Source: Nitrospirota bacterium (GTDB lineage: Bacteria > Nitrospirota > UBA9217). Taken from it: a DNA stretch of 64,000 nt. Position 1 is the stretch's first letter; each line of letters opens with the position of its first letter. The translations under genes and the position numbers were made by a program. Where the stretch lies: assembly GCA_963790205.1 (NCBI GenBank), contig CAWBNQ010000005.1, positions 471,368 through 535,367 on the forward strand, in the 5' to 3' direction. Under the pieces are notes generated by a model that worked only from the letters and a program-made list of their open reading frames with translations, did no database searches and was not told the origin of the DNA. This document shows positions 1 to 64,000 of this stretch, in pieces.

Positions 1-2783
1 TCGCCGGTCAGGGACTGCTCCGAGGCACCGCCGTCATAATAAAGGTCGCCGGACAGGGTCGAGGTAAGGCCTTCAGGATAGCGGACCGTCACGTTCTCGA
101 ATGAGGTCTTCAGAGAAAAATCCTGGAGAGCAAGGCCGGCAAGCTGCGCCCATCCTGATGCGCTCAGGGTGCCGCCGCCTGCCTCGCCGGTCAGGGAGTC
201 GACAACGATCCTGTTCTGGCCGAAGGTGAGCTTTCCCTGCAAGGCGGTAAATTTTTGAGGAATGTCCTTTATCTTGACCTCTCCGTTCTTGATGCGCAGT
301 TCCCCTCCAATCTCGGGGCTCTTCCATGCATCCTGGACCGTGAGCTTCACCTCGGCGGTCCCGTCTCCATGCTCGACTTCACGATACAGGATACGGAGAA
401 GTGAAAGGTGTGCCGTGCCGGTGAACGAGAAATCCAGGTCCTTCATGAGTCTCGCGCCACCGGTGACGGCGAGTCTTGTACCGGGGCCCTTGAAGTTAAG
501 CGCGGAGATACTGAGCCGGCCCGCCCGGACGGCAACGGCCGCCTCGCCGTCATTATCGATCCGGTAGTCACCCATCACGAGACTGAGCCGTTTGAACGAC
601 GCAGTGCCGAAAAGTGTGGCGAGGTCCGTACCGTTGCCCCGTGCGAACAGACTGCCGTCCGCGCTCAAGCGGGTGCGTCCAAAGAGGTCCTTTTTCCCCA
701 ACGCGACAAAGGGATCGATTGTGTCGGAGTTTATCGTTGCCTGCACGCTCCAGCCATAGGGTTTGCTCAGACCCAGTTGGGCCGTCATAACCGCCCGGTC
801 ATCTGCAAGCTGCGTCCTGCAGCTGAGCACGCCGTCGGCGATCTCAAGTTCCGCCGTGAGGCTGCCCAGAGTGGTTTGATTGTAGAAGAACTCATCCGTA
901 TCGAACGATGCCGTCACGCGGGGATGAGAGAAGCTTCCTGATGATACGATATCGAGGTTGAAGTGTCCATCAACGGGCATGCCGGCCAGATGGTCGATTT
1001 CGCCGAGCTTAACGCCGCTGCTCTCGACATGCGCAGAATAGCTGCCGTCGAAACCTATCCACCCGGTGCCTTGCACGGCGCCGCTCCCTTTGGTCAAATG
1101 AACTTGTGGAAAGGAGATCCTGTCTCTGGTGAGAGAAGCGGTGATCGTACCCCGATTAAAAGATTCTCCGTAAGCGCTGCCGGACTCGATTGTGAGTCTG
1201 CCGCTCCCGGTAAAGTCTTGCCGGGTACCGTTGAACGTCAATTCCCCGGTGGACGGCAGGTGAAGCGGGATCGGCTTATAAAAAAGGGCCACGATGTTTC
1301 CCACCTCCGCCTGGATGACCTTGAGCCGGGCCGCGAAGAGCGGCTCCTTGTTCATAAGGTCAACGGACCCGTCGAACAGGTAGCGGGATGTCTGCTGGTG
1401 GATATCTGCGGATATGAGACTGATCTTTTTGTCGCGATACTGGAGCCTTCCTTCTGCCTTATCGAACAAGACACCGCGAATGGTCAGCGGTCCTGCCGAT
1501 ACAACACCGTCGAAAAGGGGCGCTTCGAACGCGCCGGTAAGATATCCTTTGACGCTGATCCTGCCTTCAAGCGGCATTGACGTCAGAAACGAGAGGGTCC
1601 GGCCCATATCATTGGACCCGGCCGTCAGTTCTGCGTCGAATCCGCGCTGAGGATCGGCCCGCCCTCTAATTCGGACCGACAGGTCGCCGGCCAGGATATC
1701 GAAGCGTTTTATATCCAGTCCCCGCTCGCTGTAGCCAAGGGCCGCATTGATGCTCTCGACGATGATGCTCGTATTGCCGCGGGTAAGCTTCCATTTCTCG
1801 CCGGTAAGCATCAAACTCTTATTTCCGTAGCCGAAGGACAGGACGGCATCCTGAAGCTGCATCCCCTGATACGAAATGCCGGAGAATTTGAGCGTCCCCT
1901 CGATGGATGGATTCAGCATATGCCCGCGGACGGATACCGAAGCATCGACGTGCGGTCCCTGTTCTTTTTTGACGGGCTTCAGGAAATCGGTAAATCTTCC
2001 CAGCGTCTGCGGACCGGACCGTACCTTGAGCCGAAGATTCAACAATGCATCCGGCAGGGGCCCTATGTCGCCTGAGAGCGAAATTGCCGTGTCCGCGGAC
2101 GTGAGCTCCGTAGAATCCAGGTAAAGCCGGCCATTCTCATACCGGACAGCCGCCCTTAAAAAACCTGACAGCTCTGGATACGCAGGGGCAGTCATGTGAA
2201 TAACAGAATTTTTAAGGGCGACCTTCATGCTGTCGCCCCCCAAACTGATCGCCGTGCTTACTTGAAGCTGCGACACTTCCACATGCGTCGATGTCAGGCC
2301 ATCATCATAGGAAATTCCGCCCTGGTTGACGGTAACGGTGCGCAGGACGAGCCTGAAGTCCGAGGGAGCCTCGGCCTGCACGCGACCGATATTTTTTTTG
2401 ATCCGGTCGACGATCGGAGTGATATTAAACGCACCATCCATTGTCCGCTCGACGAAAAGGCGGGGTTCGAAAATCGAGATCGAGGACAGTCTGATCTTTT
2501 TCAAGACGAGCGGCAGGGGGTCGATATACACCTTGATTTTTCGAATTGCCACAGTCTGCCTACCCCGCTCGTCGAGGAGAGAAATGTCCCGTGCTTCAAG
2601 ATACATGGGTATGAAATTTGCTTGCACCCATCCGATTTCTACATCACTGCCAAGCACCGCTTTGAGACGGGCAACAACCAGGGGCCTGATCCGAAGCGCA
2701 AAAGAATCGCTCTGAACGTAGAACTCGACCGTTGCGAGCAGAACAAAAATGACAGTTGATATGATGATAATAAACTTCTTCAT
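1..2783 (-). CDS. tamB: TamB/AsmA-like translocation and assembly module protein (runs off the left window edge)
   Basis: Not in the ORF track because there is no stop in the window. Manual translation from ATG at 2783: MKKFIIIISTVIFVLLATVEFYVQSDSFALRIRP..., an N-terminal TM anchor followed by >900 aa of Gly-rich beta-strand repeats (e.g. ...FENVTVRYPEGLTSTLSGDL). Confidence 0.8.
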   Translation of the reverse strand, partial: MKKFIIIISTVIFVLLATVEFYVQSDSFALRIRPLVVARLKAVLGSDVEIGWVQANFIPMYLEARDISLLDERGRQTVAIRKIKVYIDPLPLVLKKIRLSSISIFEPRLFVERTMDGAFNITPIVDRIKKNIGRVQAEAPSDFRLVLRTVTVNQGGISYDDGLTSTHVEVSQLQVSTAISLGGDSMKVALKNSVIHMTAPAYPELSGFLRAAVRYENGRLYLDSTELTSADTAISLSGDIGPLPDALLNLRLKVRSGPQTLGRFTDFLKPVKKEQGPHVDASVSVRGHMLNPSIEGTLKFSGISYQGMQLQDAVLSFGYGNKSLMLTGEKWKLTRGNTSIIVESINAALGYSERGLDIKRFDILAGDLSVRIRGRADPQRGFDAELTAGSNDMGRTLSFLTSMPLEGRISVKGYLTGAFEAPLFDGVVSAGPLTIRGVLFDKAEGRLQYRDKKISLISADIHQQTSRYLFDGSVDLMNKEPLFAARLKVIQAEVGNIVALFYKPIPLHLPSTGELTFNGTRQDFTGSGRLTIESGSAYGESFNRGTITASLTRDRISFPQVHLTKGSGAVQGTGWIGFDGSYSAHVESSGVKLGEIDHLAGMPVDGHFNLDIVSSGSFSHPRVTASFDTDEFFYNQTTLGSLTAELEIADGVLSCRTQLADDRAVMTAQLGLSKPYGWSVQATINSDTIDPFVALGKKDLFGRTRLSADGSLFARGNGTDLATLFGTASFKRLSLVMGDYRIDNDGEAAVAVRAGRLSISALNFKGPGTRLAVTGGARLMKDLDFSFTGTAHLSLLRILYREVEHGDGTAEVKLTVQDAWKSPEIGGELRIKNGEVKIKDIPQKFTALQGKLTFGQNRIVVDSLTGEAGGGTLSASGWAQLAGLALQDFSLKTSFENVTVRYPEGLTSTLSGDLYYDGGASEQSLTG

Positions 2784-2864
2784 AAAAATCAAACGCTACG
2801 TAATAAACAAATATCCCTTCTCCTTAATTTTACGTCCCTCGCCCTCTCAATCCTCTTCATGTCT

Positions 2865-5504
2865 TTATTCTATCACCTTGAGTATCGTTTCCTTGATCTT
2901 GTGGAGCCTATCGCTATCAAGAATCTTCTGACGCAGCAGGTCTGTTACGTAGAAGGAATCCATGACCCGCACACCTTCAGTTACGATCTTGGCGGAACCG
3001 ATGTCGAGGTTGAGGTCGTACAGGGTCTTCGTCACCCGGTACAGGAAGCCGACCATGTCTCGCGCCGTAATATCAACGATGGTAAATGAGTCCGAAGTCT
3101 CGTTGTCGAACTCCACGGACGGAGTTACCGCGACCGGGGCCTGTCTCACGGATATGTACACACCCGGTTCAGGAGGCCCGGTCTTGCTCATGAGTGCCGT
3201 CCTGAGCTCGTTCCGCACGCTCTCCCATGCGTCATCATACGCGTAGATGTTGCCGTCAGAATCGGTGACCTGAAAAGTATCGATCATGACTCCGTTCTTT
3301 GAGGTATAGACCTGCGCTCGTAGAATGTTCAGGTTCTTCGCCGCAATCGTGCCGGCGGTCCGGTAAAACATGCCGTAGGCATCGTAGGCGCAGACCGTAA
3401 GCTCTGTATAGCCCTTCTCGGGATAGTGGCAATACCGGATCACGAGTTGTTCATCGGGGAGCCGTTTCATCATCCCCATGTGATCGATCACCTTGTGCGC
3501 AGAAGTATAAAGGATATACTGTTCGGGCATTGCCACAAGAAAAGAATCGATTTCCTGCAGCGTAAACAGCTCCTCGGCGGCGTTCCTGATCCTGACCGAT
3601 GCCGCGATCAACCGGGCCTGCATTTCTTCCCCTGCCTGAGCGCTCGTTTCGAGGTAATTGAGAGTTTTCAAATAAAGGTCTTGAAGAAGCACCGCCTTCC
3701 ACTGTGTCCATGCTGTAGGATTTACCGCCGAGATGTCCGCGTAGGTGAGCAGGTAGAGCATGGCAAGGTTATCGCGGTCCCACACCACCCGTGAAAAATC
3801 CGCGATCACCTTCCTGTCGGTCAGTTCTCTGCGCTGGGACAAGCTCGACATGAGGAGGTGATTCCGGATAAGGAACAATACCCGTTCACGGTCCTCGCCG
3901 CCGACTCCAAGCCGGGCGAGTATCTTTTCCGCCAGCTCGGCCCCATGGCGTTCGTGCTCTGCCCGGTAGGCCTTACCCAGATCATGGAGCAATGCCGCGA
4001 GAATCAATATCCACCGTTTTTTTATCCCGGTAAAAGCATCACGAAGCATAGCGAGCGCGGGAAATTGGCCTGACCACAAATCCTGAAGCTTCCGGATGGC
4101 AAGCAGGATATGTTCATCAACAGTGTACAGGTGATAATAGTCGTGCCGGGCCAGCGCCTGAATGGCCCTGAACTCGGGCAAATATCGACCGAGGAAGCGC
4201 ACCTTCTTCATAAGATCGAGCGTTTCCGAAAGATTGTCGGGTTTGTTCAGGATAGAGAGAAAAGCAGCGGCGGCAGAGGGATCGCGCCGTCCTCCGTCTC
4301 CGATCCGGCATTCCCGAATCTGGGACATGAGCTTACCGGAAAAAACCGCGTGACGTGACTGTGCAATTTCGAAGGCAGCCATGATGAACGACGTATCTCC
4401 TCCACAGTCATTCCCCGACGACGGGACGAGGGTCCTGCCGACGAGGGAGAACGGACCCAGGGACAGCGTCCGTTCGAACCAACGGCGCTCGGGCTTGGGG
4501 AGCACTGACTCGGCGACAACGTGCAAAAACTCACTGATGTTCCGCGCGTGCAGAAAATAGGCTTTCATGAACCGCTCCACGGCAAGCAAGTGCGCCGAGT
4601 CGCGATAGTTGAAATCCCCGGCCGCCCGTTCCTGGAGTTCAAAGGTGAGGTGGTCGTTCTTACGGCCCGAAAGGTAATGGAGCTCATTCCGCACGCTCCA
4701 GAGAAAGTTCCGCGATCTCAGCACTACCGCGTGTTGTCCTTCGGAGATAACGCCGTGCGCAACCAGGTCCCCGAGCGACCCGATCCTGAAGCGTACGCAA
4801 GCGATCCAGAAGGCGGTATGAAAGTCCCTGAGCCCGCCGGCTCCCTCCTTGATGTTCGGTTCCCGAAGGTAGATGGAGCCGCCGTATTTCTGGCGTGTTG
4901 CGTTCCGCTCGGCAATTTTTTCGTTGATGAAAGCAGGGGGCTTCCAGTAGAAGACCTCGCTCTGCATAATCTTGAGGAACGACTGGTAGAGGGCCGGATC
5001 GCCGGCGATCAGGCGGGATTCTATGAGGGACGTCCGGATTTTGATGTCCTGCCGCCCGAGCGTCAGGCACTCTTTCCCCGTCCTCACGCTGTAGCCGACA
5101 TCAAGGCCGGCGTCCCAGAGCAGGTAGAGGAGCTCCGGCGCGCGCTTGCGGTCCGCCTCGTCTCTGCAGAGGAGCATGATGTCGATATCGGAATGAGGAT
5201 TCAGCTCTCCCCTGCCGTACCCCCCGACCGCGAGGAGTGCCGGCATGGGACTGGGACCGGCCGACGCCAGACAATGGTGCGCCTCGCGAAGGGTCCGGTC
5301 GATGAGAGCGGTGCGCCGCTGCACGACCTCGTTGCCGGGTGCGCCGGCAAAGTGCGACTCCCTGATAACGGCGTTTTCTTGTTCGAGATACGCCTTAAGG
5401 CCGCCGTCAAAAGATGGTGATAATGGTCGGTTCAATGATTTCACTGTAGTAAAACTGAAGGGATGAGAACAAACAGCTAAACACGGGACCTCAGAGCTGT
5501 CCAT
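2865..5504 (-). CDS. glnD: [protein-PII] uridylyltransferase / uridylyl-removing enzyme
   Basis: AVGGYGRGELNPHSDIDI NTase motif, NIKEGAGGLRD, HD domain (HLYTVDEH...LLHDLGK), two C-terminal ACT domains. True start may be ~20 codons downstream. Confidence 0.95.
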   Translation of the reverse strand: MDSSEVPCLAVCSHPFSFTTVKSLNRPLSPSFDGGLKAYLEQENAVIRESHFAGAPGNEVVQRRTALIDRTLREAHHCLASAGPSPMPALLAVGGYGRGELNPHSDIDIMLLCRDEADRKRAPELLYLLWDAGLDVGYSVRTGKECLTLGRQDIKIRTSLIESRLIAGDPALYQSFLKIMQSEVFYWKPPAFINEKIAERNATRQKYGGSIYLREPNIKEGAGGLRDFHTAFWIACVRFRIGSLGDLVAHGVISEGQHAVVLRSRNFLWSVRNELHYLSGRKNDHLTFELQERAAGDFNYRDSAHLLAVERFMKAYFLHARNISEFLHVVAESVLPKPERRWFERTLSLGPFSLVGRTLVPSSGNDCGGDTSFIMAAFEIAQSRHAVFSGKLMSQIRECRIGDGGRRDPSAAAAFLSILNKPDNLSETLDLMKKVRFLGRYLPEFRAIQALARHDYYHLYTVDEHILLAIRKLQDLWSGQFPALAMLRDAFTGIKKRWILILAALLHDLGKAYRAEHERHGAELAEKILARLGVGGEDRERVLFLIRNHLLMSSLSQRRELTDRKVIADFSRVVWDRDNLAMLYLLTYADISAVNPTAWTQWKAVLLQDLYLKTLNYLETSAQAGEEMQARLIAASVRIRNAAEELFTLQEIDSFLVAMPEQYILYTSAHKVIDHMGMMKRLPDEQLVIRYCHYPEKGYTELTVCAYDAYGMFYRTAGTIAAKNLNILRAQVYTSKNGVMIDTFQVTDSDGNIYAYDDAWESVRNELRTALMSKTGPPEPGVYISVRQAPVAVTPSVEFDNETSDSFTIVDITARDMVGFLYRVTKTLYDLNLDIGSAKIVTEGVRVMDSFYVTDLLRQKILDSDRLHKIKETILKVIE

Positions 5505-5538
5505 TGAGAGACAGCAGCAGGAAACGCGCGGTATTGAG

Positions 5539-5982
5539 TCAATGTCGCGCCTCGGGGACCACCTCTTTCATGCCCTTAAAGCTGATTGCCTTGATCTCGT
5601 CCAGGGTCAGCATAAAGCTGCCGAAACCCGCTTCTCCGTAGCACCGGGAGTCCGCATCGACGTCAAATGCCACATCGCTTCCATCCGCGAGATGCGCGGT
5701 AAGTCGTACTTTTTTTTCCTTCTTCTCGCCCACCGTCACTTCCTTTATCCGGTCAAAGGGCAGGTTCACCTCGGCCAATCCCATGTATCCCGAAAAACGT
5801 ATCCTCCCCTCCCAGCTGAACTTCTCGCCGCTGATCTTGTTACCCGATGCATCGGTCACCACGACGGTGAAATTCTTGTCGACCCGGGGCGCCCGTTCGA
5901 ATCCGCCGCCCTTCCCGCCCATGGCTGTGAGCAAAACAAACAAGGACAGCACAAGAACCACGGTTGAAGCTCTCTTCAGCAT
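5539..5982 (-). CDS. Exported hypothetical protein with two similar beta-rich halves
   Basis: 147-aa ORF with signal peptide and AGGAG RBS; halves resemble each other (LPFDRIKEVTV / LTLDEIKAISF). Confidence 0.7.
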   Translation of the reverse strand: MLKRASTVVLVLSLFVLLTAMGGKGGGFERAPRVDKNFTVVVTDASGNKISGEKFSWEGRIRFSGYMGLAEVNLPFDRIKEVTVGEKKEKKVRLTAHLADGSDVAFDVDADSRCYGEAGFGSFMLTLDEIKAISFKGMKEVVPEARH

Positions 5983-6073
5983 GATCGAACTCCTTTCGGG
6001 ATCAGAAGGTCACTGATATCTGCCTGTAATGAACAAGATTACCATATTGACACCGTGCTTTCAAGAAAAAAGC

Positions 6074-6102
6074 TTGCCCCATGGCAGTGACAAGATTATA
6101 CT
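6074..6102 (+). promoter_or_regulatory. Putative sigma70 promoter for mazG
   Basis: TTGCCC-17 bp-TATACT. Confidence 0.5.
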
Positions 6103-6236
6103 GACGCGTATCAACCCTGCCGCAAGAAACCGCACCAGTAAGACGATGGCCGTTGTCGTTTATCGTCGTCCGGCCACGGAGCTTGCAAATGATCATGGGT
6201 TTGTGTAAGGTCGCACAGAATGCGAGGTATGCGGAA

Positions 6237-7010
6237 ATGACCGATAACCTGATGAAGCTCGTTGATCTCATGGCCACGCTCCGCGGGCCCGATGGCTGCC
6301 CTTGGGACAAAAAACAGACCGCCGACTCGCTCAAACCGTTCCTGATCGAGGAGTGCTACGAAGTGGTCGACACGCTCGACGAGGGCGATCCCGGCAAGAT
6401 GAAGGAAGAGCTCGGAGACCTCCTGTTCCAGATCATCTTCCACGCCAGGATCGCCGAGGAAAAAGGCCAGTTCACGATCTGGGACGTCATCTCTACCAAT
6501 GTCGAAAAGATGGTCCGCCGCCATCCTCATGTGTTTGGTGATGAGAAGCTCTCGACGGACAAGGAAGTTCTCGCGAACTGGGAAGAGATCAAGAAAAAAG
6601 AAAAAGGCAACGAAGACCGTAAGTCCATCCTCGAGGGCGTGCCCCGGAGCATGCCCTCGCTCATTCGCGCTCACCGGCTCCAGGAACGCGCCGCACGCGT
6701 GGGCTTCGACTGGAAGCACCTCAACGAAACCCTGCCCAAGCTCGATGAGGAGATAGCTGAATTTAAGGAATCGCTCAAGACCGAGGACGCGGCAAAAATA
6801 GAAGAAGAACTGGGCGATATTTTCTTTATGCTCGTTAACATCTCCCGCTTTTTGGATGTAGACCCCGAAGAGGCGCTGAGGAAGACCATCAGCAAGTTCA
6901 TTCACCGTTTCCGGTACATCGAAGAAAGCGCCGCAGAGGCTGGCAAATCGTTAACTGACATGACGCTCGATGAAATGGAGAAGTTGTGGCAGGAGGCAAA
7001 GAGGAAATGA
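6237..7010 (+). CDS. mazG: Nucleoside triphosphate pyrophosphohydrolase MazG
   Basis: LRGPDGCPWDKKQT, EECYE, EELGD (twice), RRHPHVF; ATG at 6237 after GAGG. Confidence 0.95.
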   Translation: MTDNLMKLVDLMATLRGPDGCPWDKKQTADSLKPFLIEECYEVVDTLDEGDPGKMKEELGDLLFQIIFHARIAEEKGQFTIWDVISTNVEKMVRRHPHVFGDEKLSTDKEVLANWEEIKKKEKGNEDRKSILEGVPRSMPSLIRAHRLQERAARVGFDWKHLNETLPKLDEEIAEFKESLKTEDAAKIEEELGDIFFMLVNISRFLDVDPEEALRKTISKFIHRFRYIEESAAEAGKSLTDMTLDEMEKLWQEAKRK

Positions 7011-7108
7011 ACCACGCTACGGCGAGGTTCTTTCGAGAGCATAAGTTGAGAGTATAAGTTGAAGCATCGGAGATATATTCAGCCGTAAAAAAGTCGGGCA
7101 AAAGAATC

Positions 7109-7135
7109 AGGCCGGGCTTAACAACCCGGCCGTTT
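7109..7135. terminator. Hairpin between convergent mazG and lpdA
   Basis: GGCCGGG-cttaacaa-CCCGGCC followed by GTTT. Confidence 0.55.
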
Positions 7136-7170
7136 ATATCCTTACGGTGATCATGCGGTTCAGGTGATTT

Positions 7171-8571
7171 TTATTCCCCCAGCTGCGGCAAATGGATCGC
7201 CATTCTATAAACGTCCTCAGCTGCCTCCATCACTGCTTCAGCAAGCGTGGGATGGGCATGGATCATATGTCCGAGGTCTTTGACGGTAGCGCCGATCTTC
7301 ATGGCCAACGCGCCTTCGTGGACTATGTCCGTAGCGTGCGCACCGCAGATATGCATGCCAAGGACCTTGTCGGTGGCCTCATCGGCGATCACTTTCACCA
7401 TGCCGGTAATTTCACCCATGGCGTGCGCTTTCCCTAAGGCCCGGTACGGGAACCGTCCAACCCTGATTTTGATCCCCTTCTCAACAGCCTCTTTCTCCCG
7501 CAGTCCCACGCTGCCAATCTCGGGCATGGTGAATATGCCGGAGGGGATGACGGCATAATCCATTCTTTCGTCTCCGCCGAGGGCGTTTTCCACGGACACC
7601 AGCCCTTGGTGCGAGGCAACATGCGCGAGCAGGATTTTGCCGGTCACGTCACCGATAGCGTAGATGCCGGGAAGGCTGGTCTCCATCTTCTCGTTCACGA
7701 TGATCTCTCCGCGCCTGCCCTTGGCTATGCCGACGGTCTCAAGTCCCATGTTCTCGGAGTTCATGCTGCGGCCGATGGACATGAGCACCATCTCGGCTTT
7801 GACCTGCCGGCCTCCGCTGAGGGTCGCGACCATCATGTCTTCTGCAACCTTCTCTACCCTTTCGATTTTTACGTTCGCCATAAGCTTGATCCCGGCCTTC
7901 TTAAACTCACGCTCGATAATGGCGGACATCTCCTCGTCCTCGGTTGACAAGGCATGGGGCATCATCTCGACCATCGTCACTTCTGCGCCGAAAGCCCGAT
8001 AGATGAAAGCGAATTCGGAACCGATCACTCCTGCGCCGATGATGAGAAGGCTCTTCGGGACCTCCTTGAGCTGCACCGCATCATCGCTCGTAATGACGCT
8101 CTCTCCGTCAAAAGGGATCCCGGGGATCTTCGCCGGTTTAGACCCGGTGGCAATGATGATCCTGTCCGATTTTACGTCAATCGTCGTTCCGTCCTTCTGC
8201 GCGACCCGGACCACGTCCGGCGAGAGCAACGAGCCGCGGCCCTCTATCAAAGAGACCCTCCAGCTTTTGAACAAGCTCTTGATTCCTTTCACCTGGGTTG
8301 AGACAATCTTGTCCTTGCGCTCCCTGATCCTCGAAAGGTTGTATGAAACGTCTCCGGTGATTTCAAGTCCGAACTCCGCAGCCCGATGCGCATGCACAAG
8401 CGCCTCTGCCGAGGCGATCAGGGTCTTGGTCGGGATGCAGCCCCGGTTCAGACAGGTGCCGCCCACTTCAGCGTCTTCCACGACCGTCACCCGAGCGCCT
8501 TTCTGCGCCGCGCGGATCGCAGCCACGTATCCCCCCGGTCCAGCGCCTATAATCGTAAGTTTTAAGGACAT
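7171..8571 (-). CDS. lpdA: Dihydrolipoamide dehydrogenase
   Basis: GAGPGG FAD motif, GGTCLNRGCIP redox disulfide, C-terminal HAHPTLAE; start MSLKLT at 8571. Confidence 0.95.
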   Translation of the reverse strand: MSLKLTIIGAGPGGYVAAIRAAQKGARVTVVEDAEVGGTCLNRGCIPTKTLIASAEALVHAHRAAEFGLEITGDVSYNLSRIRERKDKIVSTQVKGIKSLFKSWRVSLIEGRGSLLSPDVVRVAQKDGTTIDVKSDRIIIATGSKPAKIPGIPFDGESVITSDDAVQLKEVPKSLLIIGAGVIGSEFAFIYRAFGAEVTMVEMMPHALSTEDEEMSAIIEREFKKAGIKLMANVKIERVEKVAEDMMVATLSGGRQVKAEMVLMSIGRSMNSENMGLETVGIAKGRRGEIIVNEKMETSLPGIYAIGDVTGKILLAHVASHQGLVSVENALGGDERMDYAVIPSGIFTMPEIGSVGLREKEAVEKGIKIRVGRFPYRALGKAHAMGEITGMVKVIADEATDKVLGMHICGAHATDIVHEGALAMKIGATVKDLGHMIHAHPTLAEAVMEAAEDVYRMAIHLPQLGE

Positions 8572-8829
8572 GATATGTTTCCCCTTCTCTAAGAGAAATG
8601 ACGTGTGCACCAGTCACTGAGGACGCTTTAAAAGTTCAAAATACAAATCCAAATGTCAAATCAAACTGTCAAAAACCGCAAAAGATAATACCTGGAATTT
8701 CAACATTGATTTTTGGTAATTGATTTGAACTTGCAATGAATCGTCTTTCTGGGTATCTGCGGGCCTGTTAAAAAAATGATTTCTAACAAGGGTGAATCTC
8801 CGTGGCAAATTTTGAACTATTAAAAGCGA

Positions 8830-8859
8830 AAAAAAGGGAGAGTAAATACTCTCCCTTTC
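8830..8859 (-). terminator. Intrinsic terminator downstream of gcvH
   Basis: AAAAAAAGGGAGAGTA-aa-TACTCTCCCTTT; U-tract on the minus strand. Confidence 0.7.
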
Positions 8860-8897
8860 GATCGCTTCTCAATCCCCGGATCCGCCGCGCCTCTTTT

Positions 8898-9287
8898 CTA
8901 CTTTCCCTCTTCTTCCTTCAGAAACTTTTCATACTCCGCCTTGCTCATCAGATCGTTCAGCTCAGAGGCGTCGCTCAGGTCAAGCACGACAAGCCATCCA
9001 TTTCCGTAAGGGTCTTCATTTATAATTTCCGGGGAATCAGCAAGGTCCTCATTCACCTCGACGATCGTACCCGATACCGGACTGACCACGGGAGAGGTTG
9101 CCTTGGTGGACTCGATTTCCGACAATTCGGAGTCGGCATCAACTTCTGTATCGATCTCCGGGAGGTCTACATAGACGATATCCCCAAGCTGCTGTTGCGC
9201 ATAGTCACTGATGCCGATCGTCGCCCTTTTACCTTCGACGCGAACCCAGGCGTGCTCTCTATGATACTTTATGTCATCAGGATTCAT
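8898..9287 (-). CDS. gcvH: Glycine cleavage system H protein (lipoyl carrier)
   Basis: EHAWV, IGISDYAQQQLGDIVYV, ESTKA lipoyl-lysine, NEDPYGNGW; start MNPDD at 9287. Confidence 0.93.
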   Translation of the reverse strand: MNPDDIKYHREHAWVRVEGKRATIGISDYAQQQLGDIVYVDLPEIDTEVDADSELSEIESTKATSPVVSPVSGTIVEVNEDLADSPEIINEDPYGNGWLVVLDLSDASELNDLMSKAEYEKFLKEEEGK

Positions 9288-9403
9288 ATGTATAACCTCC
9301 GGAATAAGATACTGCTTCATGTTGAAGAGTGAATTTGTTTTTAGCTTAAGCGCAGTATTTTGTCAAGCAAAAAAAATTAATAACACAATAATACCATGAA
9401 CAT

Positions 9404-9434
9404 AAAAAAAGGGATGCGGAAATCGCATCCCTTT
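9404..9434 (-). terminator. Intrinsic terminator of the rnf operon
   Basis: AAAAAAAGGGATGCG-gaaat-CGCATCCCTTT. Confidence 0.75.
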
Positions 9435-9510
9435 ACAAATTACCGTTCGATTATTTATTGGCAGAAAACAGGATTAATCACGTGCCGGATCGACAACCAG
9501 GCGCGTGTCG

Positions 9511-10674
9511 CTAAGCCCCAACCGCTTCCTGAACTTTTTCTGACTTCTTTTTATTGATACCGGCAGCAACCGGTACCATGTCTATCGCTTTCTTTGGGCA
9601 CCGCGACTCGCACATGCGGCACCCGATACACTTGTCCTGATTGACGGTATGCACCGATCTCATTTCACCTGAGATAGCGTTCACCGGACAGACCTTTTCA
9701 CAGACGTCGATTCCCGCGCACTTCGCTGGATCGATATATGCCTTGGGGCGTGCCGGGATGTAGTCCCTGATGGCATTCGTCGGGCATTTCCTGACGCATA
9801 AGCCGCACACGATGCACCTGTCGTGATCGATCCGGGCAAGGTTGTTGTCAATCTTGATGGCATCGACCGGGCAGGTCCTGACGCAGATGCCGCAGGCGAT
9901 GCAGCCGACCTGGCATTTCTTCTTGGTATCGACGCCCTTGTCTCTGCTGTGGCAGCTGATGACCACTGCCTTGGAGGCCAGCGCAAGCTCGATCACCTGC
10001 TTCGGGCAGGCCGCAACACACTTCCCGCAGGCAGTGCACTTGTCGGGGTTGATGAGCGGCAAATTGTCCTTGCTCATGGTGATCGCGTCAAAGGGACATG
10101 CGCGCATGCAGGTGCCGAAGCCCAGACAGCCGTACTCGCAGGCTTTGTCCCCGCCCGCGGCGAGCACCGCAGCAGTGCAGTCTTGAACGCCGGTGTAGAT
10201 GAATTTTCGCTGGCTCAAAGAAGTCCCGCCCTGGCAGAAAACCCGGGCGATCTTCGGTTCCACCTTCTCGGCCTTCTTGCCCGTGATCACGGCGATCTTT
10301 TCAGCGACGGGAGATTTTCCGGGAGCGCACATGCTCGCTGCCACATCGGGGTTCCCCACGACCGCCTCGGCATAGCCCATGCAGCCCGCGAACCCGCAGG
10401 CCCCGCAGTTGGCGCCAGGCAGGGTTTCCCGCACCTGCTCGACCTTCGGGTCTACTTTGACCACGAAGCGCGCCGCTACAATGGCGAGCGCTATCCCGAA
10501 GACGATGCCAAGCGCAGCCAGCACTATCAGCGTCGTATACACTGTGGACACGGGGACATTTCCGGTCGTCTCCACAGCTCCGCCGGCCTCAGCAAGCGGG
10601 ACCAGCTTGTTTGCGATCAAGTGCAATGCATGGGAAAAAATCTGTGCAAGAATACTGGTCATTTGTTCATACAT
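9511..10674 (-). CDS. rnfB: Rnf complex subunit B (long polyferredoxin form)
   Basis: LPGANCGACGFAGC FeS domain after a TM helix, then six CxxCxxCxxxCP-like motifs. Confidence 0.92.
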   Translation of the reverse strand: MYEQMTSILAQIFSHALHLIANKLVPLAEAGGAVETTGNVPVSTVYTTLIVLAALGIVFGIALAIVAARFVVKVDPKVEQVRETLPGANCGACGFAGCMGYAEAVVGNPDVAASMCAPGKSPVAEKIAVITGKKAEKVEPKIARVFCQGGTSLSQRKFIYTGVQDCTAAVLAAGGDKACEYGCLGFGTCMRACPFDAITMSKDNLPLINPDKCTACGKCVAACPKQVIELALASKAVVISCHSRDKGVDTKKKCQVGCIACGICVRTCPVDAIKIDNNLARIDHDRCIVCGLCVRKCPTNAIRDYIPARPKAYIDPAKCAGIDVCEKVCPVNAISGEMRSVHTVNQDKCIGCRMCESRCPKKAIDMVPVAAGINKKKSEKVQEAVGA

Positions 10675-10789
10675 GGCTTTGTACCTTCAGTAGTAATGAT
10701 TTGGAGCAAGGCAACCGTGTTGCCGTTTGGACCACAAGGAACCATGTTCCCGCTCAGAGTCACGCCGACATGGTCGGCTCGGTCCACGT

Positions 10790-11374
10790 TTACAACGTGA
10801 TCATACCAGAGAAGCCCAGAAACGCCAGGGCGATCAGGCCGGTCAACACGAAGGAGATCGGCAGCCCCTGGAAAGACTTGGGAACGTCTGCAAGCTCCAG
10901 CTTCTCCCTGATGCTCGCCATGATGATGAGCGCCAGGCTGAAACCGAGGCCCGACCCAAGCGCCATGGCCATGCTTTCGAATAAGGTGTAATTTTCATCG
11001 GCGTTGAGAAGCGGCACGGCCAGGATGACGCAGTTCGTAACAATCAGCGCAAGGTAGATGCCCAGCTTGTAGTACAATGCCGGCACGACTTTCTTCATGA
11101 TCGTGTCGGCAGCCTGCACGAATGCGGCGATCACGCCGATGAAAATAACGATCTTTAAGAATTCGAGATGATAGGGAATCATGACATAATTATAGATGAC
11201 CCAGTTGAGGGCCGATTCTACGAGCATGACGGCCGTGAATGTGAAACTCATCCCGATTGCCGTCTCCATCCTCTTGGTGACGCCGAAAAAGATGCAAAGG
11301 CCCAAATAGCGCGTAAAAACAAAATTATTGATAAGTGCCGATGCGATAAATATGGTGAGAACGTGCTGCAACAT
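10790..11374 (-). CDS. rnfA: Rnf complex subunit A
   Basis: NNFVFTRYLGLC, LGIYLALIVTNC; GGAGG RBS before ATG 11374. Confidence 0.93.
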   Translation of the reverse strand: MLQHVLTIFIASALINNFVFTRYLGLCIFFGVTKRMETAIGMSFTFTAVMLVESALNWVIYNYVMIPYHLEFLKIVIFIGVIAAFVQAADTIMKKVVPALYYKLGIYLALIVTNCVILAVPLLNADENYTLFESMAMALGSGLGFSLALIIMASIREKLELADVPKSFQGLPISFVLTGLIALAFLGFSGMITL

Positions 11375-11443
11375 AAGAACCTCCGGATACCTCAATGCGG
11401 AATTAAAACAATTCCGAAATATGCAATCTACAATCCGAAATTT

Positions 11444-12076
11444 TTAATGATGTCCGCCGCCGCCCCCGCCCGTTCCGCCGAAGAATTTACGGTCCATCCA
11501 GTTGAGCCCGCCCATCATGAGCCCCATGGCGAAGAAGCCGCCCGTCGGCATGATCGCGATGAGAAGCGGCTTTCCGGGCAGGATCTGGGCGCCCCACAGC
11601 GAGCCTTTACCCAGGAATTCCCTGAACACTCCCAGTAACATCAGGGCAAGGAGAAAACCGACGCCCATTCCAACGCCGTCAACGAAGGATGGAATGAGCT
11701 TGTTCTTGCTTGCGAACATCTCGGCCCGGGAAAGAATGATGGCAAAAGCGACGATCAACATGATGTAAAGACCCATGTCCTTGTACACCGCCCGCTCGTT
11801 CGCCGACATCCACAGATCTATCACCGTAACCCAGGTCGCGGTGATGAACACGTAGGAAGGAATGCGGACTTTCGGATTTATGAAGTTCCTCAACAGAGAA
11901 ACCGTAACGTTCGTCATGGTCATGACGAAGAGAACGGCGACACCCATCAGGAAGCCGTTTTTCACGCCGGAGGTCACCGCAACGGCGGGGCAGAGCGAAA
12001 GCGCGAGCCGGAAAACCGGATTCTCGCCGAACACGCCATTCTTGAAGAGCGTACCCAAGCTTACGTTATTGCTCAC
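11444..12076 (-). CDS. rnfE: Rnf complex subunit E
   Basis: ENPVFRLALSLCPAVAVT, VRIP, REFLG, PTGGF. Confidence 0.92.
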   Translation of the reverse strand: MSNNVSLGTLFKNGVFGENPVFRLALSLCPAVAVTSGVKNGFLMGVAVLFVMTMTNVTVSLLRNFINPKVRIPSYVFITATWVTVIDLWMSANERAVYKDMGLYIMLIVAFAIILSRAEMFASKNKLIPSFVDGVGMGVGFLLALMLLGVFREFLGKGSLWGAQILPGKPLLIAIMPTGGFFAMGLMMGGLNWMDRKFFGGTGGGGGGHH

Positions 12077-12666
12077 TTCGCCACCCCCTGTGCAACAGCG
12101 GTCTTGATGCCTGCGCCGTACTTGTCAACGAGCAGCTGCACGGCGTCCTTCACTCCGTTCGTCACGCCGCGGCTCGAATACGTGGCCCCGGACACGGCCT
12201 GGATGTTTTCCTTGGTCTCGCCCTTGATAAGAACGATCTGCGGAAGCGACTTGCCTTTGAACTGGTCGAGAAAGCTTTTTTCCAGGACCTGGTCGCCCAG
12301 GCCGGGCGTCTCGTTCATATCAAGAACCTTGACATCGCTGATTTTCATGTCGGGACCGAGCGCGACAAGCATCTTGATATAGCTCGAATATCCTTTCCCC
12401 GTTGTTTCTGCGATATCGGCTATCGGGATCCCGCCGGCAGTCGCCTGGTAATATTCATGTTCTTTGTTGTCGGCTGCTTTCCACGTGCCGGCCGGTTTGA
12501 TGGGATCGGTTGCCGTTGGCGCCATCTCCTTCAGCGCCTCTTCCTTTTCCTTCTTTTCCGCCTGGACCCGGATGGGGTGGGTATATTGATAGGTCACGGC
12601 CATGATGACACCTGCCACGACGAAAATTACCACCAGAGGAAGCGTTATCTTTATTATATCCTTCAT
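12073..12666 (-). CDS. rnfG: Rnf complex subunit G
   Basis: ETPGLG and SGATYSS FMN-attachment motif. Confidence 0.93.
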   Translation of the reverse strand: MKDIIKITLPLVVIFVVAGVIMAVTYQYTHPIRVQAEKKEKEEALKEMAPTATDPIKPAGTWKAADNKEHEYYQATAGGIPIADIAETTGKGYSSYIKMLVALGPDMKISDVKVLDMNETPGLGDQVLEKSFLDQFKGKSLPQIVLIKGETKENIQAVSGATYSSRGVTNGVKDAVQLLVDKYGAGIKTAVAQGVAK

Positions 12667-13694
12667 TTCTTCACCGCCTTTGCCTCGGCTTTGCCGAACA
12701 CAGGGCTTTTCATTCCCCGGTCAAGAAGCGGGGCGAAGCAGTTCATGAGGAGAATGGCGAACATCACGCCCTCGGGGTAGCCGCCTTTTAAGCGGATCAA
12801 CGTCGTCAGGATGCCCGCGCAGACGCCGAATACGACCTGGGCGCTCCTCACCGAGGGTCCGGTGACGTAATCGGTCGCCATGTAGAACGCGCCGAGAATG
12901 AGGCCGCCCGACATCATGTGAAGGATCGGGTCGCCGGTCATGAGACCCTCTTTGCCGCCGAAGATCCAGGTGAGGATGCCGACCGTTGCGATGAACGAGA
13001 TGGGAATGTGCCAGGTGATGTACCGTTTCAGCATCAGGAACGTCGCGCCCAGAAGGAGCGCGATGACGGACGTTTCACCGAGAGAGCCGGCGCGGTTCCC
13101 GAGGAACAGGTCCCGGTACAGGGCCCCCTGGCTATGGTACACTTCAAGGAGCTTCGACATCCCTTCTTCCTTCAGGAGGACGAGCGGCGTGGCCGTGGTC
13201 TTGGCATCAATCGCCATGAACGAGGTCACCGGCGCAACAAAGGTGGTCATGATCTTGGCGAAGCTGACCAGGACGAACGCCCTGCCGATGAGGGCAGGAT
13301 TGAAGATATTGAAGCCCAGCCCTCCGAAGAGCTGCTTGGCGATGACAACGGCCACGACGGACGCGACAGCAGGGATGTACAGCGGCGCATTGGCCGGGAG
13401 GTTCATGGCAAGGAGCAGTCCTGTCAGAAACGCGCTGCCGTCGGAGAGGGTAATGGGTTTTTTCAGCATCCATTGTACGAGCGCCTCGGATGCAAGGGAC
13501 GTCGCAAGGCAGACGAGAATGACCATGATAGCCGGCATGCCGAAATAATACACCGACATGAGCGTTGCCGGCAAAAGCGCTCCGCTCACGGTCCACATGA
13601 TCTTGGCCGTGCTCTCCACGTCGTGCATGTGGGGCCCGATCGAAACAATCAGTTTCGGCGGTTCTTTTGGCTGTGCCTGTACGGATGCTTCCAT
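12663..13694 (-). CDS. rnfD: Rnf complex subunit D
   Basis: KQLFGGLGFNIFNPAL, TATPL FMN site, GSLGETS, MATDYVT, GGYPEG. Confidence 0.95.
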   Translation of the reverse strand: MEASVQAQPKEPPKLIVSIGPHMHDVESTAKIMWTVSGALLPATLMSVYYFGMPAIMVILVCLATSLASEALVQWMLKKPITLSDGSAFLTGLLLAMNLPANAPLYIPAVASVVAVVIAKQLFGGLGFNIFNPALIGRAFVLVSFAKIMTTFVAPVTSFMAIDAKTTATPLVLLKEEGMSKLLEVYHSQGALYRDLFLGNRAGSLGETSVIALLLGATFLMLKRYITWHIPISFIATVGILTWIFGGKEGLMTGDPILHMMSGGLILGAFYMATDYVTGPSVRSAQVVFGVCAGILTTLIRLKGGYPEGVMFAILLMNCFAPLLDRGMKSPVFGKAEAKAVKK

Positions 13695-13782
13695 TCGTTT
13701 ATCCCTCGATATTCAGATGTCAGATGTAGGATGTCAGACGTTCAGAATTTGTTCTACTCAGTCTGAACTTTGTACTTTGAAC

Positions 13783-15117
13783 TTAATTCTTTTTCTTCGC
13801 CAGCTCTTTCTTCGCTTTTTTCACCCATTGAACCATGGGGCGGTTCGCCGGGCAGACGAAGGTGCAGGAGCCGCACTCAAAACAGTCCATCAGATTATAC
13901 GCCTTGGCGTCTTCGTAATGGCCCTTCTCGATGTACAGCCCAATATAGGAAGGCTGAAGCTTCATGGGGCATGCATCGATGCATCTGCCGCACCGGATGC
14001 AGGGCCCATAAGGCTTGGTGCTCACCTCGTTCTTCGGCAGGACGGTGATACCTGAAGTGCCTTTGATGACCGGCACGTCAAGCGTGTACTGGCTCATGCC
14101 CATCATGGGCCCGCCGGCGATCACCTTGGCTGCCGCATCGGTGAGTCCGCCCGCTTCGTCGATGAGCTGGGAAAAGGGTGTCCCGATCCTGGCTACAAAG
14201 TTCTTCGGCTCCTTGACGCCCCTGCCGGTCACCGTGACATAGCGCTCGATAAGAGGCCTGCCGTAGCGGACCGCAGTAGAGATCGCTTCAGCCGTACCCA
14301 CGTTCTGGACGACCACACCTACATCCATGGGCAGGGAACCCGCAGGTACGGTCCTGTTGGCAATGGCTTTAATAAGCATTTTTTCCGCGCCCTGCGGGTA
14401 CTTCACCTTGACCGGCCATACTTTGATTTCCGGGGACCCGGCCGCCGCCTTGGTCATGGTTTCAATGGCGTCGGGCTTGTTGTTTTCTATACCGATATAG
14501 CCCTTCTGGACACCGAGGATCCTCATGAGAATTTTGAGGCCTTCAATGATTTCTTTCGGCCGCTCAAGCATGAGCCGATGGTCCGAAGTCAGGTAGGGCT
14601 CACATTCGGCGCCGTTCAGGATCACGACGTCGATCGGCTTTTCTTTGGGTGGAGCGAGCTTCACGTGCGTGGGGAACGTGGCCCCGCCCATGCCGACTAT
14701 GCCGGCATCCTGCACGATCTTCTTGAGTTCATCGGGACTCAACAGATTGTAATCGGTATTTTCCTTCAGCCCTGCGATCCACTCGTCTTTGCCGTCGCTT
14801 TCGATCACGACAGCCGGAACATTTATGCCGAGCGAGTGCGGGAAACTCCCCAGAGCGGTCACCTTGCCGGATATTGAGGCATGGACCGGAGCGGAAACAA
14901 AACCGGTGGTTTCACCGATCTTTTCTCCTTTTTTAACTTCCTGCCCTATGACGACGAGCGGCTTGGTAGGTGCTCCGATGTGTTGGCTTAAGGGGATGAC
15001 GGCTCTCTTGGGGATTGCTGCGGGGACGGTCGGTTTGTGTGCTGAGAGATGTTTGTTACCAGCGGGATGCACACCCCCGCTGAACGTATCGTGTGCCTTT
15101 ATCGTTGTGGCTTCCAT
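13783..15117 (-). CDS. rnfC: Rnf complex subunit C
   Basis: GGVHP, GIVGMGGATFPTHVK, NGAECEPYLTSD, two C-terminal 4Fe-4S motifs. Confidence 0.96.
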   Translation of the reverse strand: MEATTIKAHDTFSGGVHPAGNKHLSAHKPTVPAAIPKRAVIPLSQHIGAPTKPLVVIGQEVKKGEKIGETTGFVSAPVHASISGKVTALGSFPHSLGINVPAVVIESDGKDEWIAGLKENTDYNLLSPDELKKIVQDAGIVGMGGATFPTHVKLAPPKEKPIDVVILNGAECEPYLTSDHRLMLERPKEIIEGLKILMRILGVQKGYIGIENNKPDAIETMTKAAAGSPEIKVWPVKVKYPQGAEKMLIKAIANRTVPAGSLPMDVGVVVQNVGTAEAISTAVRYGRPLIERYVTVTGRGVKEPKNFVARIGTPFSQLIDEAGGLTDAAAKVIAGGPMMGMSQYTLDVPVIKGTSGITVLPKNEVSTKPYGPCIRCGRCIDACPMKLQPSYIGLYIEKGHYEDAKAYNLMDCFECGSCTFVCPANRPMVQWVKKAKKELAKKKN

Positions 15118-15184
15118 TCTGTCTCACCTGCCATAGGTTATAAACATCGTAATTATAACTTGAGAATTTCTAAAAGCCGCTGAG

Positions 15185-15213
15185 TTTATAGCAGAATGAA
15201 GCGGAAGTGTCAA
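15185..15213 (-). promoter_or_regulatory. Near-consensus sigma70 promoter of the rnf operon
   Basis: Minus strand TTGACA (15213-15208), 17 bp, TATAAA (15190-15185) with extended -10 TG. Confidence 0.7.
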
Positions 15214-15339
15214 GCAATTTTTTGTTAACTACTCTGCGCGCACCATCCTTGCGGATACAATGATAAACGACCGGGAAGATCATCAGCGTATCAGCGTCAA
15301 CACCCTGATTATTCTTTGCCTGCTCGTGGTATAGTGCAG

Positions 15340-15384
15340 AAAGGGGGGGGAGAAGCGATGATACATCGCTTCTCCCCCCCCCTT
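15340..15384. terminator. Long perfect hairpin downstream of nfu
   Basis: AAGGGGGGGGAGAAGCGAT-gatac-ATCGCTTCTCCCCCCCCTT. Confidence 0.7.
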
Positions 15385-15455
15385 CATTCATTGAGGATTG
15401 TTATGTTCGGGCCGGGGGGAAAAGGTTGCTGTTTCTGAATTGCGAATTGTCCGGC

Positions 15456-15680
15456 TTATGCCACTTGGACCACTTCCTTGACATCGGGGACTTCTTGTTT
15501 CAGCATTTTCTCAACACCCATCTTGAGTGTCATCGTGGACATGGGGCAGGACCCGCAGGCGCCTTTGAGCCTGACTTTCACAACCCCGTTCTCTTCGACG
15601 CTCACCAGCTCGATATCGCCGCCATCCCTCTGGAGTGCGGGCCGTACTTTTTTGAGCGCTTCGATAACTTGTTCTTTCAT
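15456..15680 (-). CDS. NifU/NfuA C-terminal-domain Fe-S carrier protein
   Basis: [15 protein letters not shown] and [14 protein letters not shown]. Confidence 0.93.
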
Positions 15681-15758
15681 GTCGTTTTCTCCTTGGCTTG
15701 CAGGGAAATTTTAATGTTTTTATTATACATCTTTTTACCCCTCTTTAATAGTTTTTTC

Positions 15759-15774
15759 TATGACCTGAATCATA
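15759..15774. promoter_or_regulatory. Crp/Fnr-family operator TATGA-N6-TCATA upstream of nfu
   Basis: TATGAcctgaaTCATA; same half-sites as at 39142 and 39177. Confidence 0.65.
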
Positions 15775-15873
15775 TGCGCATAAAACCCGAACGCCAATTT
15801 TCATTGACTTGCTCGGCGTCTTTTGATATGTATAGGGACGACATCCACACAAAAATGTACCAATAATTACCGA

Positions 15874-16248
15874 ATGGCCAATATTTTTATAATAGGTATG
15901 GGGGGGTTCATCGGGGCCGTTACCCGATACGGCGTTGCGGTCTGGATCGGCCAGCGGTGGGGCCGGAGCTTTCCCCTCGGCACGTTCCTCATTAACGTGA
16001 GCGGCAGTTTTCTCATCGGTTTGCTTATGACCCTTTTCACAGAACGATTCATGGTGAACCCGCAGTGGAGGCTGCTGCTCGTCGTAGGTTTCCTCGGAGC
16101 CTACACCACGTTTTCAACCTTTGAGTATGAAACCGGCGCACTCTTGAAGGACAGCGAATGGCTGATCGCGGGAGTGAACGTCGTGTGCAGCGTCATCGGC
16201 GGATTTATCGCACTCAAGCTCGGCGAAGTTATCGCAAAAAGCATCTAG
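15874..16248 (+). CDS. crcB: Fluoride channel Fluc/CrcB
   Basis: GGFIGAVTRY, FPLGTFLINVSGSF, GFLGAYTTFSTF. Confidence 0.95.
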   Translation: MANIFIIGMGGFIGAVTRYGVAVWIGQRWGRSFPLGTFLINVSGSFLIGLLMTLFTERFMVNPQWRLLLVVGFLGAYTTFSTFEYETGALLKDSEWLIAGVNVVCSVIGGFIALKLGEVIAKSI

Positions 16249-16258
16249 AGGAGACGAT

Positions 16259-16598
16259 ATGGTCAAGAGCGGACCCGCAAAAAAACTTACCATCTATGTG
16301 GACGAGGCGGACAAGTTCCACGGCAAGCCGGTCTATGAAGTGCTTCTGGACATCTTCTTTAAAAGGAAGATCGCCGGCGCGAGCGTGTTTCGCGGCATCG
16401 AGGGCTACGGGAGCGACGGCGTCTTTCACTACGGCGAAGATCCTCGAGCTGTCCACGACCCTGCCGGTCAAGATCGAAGTGGTGGACTCTGAAGAGATGA
16501 TCAACGACGTTCTGGATGACGTCGTCTCGATCGTTGAACAAGGGCTCATCGAAGTGAGCGATACAAACGTCGTCAAGTGCTGTGTGAGGAAGAAGTAA
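16259..16598 (+). pseudogene. DUF190 (PII-like) protein with a +1 frameshift near 16430 (probably an assembly error)
   Basis: Frame 1 gives KKLTIYVDEADKFHGKPVYE...GASVFRGIEGYG; the next frame continues TAKILELSTTLPVKIEVVD. DUF190 is a usual crcB neighbour. Confidence 0.85.
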
Positions 16599-16623
16599 GA
16601 CCTCGCCTTGTTCCTTTTGCTGC

Positions 16624-17241
16624 ATGACGGATACTATGACTATTCAGTCTCTGGATGCGCAACTCCTGCTCTTCGTCAATCACAACATCGCTAATCCCAT
16701 TTTCGACGTCCTGATGCCCGCGCTCACCCTACGCGGGTATCTCCTCGTCATCCCTTTTCTCCTTGCCATGTTCCTGCGCGGCGCGAAGCAAAAGAACGAC
16801 CGGGGCAAAACATATCTTGCCGCGGCAATCTGGACATTCTTGATCGCCTGCTGTGCCGTGTATCTGGCGGGATTCGTGGAGGACTGGATGAAAGACGCGG
16901 TAGCGCGCGTGAGGCCGTGTCGCGCGCTGGAAGGAATCAGGCTCATCCTCCCCTGCCCGAAATCATTTTCCATGCCTTCGGGCCATGCGATCAGCTCGTT
17001 CGCATTCGCCGTGCCGATCTTTTATCTGACCCGGCAATATATTGCCCGAGCCTGGCGACTGTATCCGCTGGTTCTTGCGTCGATGGTTGCTTTTTCAAGG
17101 ATCTATCTGGGGGTCCACTATCCTACGGACGTGCTTGTCGGTGCGGCTCTGGGGGGAGGGATCGGTCTCTGCCTGTCCGTTCTCTACCAGGTGATCGCTA
17201 CAGAAGAGTTCATGAACGAAAGAAAATCAATAGATAATTGA
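16624..17241 (+). CDS. PAP2-family membrane phosphatase
   Basis: KDAVARVRP, SMPSGHA, SRIYLGVHYPTDV motifs. Confidence 0.92.
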   Translation: MTDTMTIQSLDAQLLLFVNHNIANPIFDVLMPALTLRGYLLVIPFLLAMFLRGAKQKNDRGKTYLAAAIWTFLIACCAVYLAGFVEDWMKDAVARVRPCRALEGIRLILPCPKSFSMPSGHAISSFAFAVPIFYLTRQYIARAWRLYPLVLASMVAFSRIYLGVHYPTDVLVGAALGGGIGLCLSVLYQVIATEEFMNERKSIDN

Positions 17242-17303
17242 ATCCCTTCCTCACTTCTGGTCCCTGCTGCACCCATTCCGCAATCCGAATTCCGAATTCG
17301 AAA

Positions 17304-17948
17304 CTATTCCTTCCACCCGTGGTTGCCGATGAGAGGGACGAATACACAGGGGATGCTTTTCTGTGTTACGGTTCCTTCCGCGGTCTTGACCAGCTTCAGG
17401 AGTGACTGCCCGAACCGCTCTCCAACGGGGATCACCATCCTGCCGCCTTCTTTCAACTGCTCCACGAGCATCGCCGGTATCTCGGGCGCACCGGCAGTGA
17501 CCATGATGGCGTCAAAAGGCGCCATTTCCTTCCATCCGTAGGTGCCGTCGTAAACCTTGATCGCCACGTTCTGGTATCCCAACCGGTCAAGCGTGGCCCT
17601 GGCCTTTTCCGCGATGGTTTTGATGCGTTCCACGGTATAAACCTTGCTGCACAGCTCGGCGAGGACAGCCGCCTGGTAGCCCGACCCTGTGCCGATCTCG
17701 AGCACACGCTCAGTACCGGTGAGGCCGAGGAGTTCGCTCATAATCGCCACCATATAAGGCTGGGACATGGTCTGGCCCTCGCCGATGGGAAGGGCGTTAT
17801 CGGCATAGGCCATACCGCGGATGGCCTCGGGCAGGAACTCATGGCGCGGTACTCGACGCATGGCGGCGAGAACGCGTTCGTCTTTGATGCCGCGGCCGAC
17901 GATCTGATCGTCCACCATGCGGCGGCGCTCCTTCTCCTCGTTCGTCAC
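17304..17948 (-). CDS. pcm: Protein-L-isoaspartate O-methyltransferase
   Basis: VPRHEF, GQTMSQPYMVA, VLEIGTGSGYQAA; adjacent to surE. Confidence 0.96.
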   Translation of the reverse strand: MTNEEKERRRMVDDQIVGRGIKDERVLAAMRRVPRHEFLPEAIRGMAYADNALPIGEGQTMSQPYMVAIMSELLGLTGTERVLEIGTGSGYQAAVLAELCSKVYTVERIKTIAEKARATLDRLGYQNVAIKVYDGTYGWKEMAPFDAIMVTAGAPEIPAMLVEQLKEGGRMVIPVGERFGQSLLKLVKTAEGTVTQKSIPCVFVPLIGNHGWKE

Positions 17949-18715
17949 TCCCCGCGTACCGTCGATAGCACGTAGGACATATTTTCAAGCGGTTTCAGTC
18001 TGTCGAAGGATGAATAATCGGTAAAATCGAGATGGAGGGGCGTGACGGAGATCATCTTGCGGTCAACGGCATCGAGGTCCGTCCCCTCTTCCCGCTCCCA
18101 GTCCGGTTCTCCCCCGCCGATCCAGTAGTATTTCTTGCCGCGCGGGTCGACGCGCTCCACCGTCATCTGATGGTAAATGCGTTTGCCCAGTCGGGTGATG
18201 CGCGTTCCCTGGATCTCTGAGAGCGGAACATTCGGGACATTGACATTCAGGAGCGTACCTGCAGGTATTCCTAGTTCGAAGATCTGAACGGCCGTACGGA
18301 AGGCCACTTCGGCAGCTTCGGCAAATTTGAAATTCTCACGCGCCGCGAGCGAAACAGCGAAGGACGAAATGCCGAGCAATATGCCCTCGATGGCGCCGGC
18401 AACAGTCCCTGAATAGGTTACGTCGTCCCCCAGGTTCGGCCCCTTGTTGATGCCCGAAACCACGAGTTTCGGCACCTCTTTGAGCAGCCCCTTCACCGCG
18501 ATGTTCACGCAGTCCGTGGGCGTACCGTTGACACTGTATACGGATTCTTTTATTTCCTCGATGAGGAGCGGCCGGTGCAGGGTCATGGAATGGCCTGCCG
18601 CGCTCCGCTCGCGGTCAGGGGCCACAATCACGACCTCATCGAGTTCGCGAAGCCGCCTGGCTAGTATTTGAATACCGGGGGAATAGACCCCGTCGTCATT
18701 GGTTACGAGAATCAT
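17945..18715 (-). CDS. surE: 5'/3'-nucleotidase SurE
   Basis: ILVTNDDG, GTPTDCV, SGINKGPNLG, YSGTVAGA. Confidence 0.96.
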   Translation of the reverse strand: MILVTNDDGVYSPGIQILARRLRELDEVVIVAPDRERSAAGHSMTLHRPLLIEEIKESVYSVNGTPTDCVNIAVKGLLKEVPKLVVSGINKGPNLGDDVTYSGTVAGAIEGILLGISSFAVSLAARENFKFAEAAEVAFRTAVQIFELGIPAGTLLNVNVPNVPLSEIQGTRITRLGKRIYHQMTVERVDPRGKKYYWIGGGEPDWEREEGTDLDAVDRKMISVTPLHLDFTDYSSFDRLKPLENMSYVLSTVRGE

Positions 18716-18762
18716 ACAGAATATACCGTTCAAACCCTAAAAAATACCGTCACGGGCGGTCT

Positions 18763-19614
18763 CTACTTTTTCTTTTTCAGCTCGGTACCGATTGCCTGAT
18801 CAAGTTCCTGAAGACTACGAAGTTGAACAAGTTTCCCATTCACGAACACCGTGGGTGTACCGGGAACCCCTGCCTGGCTGCCTTCATTCATGTCTCTGTA
18901 GATGATGCTTTGCAGTGCCGGATCGTTCATGTCGCGGTTGAACGTCTCCATGTTCAGTTTTAGTTCCCGTGCGATTTCCTGGATTTTTTCGTCGCTGAGA
19001 CTGTTCTGCTCCTCGAATAGTTTATGATGAAACTCGCGGAATTTCCCCTGTCGGGCTGCCGCCAAGGCGGCCGTTGCGGCCTTGCGGGCATACGGATGCA
19101 TGGGGAGCGGGAAATTCTTGAACACCAGCTTTACATCCTTTTTGTATTTTTCCAGCAACTGCTGGAGGGGCGGCTCAAGCCGCGCACAGTATGGTCATTG
19201 GTAATCGCTGAATACCACAAGCGTGACCGGCGCGTTCTTCGGGCCTTCGAACGGCAATCCTTCCAAAGAAAAATGCTGGACAGTTTCCAATTGAATGATC
19301 TTCAGGGTCTTTTCCGCGCTGCTTGATACAAGCAGTGTGTTGTCCGGCGCGGAATAGGTCAGCCGGTCGAAGGTCTTATCAACAGGGATCCGGCTCATCA
19401 CCTTGTCATCAGCGATGGAATAGACGAGGATTTCTCCGGACGTGAGAACGTATATCCATTTGCCGTCTGCCGATGGCGCAACATCAGTCGGCGCTGCTTC
19501 AAGCTTCAGCTGTTTTTTGACGGTCCACTCTATTTCGGCAAAAACAGAGTGCGGTGTAAAAAACGTGATTGAAAACAGAGCCAAAAGTATCCCTGCAAGC
19601 GTTCCTCTTCTCAT
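18763..19614 (-). CDS. Exported DsbA/thioredoxin-fold selenoprotein (UxxC) with N-terminal beta-propeller-like repeats; UGA at 19195-19197 read as Sec
   Basis: The two track ORFs are in the same frame and join as ...VVFSDYQ-TGA-PYCARLEPPLQQLLEKY...KNFPL...GTPTVFVNG. TGA occupies the first Cys of the CPYC site. Confidence 0.88.
19170..19183 (-). promoter_or_regulatory. Putative bacterial SECIS hairpin
   Basis: mRNA GCGGC-UUGA-GCCGC starting 11 nt after the UGA. Confidence 0.7.
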
Positions 19615-19658
19615 GAGACGTGTCTCCTTATCATGAAGTTATTCTTTTCTGGATATTC

Positions 19659-19690
19659 CAAAAAAAAGGCCCGGAGGGTGTCCGGGCCTT
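19659..19690 (-). terminator. Intrinsic terminator after tRNA-Pro
   Basis: A-tract plus AAGGCCCGGA-gggtg-TCCGGGCCTT. Confidence 0.8.
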
Positions 19691-19698
19691 GTGAAAAA

Positions 19699-19775
19699 TG
19701 GTCGGGGCGAGCCGATTTGAACGGCCGACCACTCGCACCCCAAGCGAGTACGCTACCAGACTGCGCCACGCCCCG
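19699..19775 (-). tRNA. tRNA-Pro(GGG)
   Basis: CGGGGCGTGGCGCAGTCTGGTAGCG...CTCGC-TTGGGGT-GCGAG...GTTCAAATC...CGCCCCGACCA; 77 nt with encoded CCA. Confidence 0.97.
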
Positions 19776-19874
19776 ATGTGTAACTATAGAATGATGAGAA
19801 TACATTGAAGATGGGATGTTGAGATAAAAACAATCCGCATCCTTTTCATCTTCCTCTATTCCCGGCTTCGTACG

Positions 19875-20201
19875 CTACTTCAGTATCTCCAGTATTTCCC
19901 TCAGCTCCTTCTTGGCCGACTCTATGACGGCCTCGACATCCTCTTCACCCTTTCCGTTCAGTTTCTTTCGTGCCCCGGAGATCGTATATCCTTCTTTATA
20001 AAGCAGACTTTTTATCCGGAGGATATGGTCTAAGTCTTTTTTTTTGTAAAGGCGCTGCCCTGACCTGCCCTTGTCCGGCCTGAGCTGCGGGAATTCGGTT
20101 TCCCAATAGCGGAGCACATAAGGCTCCAACTCCGTAAGCCGGCTTATTTCACCGATCCGATAAAAAAGCTTACTCAGTGGCTGTGGGGGTTTCAATGACA
20201 T
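19875..20201 (-). CDS. MerR-family HTH regulator (ihfA-associated)
   Basis: YRIGEIS...PYVLRYWETEFPQL...GQRLY...EGYTISGA; conserved ihfA-merR-tRNA-Pro arrangement. Confidence 0.92.
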   Translation of the reverse strand: MSLKPPQPLSKLFYRIGEISRLTELEPYVLRYWETEFPQLRPDKGRSGQRLYKKKDLDHILRIKSLLYKEGYTISGARKKLNGKGEEDVEAVIESAKKELREILEILK

Positions 20202-20463
20202 GTTCTTTGAAAATCATGCTCGGTCTGAAACTGACAACTTTCCTCGGGGTGATCTCTATCTCCTGGCCCGTCTTGGGATTGCGGCCTTTTCTCGAGTTTT
20301 TCTTCCTGACCACGAAGTTTCCGAAACCGGAAAGTTTGACGGTTTCACCCTGTCTCAGTGTCTCTTTGATTAAATCCAGAATCATCTCTACCAGCTCTTC
20401 TGCATCCTGCTTCGGAAGGCCAACCTTGTCGAAAACTTCCGAGATGATATCTGCTTTAGTCAT
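20170..20463 (-). CDS. ihfA: Integration host factor subunit alpha
   Basis: MTKADI, VKLSGFGNF, GRNPKTG, VVSFRPS. Confidence 0.93.
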   Translation of the reverse strand: MTKADIISEVFDKVGLPKQDAEELVEMILDLIKETLRQGETVKLSGFGNFVVRKKNSRKGRNPKTGQEIEITPRKVVSFRPSMIFKEHVIETPTATE

Positions 20464-20685
20464 AGACACCTCCTCTACGTTGCATACTATAGAGCATAAG
20501 CACTTCCCATGTCAAGGCAAATTTCTTCTATGCCCCTGAAATCACGATGATATATATTATCGAGAACCATTGATGATAATCAAAGGACATATTTGACAAT
20601 AACCCGTTTTACGGTTACCATTACGAAAGAATTTTGCATGACCATACGACTAGTGGCCCGGAGAAAAGTTCCTCCTGTGCCGGTT

Positions 20686-22137
20686 ATGATACAAAAACTG
20701 ATCAAACTGACAATCCTTATCTGCTGGCTCGTGATGCTCGGTCTGCTTGTCGAGCGCACGTACCTCCGGCCCTCAACGGTTATTGCGCTCGACGTGATTA
20801 CCGAGGAAGGCGTGCGCACCGGGGACGAATGGGCCGGGATCTACCAGCAAGGCCGGAAGATCGGATACGCGCATAGCAGCGTGATGCGCGAAGCGGACAC
20901 CTACCACCTTCTGGAAGAGTCCGAACTCGACCTTCTCGTCCTGGGCTCGGTGCAGCATGTCAAGACGGTCACCAACAGCTATACGACTAAAAACTTTCTG
21001 TTGAAGTACTTCAACTTCAGCATGCAGTCCGCGACGAGTTCCATGGAGATCAAGGGTGCGGTGATCGGCAACAAGCTCGTCCTGGATATCCTTACCGCGG
21101 GGCAGACGCGAAAGGAGCGCATACCGCTGAAGGAGCCTCCTTATCTTGCGCCGAACATCAAGCCCGCCCTCGTCCTGCTCGGTCTGGAGCCGGGCAGGAA
21201 ATACCGTTTCCCCCTGTTCAATCCCGCTACGATGAGCACGGAAGATGCCACCGTATCCGTGGAGGCAAAGGAACACATCAAGGTCGGCGATTCGGAACAA
21301 ACCGTCTATAAATTGAAGGAAACTTTTCAGGGCCTGGAGGCCTTTTCCTGGATCACGGAAGACGGGGACACGATCAAGGAAGAAAGTCCCCTCGGTTACG
21401 TGCTTTTGAAGGAGACCATGGTTGAGGCCATGAAGCGCGATAAGCGGGGCCCCGCCGTGGACATCATTTCTCTCGTAATGATCCCATCAAACCACATCGA
21501 CAACTCCGCCCAGACACGATACCTCAAAGCGAAGCTCACGGGCGCGCCGATGCAGACATTCGATCTTGACGGGGATCGACAGGCTTATAAGGGGAACATC
21601 GTCGAAGTTCGCGTTCATGAGGAGACGGCCTCATACCGTCTGCCCTATGCAGGAAAAGACCGGGATGAATCGCTCCAGCCCACGGCGCTCATCCAAAGCG
21701 ATGACAAGCGGATAAAAGATCAAGCGATCAAGATACTTTCAGGAGAAAAAGATGCGCGAGAGGCGGCGAGGAAGTTGAATGAATGGGTGTACAATGCACT
21801 CGAAAAAAAGCCTGTTGTGAGCATCCCGAGCGCCCTAGAGGTCCTGAACCAGCGCGTGGGTGATTGCAACGAGCACACCACGCTCTATACGGCGCTTGCG
21901 CGCGCTGCCGGCCTGCCGACGCGCATGGCCGCGGGCATCGTGTACCTGCGGAACGGGTTTTATTACCACGCCTGGCCCGAGGTCTGGCTGGGTCAGTGGA
22001 CTGCGGTCGACCCCACGTTCAATCAATTCCCCGCCGATGCCACGCACATCCGGTTGGTCACGGGGAATATCGACAGACAATCCGATATTCTGAAACTCGT
22101 CGGGAAACTGAACGTGGAGGTACTGGAGTACAGATAA
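20686..22137 (+). CDS. Membrane-anchored transglutaminase-like protein
   Basis: GDCNEH...HAWPEV...DPT catalytic triad; N-terminal TM segment. Confidence 0.88.
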   Translation: MIQKLIKLTILICWLVMLGLLVERTYLRPSTVIALDVITEEGVRTGDEWAGIYQQGRKIGYAHSSVMREADTYHLLEESELDLLVLGSVQHVKTVTNSYTTKNFLLKYFNFSMQSATSSMEIKGAVIGNKLVLDILTAGQTRKERIPLKEPPYLAPNIKPALVLLGLEPGRKYRFPLFNPATMSTEDATVSVEAKEHIKVGDSEQTVYKLKETFQGLEAFSWITEDGDTIKEESPLGYVLLKETMVEAMKRDKRGPAVDIISLVMIPSNHIDNSAQTRYLKAKLTGAPMQTFDLDGDRQAYKGNIVEVRVHEETASYRLPYAGKDRDESLQPTALIQSDDKRIKDQAIKILSGEKDAREAARKLNEWVYNALEKKPVVSIPSALEVLNQRVGDCNEHTTLYTALARAAGLPTRMAAGIVYLRNGFYYHAWPEVWLGQWTAVDPTFNQFPADATHIRLVTGNIDRQSDILKLVGKLNVEVLEYR

Positions 22138-22158
22138 AGCGATAAAATGCGGAATTTC

Positions 22159-22217
22159 GTAGGGGCAACCCTTTGTGGTTGCCCTGATTCGGGCCGCCAC
22201 ACAGGGCCGCCCCTACA
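22159..22217. repeat. REP-like palindrome (GTAG family)
   Basis: GTAGGGGCAACCCTTTGTGGTTGCCC...GGGCCGCCACACAGGGCCGCCCCTAC. Confidence 0.75.
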
Positions 22218-22241
22218 TGTTCATCCGTGAATACGCACCCT

Positions 22242-22970
22242 ATGATCAAACTCAACAACCTCAAAAAGCTCTACGGCAAGCTCACAGCCGTGAACGGCAT
22301 CAACCTCGAAGTGGCCCAAGGGGAGGTCTTCGGCTTTCTCGGGCCGAATGGCGCGGGTAAGACCACGACCATTAAGATGATGGCGGGCCTGCTCCAGCCC
22401 ACGAGCGGCAGGGCTCTGATCGGCGGGTATGATGTCCAGCAGGAGCCGCTCAAGGCAAAGTTCATCACCGGTTTCATTCCGGACCGGCCTTTCCTGTACG
22501 AAAAGCTTACGGCAACGGAATTCATGCACTTTGTTGCAAAGCTCTATGATATGAACGATCCGAAGACACGGATCAGCGAACTTCTTGGTCTCTTCGGATT
22601 AAGCGAATGGGCCGATGAACTGGTCGAGAACTTCTCTCACGGCATGAAACAGCGGCTTGTCATGGCCTCCTCCCTGCTCCACAAACCGCAGGTGCTTGTC
22701 GTGGACGAGCCCATGGTAGGCCTTGATCCGCGCGGCGCACGGCTCGTGAAGGACATCTTCAAGGACCTTGCGTCAAACGGCGTGACCATCTTTATGTCCA
22801 CGCACACTCTTGAGATCGTAGAGCAGATGTGCACGCGTGTTGCGATCATTCATAAAGGCGACATCATCGCCGAGGGCAGCGTCGAAGACCTCGGCCGCAT
22901 GGCCCGCATGCCGAACAGCCATCTGGAGTCCATATTCCTCAGGCTGACGGGAGGGGATGAGGCTGTATAA
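22242..22970 (+). CDS. ABC transporter ATP-binding protein
   Basis: GPNGAGKTT, FSHGMKQR, VVDEP. Confidence 0.95.
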   Translation: MIKLNNLKKLYGKLTAVNGINLEVAQGEVFGFLGPNGAGKTTTIKMMAGLLQPTSGRALIGGYDVQQEPLKAKFITGFIPDRPFLYEKLTATEFMHFVAKLYDMNDPKTRISELLGLFGLSEWADELVENFSHGMKQRLVMASSLLHKPQVLVVDEPMVGLDPRGARLVKDIFKDLASNGVTIFMSTHTLEIVEQMCTRVAIIHKGDIIAEGSVEDLGRMARMPNSHLESIFLRLTGGDEAV

Positions 22971-23045
22971 TCAAATACGAGAGCATCAGCGAAAAATATG
23001 AAGCTTCAAACAAAGACCCCTAATCATTTTTCATAAAAAAATCCT

Positions 23046-24734
23046 ATGCTCTTGCTTCTTACCCCGCGATATGATGCAATAAAGAACCGCCTCGCCCGTC
23101 TTGCTCCCGGCGACGGCCTGAAGACGGCGGTGCTGGGCCTGCTTGGCCTCGCTTTCTGGGTCTTCCTGTTCGGCATTTCATTCAGAGTCCTCACCTATTT
23201 CAGGACCATTGAAGGGCTCGGCGATCTGCTGGCGCTCCGGCTGCTGTCGATGATACTGTTGACTTTTTTTTCCATTCTCGTCTTCAGCAATATCGTCACG
23301 TCGCTCTCGACATTCTACCTCTCAGGAGAACTCGAACTCCTGCTTTCCGCGCCGGTTACGCTAGAGAACATCTATCGGGCGAAATTTATCGAGACCATTG
23401 TAGATTCCTCATGGATGACGCTCATCTACGGCCTCCCGGTGTTCATCGCCTATGGCGCGGCGTTCAAGGCCTCGTTCGCGTACTATCTGGGGCTGATTCT
23501 CACGTTCATCCCCTTTTTGATCATCCCGGCCGGCATGGGCATCCTCGTGACCATGCTGCTCGTGAACGCCTTTCCCGCGCGCAGGGCAAAGGACATCCTC
23601 GTGCTCCTGGGCCTTCTGTTCTTCGTTGCCATGTATATCTTGTTTCGGATGCTCCAGCCCGAGAAACTCGTGGACCCCGACACGTTCCCGACGCTGGTGC
23701 AATATCTGACGGCCCTGCGCAGCCCGGTGTCTCCGCTCCTGCCAAGCTCCTGGGCAACGGAGACGCTCTCGCCCCTCCTTCGGGCCGTCAAGGGAGAGAC
23801 ACTGTTCTATCTCCTCATGCTCTGGAGCACCGCCGGCGCAGGTATCGTGATCGGCGAATGGGTCTGCGAAAGGATTTACTACCCGGGCTGGTCACGCTCG
23901 CAGGAAGGCAAAAAATCCCCGATCTCGCGTTCGCGCGCTGCGGACCTATTCTTCAGAGCAATCTCCCTTCCCTTTCAAGGCAAGATGCGCGCTATCGTGC
24001 TGAAGGACGTAAAGCTCTTTTTCCGCGACACGTCCCAGTGGTCCCAGCTCTTTCTTCTGTTTGCGCTTATGGTCGTTTATATCTACAGCTTCAAGCTCCT
24101 GCCTTTGGAACGCGCCGCCATGCCGAGCTTTTATCTCCAGAACCTCATCGCCTTTTTGAACCTCGGCATGGTCGGGTTCGTAACAACGGCCGTTGCCGTC
24201 CGGTTCGTGTTCCCTGCCGTAAGCCTCGAGGGAGCATCGTTCTGGATCATCCGGTCCGCACCGCTTTCGATTCGTGATTTCCTCTGGGCAAAGTTCTGGA
24301 GCAGCCTGCTCCCGCTCCTCGTGCTCGCTGAAGCGCTTATCGTGCTCTCGAACACCCTCCTCAAGGTAACGCCTTTCATGATGGGACTCGGGATCGTCAC
24401 GGTCTTCATGATGACCTTCGGCATTACCTCGCTCGGCGTGGGCCTTGGCGCCATCTTTCCCAAGTTCAAGCACGAGAACGTGGCCCAGATCCCGACGGGC
24501 TTCGGAGGCATTGTCTACATGCTCATGACCATGCTCTTTATCGGCGTTGTGATCATTCTGGAGGCCTGGCCCGCATACCGCATCTTCACGGCCCAGACCT
24601 TCGGAGGACACATCTCTTCATCCGGATGGATTTTGATAGCGGTCTCTTTCCTCCTGGTGACGGCCGTCAATGTTCTGGCGCTGTTTTTACCGATGAATAT
24701 AGGCCTGAAACGTCTTAAACAGCGGGAAATATAG
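23046..24734 (+). CDS. ABC-2-type exporter permease
   Basis: 562-aa polytopic membrane protein directly after the ATPase. Confidence 0.85.
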   Translation: MLLLLTPRYDAIKNRLARLAPGDGLKTAVLGLLGLAFWVFLFGISFRVLTYFRTIEGLGDLLALRLLSMILLTFFSILVFSNIVTSLSTFYLSGELELLLSAPVTLENIYRAKFIETIVDSSWMTLIYGLPVFIAYGAAFKASFAYYLGLILTFIPFLIIPAGMGILVTMLLVNAFPARRAKDILVLLGLLFFVAMYILFRMLQPEKLVDPDTFPTLVQYLTALRSPVSPLLPSSWATETLSPLLRAVKGETLFYLLMLWSTAGAGIVIGEWVCERIYYPGWSRSQEGKKSPISRSRAADLFFRAISLPFQGKMRAIVLKDVKLFFRDTSQWSQLFLLFALMVVYIYSFKLLPLERAAMPSFYLQNLIAFLNLGMVGFVTTAVAVRFVFPAVSLEGASFWIIRSAPLSIRDFLWAKFWSSLLPLLVLAEALIVLSNTLLKVTPFMMGLGIVTVFMMTFGITSLGVGLGAIFPKFKHENVAQIPTGFGGIVYMLMTMLFIGVVIILEAWPAYRIFTAQTFGGHISSSGWILIAVSFLLVTAVNVLALFLPMNIGLKRLKQREI

Positions 24735-24809
24735 CCATTGAGATCCCTGCGGCAAATGAAGGTTCGTATAGGCATCTGCATGGGTTGAAATGATGATCGT
24801 ATTCGCCCT

Positions 24810-24857
24810 CATTCCCCGCAGTTTGCTGCGGGGAATGCACTCACTCCAGAATTCAAA
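24810..24857. repeat. Palindromic mini-element copy
   Basis: CATTCCCCGCAG-tttg-CTGCGGGGAATG plus tail; reverse complement matches 29126-29157. Confidence 0.7.
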
Positions 24858-24859
24858 GA

Positions 24860-24943
24860 CCACAATATATTGTATACGCTATTAAAATAAATACCTTACC
24901 TTGTTATTTTTCACTTTACAAACCCCCTTTCTTATGCTATAAC
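24860..24943 (+). promoter_or_regulatory. smc promoter with candidate tandem NrdR boxes
   Basis: CCACAATATATTGTAT (24860-24875), weaker ATACCTTACCTTGTTA 31 bp later, then TTTACA-17-TATAAC (24915-24943). Confidence 0.55.
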
Positions 24944-25069
24944 CCTGCCAGCATTCTCCAGACCGGGTTTCGAGGCCTCAATCTGCGCAACGTCGTCTTT
25001 CCATTGTTCATCATTGCATCTGTTGGCTTGCGAATTTGAACTCTTGTTTTCCTAATAGTAAGGAGGCCT

Positions 25070-28000
25070 ATGCAGCTTAAAACCCTCGAAATGATCGGCT
25101 TTAAATCCTTCTGTGACAAAACAACGGTCACATTTCAGCCCGGCGTCACTGCCGTGGTGGGGCCGAACGGGTGCGGCAAGAGCAACATCTCCGATGCCAT
25201 CCGCTGGGTACTGGGCGAGCAGAGCGCAAAACATCTCCGCGGGGACAAGATGGAGGATGTGATCTTCAACGGGAGCGAGAGCCGCAAGCCCCTGGGCATG
25301 GCCGAAGTCATCCTCAGGCTTACGAACATCGGAGGAAACCTTTCATCCGAGTTCGGGCAGTACCAGGAGATCGAGATTACCCGCCGGCTTTACCGCTCCG
25401 GAGAGAGCGAATACCTCATCAACAAGATCCCCTGCCGCCTGAAGGACATCCGCGATCTCATGATGGACGCCGGCGTCGGCGCCAAAATTCACGCCATCAT
25501 CGAACAGGACAAAGTGGACCAGATTCTCTCATCCAAACCGCAGGACCGCCGATTCCTGTTCGAGGAAGTAGCCGGCGTGATGAAGTACAAGGCGCGGCGG
25601 CAGGAGGCCCTCTCCAAGCTCGAATCGACCCAACAGAACCAGCTCCGCGTGAACGATATCATCATTGAGGTCAAGCGCCAGGTCAACTCACTCGACCGCC
25701 AGGCAAAAAAAGCGGAGCGCTTCCAGAAGCTCCGGGCCGAAATGAAAGACCTCGACTTTAGGCTTGCCTCGGTCGATTACTCAAACCTCGGCCTCGAATG
25801 GACGACCTCATCCGAAGAGTTCAAAAAACTGGAAGACGAAGTGACGGAACTGCATGCGTCCCTCGGCAGGATCGAGTCGACTATCGAGGAAACCAGGGCC
25901 GACGCCCTGTCCGCTGAACATGAGCTTTCAATGCTCCAGCACAAGATCCACGAGACCGAGACCGCGCTCAGCCGCGCCGAACACCGCGTAGAGATGTCCA
26001 AAAGCCAGATCGCATCGCTCACGGAGCAGCGGGGCCGCGACCTGGCCGACAGGGAATATCTAAAACAGGAAACAACACGGGTGGCCGAGCAGAAGGTGCG
26101 GCATGAGGAAGAATCCCGGGTGCTGTCAGCCTCGATCAATGAGAAGAACACCGTACTCGGTGACCGGGCTGCAACCCTGGAATCCCTCTCGCAGGCGCTC
26201 AAGGAAAAGGAAGCTTCGCTCGAGGAAACGCGAACCGGGATCCTGAACGCAATGACGGCATCAGCGGCGGAGAAAAACACTTTATCCAACCTCCGGTCTC
26301 GCATCTCGCAGATAGACGAACAAGATGAGCGGGGAATGGCGGAAAAGCAGGACCTGGAACGGAAACTCCAGGAAAGCACCGCGCTCCTCGCGGCCAAAGA
26401 GCGCGAGCTTGAAGAAATAACAGCGCGAACAAACGCGGCCCGGGAAGAGCGCATGCAGGTTATGGAGCGGCTGGAGCAGGCGCTCGCGAAGAAAAAGTCG
26501 CTCGAAAACGCAACCAATGAAAGCAGAAACAGGCTCGCCGGCCAGAACTCCCGCCTTCGCTCCCTGATCGAGCTGGAGCAGAGCCTCGAAGGCTATCAAA
26601 AGGGCGTGAGGACCGTCATGTCCGCGCGCAAGGAAGCTTCTGCGGAAGAACACCTGGGGACCATTCATGGGCTCGTTGCGGACATGATCGAGACCGAGCC
26701 GCGGTATGAGGTTGCGATCGAGGCCGTGCTCGGAGACCGGCTCCAGTACGTGGTCGTGGATTCCCAGCATGATTCTCTCAAAGCCATCGACTATCTCAAG
26801 ACCAAAAGCGGCGGACGGAGCACCTTCGTGCCGAAGACCCCGCGCGAAATGAAATCCGAGCCCTTTATAAAGAACGGCCATGCCGGCGTCATCGGCTCTG
26901 CGCTCAACATCGTGCGCTACAAGGACAACTACAGCAGCGTGGCCCAATATCTGCTGGGCGATGTGGTCGTTGTGGACACCATGGATACCGCCCTTTACTT
27001 GTGGCACAAGGAGGGTTTCAACAAGACCGTCGTCACCCTTTCCGGAGAGATCGTCGATCCCTGGGGCGCGGTCACCGGCGGAGCTGTTGAAGCCGTCGGC
27101 ACCGGCATGCTCACCAAGCGTCGCGAGATCAAGGACCTGGAGCACGAAGTGGCCGACCTTACCGTAGCGATCGCGCGGCTCGAAGCGGAGCTCTCGTCGG
27201 CCGACGCCGCGATAGAATCGGACAAAAGGATCGAGGCAGAACTCGCGCAGCAGATCCACCGCATGGAGATCGAGTTCGTCAACAAGGAGAAGGATCGCAC
27301 GACGGTCGGCGACGAAATCGGCCGCGCTCAGGAACGCACCAGGGCCCTCGATACCGAGGCGGCAGAACGCGCATCACAGCGGCGGGAGCTGAATGCAGGG
27401 ATCGAGCGCGCTTCGGAAGTGCTTCACGGGCTGGAGGCCGGACACACGAACGCACAGGCAAATATCGAGTCGCTGCAGGTAGAGCTTTCGCTCAAAAAGG
27501 AAGAGCTGGAGATCGCGCGCGCTGCGATCACCGAGATCCGGATGGAAATCACCGCACTTCAGGAAAAACAGGCTGCGGCCTCCAGAAACGCCGAGACACT
27601 CATCCGTGCCGAATCGGAATTGGGCGAGCGACTTGCGAAACGCGAGTCTGAAATCACCGATATTGCAACGAAGCTGACCGGGCTTGAATCCGCCATCACG
27701 GAAGCCGAGACCGAGATCAGGGGCCATATCGAAATACTCGATGCTGAGCGCCGCGTCCTCGTCTCGAAGCAGGAGGCGCACACGACCAAGACGCACGTGC
27801 TCCATGCTGCCGAGGAACAGGCCCGGCTGATGCATCATGACATTGACGCCGCCCAGAAACGTCTCTCTGCCAATGAGGTCAAACGCACCGAGCTCCGCAT
27901 GAAGATCGAACACTTGAAAGACACCGTGTGGACCACCTATCACACGGAGCTCGAGGCTGTTGTCCAGGAACTGGGGCAATTCGAGATAAACACTCGAGGA

Positions 28001-28652
28001 ATCGAAGGCCCGGCTCGACGAGCTGCGCCAGAAGATAGACCAGATGGGGCCGATCAATGTCGATGCGCTGCAGGAGTACAACGAGCTCAAGGAACGCTAC
28101 GACCTCCTCTCCGCGCAGCAAAACGACATCAACGAGTCGATCAACAACCTCAAGGCGACCATCGCCAAGCTCGACGGCGAGACCAAGGAGCTGTTCAGCG
28201 AGGCCTTTAACGCCATCCAGGAAAAGTTCAAGGAGGTCTTCTCCCTTCTCTTCGAGGGCGGCAGGGCCGAGCTCGTGCTCCTCGATGAATCGAACATCCT
28301 CGAATCGGGCATCGAGATCATCGCCCAGCCCCGGGGCAAGAAGTTTCAGAGCATCACGCTCCTGTCCGGCGGCGAGCGCGCGCTCACGGCCATCGCCCTC
28401 CTCTTCGCGGCCTTCCTGGTAAAGCCAAGCCCCTTCTGCATGCTCGACGAGGTTGACGCCCCGCTCGACGAGGCGAATGTGACGCGCTTCACCCGGCTCA
28501 TCCGTGAGATGAGCAACCGCTCGCAGTTCATCACGATTACGCACAACAAGCGGACCATGGAGATGGCCGACGCGCTCTATGGCATCACCATGGAAGAACC
28601 CGGATGCTCCCGCGTGGTATCGGTCAAGCTGCGGGAGCCGGCCATGGCGTAA
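25070..28652 (+). CDS. smc: Chromosome segregation protein SMC, apparent +1 frameshift at ~27992
   Basis: Walker A GPNGCGKSN, coiled coils and hinge; C-terminal LSGGE/LDEVDAPLD head lies in the next frame and joins as EIN-LEESKARLDELRQKIDQMGPIN. Confidence 0.93.
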
Positions 28653-28722
28653 CCCTCAATTTCCGCTTTCCAGAATGCATGCCCTGTGATATCCTGCTGA
28701 ACATGGCTCCCGTGGCATGTAG

Positions 28723-29400
28723 CATGACGGGAAAGACATTTCCCCTGCTCCTCCTCATTGTCGTTCTCTTGCTCCTGCGGCCTCTAACGCCATACAGTGA
28801 AACGATTGAGGTCGCCTCCGGTAGCGAGCCGCCGCCCCCTGCCGAACAGTTCAAGCGGCTCGAGATCGTGTTCGAACCGATGCTTACTACACGGACCTCG
28901 AACGCATTGTCGCGCTCACAAAAAAGCCGATACCTCACGTGGGGGAAAAAGCCAAAACGGATATTCACGATCGACGGCAGGAGCTTGAATGGAAGAAACT
29001 GAGCTGGAGCTTTCGTATCGGTAAACTTCACGACAACCCGGATATTACGGAAATCGTGTATCTCTCGTTCAGGAGAAGCAGGCTTTATTAAGCCCGGGGA
29101 GCCTTCCCTCTTCAACAACAGCGGCTTTGAATTCTGGAGTAAGCGCATTCCCCGCGGATGCCTATACGAACCTTCATTTGCTGCGGGGCAGCTTCAATAT
29201 CCCTACGACATGGACTGGAAGAATCTCAAGCCCATCAGACACTATTTTTATGTAGATAAAAAATGGCCCTTCGAAAACAAACAGATGGCTTTTTCGCTTG
29301 CCCTGGGATTTGTGTGGGAATCCGCCCATAAATATACCGGAGAACTTGCCTCCCCGGGGAGCAACTTCCAGCTTATTTTAAGACCGAATATCGAGTTCTC
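28723..29400 (+). pseudogene. Decayed gene for an exported, probably outer-membrane protein
   Basis: Signal peptide MTGKTFPLLLL..., fragments in several frames (EIVFEP/DAYYTDL..., NSGFE/YPYDMDW..., FQLILRPNIEF ending in Phe), an internal stop and an insertion. Confidence 0.55.
29131..29196 (+). mobile_element. 66-nt palindromic mini-element (PATE/MITE-like)
   Basis: ATTCTGGAG...CCCCGC...GCGGGGCAGCTTCA; removal gives TTT GAA TAT CCC TAC GAC; a second copy of the left end is at 24825-24857. Confidence 0.6.
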
Positions 29401-29404
29401 AGGA

Positions 29405-30574
29405 TCACTGTTTCCCACCCGCCACGGACAGGACGATTTGTTCCCGGGTGACCGTATCCGGCGAAACCGTACTCACATCGTAACCGGGAGAAGGGAAACC
29501 AGGAGAAGGGAAACCGGGAAGCGCGGTCATATCGCGGACCGCCGATTCCTTGCCCGGTGAACAGACGATCGCCCTGATCTGATCGCCCTGTTTAACGACC
29601 GTGATCTGATCGATCGGCTGATCGGCCTTGTCCGGCACAGCCGCTTCCAGGTGGTTCATTTCCTCCTGCATTTTTTTATCCAGGGTGGTCTGGATGGTCC
29701 AGCCCCCTCGATATATCCTCTCGTCCCCGAACAATCTGACCAGGATCTGTTCAAGGGCATATTGATAGCAGGGTCTCCCATTCGTTGCGTTCAGCACAGA
29801 CAAATCAAATCTGTTTGAATTCTCCTGCCTGAGGGGTAAGGGTGATTTTATGGACGCATCATAGACCTCGGGAGTAATCAGTTTTGCCTGAAGCATATTG
29901 GACAGGACGCGTTCCTGCCGGTCCTTTGCCTTGTCCGGCCTCTTGAAGGGATTGTAGTAACGCGGGTTCGGGAGCATGCCTGCAAGCAAAGCGGCCTCTC
30001 CCGGCGTCAGTTCGCTGGAATGCTTGTCGAAATAGAAACGGCTTGCAGCTTCAATACCGTAGATATTATTTCCCCACTCGACCGCATTCATGTATATTTC
30101 AAGGATCTTCCGCTTCGTCAGCAGTTCTTCCGCCCTCCGTGCCAGGAAATATTCACGGAGTTTGCGGCTGATGGTTTTTTCCTTGGACAGGAGGACGTTC
30201 TTTATCATCTGCTGGGTGATGGTGCTTCCGCCGCGTGCGAACCGCCTTTTCTCCACATCGTGAACGAGCGCGTCCCACGTCGCCTTGTAGTTAACGCCGT
30301 GGTGCTCGAAAAAGGTGTCGTCTTCAGCGGTCACCACTGCCTGGACGACGATCTCGGGAAGAGAGGACACGGGGACCCATATCCTGAATTTACGGTCTGA
30401 GTACTCGGTCAGAATAGTACCGTCCCGATCCAGCACCTCGGAAGCAGCTGCGGGCCGGTAGTGTTTCAGGATTGATACGTCGGGAAGATTGGAAAGGATC
30501 CGGATCACCCAGAGCGTAACTATAAGAACGCAGAGCGCGAAGATGCCGAGCCCCGCTAAAATTACTTTTTTCAT
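29405..30574 (-). CDS. GT51 peptidoglycan transglycosylase lacking a full transpeptidase domain
   Basis: EDDTFFEHHG, GGSTITQQMIKN, RKLRE, KRKILEIYMN. Confidence 0.9.
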   Translation of the reverse strand: MKKVILAGLGIFALCVLIVTLWVIRILSNLPDVSILKHYRPAAASEVLDRDGTILTEYSDRKFRIWVPVSSLPEIVVQAVVTAEDDTFFEHHGVNYKATWDALVHDVEKRRFARGGSTITQQMIKNVLLSKEKTISRKLREYFLARRAEELLTKRKILEIYMNAVEWGNNIYGIEAASRFYFDKHSSELTPGEAALLAGMLPNPRYYNPFKRPDKAKDRQERVLSNMLQAKLITPEVYDASIKSPLPLRQENSNRFDLSVLNATNGRPCYQYALEQILVRLFGDERIYRGGWTIQTTLDKKMQEEMNHLEAAVPDKADQPIDQITVVKQGDQIRAIVCSPGKESAVRDMTALPGFPSPGFPSPGYDVSTVSPDTVTREQIVLSVAGGKQ

Positions 30575-30734
30575 GGCAAGCACTTACCGCAAAGCCACGA
30601 AGACCACGAAGAACTTACAAAAAAAACGAACAACCGGCGGTGTAAAGTCTTTCTTTGTCAGCCTCGCGCGCTTCGTGGTGAAAAAATCCTCGTTATGTGA
30701 ACTGCATCAGCTAAGGAATGTCGACGAATAAGCT

Positions 30735-31304
30735 TTATTGGTGATCAATCATGTCCCTGATGGCTTTTACATTCGCGGGATTTGACCAGTCCGCCGGCCC
30801 GATCACCTTGTAGCGAACGATGCCGCTGCGGTCGAGAAGGTACGTTTCGGGAAATTTGAACGTGCCGTAGGATTTGGCAACCGACCCTCCGGGGTCCAAC
30901 AGCACGGGCAGGGTCAGCCTGTTTCTTTGCAGAAAGGAGGCCACCGCTTCCGCCCCTCCTTCGTCCACGCTCACGGCCAGAAGCTCAAAGTCCTTGCCGG
31001 CTAAACTGCGGTACATACGCTCGAGGGCCGGCAACTCTTCAACGCAGGGCGGACACCACGTGGCCCAGAAATGCACCATCACGACCTTCCCGCGATAATC
31101 CGCCAGCCCCTCCTGTTTCCCGTCCAGGGCAGAAAGGCGGAATTCCGGCGCTCGATCGCCTTCCTGGATGATCTTTTTTGCCCGTGGTCCTTCCTTCGCG
31201 ACGAGAAGCAGGAACAACAACCCCGCAGCGACGACAAGGATCGCCAGGATGATGCCTCTTTTAGCCGCTGTACCGATCGTTCCTGTTCCCGGCCGTTGAT
31301 CCAT
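30735..31304 (-). CDS. TlpA/ResA-family thiol-disulfide oxidoreductase
   Basis: HFWATWCPPC, FPETYLLD, N-terminal TM. Confidence 0.93.
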   Translation of the reverse strand: MDQRPGTGTIGTAAKRGIILAILVVAAGLLFLLLVAKEGPRAKKIIQEGDRAPEFRLSALDGKQEGLADYRGKVVMVHFWATWCPPCVEELPALERMYRSLAGKDFELLAVSVDEGGAEAVASFLQRNRLTLPVLLDPGGSVAKSYGTFKFPETYLLDRSGIVRYKVIGPADWSNPANVKAIRDMIDHQ

Positions 31305-31466
31305 CACCGTAACCCCCTCAGCCCTCTTCAAGTCGAAGCGCGGAGATTCGCTTCGATGCACAACTGGAAAATTATACCTTTTTCCCTGCGGCAGAGCAAG
31401 CCATTTTAACCGCGCGGTCTCTTTTTAGTTTGAAAATGCAAGGCAGTCTGATATAATAACTCCGTT

Positions 31467-33287
31467 ATGATCCACGAGATAAAGCTCAACGGGAAAGCCA
31501 ATGAAAAGCTGGATTACTATGTGACCATCACCGGCGCGGACCTGAGCGGCAGATATTTCTACGAATGCCTTCCCGATGGCGACCGTTTTTTTTCAGGCGG
31601 CAACGAATTCGTGATCCGGCACGACGGCGTGCGCTATATGGGCACCGGCGGAAGCCTCTGCGAATACATGTTCGGCGTGGACCTGCCGCTCAAAGACCTC
31701 CTGCGGAAAGACGTCTCCAACCGCCTGGTCATGTACGGCGCCTTCTACGACAAGACCGACAACATAGCCTTCACGAACAACACCGCGGGCAGGGAGTCCT
31801 TCGACCAGGTGTTCCTCTCGGGCAACGCCGTTTCCAATTATTATTTCTTCGTTCACTCCACGCAAAAATCGGAAATCAGGGACCTGCAGCGGGAAATTCT
31901 GAAGACCATCGGCAAACAGGTCAAACGAAGCGATACCGTCGGGGCCGTCGATGACAGCCGGCTCTGCCGCGAGATCTTCGACGCCATGGGGGACCCCAAA
32001 GCGCTGATTTTTCTCTTCCGGCTGGTGAACAGGCACAACGAGGAATATTTTCAGACCTTCAACAAGCTCTACATCGAACAGAAGGCCATCTCGGCCGAAG
32101 GCAATGCCGTCATGGAGGCCCTGGCGAAAAAATACAATATTATTCCCTACCAGCAAGAACGCATCAAGATAGACGGGATGTATAAATTACCGGAGAACAA
32201 GAAGATCGTCGATGAATACAAAGATATTTTGATCGCCGTCTCGGACAAGGGCGAAGTCAACCCGTCGGAGCTCGCCAAGTTGTCTCGGCTCAGAACCCTC
32301 AGCCTCCGGCTCAACATCCCCCATACGCTCTTCGATACCCTCGATGAACTGCTCCTGAAGGACATGAACATCGTAGAGGTTGAGGAGCCGGATTACATCA
32401 GGGACACCCGCGCGATCTTCGAAGGTCTTTTCTTCAGGGCGGACAAGATCAGGGGGCATGTCTCATCTGAAGACCTCATTAAACTTCTCAAGGCCAAGCA
32501 GAAATCCACCACGCACCGCGATCCGGCCTTCGAGAGTCTGCTCCTCGACACGGTGCGGGCCTGTGATGAGCACGCCCGGGACACGAACGACACGACCGTG
32601 CTTGAGGCCATGAGCCACATCCTCACCTATTTCGACCGCTACGACAGCGCCGCAACCACGATCAACAACCTTGCGTTCATGGAGAACTCCATCCTGAGTG
32701 AAGACCAGATCAGGAGCCTTTCCGGCAACAAAGAGATCTTCGACAAAATACATCAGGACCTGTTTCGCGAGCTCTTTATGGACTACCTCCGGGACAACCG
32801 GTATCTCACGCGCTACGGCCGCAAGAAGGTAGACACCCTTCACCGTGGCCTCCTGCAGATCAAGAGCGGCGATATGACATACCGGGAACTATCCGCCATC
32901 CTCATGACGATCAACGAGGACGACCAGCTCTATACGGCCATCCACCGCTATATCAAGGACCGGTTCAAGAGCATTTACGCGGAACTGAACTCGAAAGAGG
33001 ACCAGGAGATATTCATCCAGGACCTCAACCGTGAGATACAGTCCAAGGGAATCGTCGAGGGGCCGATACCGCACGGCGTTTTCGAAGAGATCATCCTCGA
33101 CATTCGCAAAGAGTCCTTTTACCTCAACAACCTCCTGCCGCACATTATCGTGTCCCGTGACAGCAGGGTACGCGAGGATTTCCTCCTGAACAGCGGTCTC
33201 GACCGGTTTTATGTTGAGGAACTCGAACGGGACTACTTCGACATGAACAGGATCGAGATGAACATCCTCGAGGAGATCAGGAAATAG
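31467..33287 (+). CDS. Conserved hypothetical cytoplasmic protein (resembles the TIGR04442 family, from recall)
   Basis: 606-aa ORF with normal codon usage, first gene of the lptFG-coaE run; family assignment not verified. Confidence 0.7.
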   Translation: MIHEIKLNGKANEKLDYYVTITGADLSGRYFYECLPDGDRFFSGGNEFVIRHDGVRYMGTGGSLCEYMFGVDLPLKDLLRKDVSNRLVMYGAFYDKTDNIAFTNNTAGRESFDQVFLSGNAVSNYYFFVHSTQKSEIRDLQREILKTIGKQVKRSDTVGAVDDSRLCREIFDAMGDPKALIFLFRLVNRHNEEYFQTFNKLYIEQKAISAEGNAVMEALAKKYNIIPYQQERIKIDGMYKLPENKKIVDEYKDILIAVSDKGEVNPSELAKLSRLRTLSLRLNIPHTLFDTLDELLLKDMNIVEVEEPDYIRDTRAIFEGLFFRADKIRGHVSSEDLIKLLKAKQKSTTHRDPAFESLLLDTVRACDEHARDTNDTTVLEAMSHILTYFDRYDSAATTINNLAFMENSILSEDQIRSLSGNKEIFDKIHQDLFRELFMDYLRDNRYLTRYGRKKVDTLHRGLLQIKSGDMTYRELSAILMTINEDDQLYTAIHRYIKDRFKSIYAELNSKEDQEIFIQDLNREIQSKGIVEGPIPHGVFEEIILDIRKESFYLNNLLPHIIVSRDSRVREDFLLNSGLDRFYVEELERDYFDMNRIEMNILEEIRK

Positions 33288-33289
33288 CC

Positions 33290-34462
33290 ATGTTCAGGAT
33301 GCGCATATTGGACCGGTATATTTTCCGTGAAATACTCACGCCGTTTTTTCTCAGCCTCGCCGCGCTTACCCTGGTGTTGTTTCTCCAGAGAATGTTCAGG
33401 CTTGCCGAGCTCGTTGTCTCCAAAGGGGCCACCGTGTCGTCAACAGCCAGGCTGTTCGCGTACATCATGCCGAGCTTTCTGGTCCTTACCGTTCCCATGT
33501 CGTTTCTCGTGGGAACGCTGACGGCTTTTACCCAGCTCTGTTCGGACTCGGAAGTGACCGCCATGAAGGCTTCCCGCATCAGCCTCTATAATATGATCCG
33601 TCCGGTCATGCTCTTCGCTGTTCTCGCGTTCACGTTCACGGCGCTGACCTCACTGATTGTCGCTCCCGCGGCCAATCATGCGCTCAAGGTACAACTGTTC
33701 AATATGGTCAAATCGCGCGCGATGGTCGGCATTGAGCCCGGCGTGTTCAGCAACACCTTTGACGGCATGGTAATCTACGTGGACAAGATGGAGTCGCTCG
33801 ACGATATGAAGGGCATTTTCATTTCCGACGAACGGTCCGCCAAAGAGCCCTATGCCATTGTCGCGCAACGCGGCAGGCTCATCGCCGATCCCGAGTCGCT
33901 CAACGTTACCCTTGCGATGAGTCAGGGTGCGATCCACACTTTTCCCCGGGATGAGCAGTCGTATTCGACCATGGACTTTGATTCCGGCAACCTCTACCTG
34001 GACATCAGCCATGCCTTGGTTCAAAGAGGGTCTTCAGATACCGACTTCGACGAGATCGGCAGCCTCGAGTTGTTCCATGAATTGAAACGCGCGAGGGCCG
34101 AGGGGAAACCCACCATCGACATCGAGAGCGAACTCCATAAACGCCTGTCGATCCCCTTCGTCTGCCTGATCTTCGGGCTGATCGGCGCACCACTCGGCAT
34201 TCGACGGAGCCGCTCGGGCAAGTCCGCGGGGATCAGTGTGGCGCTGCTGGTCTTCCTGGTCTATTATATGGTCCTTGCGGCGGGGACAAATCTTTCCGAC
34301 ACGGGAAAACTTTCACCCGCCATTGCCTACTGGCTGCCGAATGTCCTGATGACGGCTGCAGCGGGAATGCTCGTCTACATGAAGGGACACGAGAAGGATT
34401 TTAATGTTTTCCGCCCCCTGGTAGAATGGTATCACCGTCTCAGGACAAGGAACCGGGTGTAA
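33290..34462 (+). CDS. lptF: LPS export ABC transporter permease LptF
   Basis: ILDRYIFRE, SDSEVTAMKAS, ELHKRLSIP; paired with lptG. Confidence 0.9.
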   Translation: MFRMRILDRYIFREILTPFFLSLAALTLVLFLQRMFRLAELVVSKGATVSSTARLFAYIMPSFLVLTVPMSFLVGTLTAFTQLCSDSEVTAMKASRISLYNMIRPVMLFAVLAFTFTALTSLIVAPAANHALKVQLFNMVKSRAMVGIEPGVFSNTFDGMVIYVDKMESLDDMKGIFISDERSAKEPYAIVAQRGRLIADPESLNVTLAMSQGAIHTFPRDEQSYSTMDFDSGNLYLDISHALVQRGSSDTDFDEIGSLELFHELKRARAEGKPTIDIESELHKRLSIPFVCLIFGLIGAPLGIRRSRSGKSAGISVALLVFLVYYMVLAAGTNLSDTGKLSPAIAYWLPNVLMTAAAGMLVYMKGHEKDFNVFRPLVEWYHRLRTRNRV

Positions 34463-34475
34463 TCAAAAAACAGCC

Positions 34476-35561
34476 ATGAGGATACTCAGCAAACACATAT
34501 TCGGCGAATTTATTCGCATCTTTCTCGCCGTTCTGATCGGCATCCTTGTCGTTTACCTATGCATGGACTTTCTCCAGAAGGCGGACCGGTTCATCAAGTA
34601 CAAGGCGAACATCGCCCAAATCGCCGTCTATTTTCTGTACAGCCTGCCCGGCATGGCCGCCTCTTCCCTGCCGATCGCCGCGCTCATGGCCTCGCTCCTG
34701 TCGCTCGGGAACCTGTCCCGCTATAGCGAGATCATCGCCATGCGTGCAAGCGGCGTCAGCTTGGCCGCAATCATTGCTCCAGTCCTCACCGCCGGTCTTT
34801 TAATATCTGCTATAGGTTTTTTCAACAATGAATACATCATGCCGGTCTATACGGCGCGCGCCAACTTCATCAAGAACGTCGAGATCGAAAAGAAACAGCA
34901 GCATGCCGTATTCCAGCAGCGAAAGCTGTGGTTACGGGGACCGGATAACAGCATTGCCAATATCGACCTGATTTCGCCCGATCGCAATGAAATGATCGGC
35001 GTCAGCGTCTTTAAATTGACCCCTGACTTCACGGTGCGGGAGCGAATCAAGGCGGACAGTCTCCTGTGGGAAAACGGTGCGTGGAGATTCAAACATGGCC
35101 GGAAATTCGTATTCAACGGCGACACGGTGCAGGTCAGTTCGGCGGATGGAGAGATATTCAATATCGTCGACAGCCCCGATGATCTCGGCATGATTGCAAA
35201 AAGCTCGGAAGAGATGAATTTTATGGAACTGTGGGATTACGTGAAAAGACTGAAAATGAGCGGATATGAAGCGGCGCGTTACGAAGTGGACCTCTACAGC
35301 AAGTTGTCGTTCCCGCTTTCGAGCCTTCTCATGGTCCTGATCGCTACGCCGCTTTCGCTCCAGAAGGTCCGGAGCGGCGGGACCGGCAAGGGGATCGCGC
35401 TCGCCGTGCTCATTGCGTTCATCTACTGGGGGCTGGTGAGCGTCGGTACCGCGCTCGGCCGCTCGGGCGCGCTGCCTCCCTTGGGCGCAGCGTGGATCGC
35501 GAACGTCCTTTTCGCCTCAGCTTCGCTCTTTATCCTGTTCAGAATGCAGAAAACAAACTGA
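34476..35561 (+). CDS. lptG: LPS export ABC transporter permease LptG
   Basis: SEIIAMRASGVS, KLSFPLS, LPPLGAAWIAN. Confidence 0.9.
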   Translation: MRILSKHIFGEFIRIFLAVLIGILVVYLCMDFLQKADRFIKYKANIAQIAVYFLYSLPGMAASSLPIAALMASLLSLGNLSRYSEIIAMRASGVSLAAIIAPVLTAGLLISAIGFFNNEYIMPVYTARANFIKNVEIEKKQQHAVFQQRKLWLRGPDNSIANIDLISPDRNEMIGVSVFKLTPDFTVRERIKADSLLWENGAWRFKHGRKFVFNGDTVQVSSADGEIFNIVDSPDDLGMIAKSSEEMNFMELWDYVKRLKMSGYEAARYEVDLYSKLSFPLSSLLMVLIATPLSLQKVRSGGTGKGIALAVLIAFIYWGLVSVGTALGRSGALPPLGAAWIANVLFASASLFILFRMQKTN

Positions 35562-35584
35562 TATGAGCGACCCTTCTCGTTGAA

Positions 35585-35944
35585 ATGAATAAGATATTTT
35601 TTTCACAACGCATTCTCGACAGCCTGACCGATGAAGGCAAAATCAAGCTCGACAGGAACAGTATCACGCTGCTCACTCCTGACAGACCCTCCTTCGAACT
35701 GGAGCCTGCATACCGGTTCGTCAGGACATCGGACGGGGGCCCGGACCCGCATGGCCTTGTGGGCCGGATAAAATATGAGAAGGAGGTGAAGGCGTTGAAC
35801 GCCGAGGTCTATCTGAACTCCGTCATTTACGGGGAAACCGCCTACGAGATAGAGACTGGCTTCATCGGAGAGAAAAAGGAGCTCCTTGACCGGCTCTCGG
35901 ATACCGAGCTTCTCGCCCGGTTCCTCCTTGACACGCTGCTCTAG
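35585..35944 (+). CDS. Hypothetical protein
   Basis: 119-aa ORF tightly packed in the operon. Confidence 0.75.
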   Translation: MNKIFFSQRILDSLTDEGKIKLDRNSITLLTPDRPSFELEPAYRFVRTSDGGPDPHGLVGRIKYEKEVKALNAEVYLNSVIYGETAYEIETGFIGEKKELLDRLSDTELLARFLLDTLL

Positions 35945-35947
35945 CAC

Positions 35948-36628
35948 ATGCTGAAAAAAATAATTAAAATTCTGCTCGGCGTGGCGCTGCTTCCCTTCTG
36001 CGCGGGCTTTACCTGGCAGTTCGGCGCATCCGTTTTCAGCGTGGCCTACAAACCGGACCTGCCTTATTATTTCCTTGCCGGCGGCCTGACCTATCTAAGC
36101 GTGCACCTCCTCTTCAAAAAGCCGATTCTCACCTACGTTTTCGGCCATGAGCTTACCCACGCATTCTTTGCCGTGCTTTTCGGCGGCTCGGTAAAGTCCT
36201 TTCAGGCCAGCGAACGGGGAGGGCGGGTGACCTTGACGAAGTCCAACTTCATCATCACCCTGGCACCCTACTTTTTTCCGCTGTACACGTTCGTAGCGCT
36301 CATCTTCTACGGGCTCGCGTCCGCGGCGGATGTCCGGTGGGCCGCCGGATGGAGCATCTTTTTTGCGGGCGCCACTTTTTCATTTCACCTCATCCTGACG
36401 TTCTTTTTTTTGCAGACCGATCAGAGCGACATCAAGGAGCACGGAGCCGTCTTTTCCTATCCGCTCATTTATCTTTTCAATATCATGTTTGCGGCCTTCC
36501 TCGTCCATGCGCTCCTCTCGAAAAACACGGGCTTCCTCGGCTTCCTCAGAGGTGGTATAATGAAAAGTGTTCTGATGACATCGCGGATTATCGGCAAGCT
36601 CTACGAAACCGCGCGGAGCATGATGTGA
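35948..36628 (+). CDS. Membrane protein with HExxH motif (M50-like metalloprotease)
   Basis: GHELTHA in a TM segment, LAPYF, QSD. Confidence 0.75.
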   Translation: MLKKIIKILLGVALLPFCAGFTWQFGASVFSVAYKPDLPYYFLAGGLTYLSVHLLFKKPILTYVFGHELTHAFFAVLFGGSVKSFQASERGGRVTLTKSNFIITLAPYFFPLYTFVALIFYGLASAADVRWAAGWSIFFAGATFSFHLILTFFFLQTDQSDIKEHGAVFSYPLIYLFNIMFAAFLVHALLSKNTGFLGFLRGGIMKSVLMTSRIIGKLYETARSMM

Positions 36629-36768
36629 GACGGCAAAATCAAGATTCACCACAGAGAGCACAGAGGTAAAGCTTTTAAAAACTAAATTTTTTCTCTGAGT
36701 CCTCTGTGGTAGCTTTGGCTTTTCTTTTCTTTACTTAACCAGATAGGAACGCAATAGGCGGCCATTGT

Positions 36769-37383
36769 ATGATCATTGTCGGACTTACCGGCGGCATTGC
36801 CAGCGGGAAAAGCCTCGTAGCGAAGGTCCTCAAGGACCTTGGCGCGCACCTTATCGACGCTGACAAGATCGTTCATGAGCTTTTGGAACCGGGTCAGCAG
36901 GCATGGGGAGAGGTGCTTGCGTACTTCGGCACCGGGATCGAGCTCCCCGGCGGGACCATTGACCGCAGAAAGCTGGGAGATATTGTGTTCGGCGATCCCG
37001 GGAAAAGGGCATGGCTCAATCGCTGTCTTCATCCGAAAGTGTTCGAGGTCTTCACGACACAGATCAGGCACCTGAGCTCCAGGCAGCCGGATGTCATCGT
37101 GGTGTTTGACGCGGCTCTGCTCATAGAAACAGGCTACCATAAAAAGATGGACAAGGTCATTGTGGTCTACGCAGATGAAGAGCAGCAGTTAAAACGCCTC
37201 ATGGAACGGGACCGCTTCACCCATGACCAGGCCATGGCCCGGATCCGGAGCCAGATGCCGCTTGGCGAAAAGAGGCCGCACGCGGACTACGTGATAGAAA
37301 ACACGGGAAACCGGGAAGAGACCGAGCGCCAGACCCGCGAGATCTTCGAGCTCCTGAAAAGAAATACGAAAGAACAGAGGTGA
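36769..37383 (+). CDS. coaE: Dephospho-CoA kinase
   Basis: VGLTGGIASGKS, IDADKI, ARIRSQMP. Confidence 0.96.
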   Translation: MIIVGLTGGIASGKSLVAKVLKDLGAHLIDADKIVHELLEPGQQAWGEVLAYFGTGIELPGGTIDRRKLGDIVFGDPGKRAWLNRCLHPKVFEVFTTQIRHLSSRQPDVIVVFDAALLIETGYHKKMDKVIVVYADEEQQLKRLMERDRFTHDQAMARIRSQMPLGEKRPHADYVIENTGNREETERQTREIFELLKRNTKEQR

Positions 37384-37877
37384 AACCCGCCTTCAGAATC
37401 ATACCGATGACCTCCGCCCACCGTGGGGCATGCAACGAAATCGTCAGCCTGTCCGAGCCCTGGGTAACGCTCGGCGAAGGGGTCGATTTCAAGACTTACA
37501 TCACCCTGAAACAGGCCTATGTCTGCACCGTACTGAATGTCGGAAAAACAGAGGTCTCCGGGTTCGTAATCTTCACCGCAGACCCGGTGTTCGCCCGCGG
37601 CGGGTATCTCCGTGCCATAGGCGTCGCACCGGCCATGCGCAGGCACGGCATCGGCAGGAAACTCCTCGCCTTTACGGAAAGCAGGATCGCGCGCCGCTGC
37701 GATAATATATTTCTCTGCGTTTCGTCATTTAACCGCTCCGCGCAGTCCTTTTACAGAAAACTCGGTTACCGGAGGGTGGGCAAGCTGCCCGGCTTGCTCG
37801 TGCCGGGAAAAGCAGAATATATTTTTTGGAAGCGTTTGCGGCCCGCCGGCCGAAAACAGGGAAAGGCAAAACCGTGA
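37380..37877 (+). CDS. GNAT-family N-acetyltransferase
   Basis: VAPAMRRHGIGRKL and NRSAQSFYRKLGY. Confidence 0.9.
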   Translation: MKPAFRIIPMTSAHRGACNEIVSLSEPWVTLGEGVDFKTYITLKQAYVCTVLNVGKTEVSGFVIFTADPVFARGGYLRAIGVAPAMRRHGIGRKLLAFTESRIARRCDNIFLCVSSFNRSAQSFYRKLGYRRVGKLPGLLVPGKAEYIFWKRLRPAGRKQGKAKP

Positions 37878-38552
37878 CCATAAAGGACCTAAAAAAAATC
37901 GACCTCTTTAAAAATCTTTCCGACGATGAACTTAAGGAACTCGAGCCATACCTCGTAACGTCGTCGTACCGAAAAAAAGAGGACATCTTCTCCGAAGGAG
38001 ACCCGCCCGAGTGGTTCTTTATCGTTTCAAAGGGCAAGGTGAAGATCACCAAGCTTTCCCATGAAGGCAAGGAGATCATCCTCGAGATCATCTCCCCCAC
38101 CGATATTTTCGGCGGCGTTGCCGTGATCCGGGGGTTCCCCTACCCCGCGAATGCGGTCGCCATGGAGGACACCGAGGTGCTGAAGATCTCGCGCAAGAAC
38201 CTGATGCGCCTGGTGGACCGCTTTCCAAACCTCATGTACTGCATCGCCCTCCAGCTCGGGGACCGGATGAAGAGCTCCTACGACTCGCTCAAGAACATCG
38301 CCCTGGAGCGCGTGGAAGCCAGGATCGCGGCCCTGCTGCTCAAGCTGTCGAAAAAGGTCGGCGTGGACACCGGCAAAGGGACCCTGATCGACATGCGGCT
38401 CACCAAGCAGGACGTGGCCGACATGGTCGGCACGACGGTCGAGACCTCGATCAGGACCTTCAGCAAATTCAAAAAAGAGGGGCTCGTGGCCGTTGCTGGA
38501 CGGCAAGTTCGTCATCAAGGACCGGGAAGGACTGGCGGAGCTTTCGTCGTGA
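37874..38552 (+). CDS. Crp/Fnr-family transcriptional regulator (HcpR/Dnr-like), apparent +1 frameshift at ~38494
   Basis: cNMP-fold (IFSEGD...FGG...YPANAVA), HTH LTKQDVADMVGTTVETSIR; the natural wing LDGKFVIKDREGLAELSS* is in the next frame. Confidence 0.9.
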
Positions 38553-38666
38553 TCAGAAAATAGTAGACTGTAGGCAGTAAACAGTAGACAGGATGGACAG
38601 CTATTAAGGCATGCCCTCCCCGTCTACCGTCTACAGTATGCTGTTTACTGTTGTACCAGCACCGCT

Positions 38667-39080
38667 TCAATGCGCTTGTTCCACCTTGCTGAGCAGCGTC
38701 ATCAGCATGTTATAGAAGAAGAGAAATATGGCCAGTGCCTGTACAATGCCGAAGGCCAAGGTCAGCATCCGGTACAGGCTGTCCGGGTAAAAGACATTCA
38801 CGCAGAAGAACGCCAACATGCCCACGAGCGATATGTTCGCCAGCCAGAACTGTGTCTCCCCGATCTTGTTGCTGTACAAGGGCCTGCCCATAAACCGCGG
38901 CAGGATATGGTAGCCCACGCCGTAGATCATCATCGAGACCCAGCCGAGCATGTTGAGATGTGAGTGCACGAATTTGATCGCCATCATGTTCGGATTGCCG
39001 AGCATAACGAGCCCTAAGACCGTCGAGATGCCGAGGTACACGATGCTCATCACGATAAAACCCTTCACGAACTTGTCCAT
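38667..39080 (-). CDS. Small 4-TM protein resembling the His-containing part of heme-copper oxidase subunit I / NnrS-like proteins
   Basis: VHSHLNMLGWVSMMIYGVGYHILPRF motif. Confidence 0.75.
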   Translation of the reverse strand: MDKFVKGFIVMSIVYLGISTVLGLVMLGNPNMMAIKFVHSHLNMLGWVSMMIYGVGYHILPRFMGRPLYSNKIGETQFWLANISLVGMLAFFCVNVFYPDSLYRMLTLAFGIVQALAIFLFFYNMLMTLLSKVEQAH

Positions 39081-39114
39081 GGAAAATTCCCTCCTGTAGT
39101 TGTAAGATAGGTAT

Positions 39115-39157
39115 AGTATAGAACAAACAGCCGCCGAACGCTATGACCTGCCTCATA
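39115..39157 (-). promoter_or_regulatory. Class II Crp/Fnr-dependent promoter
   Basis: TATGAcctgccTCATA (39142-39157) centred at about -41.5 relative to minus-strand -10 TATACT (39120-39115). Confidence 0.75.
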
Positions 39158-39176
39158 CGGGATCAAAAAGAGTGAG

Positions 39177-39219
39177 TATGATACACGTCATAACCGCGAT
39201 GCGGCTTATCTGCTATAGT
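39177..39219 (+). promoter_or_regulatory. Class II Crp/Fnr-dependent promoter
   Basis: TATGAtacacgTCATA (39177-39192) centred at about -41.5 relative to extended -10 TGcTATAGT (39214-39219). Confidence 0.78.
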
Positions 39220-39248
39220 AGAATCAATAAAATATCAAGGAGGCCACA

Positions 39249-39461
39249 ATGATAGCGGAAAAAAAGAAAATAACGAAAGACTCGATCATCGGAGACGTGA
39301 TAAAGATGAGCCCGAAAGCAAAAGAGGTCATCCAGAAGTACTTCGGGAACGGGTGCTTCACCTGCCCCGGGATCAATATGGAGTCCATCTCCTTCGGCTC
39401 AATGATGCACAATCTCGACCCGAACAAGATCGTCGACGAGATCAACGCGCTGGAGGGCTAA
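39249..39461 (+). CDS. DUF1858-domain protein
   Basis: ITKDSIIGDVI...GCFTCPGINMESI...MHNLDPNKIVDEIN; GGAGG RBS. Confidence 0.85.
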   Translation: MIAEKKKITKDSIIGDVIKMSPKAKEVIQKYFGNGCFTCPGINMESISFGSMMHNLDPNKIVDEINALEG

Positions 39462-39462
39462 C

Positions 39463-39600
39463 ATGGCCACGAAAGAGCTTAAATGTTTTGTTTGCGGGGC
39501 AAATGACAAGGACAGGGTTTACCTGCCCTGCTTTCACGAAGGAAAAGAAAAGGTCGTCTGCACCCGCTGCCTCCCCATGCTCATCCACGGGGCGCATTGA
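39463..39600 (+). CDS. 45-aa Cys-rich putative metal-binding microprotein (not in ORF track)
   Basis: MATKELKCFVCGANDKDRVYLPCFHEGKEKVVCTRCLPMLIHGAH*; GGAGG RBS inside the end of the DUF1858 gene; CxxC...CxxC. Confidence 0.8.
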   Translation: MATKELKCFVCGANDKDRVYLPCFHEGKEKVVCTRCLPMLIHGAH

Positions 39601-39763
39601 TAAACCTCGACGGACGACGGACGATTGTTCGCTTCGCTCACTCGGACGATGGACGTGAACAGCCAAGCGCTTTCGTCCGTCGTCTCTCGTCCTTCGTCTC
39701 TCTTCCCTTGCAGCCAGTATAAAAAGTGTAGAATTTCAGGGCCGATATTGGTAAACTACCGTC

Positions 39764-40456
39764 ATGAACAGAGAACTGGCAATTGTACTTCTCAGCGGCG
39801 GGATGGACAGCTGCGTCACTGCCGCCATCGCGAATACAGAGTATCGGCTCGCGTTTCTCCATGTGAACTACGGCCAGAGGACCGAAGCGCGCGAACTTCA
39901 AGCGTTCAACGAGGTTGCGGACCATTACAAAGTTAAGAACCGCCTCGTGGTGAGCATAGAACACTTGAAAGTCATCGGCGGCTCCGCCCTGACGGACACA
40001 AACATCCCCGTCCCTGAAGCTGACGCCCCTCAATCGGCAATCCAAAATCTACAATCCGCAATTCCATCGACTTACGTTCCCTTCCGAAACGCCCACCTGC
40101 TCTCGATCGCAACTTCCTGGGCAGAGGTGATCGGAGCCAGGAAGATATTCATCGGCGCCGTTGAAGAGGACAGCTCAGGCTACCCCGATTGCCGCGAGAC
40201 CTTTTATCAGGCCTTCAACAAAGTCATCGAAATGGGAACAAAACCGGAGACACGGGTCGAGATCGTCACGCCGCTCATTCACATGAAAAAAGGAGAGATC
40301 GTGAAACGGGGCGTCGAGCTCGGCGCGCCGCTCCGCATCACCTGGAGCTGCTATCAGAACAGCGAAAAGGCCTGCGGCAGGTGCGAGAGCTGCGCATTGC
40401 GATTGAAGGGGTTCAAAGAGGCCGGTGTGAAGGACCCGATACCGTATGAGGGATAA
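39764..40456 (+). CDS. queC: 7-cyano-7-deazaguanine synthase
   Basis: [32 protein letters not shown]. Confidence 0.96.
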
Positions 40457-40765
40457 ATAAACACATTAAAATCCTGCGAGAGTCCACCGTTCAGAATAAT
40501 TCCATTCCAGGTTTCATCTGCCACTATTTACTTTGCTAAAGCGAAATAATTATCAAGTACCGGTTGAAACATGCTATCGAAGTTTTCGTTTAAATCGGCG
40601 GGATCGTTAGTCCACTTCGGACACCACGTTATATATGGGTAGAGCATGAGGTTAGATTCTCCCATTAAAGTATAGGGAAAATTATCTTCAAGACTACCCA
40701 AAATAGAAACCTCCTGCTAAGAATAAGTTTATAGCGAAACTAAATTCTTGTGGCAGGAGGTTCCT

Positions 40766-42073
40766 ATGAATTATGTAGATGATATCAGACTTGAGCAGTT
40801 TCTTCAACTGAAGAAAGAAATTCGCGGTTCGGAAAAGCATTTGATCGTCGGCATTGACGCGGCCAAGGAGAAGCACAACGCTTTTTTCGGTACGGCACGC
40901 GGAAAAACGCTGGTTAAGAATCTGGTCTTTGACAACACGCTTGAAGGCTTTCAAAAGCTGCTCGCCTATGTCGAGCGAATCAAAGTTCAATATAGCCTGA
41001 CCACGGTCGTTTTCGGAATCGAGCCGACGGCGAACTATCACAAGCCCCTGGCGGAGCATCTGATCAAGTGCGGGCACATGGTCGTTCTCGTGGGAGGCGT
41101 CGCGGTCAAGAACAACCGGCAGCTTCTGGACGGCCGCTGGGACAAACATGACGTCAAAGACGCGGCAAACGTCGCAGATCTTATCGCCCAGGGGAAGTGC
41201 CTGTTTTACGAATACCCCCTGATGACACTGCGGAACGTGCGCGTCCTGATCGCACTCAAACGGCGTTTAAAGAGAAGGGAACACGGCATGAGCGTATGTG
41301 TTCGCAATCACCTCATCGCGCAGTATTTCCCCGAGTTGGACCAACACTACGGCCCATCGGAAACCCTGACGGTGGTAAGGGAATGTCTTGACCCCTCGGA
41401 GATCGCCGGCATGGAATACGATGCCTTCTGCCGCACCGTCGCGCCGGGCAAAATGACGCTGGCGAAGGGCCGCAGGGTGGGAATGATCTGGAGGGCCGCG
41501 GTTGATTCCATCGGCTGCACTATGGGAGAAGCGGCGTCTTTCGAAGCTCAAGTCATGGTGGACGGCCTGAAGCAGATCAGGCAAACCATCAAGTCGGTGG
41601 AGGAAAAACTCGAAGATGCCTGCATGGAATTTCCGGAGTACACCTACTTGCTGAGCATTCCGGGGTTCGGACCGGATGTTTCCTCAAAGGTGCTTGGGGC
41701 CATTGGAAATCCACGCCGCTTTACGAGCGCCAAGCAGGTATTGAAAATGGCAGGCCTCGACCTGTGCGCGGATCGAAGTGGCAAGAAGTCCACCAGCGCG
41801 ATACCGGTCATCTCCAAGCAAGGCAAGGCCGATCTCCGCTACGGACTGTATCAGGCGGCATTTATCGCCTCGCTTAAGAACAAGGACTTTATCACCTACT
41901 TTACGAACAAGCTCAAGGGCCGGGCAAAGGAGAAAGGCATCGTCACAAAGATGCGCGTCAAGCTGGCCGCGAAGCTCCTGGTTATCGCTTGGACGCTGAT
42001 GAAAAAAAAAGAATGCTTTGATCCGAAATATCTCAAACAGGAGGATGAGGCCGCGAATAAAAAAGCGGCATGA
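40766..42073 (+). CDS. IS110-family DEDD transposase/recombinase
   Basis: VGIDAAK (D), GIEPT (E), KHDVKDA (DD), LLSIPGFG, RSGK serine, ISKQGKADLRYGLYQAA. Confidence 0.95.
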   Translation: MNYVDDIRLEQFLQLKKEIRGSEKHLIVGIDAAKEKHNAFFGTARGKTLVKNLVFDNTLEGFQKLLAYVERIKVQYSLTTVVFGIEPTANYHKPLAEHLIKCGHMVVLVGGVAVKNNRQLLDGRWDKHDVKDAANVADLIAQGKCLFYEYPLMTLRNVRVLIALKRRLKRREHGMSVCVRNHLIAQYFPELDQHYGPSETLTVVRECLDPSEIAGMEYDAFCRTVAPGKMTLAKGRRVGMIWRAAVDSIGCTMGEAASFEAQVMVDGLKQIRQTIKSVEEKLEDACMEFPEYTYLLSIPGFGPDVSSKVLGAIGNPRRFTSAKQVLKMAGLDLCADRSGKKSTSAIPVISKQGKADLRYGLYQAAFIASLKNKDFITYFTNKLKGRAKEKGIVTKMRVKLAAKLLVIAWTLMKKKECFDPKYLKQEDEAANKKAA

Positions 42074-42097
42074 TCCGTGAAACGTAAAAAACCAATT

Positions 42098-42279
42098 TCG
42101 GCGAGAGAGCCCGGGACACTACGTTGAGGCTACGACCTCGGTGGGGACAATACAGGACCTCTCGTTTGAACGATAGAATCTGGATAAGGTATTCTGGGCG
42201 GCCAAACTGAAAGCGCGGCATGCCGAATAGGCTGTAACGATTAGAGTTATCGTTCGTCTGGATGCGAGAGACTCGCCGA
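42098..42279 (+). ncRNA. Candidate IS110 bridge/seek RNA
   Basis: Outer stem TCGGCGAG/CTCGCCGA enclosing two stem-loops; the first has an internal loop whose two strands match the element's left and right flanks. Confidence 0.72.
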
Positions 42280-42430
42280 TCAAAGCGATGCTGGCAGGAA
42301 TGCCGGGAGGAAAGCTGCGTCTTCAATCGACGCAGAAAACCATCTGATTGAAAATTATGAAAACTAAACTGTCACTTGACGGGAGCGTTATAGTATGTCC
42401 CCAAAGTTCCCGCGTGGCCATGATAAGATT

Positions 42431-42574
42431 TCAAGGAAATATTCTTCGGCCTGTCCAATATCTTCTCTCTGTTCCACTTCTACGTTCAGGACCCATGTAG
42501 TTTGGATCATGGTATTTTCGTCGATCTGAGCCTGATCTCTGATCATTTCCTGACCTGCGTTTTTCCTTTTCCAT
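42431..42574 (-). CDS. 47-aa Arg-rich microprotein with RSGxD/ERR repeats (not in ORF track)
   Basis: GGGAGG RBS; MEKEKRRSGNDQRSGSDRRKYHDPNYMGPERRSGTERRYWTGRRIFP*. Confidence 0.72.
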   Translation of the reverse strand: MEKEKRRSGNDQRSGSDRRKYHDPNYMGPERRSGTERRYWTGRRIFP

Positions 42575-42858
42575 ATGCCCTCCCTTTGTCACGCATCTAT
42601 AAGAAAAAAGCGATTCATCATATATATCAAATAAGTTTAAACGGACTATTCACTTCTCACAAGAATCTCAATCTGCGAGCTTCAGAAGTGCATGCCCCAT
42701 CACCAGACTCATCTCCACGAGCATAACAATGATAAGGACGATTACGGCTACTGAACGCCCTGGATCAGGTCCTAGGGCTTGATTTTTGATGTTCAGACCA
42801 GGAACATTTAACAAGTGATATCGGACCATATGATGGTCTTTGGGTGCATCCTTGCATT

Positions 42859-44082
42859 CTAGAAGAACGACGTCACGACCAGGACCAGCGTCAGGACGAT
42901 CATGATCACGACCGTGGCCCACGCGATGATATTGAAGGTCTTCGAGTTGGTAAAATCGCCCATGATGTCCTCGTTGTTGATCAGCAAGAGCATGAAGATC
43001 AGCACAAAGGGCAGCATCACGCCGTTCACCACTTGCGAGATAAGCATGATCGGGATGAGGGGCGCATTCGGGATAAGGATGATGAGCGCCCCGATCGCGA
43101 TAATAGCGGTGTAGAGCCACATGAACTGCGGCGCTGTTTTAAAATTCTTGTCGACCCCGGACTCCCACCCCATTCCTTCACACACATAGTAGGCCGTGGC
43201 CAACGGGAGGATGGACGCGGCGAACAGCGAGGCGTTCGCCAATCCGATCGCGAACAGTATTGACGCGTATCTTCCCGCGAGCGGGGCAAGCGCCACGGCC
43301 GCGTCTTTCGCGTCGGTTATCCTGATGCCGCTCACATACATGGTGGCCGCGCAGGAGACGATGATGAAGAACGCCACAAGGTCGGTCATGATGCAGCCGA
43401 CGATGACGTCCATGCGTGACGCGCCGTAATTTTCCACCTTGATGTTCTTCTCCACCACAGCGGACTGGAGATAGAACTGCATCCAGGGCGCGATGGTGGT
43501 CCCCACGACGCCGATGAGCATCATGAGATAGGGCACCTTGAACTCGAACGACGGTTTCACCGTATCGAGCATGATCTGTCCCCACGGCGGGTGGACGAGG
43601 TATGCCGAGACCACGTAGGTCAAAAAGACGGTGCAGGCGATAAGGAATATCCGCTCGACAAAGCGATAGGTCCCCTTTACCACGAGCAGCCAGACCGCAA
43701 AGGCGCCGATGGGGACGGAGACGTACTTGCTCACGCCGAAGATCTCCATGGACGAGGCCCAGCCCGCGAACTCGGCCACGGTATTGCCCATGTCGGCAAG
43801 CAGCAGGCTCAGCATGAGGAAAAACGTCATTCTCACGCCGAAATTCTCCCGGATCAGGTCGGCAAGCGTCTTGCCGGTCACCACGCCCATGCGGGCGACC
43901 ATCTCCTGCACCACGATGAGCGCGATCGTGATGGGGATCAGCGTCCAGAGGAGCGAGTAGCCGAAGTGCGCCCCGGCGACGGAGTACGTGGCAATGCCGC
44001 CGGCATCGTTGTCCACGTTCGCGGTAATGATGCCGGGGCCGAGCACGGAGAGGAATACGAGTATCTTTCGTTTATTGAGCAT
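42859..44082 (-). CDS. Nramp-family divalent cation transporter (Mg2+-type clade)
   Basis: GPGIITANVDNDAGGIATYS and GTTIAPWMQFY instead of the MntH DPGN/MPHN motifs. Confidence 0.9.
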   Translation of the reverse strand: MLNKRKILVFLSVLGPGIITANVDNDAGGIATYSVAGAHFGYSLLWTLIPITIALIVVQEMVARMGVVTGKTLADLIRENFGVRMTFFLMLSLLLADMGNTVAEFAGWASSMEIFGVSKYVSVPIGAFAVWLLVVKGTYRFVERIFLIACTVFLTYVVSAYLVHPPWGQIMLDTVKPSFEFKVPYLMMLIGVVGTTIAPWMQFYLQSAVVEKNIKVENYGASRMDVIVGCIMTDLVAFFIIVSCAATMYVSGIRITDAKDAAVALAPLAGRYASILFAIGLANASLFAASILPLATAYYVCEGMGWESGVDKNFKTAPQFMWLYTAIIAIGALIILIPNAPLIPIMLISQVVNGVMLPFVLIFMLLLINNEDIMGDFTNSKTFNIIAWATVVIMIVLTLVLVVTSFF

Positions 44083-44209
44083 AAAGGATTTCTACCGGCA
44101 TTCTAGAGTACTTTACGAATCAGTTTCGCGCCAAGCTCGCAAAGAAAGGCTTAAAAAAATATCCTTGGATTAAAACCTTTGCGCCCTTTGCGAGAGACGC
44201 TTTTGGAAC

Positions 44210-45475
44210 TTATCTTTTCCGGCGTTTTTTCCGCGAAGCGGTCGGCAGGAGGAAGTCCACCACGTCGTCCACGGTGACAATGCCGTGCATGACCCCGGTC
44301 TCATCCACCACCGGGGCCGCGAGCAGATTGTACTTCGATATGAATTCCGCCACGTCCTTTTCCCCTGTCTCGAGCGGGATCGTCTTTGCCGGCGTCGTCA
44401 TGATGTCGCGCAGCAGCGTCTGTGACGTGGCGAGAATAAGGTTCTTGAGCGACAGCACTCCTAGTATTCGTTCCTCATTGTCGAGAATATACAGGTAGTA
44501 AATCGTTTCGACGTTCGGCGCTTCAAGCCGCAGTTCCTTGATGGCTTCCTCGACGGTCATATCCGGCGCGAAGGCGAGATACTCGGTGGTCATGAGGCCG
44601 CCTGCGGTGTCTTCCTCGTGCTCGAGCAGTTCCTGAACGTCTTCCGCCTCCTCTTTTTCCATGAGGTTGATGAGTTCCTGGGCCTTGGCCTCGGGCAAAT
44701 CTCCGAGAACGTCCGCGGCCTCATCGGGCGGCATGCGCTCCAGGATGTCCGATGCACGCTCCTTGGCCATGTCGTCGATGATGTCGGCCTGCACGCGCGG
44801 TTCGAGCTCGTGCAGGGCCTCGGCCGCCGTTTCCACATCAAGGCTCCCGAAGATCGCCGTACGCTCCCTCTGGGACGCCTCGCTCATGATCTCCGCCAGA
44901 TCAGCGGGATGAAGACTGGCCACCTTCTGGCGTGAAATGGTGAGCGTCAGCCGGGTAAGCTTCGGCTCGATGGTCTGAAGGTAGTGCCAGCCGATGAGCC
45001 GCTGCTGGAGCCGGTAGTGGAACAGGGAAAAGAGCTTCTCTCCCCGCGCCTCCACGCCGAGCCTGCGCAAGAGCCCCCGAAGCCCGATGTCCGCCGCCAC
45101 GAGACAGAGCCTCCCCTTGATATCGCCGAGTTTGATGTCATTCACGCGGACAAGCTTGGCCCCGTTGATGTCTACAATCTGTTTGTCGAGGACGTCGCGG
45201 CATATCAGGATGTCATTCGGCGAGACCGAGGCGGGCCCCAGGTTCTGAATAAGGGCGTTGACGGAAATGACCCGACGATTGAAGAGATTAACGATGTCCC
45301 AGGGGATAATGAAGGTGCCTTTGCCGTCCGAGGCGACGAGCGCGGTGACCGAGGGAAACGGTTCGCCCATGCCCACGATGATGTCCGTCAGCTTGCCGAT
45401 GTCTTCGCCCGTCTGGTCGAGCACAGGCTTTTTATAGACCTCGCTGACAAATATTTCTCCGGCAAAAAAGGGCAT
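44210..45475 (-). CDS. Soluble PRC + MgtE-N + CBS-pair protein (no MgtE membrane domain)
   Basis: LDKQIVDINGAKLVRVND, LHPADLAEI, TAGGLMTTEY, GIVTVDDV, then ends. Confidence 0.88.
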   Translation of the reverse strand: MPFFAGEIFVSEVYKKPVLDQTGEDIGKLTDIIVGMGEPFPSVTALVASDGKGTFIIPWDIVNLFNRRVISVNALIQNLGPASVSPNDILICRDVLDKQIVDINGAKLVRVNDIKLGDIKGRLCLVAADIGLRGLLRRLGVEARGEKLFSLFHYRLQQRLIGWHYLQTIEPKLTRLTLTISRQKVASLHPADLAEIMSEASQRERTAIFGSLDVETAAEALHELEPRVQADIIDDMAKERASDILERMPPDEAADVLGDLPEAKAQELINLMEKEEAEDVQELLEHEEDTAGGLMTTEYLAFAPDMTVEEAIKELRLEAPNVETIYYLYILDNEERILGVLSLKNLILATSQTLLRDIMTTPAKTIPLETGEKDVAEFISKYNLLAAPVVDETGVMHGIVTVDDVVDFLLPTASRKKRRKR

Positions 45476-45510
45476 GAGCGCTCCATCGCGGGTACGGTGA
45501 GATGAACTAG

Positions 45511-45539
45511 GTTATACCAGCGGGCACGGGGTATGTCAA
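45511..45539 (-). promoter_or_regulatory. sigma70 promoter for the CBS-Nramp pair
   Basis: Minus strand TTGACA-17-TATAAC with extended TG. Confidence 0.65.
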
Positions 45540-45785
45540 GAAAAAAGCCGTAAAAAATCAACAAAATATGCTACAATGGAACGGTAAGAGAGACCGGAGC
45601 GTCTCGAGAAGAGGCCACGTTCGCGTGACCTGCCTGCGACGCCTGTTTCTATAAATCCTTACAATAGAAATATTAAAAAAATTAACATGTCATATCATTG
45701 ATTTTCTGCTATAGTTTTTCTGTTTTTGATGCCTCCAGGGATCCCCATATTTCCGTTCGTGGTCGTTTGAAAGGAGAAGGAGCGT

Positions 45786-46388
45786 ATGTCGGAACTGACC
45801 GTAAAGGACCTGAAAAAGGACATCTATCTCATCATGCATAAAGCGCAGGAGATGCTTGAACTCACGGAGGACGGGTTCACGAAGAACAAGCTCTCCGCGC
45901 TTGATGAGGCCGATGAGATTTCGAAAGAGATCCATACCAAGGAGGACGCTCTCACGGCCGCGCTCGCAAAGATGGCCTCGGCGAACAGCGAAGCGAGGAC
46001 CCTTCTGACCGTCCCTTCCCATATCGAGAAGATCGCGACGAGCATCAAGCGGATCACCGAAAACAGCCGCAGCCGGATCAAGGAAGGCATGCTGTTCAGC
46101 GACAAGGCCATCCATGAGACCGGCAAACTGTTCACCAAGACCAAAGACGTGCTCAAAAAAGCCGGCGAAGCGGCGGTTACCGGCTCAAAAGCAACGGTTG
46201 ACAGCGCACTCGCGGAAAGCGATGCGATCGAACGCATGGCCAACGAGTTTGCAACGAGCCACGAAGAGCGGCTCGTGACCGGCGAATGTTCGCCCAAGTC
46301 GTCCTCGACCTACCTGTGCATTCTGTACGCCTTCGAAGACATGGGAGCGCATATCAAGGACGCGACAAAGAGACTTGCGGGCAAATAA
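45786..46388 (+). CDS. PhoU-like domain protein (resembles the soluble C-terminus of Na/Pi cotransporters)
   Basis: All-helical; HIEKIA, LFSDKA, SHEERLVTGEC. Confidence 0.7.
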   Translation: MSELTVKDLKKDIYLIMHKAQEMLELTEDGFTKNKLSALDEADEISKEIHTKEDALTAALAKMASANSEARTLLTVPSHIEKIATSIKRITENSRSRIKEGMLFSDKAIHETGKLFTKTKDVLKKAGEAAVTGSKATVDSALAESDAIERMANEFATSHEERLVTGECSPKSSSTYLCILYAFEDMGAHIKDATKRLAGK

Positions 46389-46430
46389 CGACCCTCATCT
46401 TCCCTTCGTCCCCTTCACAAGGGAATTACC

Positions 46431-47210
46431 ATGCAGGACACCTCAGTTCGGGGAATAGGCTTGGCCCTTTCGGGCGGCGCCGCGCGCGGCATCGCCCACA
46501 TCGCCGTCCTGGAGACCCTGGAATCGGAGGACGTCCCTATCGCCGCCATTGCCGGCACGAGCGCCGGCAGCGTCATCGGCGCGCTCTATGCCGCCGGCAT
46601 GCCCCTCCGTGAGATCAGGCGCATTCTTGTGAATGCAACGTGGAAGGACGTGCTCAAGCTCACGATCCCCAGGCGGGGCCTCATCTCAAGCGAGGGTATT
46701 TACCGGTTCATGGAAGATATCCTGCCGATCAAGAAATTTTCCTCCCTCGCCATCCCCTTCGCTGCCGTGGCCACGGACCTGAGGACTGCTGAAAAGGTCG
46801 TCATCACGAGCGGCTCCGTTGCCAGGGCGGTCCAGGCAAGCTGCAGCCTGCCGATCATTTTTACCCCGACAGAGATCAATAAGAAAGTACTGGTCGACGG
46901 CGGCGTCGCGAGCCAGGTGCCGGTAAGGGCCGTGCGTGAAGCGCTGGGAGCGAAGCATGTGGTCGCCGTCAATGTGAATTACAAGGCCCTCGAACTGGAC
47001 GAGTACGACAACCTCATCAAGATCGCGACCCATCTGTCCGTGCTGTGGGCCACGCGCAATGCGCGGGAAGAGGAAAAACTCGCTGACGTCGTCATTCAGG
47101 TCAATGCAAAGGGGATCTCCCTATATGATCTCTCGAAGTCGCGGGAACTTCTCCGCCGCGGGCGGAAAGCGACCGAGGACAAGCTGCCGGAGATCAGGGG
47201 GCTGCTGTGA
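46431..47210 (+). CDS. Patatin-like phospholipase
   Basis: LSGGAARG, GTSAG, DGG. Confidence 0.93.
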   Translation: MQDTSVRGIGLALSGGAARGIAHIAVLETLESEDVPIAAIAGTSAGSVIGALYAAGMPLREIRRILVNATWKDVLKLTIPRRGLISSEGIYRFMEDILPIKKFSSLAIPFAAVATDLRTAEKVVITSGSVARAVQASCSLPIIFTPTEINKKVLVDGGVASQVPVRAVREALGAKHVVAVNVNYKALELDEYDNLIKIATHLSVLWATRNAREEEKLADVVIQVNAKGISLYDLSKSRELLRRGRKATEDKLPEIRGLL

Positions 47211-47351
47211 AGCATTTGACCCCCTGCCCCGGCGTTTGCCGGAAGTATGGCAGGCGGCATCCTGACCCGCGGCATGATCAAACATGATACAATGAAAGGT
47301 AATTGTCCTGAAAATAATTGCCTTTACCGTGCGAACACAAGAGGAGGGACC

Positions 47352-47600
47352 ATGCAACCGATTCTCATTCTGACCGTTATCGGAACTTTGCTGCTTCTGC
47401 CGGGTTCGAGCTCTGCGGAAACAAACGCCGAGTGCCAAACGCGATGCGCCGCCGATAAAGCAACAAGAGATGAGGGCTGCCCGCAAGCTGATAACAATGA
47501 GGAAACCGACCAGGCGCGCGCTCAGTGCCTGCAGGACAGTGAAAACGCATACACCAGTTGCGTCAACGATTGTCCGCAACCGGCTGCCACGGACAGCTAA
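47352..47600 (+). CDS. Small secreted protein with six cysteines
   Basis: GGAGG RBS, signal peptide ending SSA, CxxxC...C...C...CxxxC. Confidence 0.7.
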   Translation: MQPILILTVIGTLLLLPGSSSAETNAECQTRCAADKATRDEGCPQADNNEETDQARAQCLQDSENAYTSCVNDCPQPAATDS

Positions 47601-47678
47601 ACTCATACGTGCCGTTCGCTACCCTGGTGTCGTGCGTCCAACGCTGCCTTTCTTAAGCTGCACCGTGAACCCTTCGCA

Positions 47679-47788
47679 GTCATTCTGAACGGAGCGTAGC
47701 GAAGTGAAGAATCTTGCTCAGGGCAGGCTCCGTGCAGGGTCTTGCAGCGGTCTGAAAATGCAAGATTCTTCGCTGTGCTCAGAATAAC
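47679..47788. repeat. REP-like inverted repeat pair
   Basis: GTCATTCTGA...GAAGAATCTT / AAGATTCTTC...TCAGAATAAC. Confidence 0.7.
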
Positions 47789-47898
47789 CACCTATGGAAA
47801 GCGATTTATGACGCACTCCACGAGCAGGAACCGCCAAATACGAATCGTATGTACCACCTCTATAATCTGGTATAGAAGTTCATACCGCGCCTATTTTG

Positions 47899-49377
47899 AT
47901 GACAAACACAAACGATAAACAACACCGTGCTCTTTTGCAAAGGATCGCCCGCCGGGCAATGATCGAGCGGGGACTGCTGCCGGACTTCTCCCCCCAGGCG
48001 CTTACCGAACTCGACGGGCTTCGCGGGCCTGCGGCACAAACGGAAAAGACCATGCGCGATCTGCGGCACCTGCTCTGGTGCTCGATCGACAACGATGACT
48101 CACGCGATCTGGACCAGCTGACCGTTGCAGAGGCCATGCCCGACAAAAGGGTGAAGGTCCTTGTTGCCGTCGCAGACGTCGACGCCCTGGTCCAAAAAGG
48201 CTCGGCGATCGACGAGCATGCCCGCCGGAATACCACCTCGGTGTATACTGCGGCCAGGATCTTTCCCATGCTGCCGGAAAAACTCTCAACGGACCTTACG
48301 TCCCTCAATTACGCGTCGGAACGGCACGCGTTGATCGTTGAACTGATCATCGGGGAAGATGGATCACTTCTGCGATCCGACGTGTACGGCGCGCTGGTCC
48401 GGAATCGCGCAAAGCTGGCCTACAACAGCGTTGCCGCCTGGCTGGAGGGCAGCGGCGCGGTCCCGGCGGAGATACCCGCGGTCCCCGGCCTCGAGGAGAA
48501 CCTCCGGCTCCAGGACCGGGTCGCCCAACTGCTGAAGAGGCTCCGGCACGAGCACGGCGCGCTTACCCTTGAGACCGTGGAGGCGCGGCTGGTGTTCGAT
48601 GCCGATGAGCTCAAGGACCTTCAGGCCGAAGTTCGGAACAGGGCGAAAGACATTATCGAGGACTTCATGATCGCGGCGAACGGCGCGACAGCGCGCTTTC
48701 TCTCCGCCAAGGGTCTTCCGTCGTTCCGGCGCGTGGTCCGCACGCCGAAACGGTGGGACCGGATCAGGGAGCTGGCCGCGGACCAGGGCCAGACGCTTTC
48801 CGAAAATCCCGATGCAAGATCGCTGGAAACCTTCCTCATCAAGGCGCAAGCTGCAGACCCCCTCCGGTTCCCCGATCTCTCCCTTGCGATCATCAAGCTG
48901 CTTGGAGCGGGCGAATACATGCTCGAAGTCCCGGGAGGCGGCGCCGGCGGCCACTTCGGTCTCGCAGTCCAGGATTATTCCCATTCAACGGCCCCGAACC
49001 GCCGTTACCCGGACCTCATCACTCAGCGCTTGTTAAAGGCGGTCCTGGCCGGACAACGCATGCCGTACGAGAACGGAGAACTGTCGGAACTGGCAAGACA
49101 CTGCACGGAAAAAGAGGACGCGGCAAAGAAGGTCGAACGGCAGGTCAGGAAATCCGCAGCAGCCATGCTTCTGGAGCACAGGCTCAATGAGCAGTTCGAT
49201 GCCATCGTTACCGGCGCAGCGGATAAAGGCACCTGGGTCCGCCTTCTCACTCCGCCTGTCGAAGGAAGGCTTACAAGCGGATTCCAGGGGCTGGACGTAG
49301 GCCACCGGGTCCGTGTCCAGCTGATGAAGACGGACGTGGAACGCGGCTATATCGACTTCAGGAGAGTAGGGAAATGA
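47899..49377 (+). CDS. RNB-domain exoribonuclease (short RNase II/R-like)
   Basis: SIDNDDSRDLDQ, IEDFMIAAN, HFGLA...YSHSTAPNRRYPDL, C-terminal S1-like domain. Confidence 0.92.
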   Translation: MTNTNDKQHRALLQRIARRAMIERGLLPDFSPQALTELDGLRGPAAQTEKTMRDLRHLLWCSIDNDDSRDLDQLTVAEAMPDKRVKVLVAVADVDALVQKGSAIDEHARRNTTSVYTAARIFPMLPEKLSTDLTSLNYASERHALIVELIIGEDGSLLRSDVYGALVRNRAKLAYNSVAAWLEGSGAVPAEIPAVPGLEENLRLQDRVAQLLKRLRHEHGALTLETVEARLVFDADELKDLQAEVRNRAKDIIEDFMIAANGATARFLSAKGLPSFRRVVRTPKRWDRIRELAADQGQTLSENPDARSLETFLIKAQAADPLRFPDLSLAIIKLLGAGEYMLEVPGGGAGGHFGLAVQDYSHSTAPNRRYPDLITQRLLKAVLAGQRMPYENGELSELARHCTEKEDAAKKVERQVRKSAAAMLLEHRLNEQFDAIVTGAADKGTWVRLLTPPVEGRLTSGFQGLDVGHRVRVQLMKTDVERGYIDFRRVGK

Positions 49378-49628
49378 CGGACCTCGCGGCAAACGGAAGA
49401 ACAGCCGCTAATGCAGATTTCAGCGACTCCTTCCAGAAGGGTCGTCTCTGCGGATGATGATATAATACTGCTTGTATCGCGCATTTTATGATGTAGTTTT
49501 CGATCCATAACGGCTTCCTGAAGTTTGCATATAGGATCTGACCGGTCAGTGTGCATGCTTCATCCCGTATTTGATAAGCGGTGCTGGCGTATTAGTAGCA
49601 TTAGCCGCATATATAAGGAGTACTGGAT

Positions 49629-50066
49629 ATGGCAAAAATCGGTATTTTGACATGCTCAAATGCTACCCAAGACCTTGGCTGCTCATCGGTGAGCTGCCTC
49701 GCGGATTTTCGGAAGCGAAAGGGAACATTCGCTGAATATTCTGAAGATGAAAAGCTCACATTAGCCGGCATCATAAATTGTCCTGGCTGTCCGACGCTTA
49801 TCGGCCCGGATAAGTTAATTGGAAGAATCCGTGCATTAACTGATTTTGGAGTTGATACTATACATTTTTCTTATTGCGTGAAAGCACTCTGTCCGTTCAA
49901 GGAAAAATACAAAGATTCACTCGAAGAATCCTTTCCAAACATCAGAATTGTGATCGGTACCCACGAAGAACATATTACACCGGAAGAATTCCGCCGACGC
50001 GTGAAGAAACTATTTTGCCAACCGCGGAAAACCATGGTTGATATTATTTTGAACAAAGACGAGTAG
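49629..50066 (+). CDS. CGGC-domain protein
   Basis: KIGILTC...CSSVSC...NCPGCP...HFSYC...CPF...GTH. Confidence 0.85.
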   Translation: MAKIGILTCSNATQDLGCSSVSCLADFRKRKGTFAEYSEDEKLTLAGIINCPGCPTLIGPDKLIGRIRALTDFGVDTIHFSYCVKALCPFKEKYKDSLEESFPNIRIVIGTHEEHITPEEFRRRVKKLFCQPRKTMVDIILNKDE

Positions 50067-50345
50067 GAATAAGAGCAAATCTGGCGGTCACGATAAATCC
50101 GCTCCGAATTGAAAGTATTGGACTGGTGGTGACGCGGTCAATAACTTGTTCTTCCTGAATCATGCAGTAGTTGCATACCATGGAAATATTCATGTTACGC
50201 GTAGTACCTGTGAATCGACAGACGGTATTGAGAATTGCAGATATCTTTCAGTCAAAATATAATAAGGTGTAAGGCAAGATCTTTTGCACCATAGGGGAAA
50301 CAAAGATCTTGTCAAGAGAAAGCCAGAGCAGGAGCGCTAATAATA

Positions 50346-52367
50346 ATGACCGATGAGCTGAAAAAGCTGAATAAGCAGCTAAACGAGGAAATCACTGAGT
50401 GCAAACAGATGGAAGAAGCCCTCCGCGAAAGCGAAGCTCAGTATCGGGCACTGTTCGAAGGCTCACCCGATGCCATCCTTCTTGCTGACCCAGAAACAGG
50501 GATCATCCTTGATGCAAATCCAGCAGCGTGCCGGCTCGTCGCACGGCCCTATGAAAGAATCATCGGCCTCCATCAAGCTAAAATACACCCATCCCGGAGG
50601 GCAGCATTCTCTCGCGCAATTTTTACCCAGCACGTCACGGAAGCGAGGGAACAAAAGGGATTACATCCTGCTGAAATGGCTGTTCTCCGTCCCGATGGCT
50701 CTGAAGTGCCCGTGGAGGTCTTGGCACAGTTGGTTACCATCAAAAGGAAAAAGGTCCTGCAGGGAGTCTTCCGGGATATCACCGAACGCAAGCAGGCAGA
50801 ACAGGCGCTGCGCGGAAGCGAGGAGAGGTTGCGGCAGGCCGTCCGCGTTTCCCAGATCGGCATATACGATCACGACCACATCACGGGCACCATTTACTGG
50901 TCGCCGCAGCAACGGGAAATCTATGGTTGGGGCCCGGATGAAACGGTGACTCTGCCAGCGTTTCTCGATCGAGTCTACCCTGAGGACCGGGAGAGAATCG
51001 CGCTGGCTGTCCGGCGTGCCCACGATCCGGCGGGTGACGGCTTATTTGATGTTGAGCATCGGATCATACGCCGCGACGGCGCCATCCGGTGGCTGACCAC
51101 GCGGTCGCAGACCTTCTTCGATGGCGAGGGCGGCGCTCGCCATCCGGCACGCACCATCGGTGCTGTCCGAGACATCACTGAGAATAAGCGGGCGGAGGAG
51201 GATAGGGAGAAGCTCCAAACCCAGTTGACCCAGGCGCAGAAGATGGAGTCAGTCGGGCGTCTGGCTGGCGGCGTGGCCCACGACTTCAATAACATGCTGA
51301 GCGCGATTCTCGGCCATGCAGAGTTGGCCCTGCGTAGGCTTGACCAGACCTCGCCCCTCCATGCCGACCTCCAGAAAATCCAAAGGGCCGCGCAGCGCTC
51401 CGCCGAGCTTACCCGCCAGCTGCTGGCCTTCGCCCGCAAGCAGACCATCGCGCCCAAGGTGCTCGACTTGAACGAAACCGTGGAGGGGATGCTGAAGATG
51501 CTGCGCCGTCTCATCGGCGAGGACATCGACGTGGCCTGGATGCCTGGCCGCGGCCTCTGGGCGGTCAAAATCGACCCCGCCCAGGTCGACCAGATCCTGG
51601 CGAACCTTTTGGTCAATGCCCGTGACGCCATCGCAGACAAAGGCAAGGTCACGATCGAGACGGAGAACGTCGTATTAGACGAAGCCTACTGCGCCGGGCA
51701 CCGCGGATTCGTGCCAGGCAGGTTCATTATGCTGGCAGTGAGCGACGACGGCTGCGGCATGGACCGCGATATCCTCGCTCACCTTTTCGAACCCTTCTTC
51801 ACCACCAAGGGCGTAGGCCAGGGCACCGGTCTGGGTCTGGCGACGGTGTATGGCATCGTCAAGCAGAACAATGGCTTCATTAACGTTTACAGCGAGACGG
51901 GCAAAGGAACAACGTTCAAGATCTACCTGCCCTGTTACGCGACCGAGACCGTGCCGGTCCCGGTGGAAGGCCCGGCACAAACGGCAAAGGGCGGTACAGA
52001 GACGATTCTGCTGGTCGAGGATGAGCCGTGGATCCTCGATCTCAGCAAGGCCTTGCTCGAGGATCTGGGCTACACGGTGCTGACCGCGAGTACCCCAGGT
52101 GAGGCGATCCACCTTGCCGAGGAGCATGCCGGCCGGATTCACCTGCTCATCACCGATGTGGTCATGCCTGAGATGAACGGCTGGGACCTCGCCAAACGGC
52201 TGCTTTCCCTTTACCCGGAACTCAGGAGTCTGTTCATGTCCGGCTATACGGCCAATGTCATCGCCCAACGAGGCGTGCTGGAAGAAGGCATCCACTTCAT
52301 GCAGAAGCCGTTTTCCATGAGCGATCTGGCCGCGAAGGTGCGAGATGCACTGGAGAGGAGCAGCTGA
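50346..52367 (+). CDS. Cytoplasmic PAS-PAS hybrid histidine kinase/receiver
   Basis: Two PAS domains, GGVAHDFNN H-box, FTTK..GTGLGL, C-terminal receiver. Confidence 0.95.
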   Translation: MTDELKKLNKQLNEEITECKQMEEALRESEAQYRALFEGSPDAILLADPETGIILDANPAACRLVARPYERIIGLHQAKIHPSRRAAFSRAIFTQHVTEAREQKGLHPAEMAVLRPDGSEVPVEVLAQLVTIKRKKVLQGVFRDITERKQAEQALRGSEERLRQAVRVSQIGIYDHDHITGTIYWSPQQREIYGWGPDETVTLPAFLDRVYPEDRERIALAVRRAHDPAGDGLFDVEHRIIRRDGAIRWLTTRSQTFFDGEGGARHPARTIGAVRDITENKRAEEDREKLQTQLTQAQKMESVGRLAGGVAHDFNNMLSAILGHAELALRRLDQTSPLHADLQKIQRAAQRSAELTRQLLAFARKQTIAPKVLDLNETVEGMLKMLRRLIGEDIDVAWMPGRGLWAVKIDPAQVDQILANLLVNARDAIADKGKVTIETENVVLDEAYCAGHRGFVPGRFIMLAVSDDGCGMDRDILAHLFEPFFTTKGVGQGTGLGLATVYGIVKQNNGFINVYSETGKGTTFKIYLPCYATETVPVPVEGPAQTAKGGTETILLVEDEPWILDLSKALLEDLGYTVLTASTPGEAIHLAEEHAGRIHLLITDVVMPEMNGWDLAKRLLSLYPELRSLFMSGYTANVIAQRGVLEEGIHFMQKPFSMSDLAAKVRDALERSS

Positions 52368-52609
52368 CCAGAAGAAAACACACGATCCTCGGCTAACAGG
52401 GCGCTCCATAGGGCAAGTGAGCTTTGTTGATAGCATACGTGAACCCGTATATGTCATGCATCTCACAAGCCTCGGCACTACAAGATTGTAGGTACTGTGT
52501 GGAGCGCCAGGATCGCGGGAGAATTGAAGAATACCATTTGCAGCTTGCAGTGACTTCTTAAGAACGGCATGAAATCACCGCTCCAAGGATGCTATGCTAT
52601 AATTTTCCC

Positions 52610-53443
52610 ATGACCATACCTACTCGCATTCTGGGAAGTACCGGGCAGAACGTGACCATCCTGGGACTGGGCGGCGAAGGCGTGCTCAGGACCTTCGGAC
52701 AAGATCGGGAAACGTACGCTCTTATCAACCGGGCGCTGGACCTCGGGATCAACTACTGCGAATCGGCGCGCGCGTATTCCGGAAGCGAGTCGTATTACGG
52801 AAAGGCGATCCGGGAGCGGCGGAAAGATATCTTCCTCACGAGCAAGTCCCACGCCCGTGATCGGGCGGGCGCGCTGGCGCATCTGCACGAGACCTTGACG
52901 GACATGAAGACCGATCACCTGGATCTCTGGCAGGTGCATGACGTACGGGAGGAATCGGAAATCCTCGAGCTCTTCGGCCCCCAGGGAGCTATCGAGGCAT
53001 TCCAGCAGGCGAAGCAGGCGGGAAAGACCCGGTTTATCGGCGTCACCGGCCATCACGATCCTTCCCTCATCAAAAAATGCATCGCTCAATTCGGTTTCGA
53101 CACCGTGCTGATGCCGGTCAATCCCGCCGAACCAACGTACCTCAGTTTTATCGGGCAAGTCCTCCCCCTGGCGCGACAAAAGAACCTGGGCATCATCGGC
53201 ATGAAAGTCTACTTCCGGGGGCACGCTGATCAGCTGCCGTGGTATACGAGCATGGAGCCGTTCTTGCGCTTCGCACTTTCTCAGCCGATCACGACCATCG
53301 TCATCGGCTGCGACGATATCGCCCAGCTCGAAGAAAACATCGAGTTCGCCCGTTCCTTCGAACCCATGTCCAGGGAAGAGCAGCAGAAGCTTATCCGTGA
53401 CGTTTCTCCCTTCGCGCGCGAGCTGATGTACTACAAAGCGTAA
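52610..53443 (+). CDS. Aldo/keto reductase
   Basis: RILGSTG...LGLGG, LTSK, DHLDLWQVH, IGVTGH. Confidence 0.9.
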   Translation: MTIPTRILGSTGQNVTILGLGGEGVLRTFGQDRETYALINRALDLGINYCESARAYSGSESYYGKAIRERRKDIFLTSKSHARDRAGALAHLHETLTDMKTDHLDLWQVHDVREESEILELFGPQGAIEAFQQAKQAGKTRFIGVTGHHDPSLIKKCIAQFGFDTVLMPVNPAEPTYLSFIGQVLPLARQKNLGIIGMKVYFRGHADQLPWYTSMEPFLRFALSQPITTIVIGCDDIAQLEENIEFARSFEPMSREEQQKLIRDVSPFARELMYYKA

Positions 53444-53510
53444 TCCATTATCCGCGGCGGGTAAAGCGAGACCAGTGAAGCGGGAGCTCTGAACGATCCT
53501 TTTATTCGAC

Positions 53511-54029
53511 TTGTATCTTGAAAACTGGCGGTGCTCTTTGGGAAGAATTGGAGAAGGTCAGTATTTAAAAGGCGGTCTTCGTGTCGTATCCATCTTTGAA
53601 GCGGCCAAAGGACTGCTTGTTTTGCTGACCGGATTCGGCTTGTTGGCGTACATTCATAAAGACCTTCATCTCGCCGCCGAGCGGCTTGTTCAGCTCTTTC
53701 ATTTAAATCCTGCCAGCCGCTATCCCCAGATCTTTATCGATCTGGCTGATCGTGTGACCGATGCGCAACTTTGGGTGTTGGCACTATCAGCCCTGCTCTA
53801 CGCTGTCGTTCGCTTTGTCGAAGCATACGGTCTCTGGTTGCAGCGTCGTTGGGCTGAATGGTTCGGCCTTTTTGCAGGAGGGATCTATGTTCCCATTGAA
53901 GTCTTCGAGGTCACGCGCAAAGTTTCCTGGCCAAGGGTCACCCTCTTGATTGTGAATACGGGTATCGTAGTGTATCTGTCCCTGATCTTATACCAATCAA
54001 GACAAAAACGTAAACACGCGATACAGTAA
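53511..54029 (+). CDS. DUF2127-like membrane protein
   Basis: IFEAAKG, EAYGLW...WAEW, YVPIEVFE; start uncertain. Confidence 0.8.
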   Translation: MYLENWRCSLGRIGEGQYLKGGLRVVSIFEAAKGLLVLLTGFGLLAYIHKDLHLAAERLVQLFHLNPASRYPQIFIDLADRVTDAQLWVLALSALLYAVVRFVEAYGLWLQRRWAEWFGLFAGGIYVPIEVFEVTRKVSWPRVTLLIVNTGIVVYLSLILYQSRQKRKHAIQ

Positions 54030-54194
54030 TATTGAATGACAGCGGGCAAGCTACCGGAAAGCGACCTGCACGGGAGAGGAGGACCGCTCGCAAACACCCC
54101 GGGGTGAGACGCGCCCCGCTGTTCGTCACCGTCTTTTGATCGTTTACAGAGATAACTCTGATTGACAGAGACTCATGGTTTTCAGGAGGTATTT

Positions 54195-54560
54195 ATGATA
54201 GCGAGATGGAGAACTAAGGGATTCTTTATCGTGGCATCGCTTTTATTTGCGGTCCTCTGTTTGACCTCTGCAAACACGCTGATGGCCGCTCCGGCGAAGG
54301 CGTCAAAAACGGCAGTGATAATGGCAGGGAAAGCGGTATATGGTGCTCAGGGATGCAACGAGTGTCACCAGATTCATGGGACGGGAGGCGAAGCCGGGCC
54401 GGACCTCAGCAATATTGGAAGGAAAAAGAGCAAGGTGTGGATAAGAAGGCAAATCACAAACTCGAAATCGCATTTCAAAAATTCCTTTATGCCCAGGTAT
54501 AGGGGTCTTTCCAGGAAGGACATGGATGCCCTCGTGAACTATCTGTCAAGCTTGAAATAA
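54195..54560 (+). CDS. Monoheme cytochrome c
   Basis: Signal peptide, CNECH, GPDLS, distal MP. Confidence 0.9.
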   Translation: MIARWRTKGFFIVASLLFAVLCLTSANTLMAAPAKASKTAVIMAGKAVYGAQGCNECHQIHGTGGEAGPDLSNIGRKKSKVWIRRQITNSKSHFKNSFMPRYRGLSRKDMDALVNYLSSLK

Positions 54561-54574
54561 GGAAATAAATAAAC

Positions 54575-54660
54575 TACCCCGCCGCAAGCAGCGGGGTATT
54601 GAGAACCTTATCAAAACGTATTACGCCGCAAGCGGCGGGGAATTCAACCCGGAGTTACGA
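54575..54660. repeat. Tandem CCCCGC/GCGGGG palindromic repeats
   Basis: TACCCCGCCGCAAGCAGCGGGGTA and TACGCCGCAAGCGGCGGGGAAT. Confidence 0.65.
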
Positions 54661-54699
54661 TTAAAGTGCCTTTCACTGGGGAGGGGAATATGGACCACG

Positions 54700-54942
54700 G
54701 GGATTACTGCGCTGGAGTTCAACCTTCTCGACGCCTTTGCCCTCGACGGCAGGGTGATGGTCGGGAGCGTCAATGCCAGCCGGGACCATCACCAGATGGC
54801 CGTGGACGACCTCATGACAGCCCACCTGCGTTGGGGCGATCATCTGGAACGTCTGATCACGAACCGTTATCCACACACCGAGTTTCTGACGGCTCTTGAG
54901 CGCCACGATGAGGACGAGATCAAGATAGTGTTGGAATGGTAG
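54700..54942 (+). pseudogene. C-terminal remnant of a Zn-dependent glucose 1-dehydrogenase-like gene
   Basis: VMVGSVNASRDHHQMAVDDL...LERLIT...EIKIVLEW*; 5' part missing. Confidence 0.65.
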
Positions 54943-54973
54943 ATCAAAAAATCTCACTGAACGGGATATCCCG

Positions 54974-55810
54974 ATGAACACCTTGGTTTTTACCATACTT
55001 ATTTGGCTCGGCTCGTTGGGAGCAGGTTTTTTGGGATCATTGACGGGGCTGGGCGGCGGGGTCGTTATCGTGCCGCTCCTCGCTCTGGTCTTTGGGGTGG
55101 ATATCCGGTATGCGATCGGCGCATCCCTGGTCTCGGTGATCGCTACATCGTCGGGGGCCGCTGCAGCCTACGTCAAGGAAGGCTTCAGCAATATTCGGAT
55201 CGGGATGTTCTTGGAAATAGCAACAACCCTGGGCGCGCTGGCTGGAGCGTTTTGGGCTGCACGCTTGCCGACTTCGACCATTGCGATTATCTTCGGGATT
55301 ATTCTGCTCTACTCGGTATATTTGTCCGGCCAGCGGCAGAGGAGGCGGCAAGAGGCCGATCGGCCCGACCCGCTGTCAACGCGTCTGAAGATGGATGGAA
55401 GTTATCCAACCCCGCAGGGTCTCGAACCCTACCACGCGCACTCTGTTCCCTCCGGCTTCGGATTGATGTTTCTGGCCGGCTCGATCTCCGGGTTGCTCGG
55501 GATCGGATCAGGGGCCGTAAAGGTCCTGGCGATGGACCAGGTGATGCGCATCCCGTTCAAGGTTTCCACAACCACGAGTAATTTCATGATCGGCGTTACC
55601 GCTGCCGCCAGCGCTGGAGTGTATCTTAATCGAGGCTATATAGACCCGGGGCTGGCAATGCCCGTCATGCTCGGCGTGCTGATCGGTTCTCTTCTGGGAA
55701 CGCATGAACTGGTCATAGCAAAAACACACCGTTTGCGTATCATTTTCAGCGCGATCATTCTGCTCCTTGCGATCGAGATGATCTATAACGGTCTCACAAA
55801 AAGGATCTAA
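54974..55810 (+). CDS. TauE/SafE-family sulfite exporter-like protein
   Basis: GSLTGLGGGVVIVP and SGLLGIGSG repeats. Confidence 0.92.
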   Translation: MNTLVFTILIWLGSLGAGFLGSLTGLGGGVVIVPLLALVFGVDIRYAIGASLVSVIATSSGAAAAYVKEGFSNIRIGMFLEIATTLGALAGAFWAARLPTSTIAIIFGIILLYSVYLSGQRQRRRQEADRPDPLSTRLKMDGSYPTPQGLEPYHAHSVPSGFGLMFLAGSISGLLGIGSGAVKVLAMDQVMRIPFKVSTTTSNFMIGVTAAASAGVYLNRGYIDPGLAMPVMLGVLIGSLLGTHELVIAKTHRLRIIFSAIILLLAIEMIYNGLTKRI

Positions 55811-55811
55811 G

Positions 55812-56201
55812 ATGCCAAAAACCAAAGGCACGTGGACAAATCAGCAGGTCGAGACGATTATCGGCAATCTCTTGAGAGGAGGGGTTATTCTTGCCGCCAT
55901 GGTGGTTTTCACCGGGGGGGTGTTCTACCTGTTCCGTTATGGTTCGGCGTATCCTGATTACCGGATTTTTCGAGGGGAGCCCACCGACCTGCGTACGGTA
56001 CATGGGATCCTGGCAGACGCCTTATCATTCCACAGTCGCGGACTGATTCAGCTGGGGCTCCTGCTGCTGATCGCAACCCCCGTAGCGCGGGTTGCGTTCT
56101 CGATTTTTGCTTTCCTCCGGCAAGGGGACCGCACCTATGTCGTCGTGACTCTCCTGGTGCTCACGATACTACTGTATGGTCTTTTTGGGCGGCGTCTCTG
56201 A
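55812..56201 (+). CDS. DUF1634 membrane protein
   Basis: IGNLLRGGV, GLLLLIATPVARV; usual TauE partner. Confidence 0.88.
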   Translation: MPKTKGTWTNQQVETIIGNLLRGGVILAAMVVFTGGVFYLFRYGSAYPDYRIFRGEPTDLRTVHGILADALSFHSRGLIQLGLLLLIATPVARVAFSIFAFLRQGDRTYVVVTLLVLTILLYGLFGRRL

Positions 56202-56224
56202 TGCTTCAGAAAAGACGACAGAAT

Positions 56225-56470
56225 ATGATGAGCAGAGCCGATAACAGTCCACGCTTTGTTTACCTTGCCGCCGCGATCTCAGCGCTCAGCGGCATGCTCT
56301 TCTGCTACGACACCGGCGTCATATCAGGGGCCATCCTTTTTATTCAGCAGGACTTCGCGCTCTCGCCGACGCTCGAAGAGATCGTTGTCAACTCCGTGGT
56401 GTTGGAGGCGGTGCTCGGCGCCGTTGCGGGCGGCACTCTGACCGACCGCTTTGGGCGACGCATCGTACTC
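56225..56470 (+). pseudogene. N-terminal remnant of a sugar-porter MFS transporter
   Basis: ALSGMLFCYDTGVISGAILFI...TDRFGRR, then similarity ends at a palindrome. Confidence 0.75.
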
Positions 56471-56713
56471 GCGGAGGCGCAGCCTGCATTTGCCTGCGGC
56501 CGCGATATGGCAACAGCAGGCTACGTAAGCGCGGCCATAAAAGGAGGCCGCGGAGAAAGAATAATTTTTTTAAACTCGGCGCCCTCCGTGACTCCGCGTG
56601 AGACGCCTTTTGATTCCAGCTCTTGGTTCCGGTTTGCCCGGGTCCAGGTATCTTTGTTCCTGATTGACTGTTTTCTCAGACGCTTCACGCCCCTTACTAT
56701 TTGAAAGGAACAC

Positions 56714-59263
56714 ATGACGCTTTCCCCATCCAAGGCGGAAATGGTTTTCTGGCGGCAACCCGTTCCTGAACTCCTGAAGCGGCTGAACACGACCGCTGCC
56801 GGTCTTTCGAGCACCGAGGCGGCTGACCGGCTGAAGCAGTCCGGCCCGAATATGCTGCGGCCGCCCCGGAAGCGCGCGCTGATCCTTCAGTTCCTCTCCA
56901 GGTTCAAAAACCCCCTCGTCATCATCCTCCTCGTTGCCAGCGCGGTCTCCGCCTTCACCGGCGATGTGACCAGCTTCCTGATCATCAGCGCCATCGTTGT
57001 CATGAGCGTGACCCTCGATTTCATCCAGGAACACCGCGCAGGCAAGGCAGCCGAAGAACTACGCCAGTCCGTGGCGATCCGCGTCCAGGCGCTGCGCGAC
57101 GGGAAGAGCATTGAAATACCCGTGGCAACGCTGGTGCCCGGGGATGTGGTATCTCTTTCCGCGGGCGACCTGATACCCGGCGATGGGCGGGTGCTTGTTG
57201 CTCAGGATTTCTTTGTAAAGCAGGCGCTCCTGACCGGCGAATCCTATCCCGTTGAAAAGTTTTTCCGCGACCTGCCTGACGCGGGACAGGACATGGCAGA
57301 TGCAGTGAATGCCGTCTTCATGGGCACGTCCGTGGTGAGCGGCTCTGCCTTGGTTCTCATCTGCCGCACCGGACCGAATACCTCGTTGGGCGAGATCTCC
57401 GATACGCTCACCACAAAGGCGCCCCCCACCTCTTTTGAACAGGGCACCCAGCGCTTCGGGTTTTTGATCATGCGCTTTACGATCCTGCTCGTCCTCTTTG
57501 TTGTCCTGGTCAACGCGTTTTTTCACCGGCCCTGGCTCGAATCCTTCCTCTTTGCCGTGGCCCTTGCCGTGGGGCTCACCCCCGAGCTTTTGCCCATGGT
57601 GGTTTCCGTGACCCTGGCTCGGGGCGCCCTGCGCATGGCACAGAAGAAGGTGATCGTAAAACGGCTTGAATCCATCCACAACCTGGGCAGCATGGACGTG
57701 CTGTGTACGGACAAGACCGGTACGCTCACCGAAGCCCGCATCCACCTGGAACGCCATGTGGACGCTCTTGGCCGGGACAGCGGCCGCGTTCTCGAACTGG
57801 CGTACCTGAACAGCTTCTTTGAATCGGGCCTGCGGAGCCCGATGGACGACGCCATACTCGAGCACAAGGAGATCGACGTCACGGCCTGGAAAAAGATCGA
57901 CGAGGTCCCCTTCGATTTCGAACGGCGCCGGGTTTCGGTGATCATCGACAACGGCAGGGACAGGCTCCTCGTTGTGAAAGGCGCGCCTGATGATATCCTG
58001 GGCTTCTGCATCCTCTGCGAGGAACAGGGAGAAGCGGATCATAAAGCAATGGATGAAGCGGCGCTGGCCCGGGTCCGGGCGCTCCATGAGACATTCGCCC
58101 GCGACGGCTTCCGCGTCCTCGGCGTTGCCTGGAAAAAGGTGGAGCAAACAGAACATCATGCCGTGGTGAATGATGAAACGGAACTGGTCTTTGCGGGTTT
58201 TGCCGCTTTTCTCGATCCGCCGAAAAAGAGCGCTCAAGAGGCATTGGTCAAGCTTACTCATGCTGGGGTTGCGGTCAAGGTCGTGACCGGCGACAATGAA
58301 TTGGTGACCCGGCATATCTGCGAGAAGCTCGGCCTGCCCATAACCGGCATCTTGACCGGCGCGGAGATGCAGACCATGGGTGACCACGCGCTCTCAGCCC
58401 GCGCAGAGGATGTGAATCTCTTTTGCCGGGTCAACCCATCGCAAAAGAACCGGGTCATCCTTGCCTTAAAGCAGCGGGGCAGGGTCGTCGGGTACATGGG
58501 CGACGGCATCAATGACGCCCCTTCTCTCCATACTGCGGACATCGGCATTTCCGTGGACTCCGCCGTGGACGTGGCAAAGAGCGCTGCGGATATGATCCTT
58601 TTGGAGCAGGACCTGAACGTGCTGCATGAAGGGGTCGTGGAAGGCCGGCGCACCTTCGGCAACATCATGAAATACATCATGATGGGAACGAGCTCCAATT
58701 TCGGGAACATGTTCAGCATGGCCGGGGCGACCCTCTTCCTGCCCTTCCTTCCCATGCTGCCCGTGCAGATACTTCTGAACAATCTCCTCTACGATGTTTC
58801 GGAGGTCCCCATCCCCCTCGACAGTGTGGATGAAGAATATCTCACCCAGCCCCGGCATTGGAACATGAACTTCATCCGAAACTTCATGCTGTCCGTGGGG
58901 CCGGTGAGCTCGGTCTTCGACTTCCTGACCTTTTACTTGATGCTGCACGTATTCCATGCCGGAGAGCGGCTCTTCCATACCGGCTGGTTCATCGAGTCAA
59001 TGGCAACGCAGGTGCTCGTTATTTTCATCATCCGCACCCGCCGCAACCCGTTCAAAAGCCGTCCCAACGTCTGGCTTACCCTGTGTTCTCTTACGGTCGT
59101 GCTCCTTGCAACGGCGCTCCCCTTCACACCGCTCGGCAGGTACTTCGGGTTCGTGCCCCCCCCGTTATCATTCTATGCGATCCTGGCCGGCCTCGTGTTT
59201 TTCTATCTCTTTGCGGTAGAAGGGATCAAGCAGTGGTTTTTTCACCGGTTTGCTGACAGGTGA
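56714..59263 (+). CDS. mgtA: Mg2+-translocating P-type ATPase
   Basis: TGES, VGLTPELLP, DKTGT, PFDFERRR, GDGINDA, SSNFGNMFS, NNLLYD. Confidence 0.93.
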   Translation: MTLSPSKAEMVFWRQPVPELLKRLNTTAAGLSSTEAADRLKQSGPNMLRPPRKRALILQFLSRFKNPLVIILLVASAVSAFTGDVTSFLIISAIVVMSVTLDFIQEHRAGKAAEELRQSVAIRVQALRDGKSIEIPVATLVPGDVVSLSAGDLIPGDGRVLVAQDFFVKQALLTGESYPVEKFFRDLPDAGQDMADAVNAVFMGTSVVSGSALVLICRTGPNTSLGEISDTLTTKAPPTSFEQGTQRFGFLIMRFTILLVLFVVLVNAFFHRPWLESFLFAVALAVGLTPELLPMVVSVTLARGALRMAQKKVIVKRLESIHNLGSMDVLCTDKTGTLTEARIHLERHVDALGRDSGRVLELAYLNSFFESGLRSPMDDAILEHKEIDVTAWKKIDEVPFDFERRRVSVIIDNGRDRLLVVKGAPDDILGFCILCEEQGEADHKAMDEAALARVRALHETFARDGFRVLGVAWKKVEQTEHHAVVNDETELVFAGFAAFLDPPKKSAQEALVKLTHAGVAVKVVTGDNELVTRHICEKLGLPITGILTGAEMQTMGDHALSARAEDVNLFCRVNPSQKNRVILALKQRGRVVGYMGDGINDAPSLHTADIGISVDSAVDVAKSAADMILLEQDLNVLHEGVVEGRRTFGNIMKYIMMGTSSNFGNMFSMAGATLFLPFLPMLPVQILLNNLLYDVSEVPIPLDSVDEEYLTQPRHWNMNFIRNFMLSVGPVSSVFDFLTFYLMLHVFHAGERLFHTGWFIESMATQVLVIFIIRTRRNPFKSRPNVWLTLCSLTVVLLATALPFTPLGRYFGFVPPPLSFYAILAGLVFFYLFAVEGIKQWFFHRFADR

Positions 59264-59580
59264 AGGAGTATCAGTTTTTTCTGCTAAGCATTAAGTATGT
59301 AGACTTGAGATACATAAGAATGCCTGTCCTTTCTAATTTCCCACATTCCCTCCTGTCCGATGTAAGCTGTTCATCTTCCCGTAATCTTGCTTTTTATATA
59401 ATATTCTTAATCTGAAATCGAAACCTTTGATATCCGCAAGAACGGCATCACCCGCGAGGTAGGCGTTGACATAGTGATGGAAAAGGCTCTCGAAAATTCA
59501 CTGGAAGGTCTTGATTCTGACTAGCTGAAGGAGGAAGACATACTCTTCTTCGAGCACAATGCAATGAAAAAGGAGGTACT

Positions 59581-60966
59581 TTGATCTTGTCGAAACGCCA
59601 TCTATGCCTCTGTTTAATCGTCGTCGCGCTCTCCGCATGCGCTTCCTATCATGCCAAGCCGCTCAGCACACAGCCGACCCTGCTGCGCGAAGTGCCTCAT
59701 CTTACCATTCACGCCAACCAAATGCCCCTATCGGAACCGGCGGTTCATCCATTCAACCCCGATGACGGACTTGACATGACGGAAGTCGTCATGCTGGCCG
59801 TGGTAAACAATCCCGATCTGAAGACGGTGCGGGACGATCGCGGCATCGCACAAGCCGAGCTGATGGCTGCGGGAATCCTGCCCAACCCGCAGTTGACCGC
59901 GGGCCTGGACCACCCGACGAGCGGCCTTGGATATGTGAATGCATTCAACCTGGGGCTTGATTATGATATAAGCACCCTTGTTACCCGCAGGGCCGGCCTC
60001 AATGCTGCTCGCGCGAACGCAATGAGCATTGATCTGACCATCCTCTGGCAGGAATGGCAGGTCGTGCAGCAGGCGCGCCTCCTGTTCGTCGACAGTATGG
60101 AGCAGAAGAAACAGCTGCAGGAGCTGGAGGCCTTTCGCGATCTCATGGATGCCGGTTATCAGCGTGCGCGGCGCGCCCTCGACGAGGGGGATTTGACGAT
60201 CGACGTTGTGAGCGCGGACATGACCGCGCTTCAGGACGCGACCGCAAGCGTCCATGGCCTGGAGCGGCAGCTCACCAAAACGCGGCACGATCTCAATGCG
60301 CTTCTGGGCCTCTCGCCCGACGTCAAACTCGATCTTGTGGGAAACGTTGACCTGCCGGCATCCGATCTGAAAACGATCGATAGGGACCTGGAACATTTGC
60401 CGGAGCGCAGGCCCGACCTGCTTGCCCTGCAGGCCGGATATGCAAGCCAGGAAGAGCGTTTTCGCAAGGCGGTGCTGGCCCAATTCCCCGCGCTCACCAT
60501 CGGGCTGACCCGCTCCCGCGACACGAGCGGCGTCTATACCTCGGGTGTCGGCGTTACGCTCAGCCTGCCGTTTTTTGACCGGAACCAGGGTGCGATCGCT
60601 ATAGAGAAAGCCACCCGCGAACGTCTGTATGATGAATACCAGGCCAGGCTGAACGGGGCGTACTCCCAGGTCAAGGACCTGCTGGAGCAGGCGCGCCTCG
60701 TGAGCGGGCAATATAACGTGGTGCAGAACGTGCTCCCGGACATGGAGCAGACGGCGAAACGGGCAAAGACGGCGTTGGATTCCGGGAATCTGGACATCAC
60801 CACCTACACGGGTCTTCAGGCCGCGCTCCTGAAGAAACGAATCGAGGCAATCACCCTTGAGCAGACCATTTTCGAACAGCGGATTGCCCTCCAGACGCTG
60901 CTCGGCAAGGAATTGCCGCCAAGCCTTGCGCCGGCCTTCATTCATCTCGAAGAACGGGGAAACTGA
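59581..60966 (+). CDS. TolC-family outer membrane efflux lipoprotein
   Basis: Lipobox LSAC, NNPDL, LPNPQL, RRPDL, LPFFDRNQG. Confidence 0.9.
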   Translation: MILSKRHLCLCLIVVALSACASYHAKPLSTQPTLLREVPHLTIHANQMPLSEPAVHPFNPDDGLDMTEVVMLAVVNNPDLKTVRDDRGIAQAELMAAGILPNPQLTAGLDHPTSGLGYVNAFNLGLDYDISTLVTRRAGLNAARANAMSIDLTILWQEWQVVQQARLLFVDSMEQKKQLQELEAFRDLMDAGYQRARRALDEGDLTIDVVSADMTALQDATASVHGLERQLTKTRHDLNALLGLSPDVKLDLVGNVDLPASDLKTIDRDLEHLPERRPDLLALQAGYASQEERFRKAVLAQFPALTIGLTRSRDTSGVYTSGVGVTLSLPFFDRNQGAIAIEKATRERLYDEYQARLNGAYSQVKDLLEQARLVSGQYNVVQNVLPDMEQTAKRAKTALDSGNLDITTYTGLQAALLKKRIEAITLEQTIFEQRIALQTLLGKELPPSLAPAFIHLEERGN

Positions 60967-60967
60967 C

Positions 60968-62005
60968 ATGAAAGCATTGCTACCGTTAAGCGCTGTTCTG
61001 CTGCTGGTTGCCGGACTCTCTCCTGATGCAATAGCCTCAGACACTGCGAGCGTCCTGGTGCAAACACAGCCCCTCGTGCGGCATGTACTTTCTGAAACAA
61101 TCTCCAGCTATGGGATCGTGAGCGTCGATCCTCTGAACACCGAAAGCATAAATTTACCCCGTGCAGGACGGGTGACGCGTCTCCTGGTCGGACAAGGAGA
61201 AGTGGTAAAAAAGGATACGCCCCTCCTGCAAATGGAAACCAGCCCTCAGGAAAGCGTCAGTTATGAGCAGGCGCGGTCAGCCGTGGACCTGGCAAAAGGT
61301 GAACTGGCCAGAGTGCAAAACCTGCTCGCACAGCAGCTTGCGACCAGGTCACAGCTTGCGAACGCCCAAAAGTCGCTGAGCGATGCGGAAGCCGCGTTGG
61401 CCGCCCAGGAGAAGCTGGGAACAGGGATCCCAAGTGAAATAATCCGGGCGCCCTTTGGCGGCATTGTAAACGTGGTACAGCTTTCCCAGGGAGATCGAAT
61501 TCAGGCGGGCGCTCCGGCGATGCAGTTGTCGCGGATTGATCGCCTGCGCATTGTGCTGGGAATTGAACCGGAAGACGCCCGCAAGGTAAGACGCGGCATG
61601 CCGGTGAGACTGGTGCCGGTATTCGACAGTACGCAGAACGCGGCAGGCGTCGTCAGCACGGTCAATGGGATGATCAACCCACAGACAGGCCTTGTTGACC
61701 TTCTTGTAGTGCTGAAACCCGGACAGGTTTTTCGTTTGATGCCCGGAACACGAATACAGGGACTCATCACGCTGAGCAGCCAACGAGGATTCGTTGTCCC
61801 GCAGCAGGCGGTTCTCTCCGATGCCAAGGGACCGTATATTTTCGTGGTCAGAAACGGACGCGCCCATCGCATCGATGTGCGGACCGACGGGGAAAGCAGC
61901 GGCCTCATCGGCATTTCCGGGTCATTTGGGAAACAGGACCGGGTTGTCGTGCTGGGCAATTACGAGCTTCAGGAAGGGATGGAAGTGCGGGAGACTTCAC
62001 GATGA
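60968..62005 (+). CDS. RND periplasmic adaptor subunit
   Basis: GRVTRLLVGQGEVVKK, IRAPFGGIV, VVPQQAV. Confidence 0.92.
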   Translation: MKALLPLSAVLLLVAGLSPDAIASDTASVLVQTQPLVRHVLSETISSYGIVSVDPLNTESINLPRAGRVTRLLVGQGEVVKKDTPLLQMETSPQESVSYEQARSAVDLAKGELARVQNLLAQQLATRSQLANAQKSLSDAEAALAAQEKLGTGIPSEIIRAPFGGIVNVVQLSQGDRIQAGAPAMQLSRIDRLRIVLGIEPEDARKVRRGMPVRLVPVFDSTQNAAGVVSTVNGMINPQTGLVDLLVVLKPGQVFRLMPGTRIQGLITLSSQRGFVVPQQAVLSDAKGPYIFVVRNGRAHRIDVRTDGESSGLIGISGSFGKQDRVVVLGNYELQEGMEVRETSR

Positions 62006-64000
62006 GCGCTTTTTCATTCTGGATACAGGCGCACCGTCGCTCGATCCTCTTTTTTGTGCTGGTCCTTGCGGCGGCAGGCGCTGTCATTGCATTCAAACTG
62101 CCGGTTGCCCTTTTCCCGAATGTCGATTTTCCCCGGGTCGTGGTTTCGCTGGACGCCGGAGACCGCGCCGCGGAGCTGATGGAACTGCAAGTGACGCGGC
62201 CGGTCGAACAAGCCGTCCGTTCGGTGCCCGGCGTCATCTCGGTGCGCTCTACCAGCAGCCGCGGGAGCGCCGATATCTCAGTCGATTTCGATTGGGGCGC
62301 GGACATGGTTTCTTCCCAGCTCCAGGTGGAGTCGGCGGTGACCCGCGTTTTGCCTGAATTGCCGCAGGGCGCCGTTTTTCGGGTCAAGCGCATGGACCCG
62401 ACGGTGTTTCCGGTCCTGGCGTACAGCCTGACCTCCGATGTTCTTTCCCTGGTGCAACTTCGCGACATCGCACAATTCAAACTGGTTCCCCTTTTGTCCA
62501 GCGTCAACGGCACTTCACGGGTGCAGGTTATCGGAGGTGATCTGGAGGAGTATCGCGTCACGGTAGATCCGGCGCGGCTGCAGGCCTATGGGCTGACGTT
62601 AAACGATGTGGCGCAGACGCTCTCTGCGGCCAACGTGATCACCGCGGTGGGACGCATGGAAGACCATTATAAGCTGTATCTGGTCATGTCCGACACGCGG
62701 CTTTCCGGCCTTGACCAGATCCGTCGGACCGTATTGCGTACGGGGCCGAACGGAATAGTCCGCCTGGAGGAGGTTGCAACCGTACAGCGCGATATCGTGC
62801 CCCAGTGGCTGCGCGTGACCGCGGACGGGCATGATGCAGTACTGGTCCAGGTATATCAGCAGCCCGGCGGCAATACCGTCCAGATCGCCCGGGACATCAA
62901 GGCAAAGCTTGCCGCCTATCAGCCCCGGCTGCCTGAAGGGGTCCGGATCAGCAACTGGTATGACCAGAGTGAACTGATCATTGCCTCCGCTGCCAGCGTA
63001 CGCGACGCGATCCTCATCGGGGTGGCCCTCGGCGCCGTGGTGTTGCTCCTGTTCCTGCGCAACCTGAAGATCACGCTTATCGCGATCGTCGTCGTTCCGA
63101 CGGTCTTGGCGGCCACTATCGTCCTGCTGTATGCGTTCAAAATGAGTTTCAACATCATGACGCTGGGCGGCATGGCGGCCGCCATCGGCCTGATCATCGA
63201 CGACGTCATCGTGATGGTCGAGCACATCATGCGCCGCCTGCGGGGCAGCAAGGGACATCATGAGGGCCGCGTCATGGCGGCCGCGCGCGAGTTCGCCCGG
63301 CCGCTTGCGGGTTCCTCGTCGGCCACTATTATCATCTTCCTTCCGCTGGCGTTCCTGAGCGGGGTCACGGGAGCCTTCTTCAGGGCTCTCTCGCTCACCA
63401 TGGCGGCATCGCTGATCATCTCGTTTCTCATTACCTGGCTCGCTATCCCTATTCTCGCCGATCATCTGCTGGGGGAAAAAGAGGCGGAAGAGAACGAGGG
63501 CGGTCCCTTCAGAGACCGTTCTCATCGGGCATACGAGTGGATCCTGAGGCGTGTGCTGCGCAGGCCCGTCTTGATCCTGGCGGGGATTGTCCCGCTTCTG
63601 GTGGCGGGGTACATCGGTTACCGGCAGGTCGGTTCAGGGTTCATGCCGTCGATGGACGAAGGCGGTTTCATTCTCGACTATTTCACTCCCCCCGGCACCG
63701 CCCTCACCGAAACCGACCGTCTGCTGCGCCAGGTGGAAGGAATCATCAAGGCGACCCCTGAGGTCCTTACCTATTCCCGCCGCACCGGCACGCAGCTCGG
63801 CGGCGGCTTGACGGAAGCAAACCAGGGAGATTTCTTCATCCGCCTGAAGCCGTTGCCGCGGCGTCCCATCGATGAAGTCATGGACGAGATCCGGAGCAAA
63901 GTCGAGCATGAAGTGCCCGGAATAAAGATCGAACTGGCCCAGCTCATGGAAGATCTGATCGGCGATCTGACCTCCGTGCCGCAGCCTATCGAGATAAAGC
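62002..64000 (+). CDS. RND efflux permease (AcrB/CzcA superfamily), runs off the right window edge
   Basis: Not in track (no stop). MSAFSFWIQAHRRSIL...LPVALFPNVDFPRV..., GLIIDDVIVMVEHI. Confidence 0.92.
   Translation, partial: MSAFSFWIQAHRRSILFFVLVLAAAGAVIAFKLPVALFPNVDFPRVVVSLDAGDRAAELMELQVTRPVEQAVRSVPGVISVRSTSSRGSADISVDFDWGADMVSSQLQVESAVTRVLPELPQGAVFRVKRMDPTVFPVLAYSLTSDVLSLVQLRDIAQFKLVPLLSSVNGTSRVQVIGGDLEEYRVTVDPARLQAYGLTLNDVAQTLSAANVITAVGRMEDHYKLYLVMSDTRLSGLDQIRRTVLRTGPNGIVRLEEVATVQRDIVPQWLRVTADGHDAVLVQVYQQPGGNTVQIARDIKAKLAAYQPRLPEGVRISNWYDQSELIIASAASVRDAILIGVALGAVVLLLFLRNLKITLIAIVVVPTVLAATIVLLYAFKMSFNIMTLGGMAAAIGLIIDDVIVMVEHIMRRLRGSKGHHEGRVMAAAREFARPLAGSSSATIIIFLPLAFLSGVTGAFFRALSLTMAASLIISFLITWLAIPILADHLLGEKEAEENEGGPFRDRSHRAYEWILRRVLRRPVLILAGIVPLLVAGYIGYRQVGSGFMPSMDEGGFILDYFTPPGTALTETDRLLRQVEGIIKATPEVLTYSRRTGTQLGGGLTEANQGDFFIRLKPLPRRPIDEVMDEIRSKVEHEVPGIKIELAQLMEDLIGDLTSVPQPIEIK

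Follow-up and report, generated by a model that had tools for sequence, protein, structure and literature searches.

We have studied an IS110 insertion sequence lying within a 64,000-nucleotide stretch of DNA from a Nitrospirota bacterium (the window, whose numbering is used throughout). The right end of this element very probably encodes a bridge RNA of two loops, which is predicted to guide a recombinase of 435 amino acids both to a 14-base target and to the ends of the element once these are joined, a GT dinucleotide being the crossover. The boundaries, the core, the fold of the RNA, the four guide segments and the handshake base were all deduced by comparison of sequences.

Results

The Element and Its Recombinase

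With one copy of its GT core the element is 1,769 bp in length (40630-42398). It is situated between convergent queC and Nramp-family genes (window 39764-40456 and 42859-44082), neither of which is interrupted. The genome contains four full copies, i.e., that in the window, two without internal differences and one at 90.5%, and the three identical copies occupy different sites. Judged by its copies, the window element is a recently mobile, intact IS110 insertion sequence. Its ends and its gene comprise the following features.

40628..40629 (+), left copy of the GT core, the crossover (uninterrupted sites; start of identity among the genomic copies)
40630..40635 (+), right donor arm, the first bases of the element, and predicted −10 box of a circle-junction promoter (common to 4/4 copies; complements the right donor guide; spaced 17 nt from the −35 box at the predicted junction)
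40703..40767 (+), hairpin pairing the Shine-Dalgarno sequence of the recombinase gene, a predicted translational brake (inverted repeat I4; fold)
40766..42073 (+), IS110 recombinase, 435 aa (PF01548 and PF02371; NF033542; D31, E86, D129, D132, S338)
42390..42396 (+), left donor arm, the last bases of the element (the same in 4/4 copies; absent from uninterrupted sites; overlaps the right-hand CGTTATA)
42397..42398 (+), right copy of the GT core (genomic copies, guide/flank comparison, uninterrupted sites)

The reading frame is intact, as had been predicted, with a Shine-Dalgarno sequence before the ATG at 40766 and a stop codon at 42071-73. The protein carries both IS110 Pfam domains, and scores 150.6 bits against the NCBIfam model of IS110 RNA-guided transposases, for which the cut-off is 140. 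In a sequence alignment D31, E86, D129, D132 and S338 coincide with residues of IS621; among 13 homologs the four acidic residues are invariant and the serine is present in 12. The best matches to a structure model of the recombinase are IS621 structures (8wt9_A, E = 2e-14, 21% identity). The DEDD RuvC-like domain and the C-terminal Tnp domain with its catalytic serine, by which the IS110 family is recognized, are thus both found. The hairpin over the ribosome-binding site folds in 29/29 distinct homolog versions, but these versions were chosen by its two arm motifs.

Our family sample consists of 71 related loci and the four genomic copies, 75 loci in all. The RNA could be parsed in 58 of these, and 17 are without a parsed RNA. 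The junction parser was keyed on the donor-arm motifs, so that the 100% conservation of the donor-arm columns is partly built in. Two loci (L029 and L053) look mosaic, with the RNA or left end of one subclade and the protein of another. The best plasmid relatives of the recombinase have about 400 aa and 28-30% identity, and a search with the RNA model gave no match beside two distant plasmid relatives.

A Predicted RNA of Two Lobes in the Right End

The part of the right end downstream of the gene contains the elements of the predicted RNA.

42098..42279 (+), predicted bridge RNA, with an outer stem around target-binding and donor-binding loops (30-homolog alignment)
42116..42124 (+), left target guide, 7 nt and GT (19 distinct guides, 37 insertions)
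42126..42139 (+), inner hairpin of the target-binding loop (helix 3, 100% paired)
42142..42148 (+), right target guide, the complement of GT and 5 nt (14 distinct guides, 36 insertions)
42149..42153 (+), target-loop handshake bases (42149-50), with 42150-53 as a possible bulged extension facing the donor end (40 RNAs)
42184..42193 (+), left donor guide, ATA, a 2-nt bulge and then 4 nt (matches the donor arm in most of 40 RNAs)
42197..42224 (+), inner hairpin of the donor-binding loop (helix 7, 4/6 pairs with two-sided changes)
42227..42238 (+), right donor guide, split into 42227-28, a bulge and 42234-38 (42227-29 do not vary among 30 RNAs; arranged like the IS621 template)
42239..42240 (+), donor-loop handshake bases (42239 is the complement of left-target-guide position 7)

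All the sequences named in the original prediction lie where it had placed them, i.e., CGTTATA (40627-33 and 42386-92), an 8-bp stem (42098-105/42272-79), two loop segments (42114-25 and 42143-53) and a segment in the second stem-loop (42232-39). Aligning 30 homologs gives an outer stem and two lobes, both of which contain an internal loop and an inner hairpin; two internal loops within a structured noncoding end are what is expected of a bridge RNA. The fold contains 38 pairs, with 97.4% of cells paired and two-sided changes in 20 of the pairs. This was matched by 0/500 shuffles, and slid controls gave 34-44%; the structure was derived from the same alignment that was used to score the pairing. 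The fold of the window RNA as a single sequence is ordinary when compared with shuffles (z = −0.15); it is the alignment that supports the structure. In this copy there is a C-A mismatch (42157) in the stem that closes the target loop. Rfam contained no match, giving one chance hit (E 0.25), and the RNA-model search revealed no orphan RNA in this genome. One homolog (L055:1432-1545) has a second, partial match to the model upstream of the full RNA, which is possibly a duplicated target loop.

Both donor guides match the element's own ends. The first three bases of the left guide match the donor arm in 38/40 RNAs and the last four in 37/40. This requires the 2-nt bulge, and in this subclade the guide mismatches the core's initial base. 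A T/G variant in the left guide follows the donor in 40/40 RNAs, but this represents about one split of the tree, and the covariation of the donor guides is limited to that one position. The right guide is found where the original prediction had suspected that a segment near 42232-39 could pair with the core; it occupies 42227-38 in split form, and the G at 42234 generates a wobble at donor position 12.

The handshake base 42239 is complementary to the left target guide at position 7 in 25/30 RNAs, compared with a permuted mean of 13.3 and with 3-14 for the other guide positions; the count is uncorrected, and by eye L006 is a further Watson-Crick case. Position 7 of the guide changes at least seven times on the protein tree. 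In 10 further RNAs the relationship is Watson-Crick in eight and wobble in two. The handshake bases would therefore pair with the noncognate DNA at position 7, as in other bridge RNAs, and on this comparison the signal fixes the register independently of the flanks.

What is the reciprocal relationship of the target loop to the donor end? In register only donor position 7 pairs (36/40 RNAs). When shifted by one, donor positions 7, 6, 5 and 4 form Watson-Crick pairs in 37, 38, 20 and 33 of 40 RNAs, mostly by conservation. There is partial covariation, a donor G meeting a C in the RNA in 6/25 cases and an A in 13. It is possible that 42150-53 and the donor end form a longer, bulged handshake after strand exchange. 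The original prediction had taken these bases as an extension of the right target guide with an extra A. That assignment fails because GTAT (42393-96) belongs to the element and not to the target, so that 42150-53 matches the donor end.

Might the RNA rather act in the manner of the seekRNA of IS1111 elements, where the target loop alone guides as a short processed RNA, the protein reads the element ends, and the second lobe is a scaffold? We consider this improbable. The RNA does have the position downstream of the gene that it occupies in IS1111 elements (PMC11187229), an RNA of the target loop only is given as 90% of the bound RNA for CazIS110-1 (10.1101/2025.10.25.684509), and the donor-guide covariation comes from about one tree split. 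However, there are no long sub-terminal repeats that the protein could recognize. The original prediction had found none; the longest perfect inverted repeat is 4 bp here and 3-7 bp in 21 distinct end pairs, compared with 7-17 bp (usually 11-13) in IS1111 elements. Moreover both donor guides lie within an internal loop in the split layout of IS621, and the handshake base of the donor loop has changed along with the target guide on several separate occasions. We therefore continue with the two-loop bridge RNA.

The Target Guides Follow the Flanking DNA

Host DNA adjoins the two copies of the core as follows.

40554..40620 (+), left part of a host intergenic repeat, in which the element is inserted (G014 L130, 84%; C3:426809 in this genome)
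40621..40627 (+), left target arm, 7 nt of host DNA (agrees with the left target guide at 6/7; −1 to −7 vary with the guide among homologs)
42399..42403 (+), right target arm, 5 nt of host DNA (complements the right target guide at 5/5; varies with it among homologs)

We compared each guide with its own flank in the homologs. The mean match of the 19 left guides is 4.82/7, compared with 2.66 ± 0.31 when permuted, and that of the 14 right guides is 3.64/5, compared with 1.64 ± 0.34. On each side 0/20,000 permutations equaled the observed match; guides had been collapsed to distinct sequences beforehand, since kin are not independent. The RNA segments thus covary with both flanks, the left with the bottom strand and the right with the top, in agreement with the original prediction that the RNA of the right end carries the two target guides of an RNA-guided IS110 recombinase. 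Its check by covariation between loop segments and flanks gave a clear outcome.

The extent of the match is well defined. Over 43 left junctions the identity of guide and flank is 0.65-0.88 at −1 to −7, falling to 0.33 at −8 and 0.14 at −9. Over 50 right junctions it runs from 0.96 to 0.66 across the five bases after GT and is 0.30 at the sixth. The target is consequently a 14-base span of 7+2+5, and not the 10-12 nt of pairing on each side that had been proposed. The target span of IS621 likewise reaches −7 and +5 (PMC11208160). As a control for chance, 117/20,000 random GT-centered pseudo-targets matched the first 250 nt of the right end equally well when a match was allowed anywhere within it.

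Each of the three identical copies occupies a site with one mismatch to the 14-mer predicted from the guide; among uninterrupted sites in the genome none has zero or one mismatch and nine have two. Searching with the RNA model gave 28 loci, of which 13 were already known, four were unparsed and 11 were new. For the new RNAs the matches were 3, 3, 2, 3, 5, 4, 3 and 5 of 5 at eight right junctions, and 3, 5, 6 and 4 of 7 at four left junctions. In some variants (L006, L013, L025, L043 and L062) the left-guide strand is longer by 2 nt (15 nt), and the flank matches extend past a possible bulge.

Some insertions fit their own guide poorly, i.e., L033 (0/7), L064 (2/7 and 1/5), L052 (3/7), L053 (0/5) and two sites of the L025 type (L025/L027, 2.5/7), and the 90% copy in this genome has 4/14 mismatches to the target of its guide. 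These misfits could possibly reflect bulged pairing, mobilization by the RNA of another copy, a later change of guide or sequencing error. The site of the 90% copy is a better fit to the guide of other variants (L030 type) than to its own; the guide may have changed after insertion, or the copy may have moved with another RNA. This copy (G000:C5:354075-354183) is about 108 bp from a Y1 transposase homolog.

Could the protein, or the structure of the DNA, recognize the host repeat and so mainly set the target, with loops that merely resemble it? Three observations could be read in this way. The insertion sites share bases beyond the guide, belonging to the same host repeat; ISPpu10 is described as requiring a target stem-loop in addition to pairing (10.64898/2026.03.19.712850); and there are the poor fits noted above. 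Yet near-identical proteins with different guides (L005, L006, L007, L013 and L023) are found in correspondingly different flanks, and the matches cease at −7 and +5 as expected for pairing with RNA. The explanation is thus very unlikely, and extra target context may add to the guide rather than replacing it. Targeting by the guides remains our preferred reading.

The Host Repeats

The site used here forms the end of a host intergenic repeat that occurs throughout the family, several times in inverted pairs spaced 60-80 bp. At one locus (L140, G051:C13) two copies of the target motif in inverse orientation flank the gene of a Y1 (IS200-like) transposase, which suggests that the target is the end of a repeat family of REP or TIR type. 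In a scan of this genome the motif was found beside 0/6 Y1 transposase homologs, and the candidate link to REP/RAYT was rejected. The likeness of the target to the CGTC/GTAG-tagged repeats described in PMC3733652 is one of resemblance only. Motifs nearby also brought attC to mind as a possible target, a reading that we do not advance.

Relatives in the genome G001 are re-aimed at a different sequence (flanks of L006-L032, and L072-L085). This is an AT-rich intergenic repeat of roughly 120 bp, in which CAAC-like and TTGAA-like motifs flank a conserved center at a distance of about 45-50 bp on each side. The present genome has 18 profile matches to it at E < 0.01 (e.g., G000 C5:269006-269125 and C5:523809-523917). 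When the surroundings of the G001 targets were scanned with a consensus for IHF-type sites, no position stood out clearly. The L027 copy is in another repeat, of 18 copies, and is an off-target insertion for that guide; this repeat looks like the 3′ end of a group II intron.

The Crossover Is at GT

On the comparison of filled and uninterrupted sites, the crossover is the GT dinucleotide at 40628-29 and 42397-98. A BLAST search with the left flank alone found an uninterrupted homolog (L130 in G014), aligning with 40554..40620 at 84%, that passes through GT into the right flank, and a paralogous uninterrupted site in this genome (C3:426809) does the same. When the element is removed from L027 with one GT retained, the product is the exact sequence of 12/18 intact copies of its repeat; five of the remainder are two bases shorter and one is one base shorter. 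It is because uninterrupted sites run straight through GT, together with the L027 reconstruction, that we place the core there. Insertion thus occurs at a short core without further duplication of the target, as is typical of the IS110 family.

Searching for uninterrupted sites with a pattern that presupposed the GT register gave 24 matches in 18/64 family genomes, compared with six control matches. In G001, which has about 25 copies, we rebuilt 18 filled sites with a single GT; they align with 13 members of the target repeat that carry no insertion. The pattern that yielded these 13 gave 19 matches against 23 in controls, i.e., no enrichment by count; the 13 were retained because they align with filled sites outside the pattern, and five coding matches and one duplicate were dropped.

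The original prediction had taken CGTTATA as the boundary. Bases 42393-98 are identical in 4/4 genomic copies, whereas the copies differ within the right-hand CGTTATA, which is altered in the 90% copy and is thus not conserved. A 7-bp core CGTTATA with a 25-bp target and 10-12 nt of pairing per side is scarcely tenable, for although the repeat is present, and 42150-53 pairs with 42393-96 after a 1-nt shift in a conserved manner, all the DNA fetched and the genome itself contain no empty site of this kind compared with 16 distinct sites in the GT register, with L130, C3:426809 and the L027 reconstruction also against it. The core and recognition span that had seemed atypical resolve with GT into the ordinary 7+2+5 layout of IS621.

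The Predicted Circle Junction

Joining the two ends is predicted to create a promoter, part of which lies just inside the right end.

42376..42381 (+), predicted −35 box directed outward at the right end (present in 4/4 genomic copies; function by analogy with IS621)

At the predicted junction this box (42376-81) is followed after 17 nt by the −10-like box (40630-35), which is preceded by TG and is without its last T. A linear promoter scan gave one site where 1.7 were expected. We searched for the junction itself. A pattern allowing either core gave 0 hits in metagenomes; a broader pattern gave 11 metagenome and five viral hits, 0/16 with a transposase or the RNA nearby and most upstream of unrelated genes. 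The end-to-end joint was absent from the contigs of eight public DNA runs, in which such circles are rarely assembled.

Footprints of 23 bp

A second potential donor site lies within the left end.

40651..40657 (+), internal GT and donor-arm-like bases, the breakpoint of 23-bp footprints (5 precise footprints end there)

Among 75 GT sites of the element, two resemble the right donor arm most closely, namely that at 40651-52 and that in the right-hand CGTTATA. We examined 33 distinct left-end starts, comprising 30 of 54 matches and three from this genome. The sequence continues as element in 25, and eight stop at or next to the internal GT. Five of these eight, in five genomes with different flanks and two types of target, continue exactly with GT and the right target arm, i.e., the first 23 bp of the element stand between the left target and GT with the right target (G000:C3:423325-423349 (L191/L212), L198, L201, L208 and L211). 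The cases L209, L217 and G000:C6:46362 are less precise. A second kind of remnant (G000:C3:438253-438308) is an isolated copy of the ribosome-binding-site hairpin of the left end, followed directly by target-like sequence.

Excision from an internal half-site, with the chromosome rejoined, is the simplest reading of these footprints and a likely one. It is in line with the recognition of the donor only (10.64898/2026.08.31.748434) and with the recurrent internal endpoints of partial circles (10.64898/2026.08.14.744561) that have been reported. Two results count against it: there are no footprints among 21 starts in the genome richest in copies, and among 31 sites there is no full element starting at the internal GT, just one fragment of 39 bp. 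Alternatively, the footprints could possibly have been left by host-mediated deletion. Our literature search listed no paper on such footprints. The combined proposal of a second donor half-site 23 bp inside the left end, excision with chromosomal rejoining to leave a fixed 23-bp footprint, and a longer bulged handshake of 4 bp is tentative, and we would put its chances at somewhat below even.

Discussion

Taken on its sequence, the element appears to work like IS621, having those features of a bridge RNA that can be read from sequence, and it is likely to be a known kind of bridge recombinase rather than a new system. It shares with IS621 and ISCro4 (IS622) the DEDD and serine recombinase and its fold, two internal loops, the 7+2+5 target and a 2-bp core, for which GT is accepted in those systems (PMC11208160, PMC11208158, PMC13626964). 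The handshake signal at position 7 has its counterpart in PMC11208158. As described for IS621, the right donor guide is split, a G wobble occurs at donor position 12 (G161 in IS621), the handshake bases are present, and insertion is into host repeats; by eye the donor is identical at 11/14 positions, and the promoter predicted here at the junction is of a kind that IS621 forms. There are also clear differences from IS621. The RNA is in the right end, with a common outer stem that closes the target and donor loops, and without a separate 5′ stem-loop. The protein has 435 aa compared with 328, with about 21% identity, and the natural core is GT. The left donor guide has a 2-nt bulge and the right one a bulge of 4-7 nt, and a hairpin covers the ribosome-binding site in a left end of 136 nt.

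Like the IS1111 elements with seekRNA (ISEc11, ISKpn4 and ISPa11), this element has a long downstream noncoding region with segments matching the target, and natural re-aiming (PMC11187229). It differs in lacking their 11-13 bp sub-terminal repeats, in that the left guide precedes the right as in IS621, and in its protein of 435 aa, which by length falls not within 330-350 aa but within the 395-455 aa range of the IS110 subgroup with no or short sub-terminal repeats (PMC11187229). The RNA (42098-42279) is downstream of the gene, whereas IS110 elements in the narrow sense have it in the left end; Durrant et al. state that rule as one for the majority, with exceptions (PMC11208160), and a 3′ noncoding region is already on record for IS110-type elements (Siddiquee et al., PMC11187229). 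On these descriptions, IS110-type elements that combine a 3′ RNA with the lack of long sub-terminal repeats are a minority that has been published. The arrangement that the original prediction described is correct, while its view of this as atypical is not sustained.

The targeting resembles that of REP sequences by IS621 and ISPpu9/10, but the link to such transposases was not seen in this genome. Alternative or half-matching ends and recurrent internal endpoints are described for ISPpu9, ISPpu10 and IS110 partial circles (PMC12288879, 10.64898/2026.08.14.744561, 10.64898/2026.08.31.748434); those accounts concern circles, whereas here there is a chromosomal leftover, a fixed 23-bp footprint with a rejoined right target. 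Two proteins with the motifs of this clade stand without an ISfinder name in the tree table of PMC11208160. A literature search (IS110, bridge RNA and Nitrospir) found no paper on the clade, and a closer described element could stand in Supplementary Table 5 of PMC11208160, which gives the location of the RNA for each ISfinder element.

How might the element move? By analogy with IS621, the RNA would be transcribed together with the recombinase gene, both by read-through and from the promoter formed at the joined ends, and would be cut out of the recombinase transcript to bind four recombinase subunits. The target loop would open the host site, pairing 7 nt and GT on the bottom strand and GT and 5 nt on the top, and the donor loop would open the circle junction. 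D31, E86, D129 and D132 with S338 would cut and exchange the strands, and the handshake pairs (42149 with donor position 7, and 42239 with target position 7) would drive insertion forward. In this lineage the guide would be aimed at the end of the host intergenic repeat, and in relatives it would have been re-aimed at other repeats.

The element adds a fully mapped bridge recombinase from a distant clade, with about 21% identity to IS621, a natural GT core and a 3′ RNA, and for a reprogramming assay the family offers natural variants of the guides, no fewer than 19 on the left and 14 on the right. The 23-bp footprints bear on the open question of cut-out versus copy-out. If the excision reading is true they would be a natural record of an IS110 element cut out with its flanks rejoined, a process that laboratory studies dispute, favoring copy-out with the donor site intact. 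As judged from these comparisons, the donor sequence and the handshake rule of IS621 appear to hold in a clade where the RNA is at the other end of the element.
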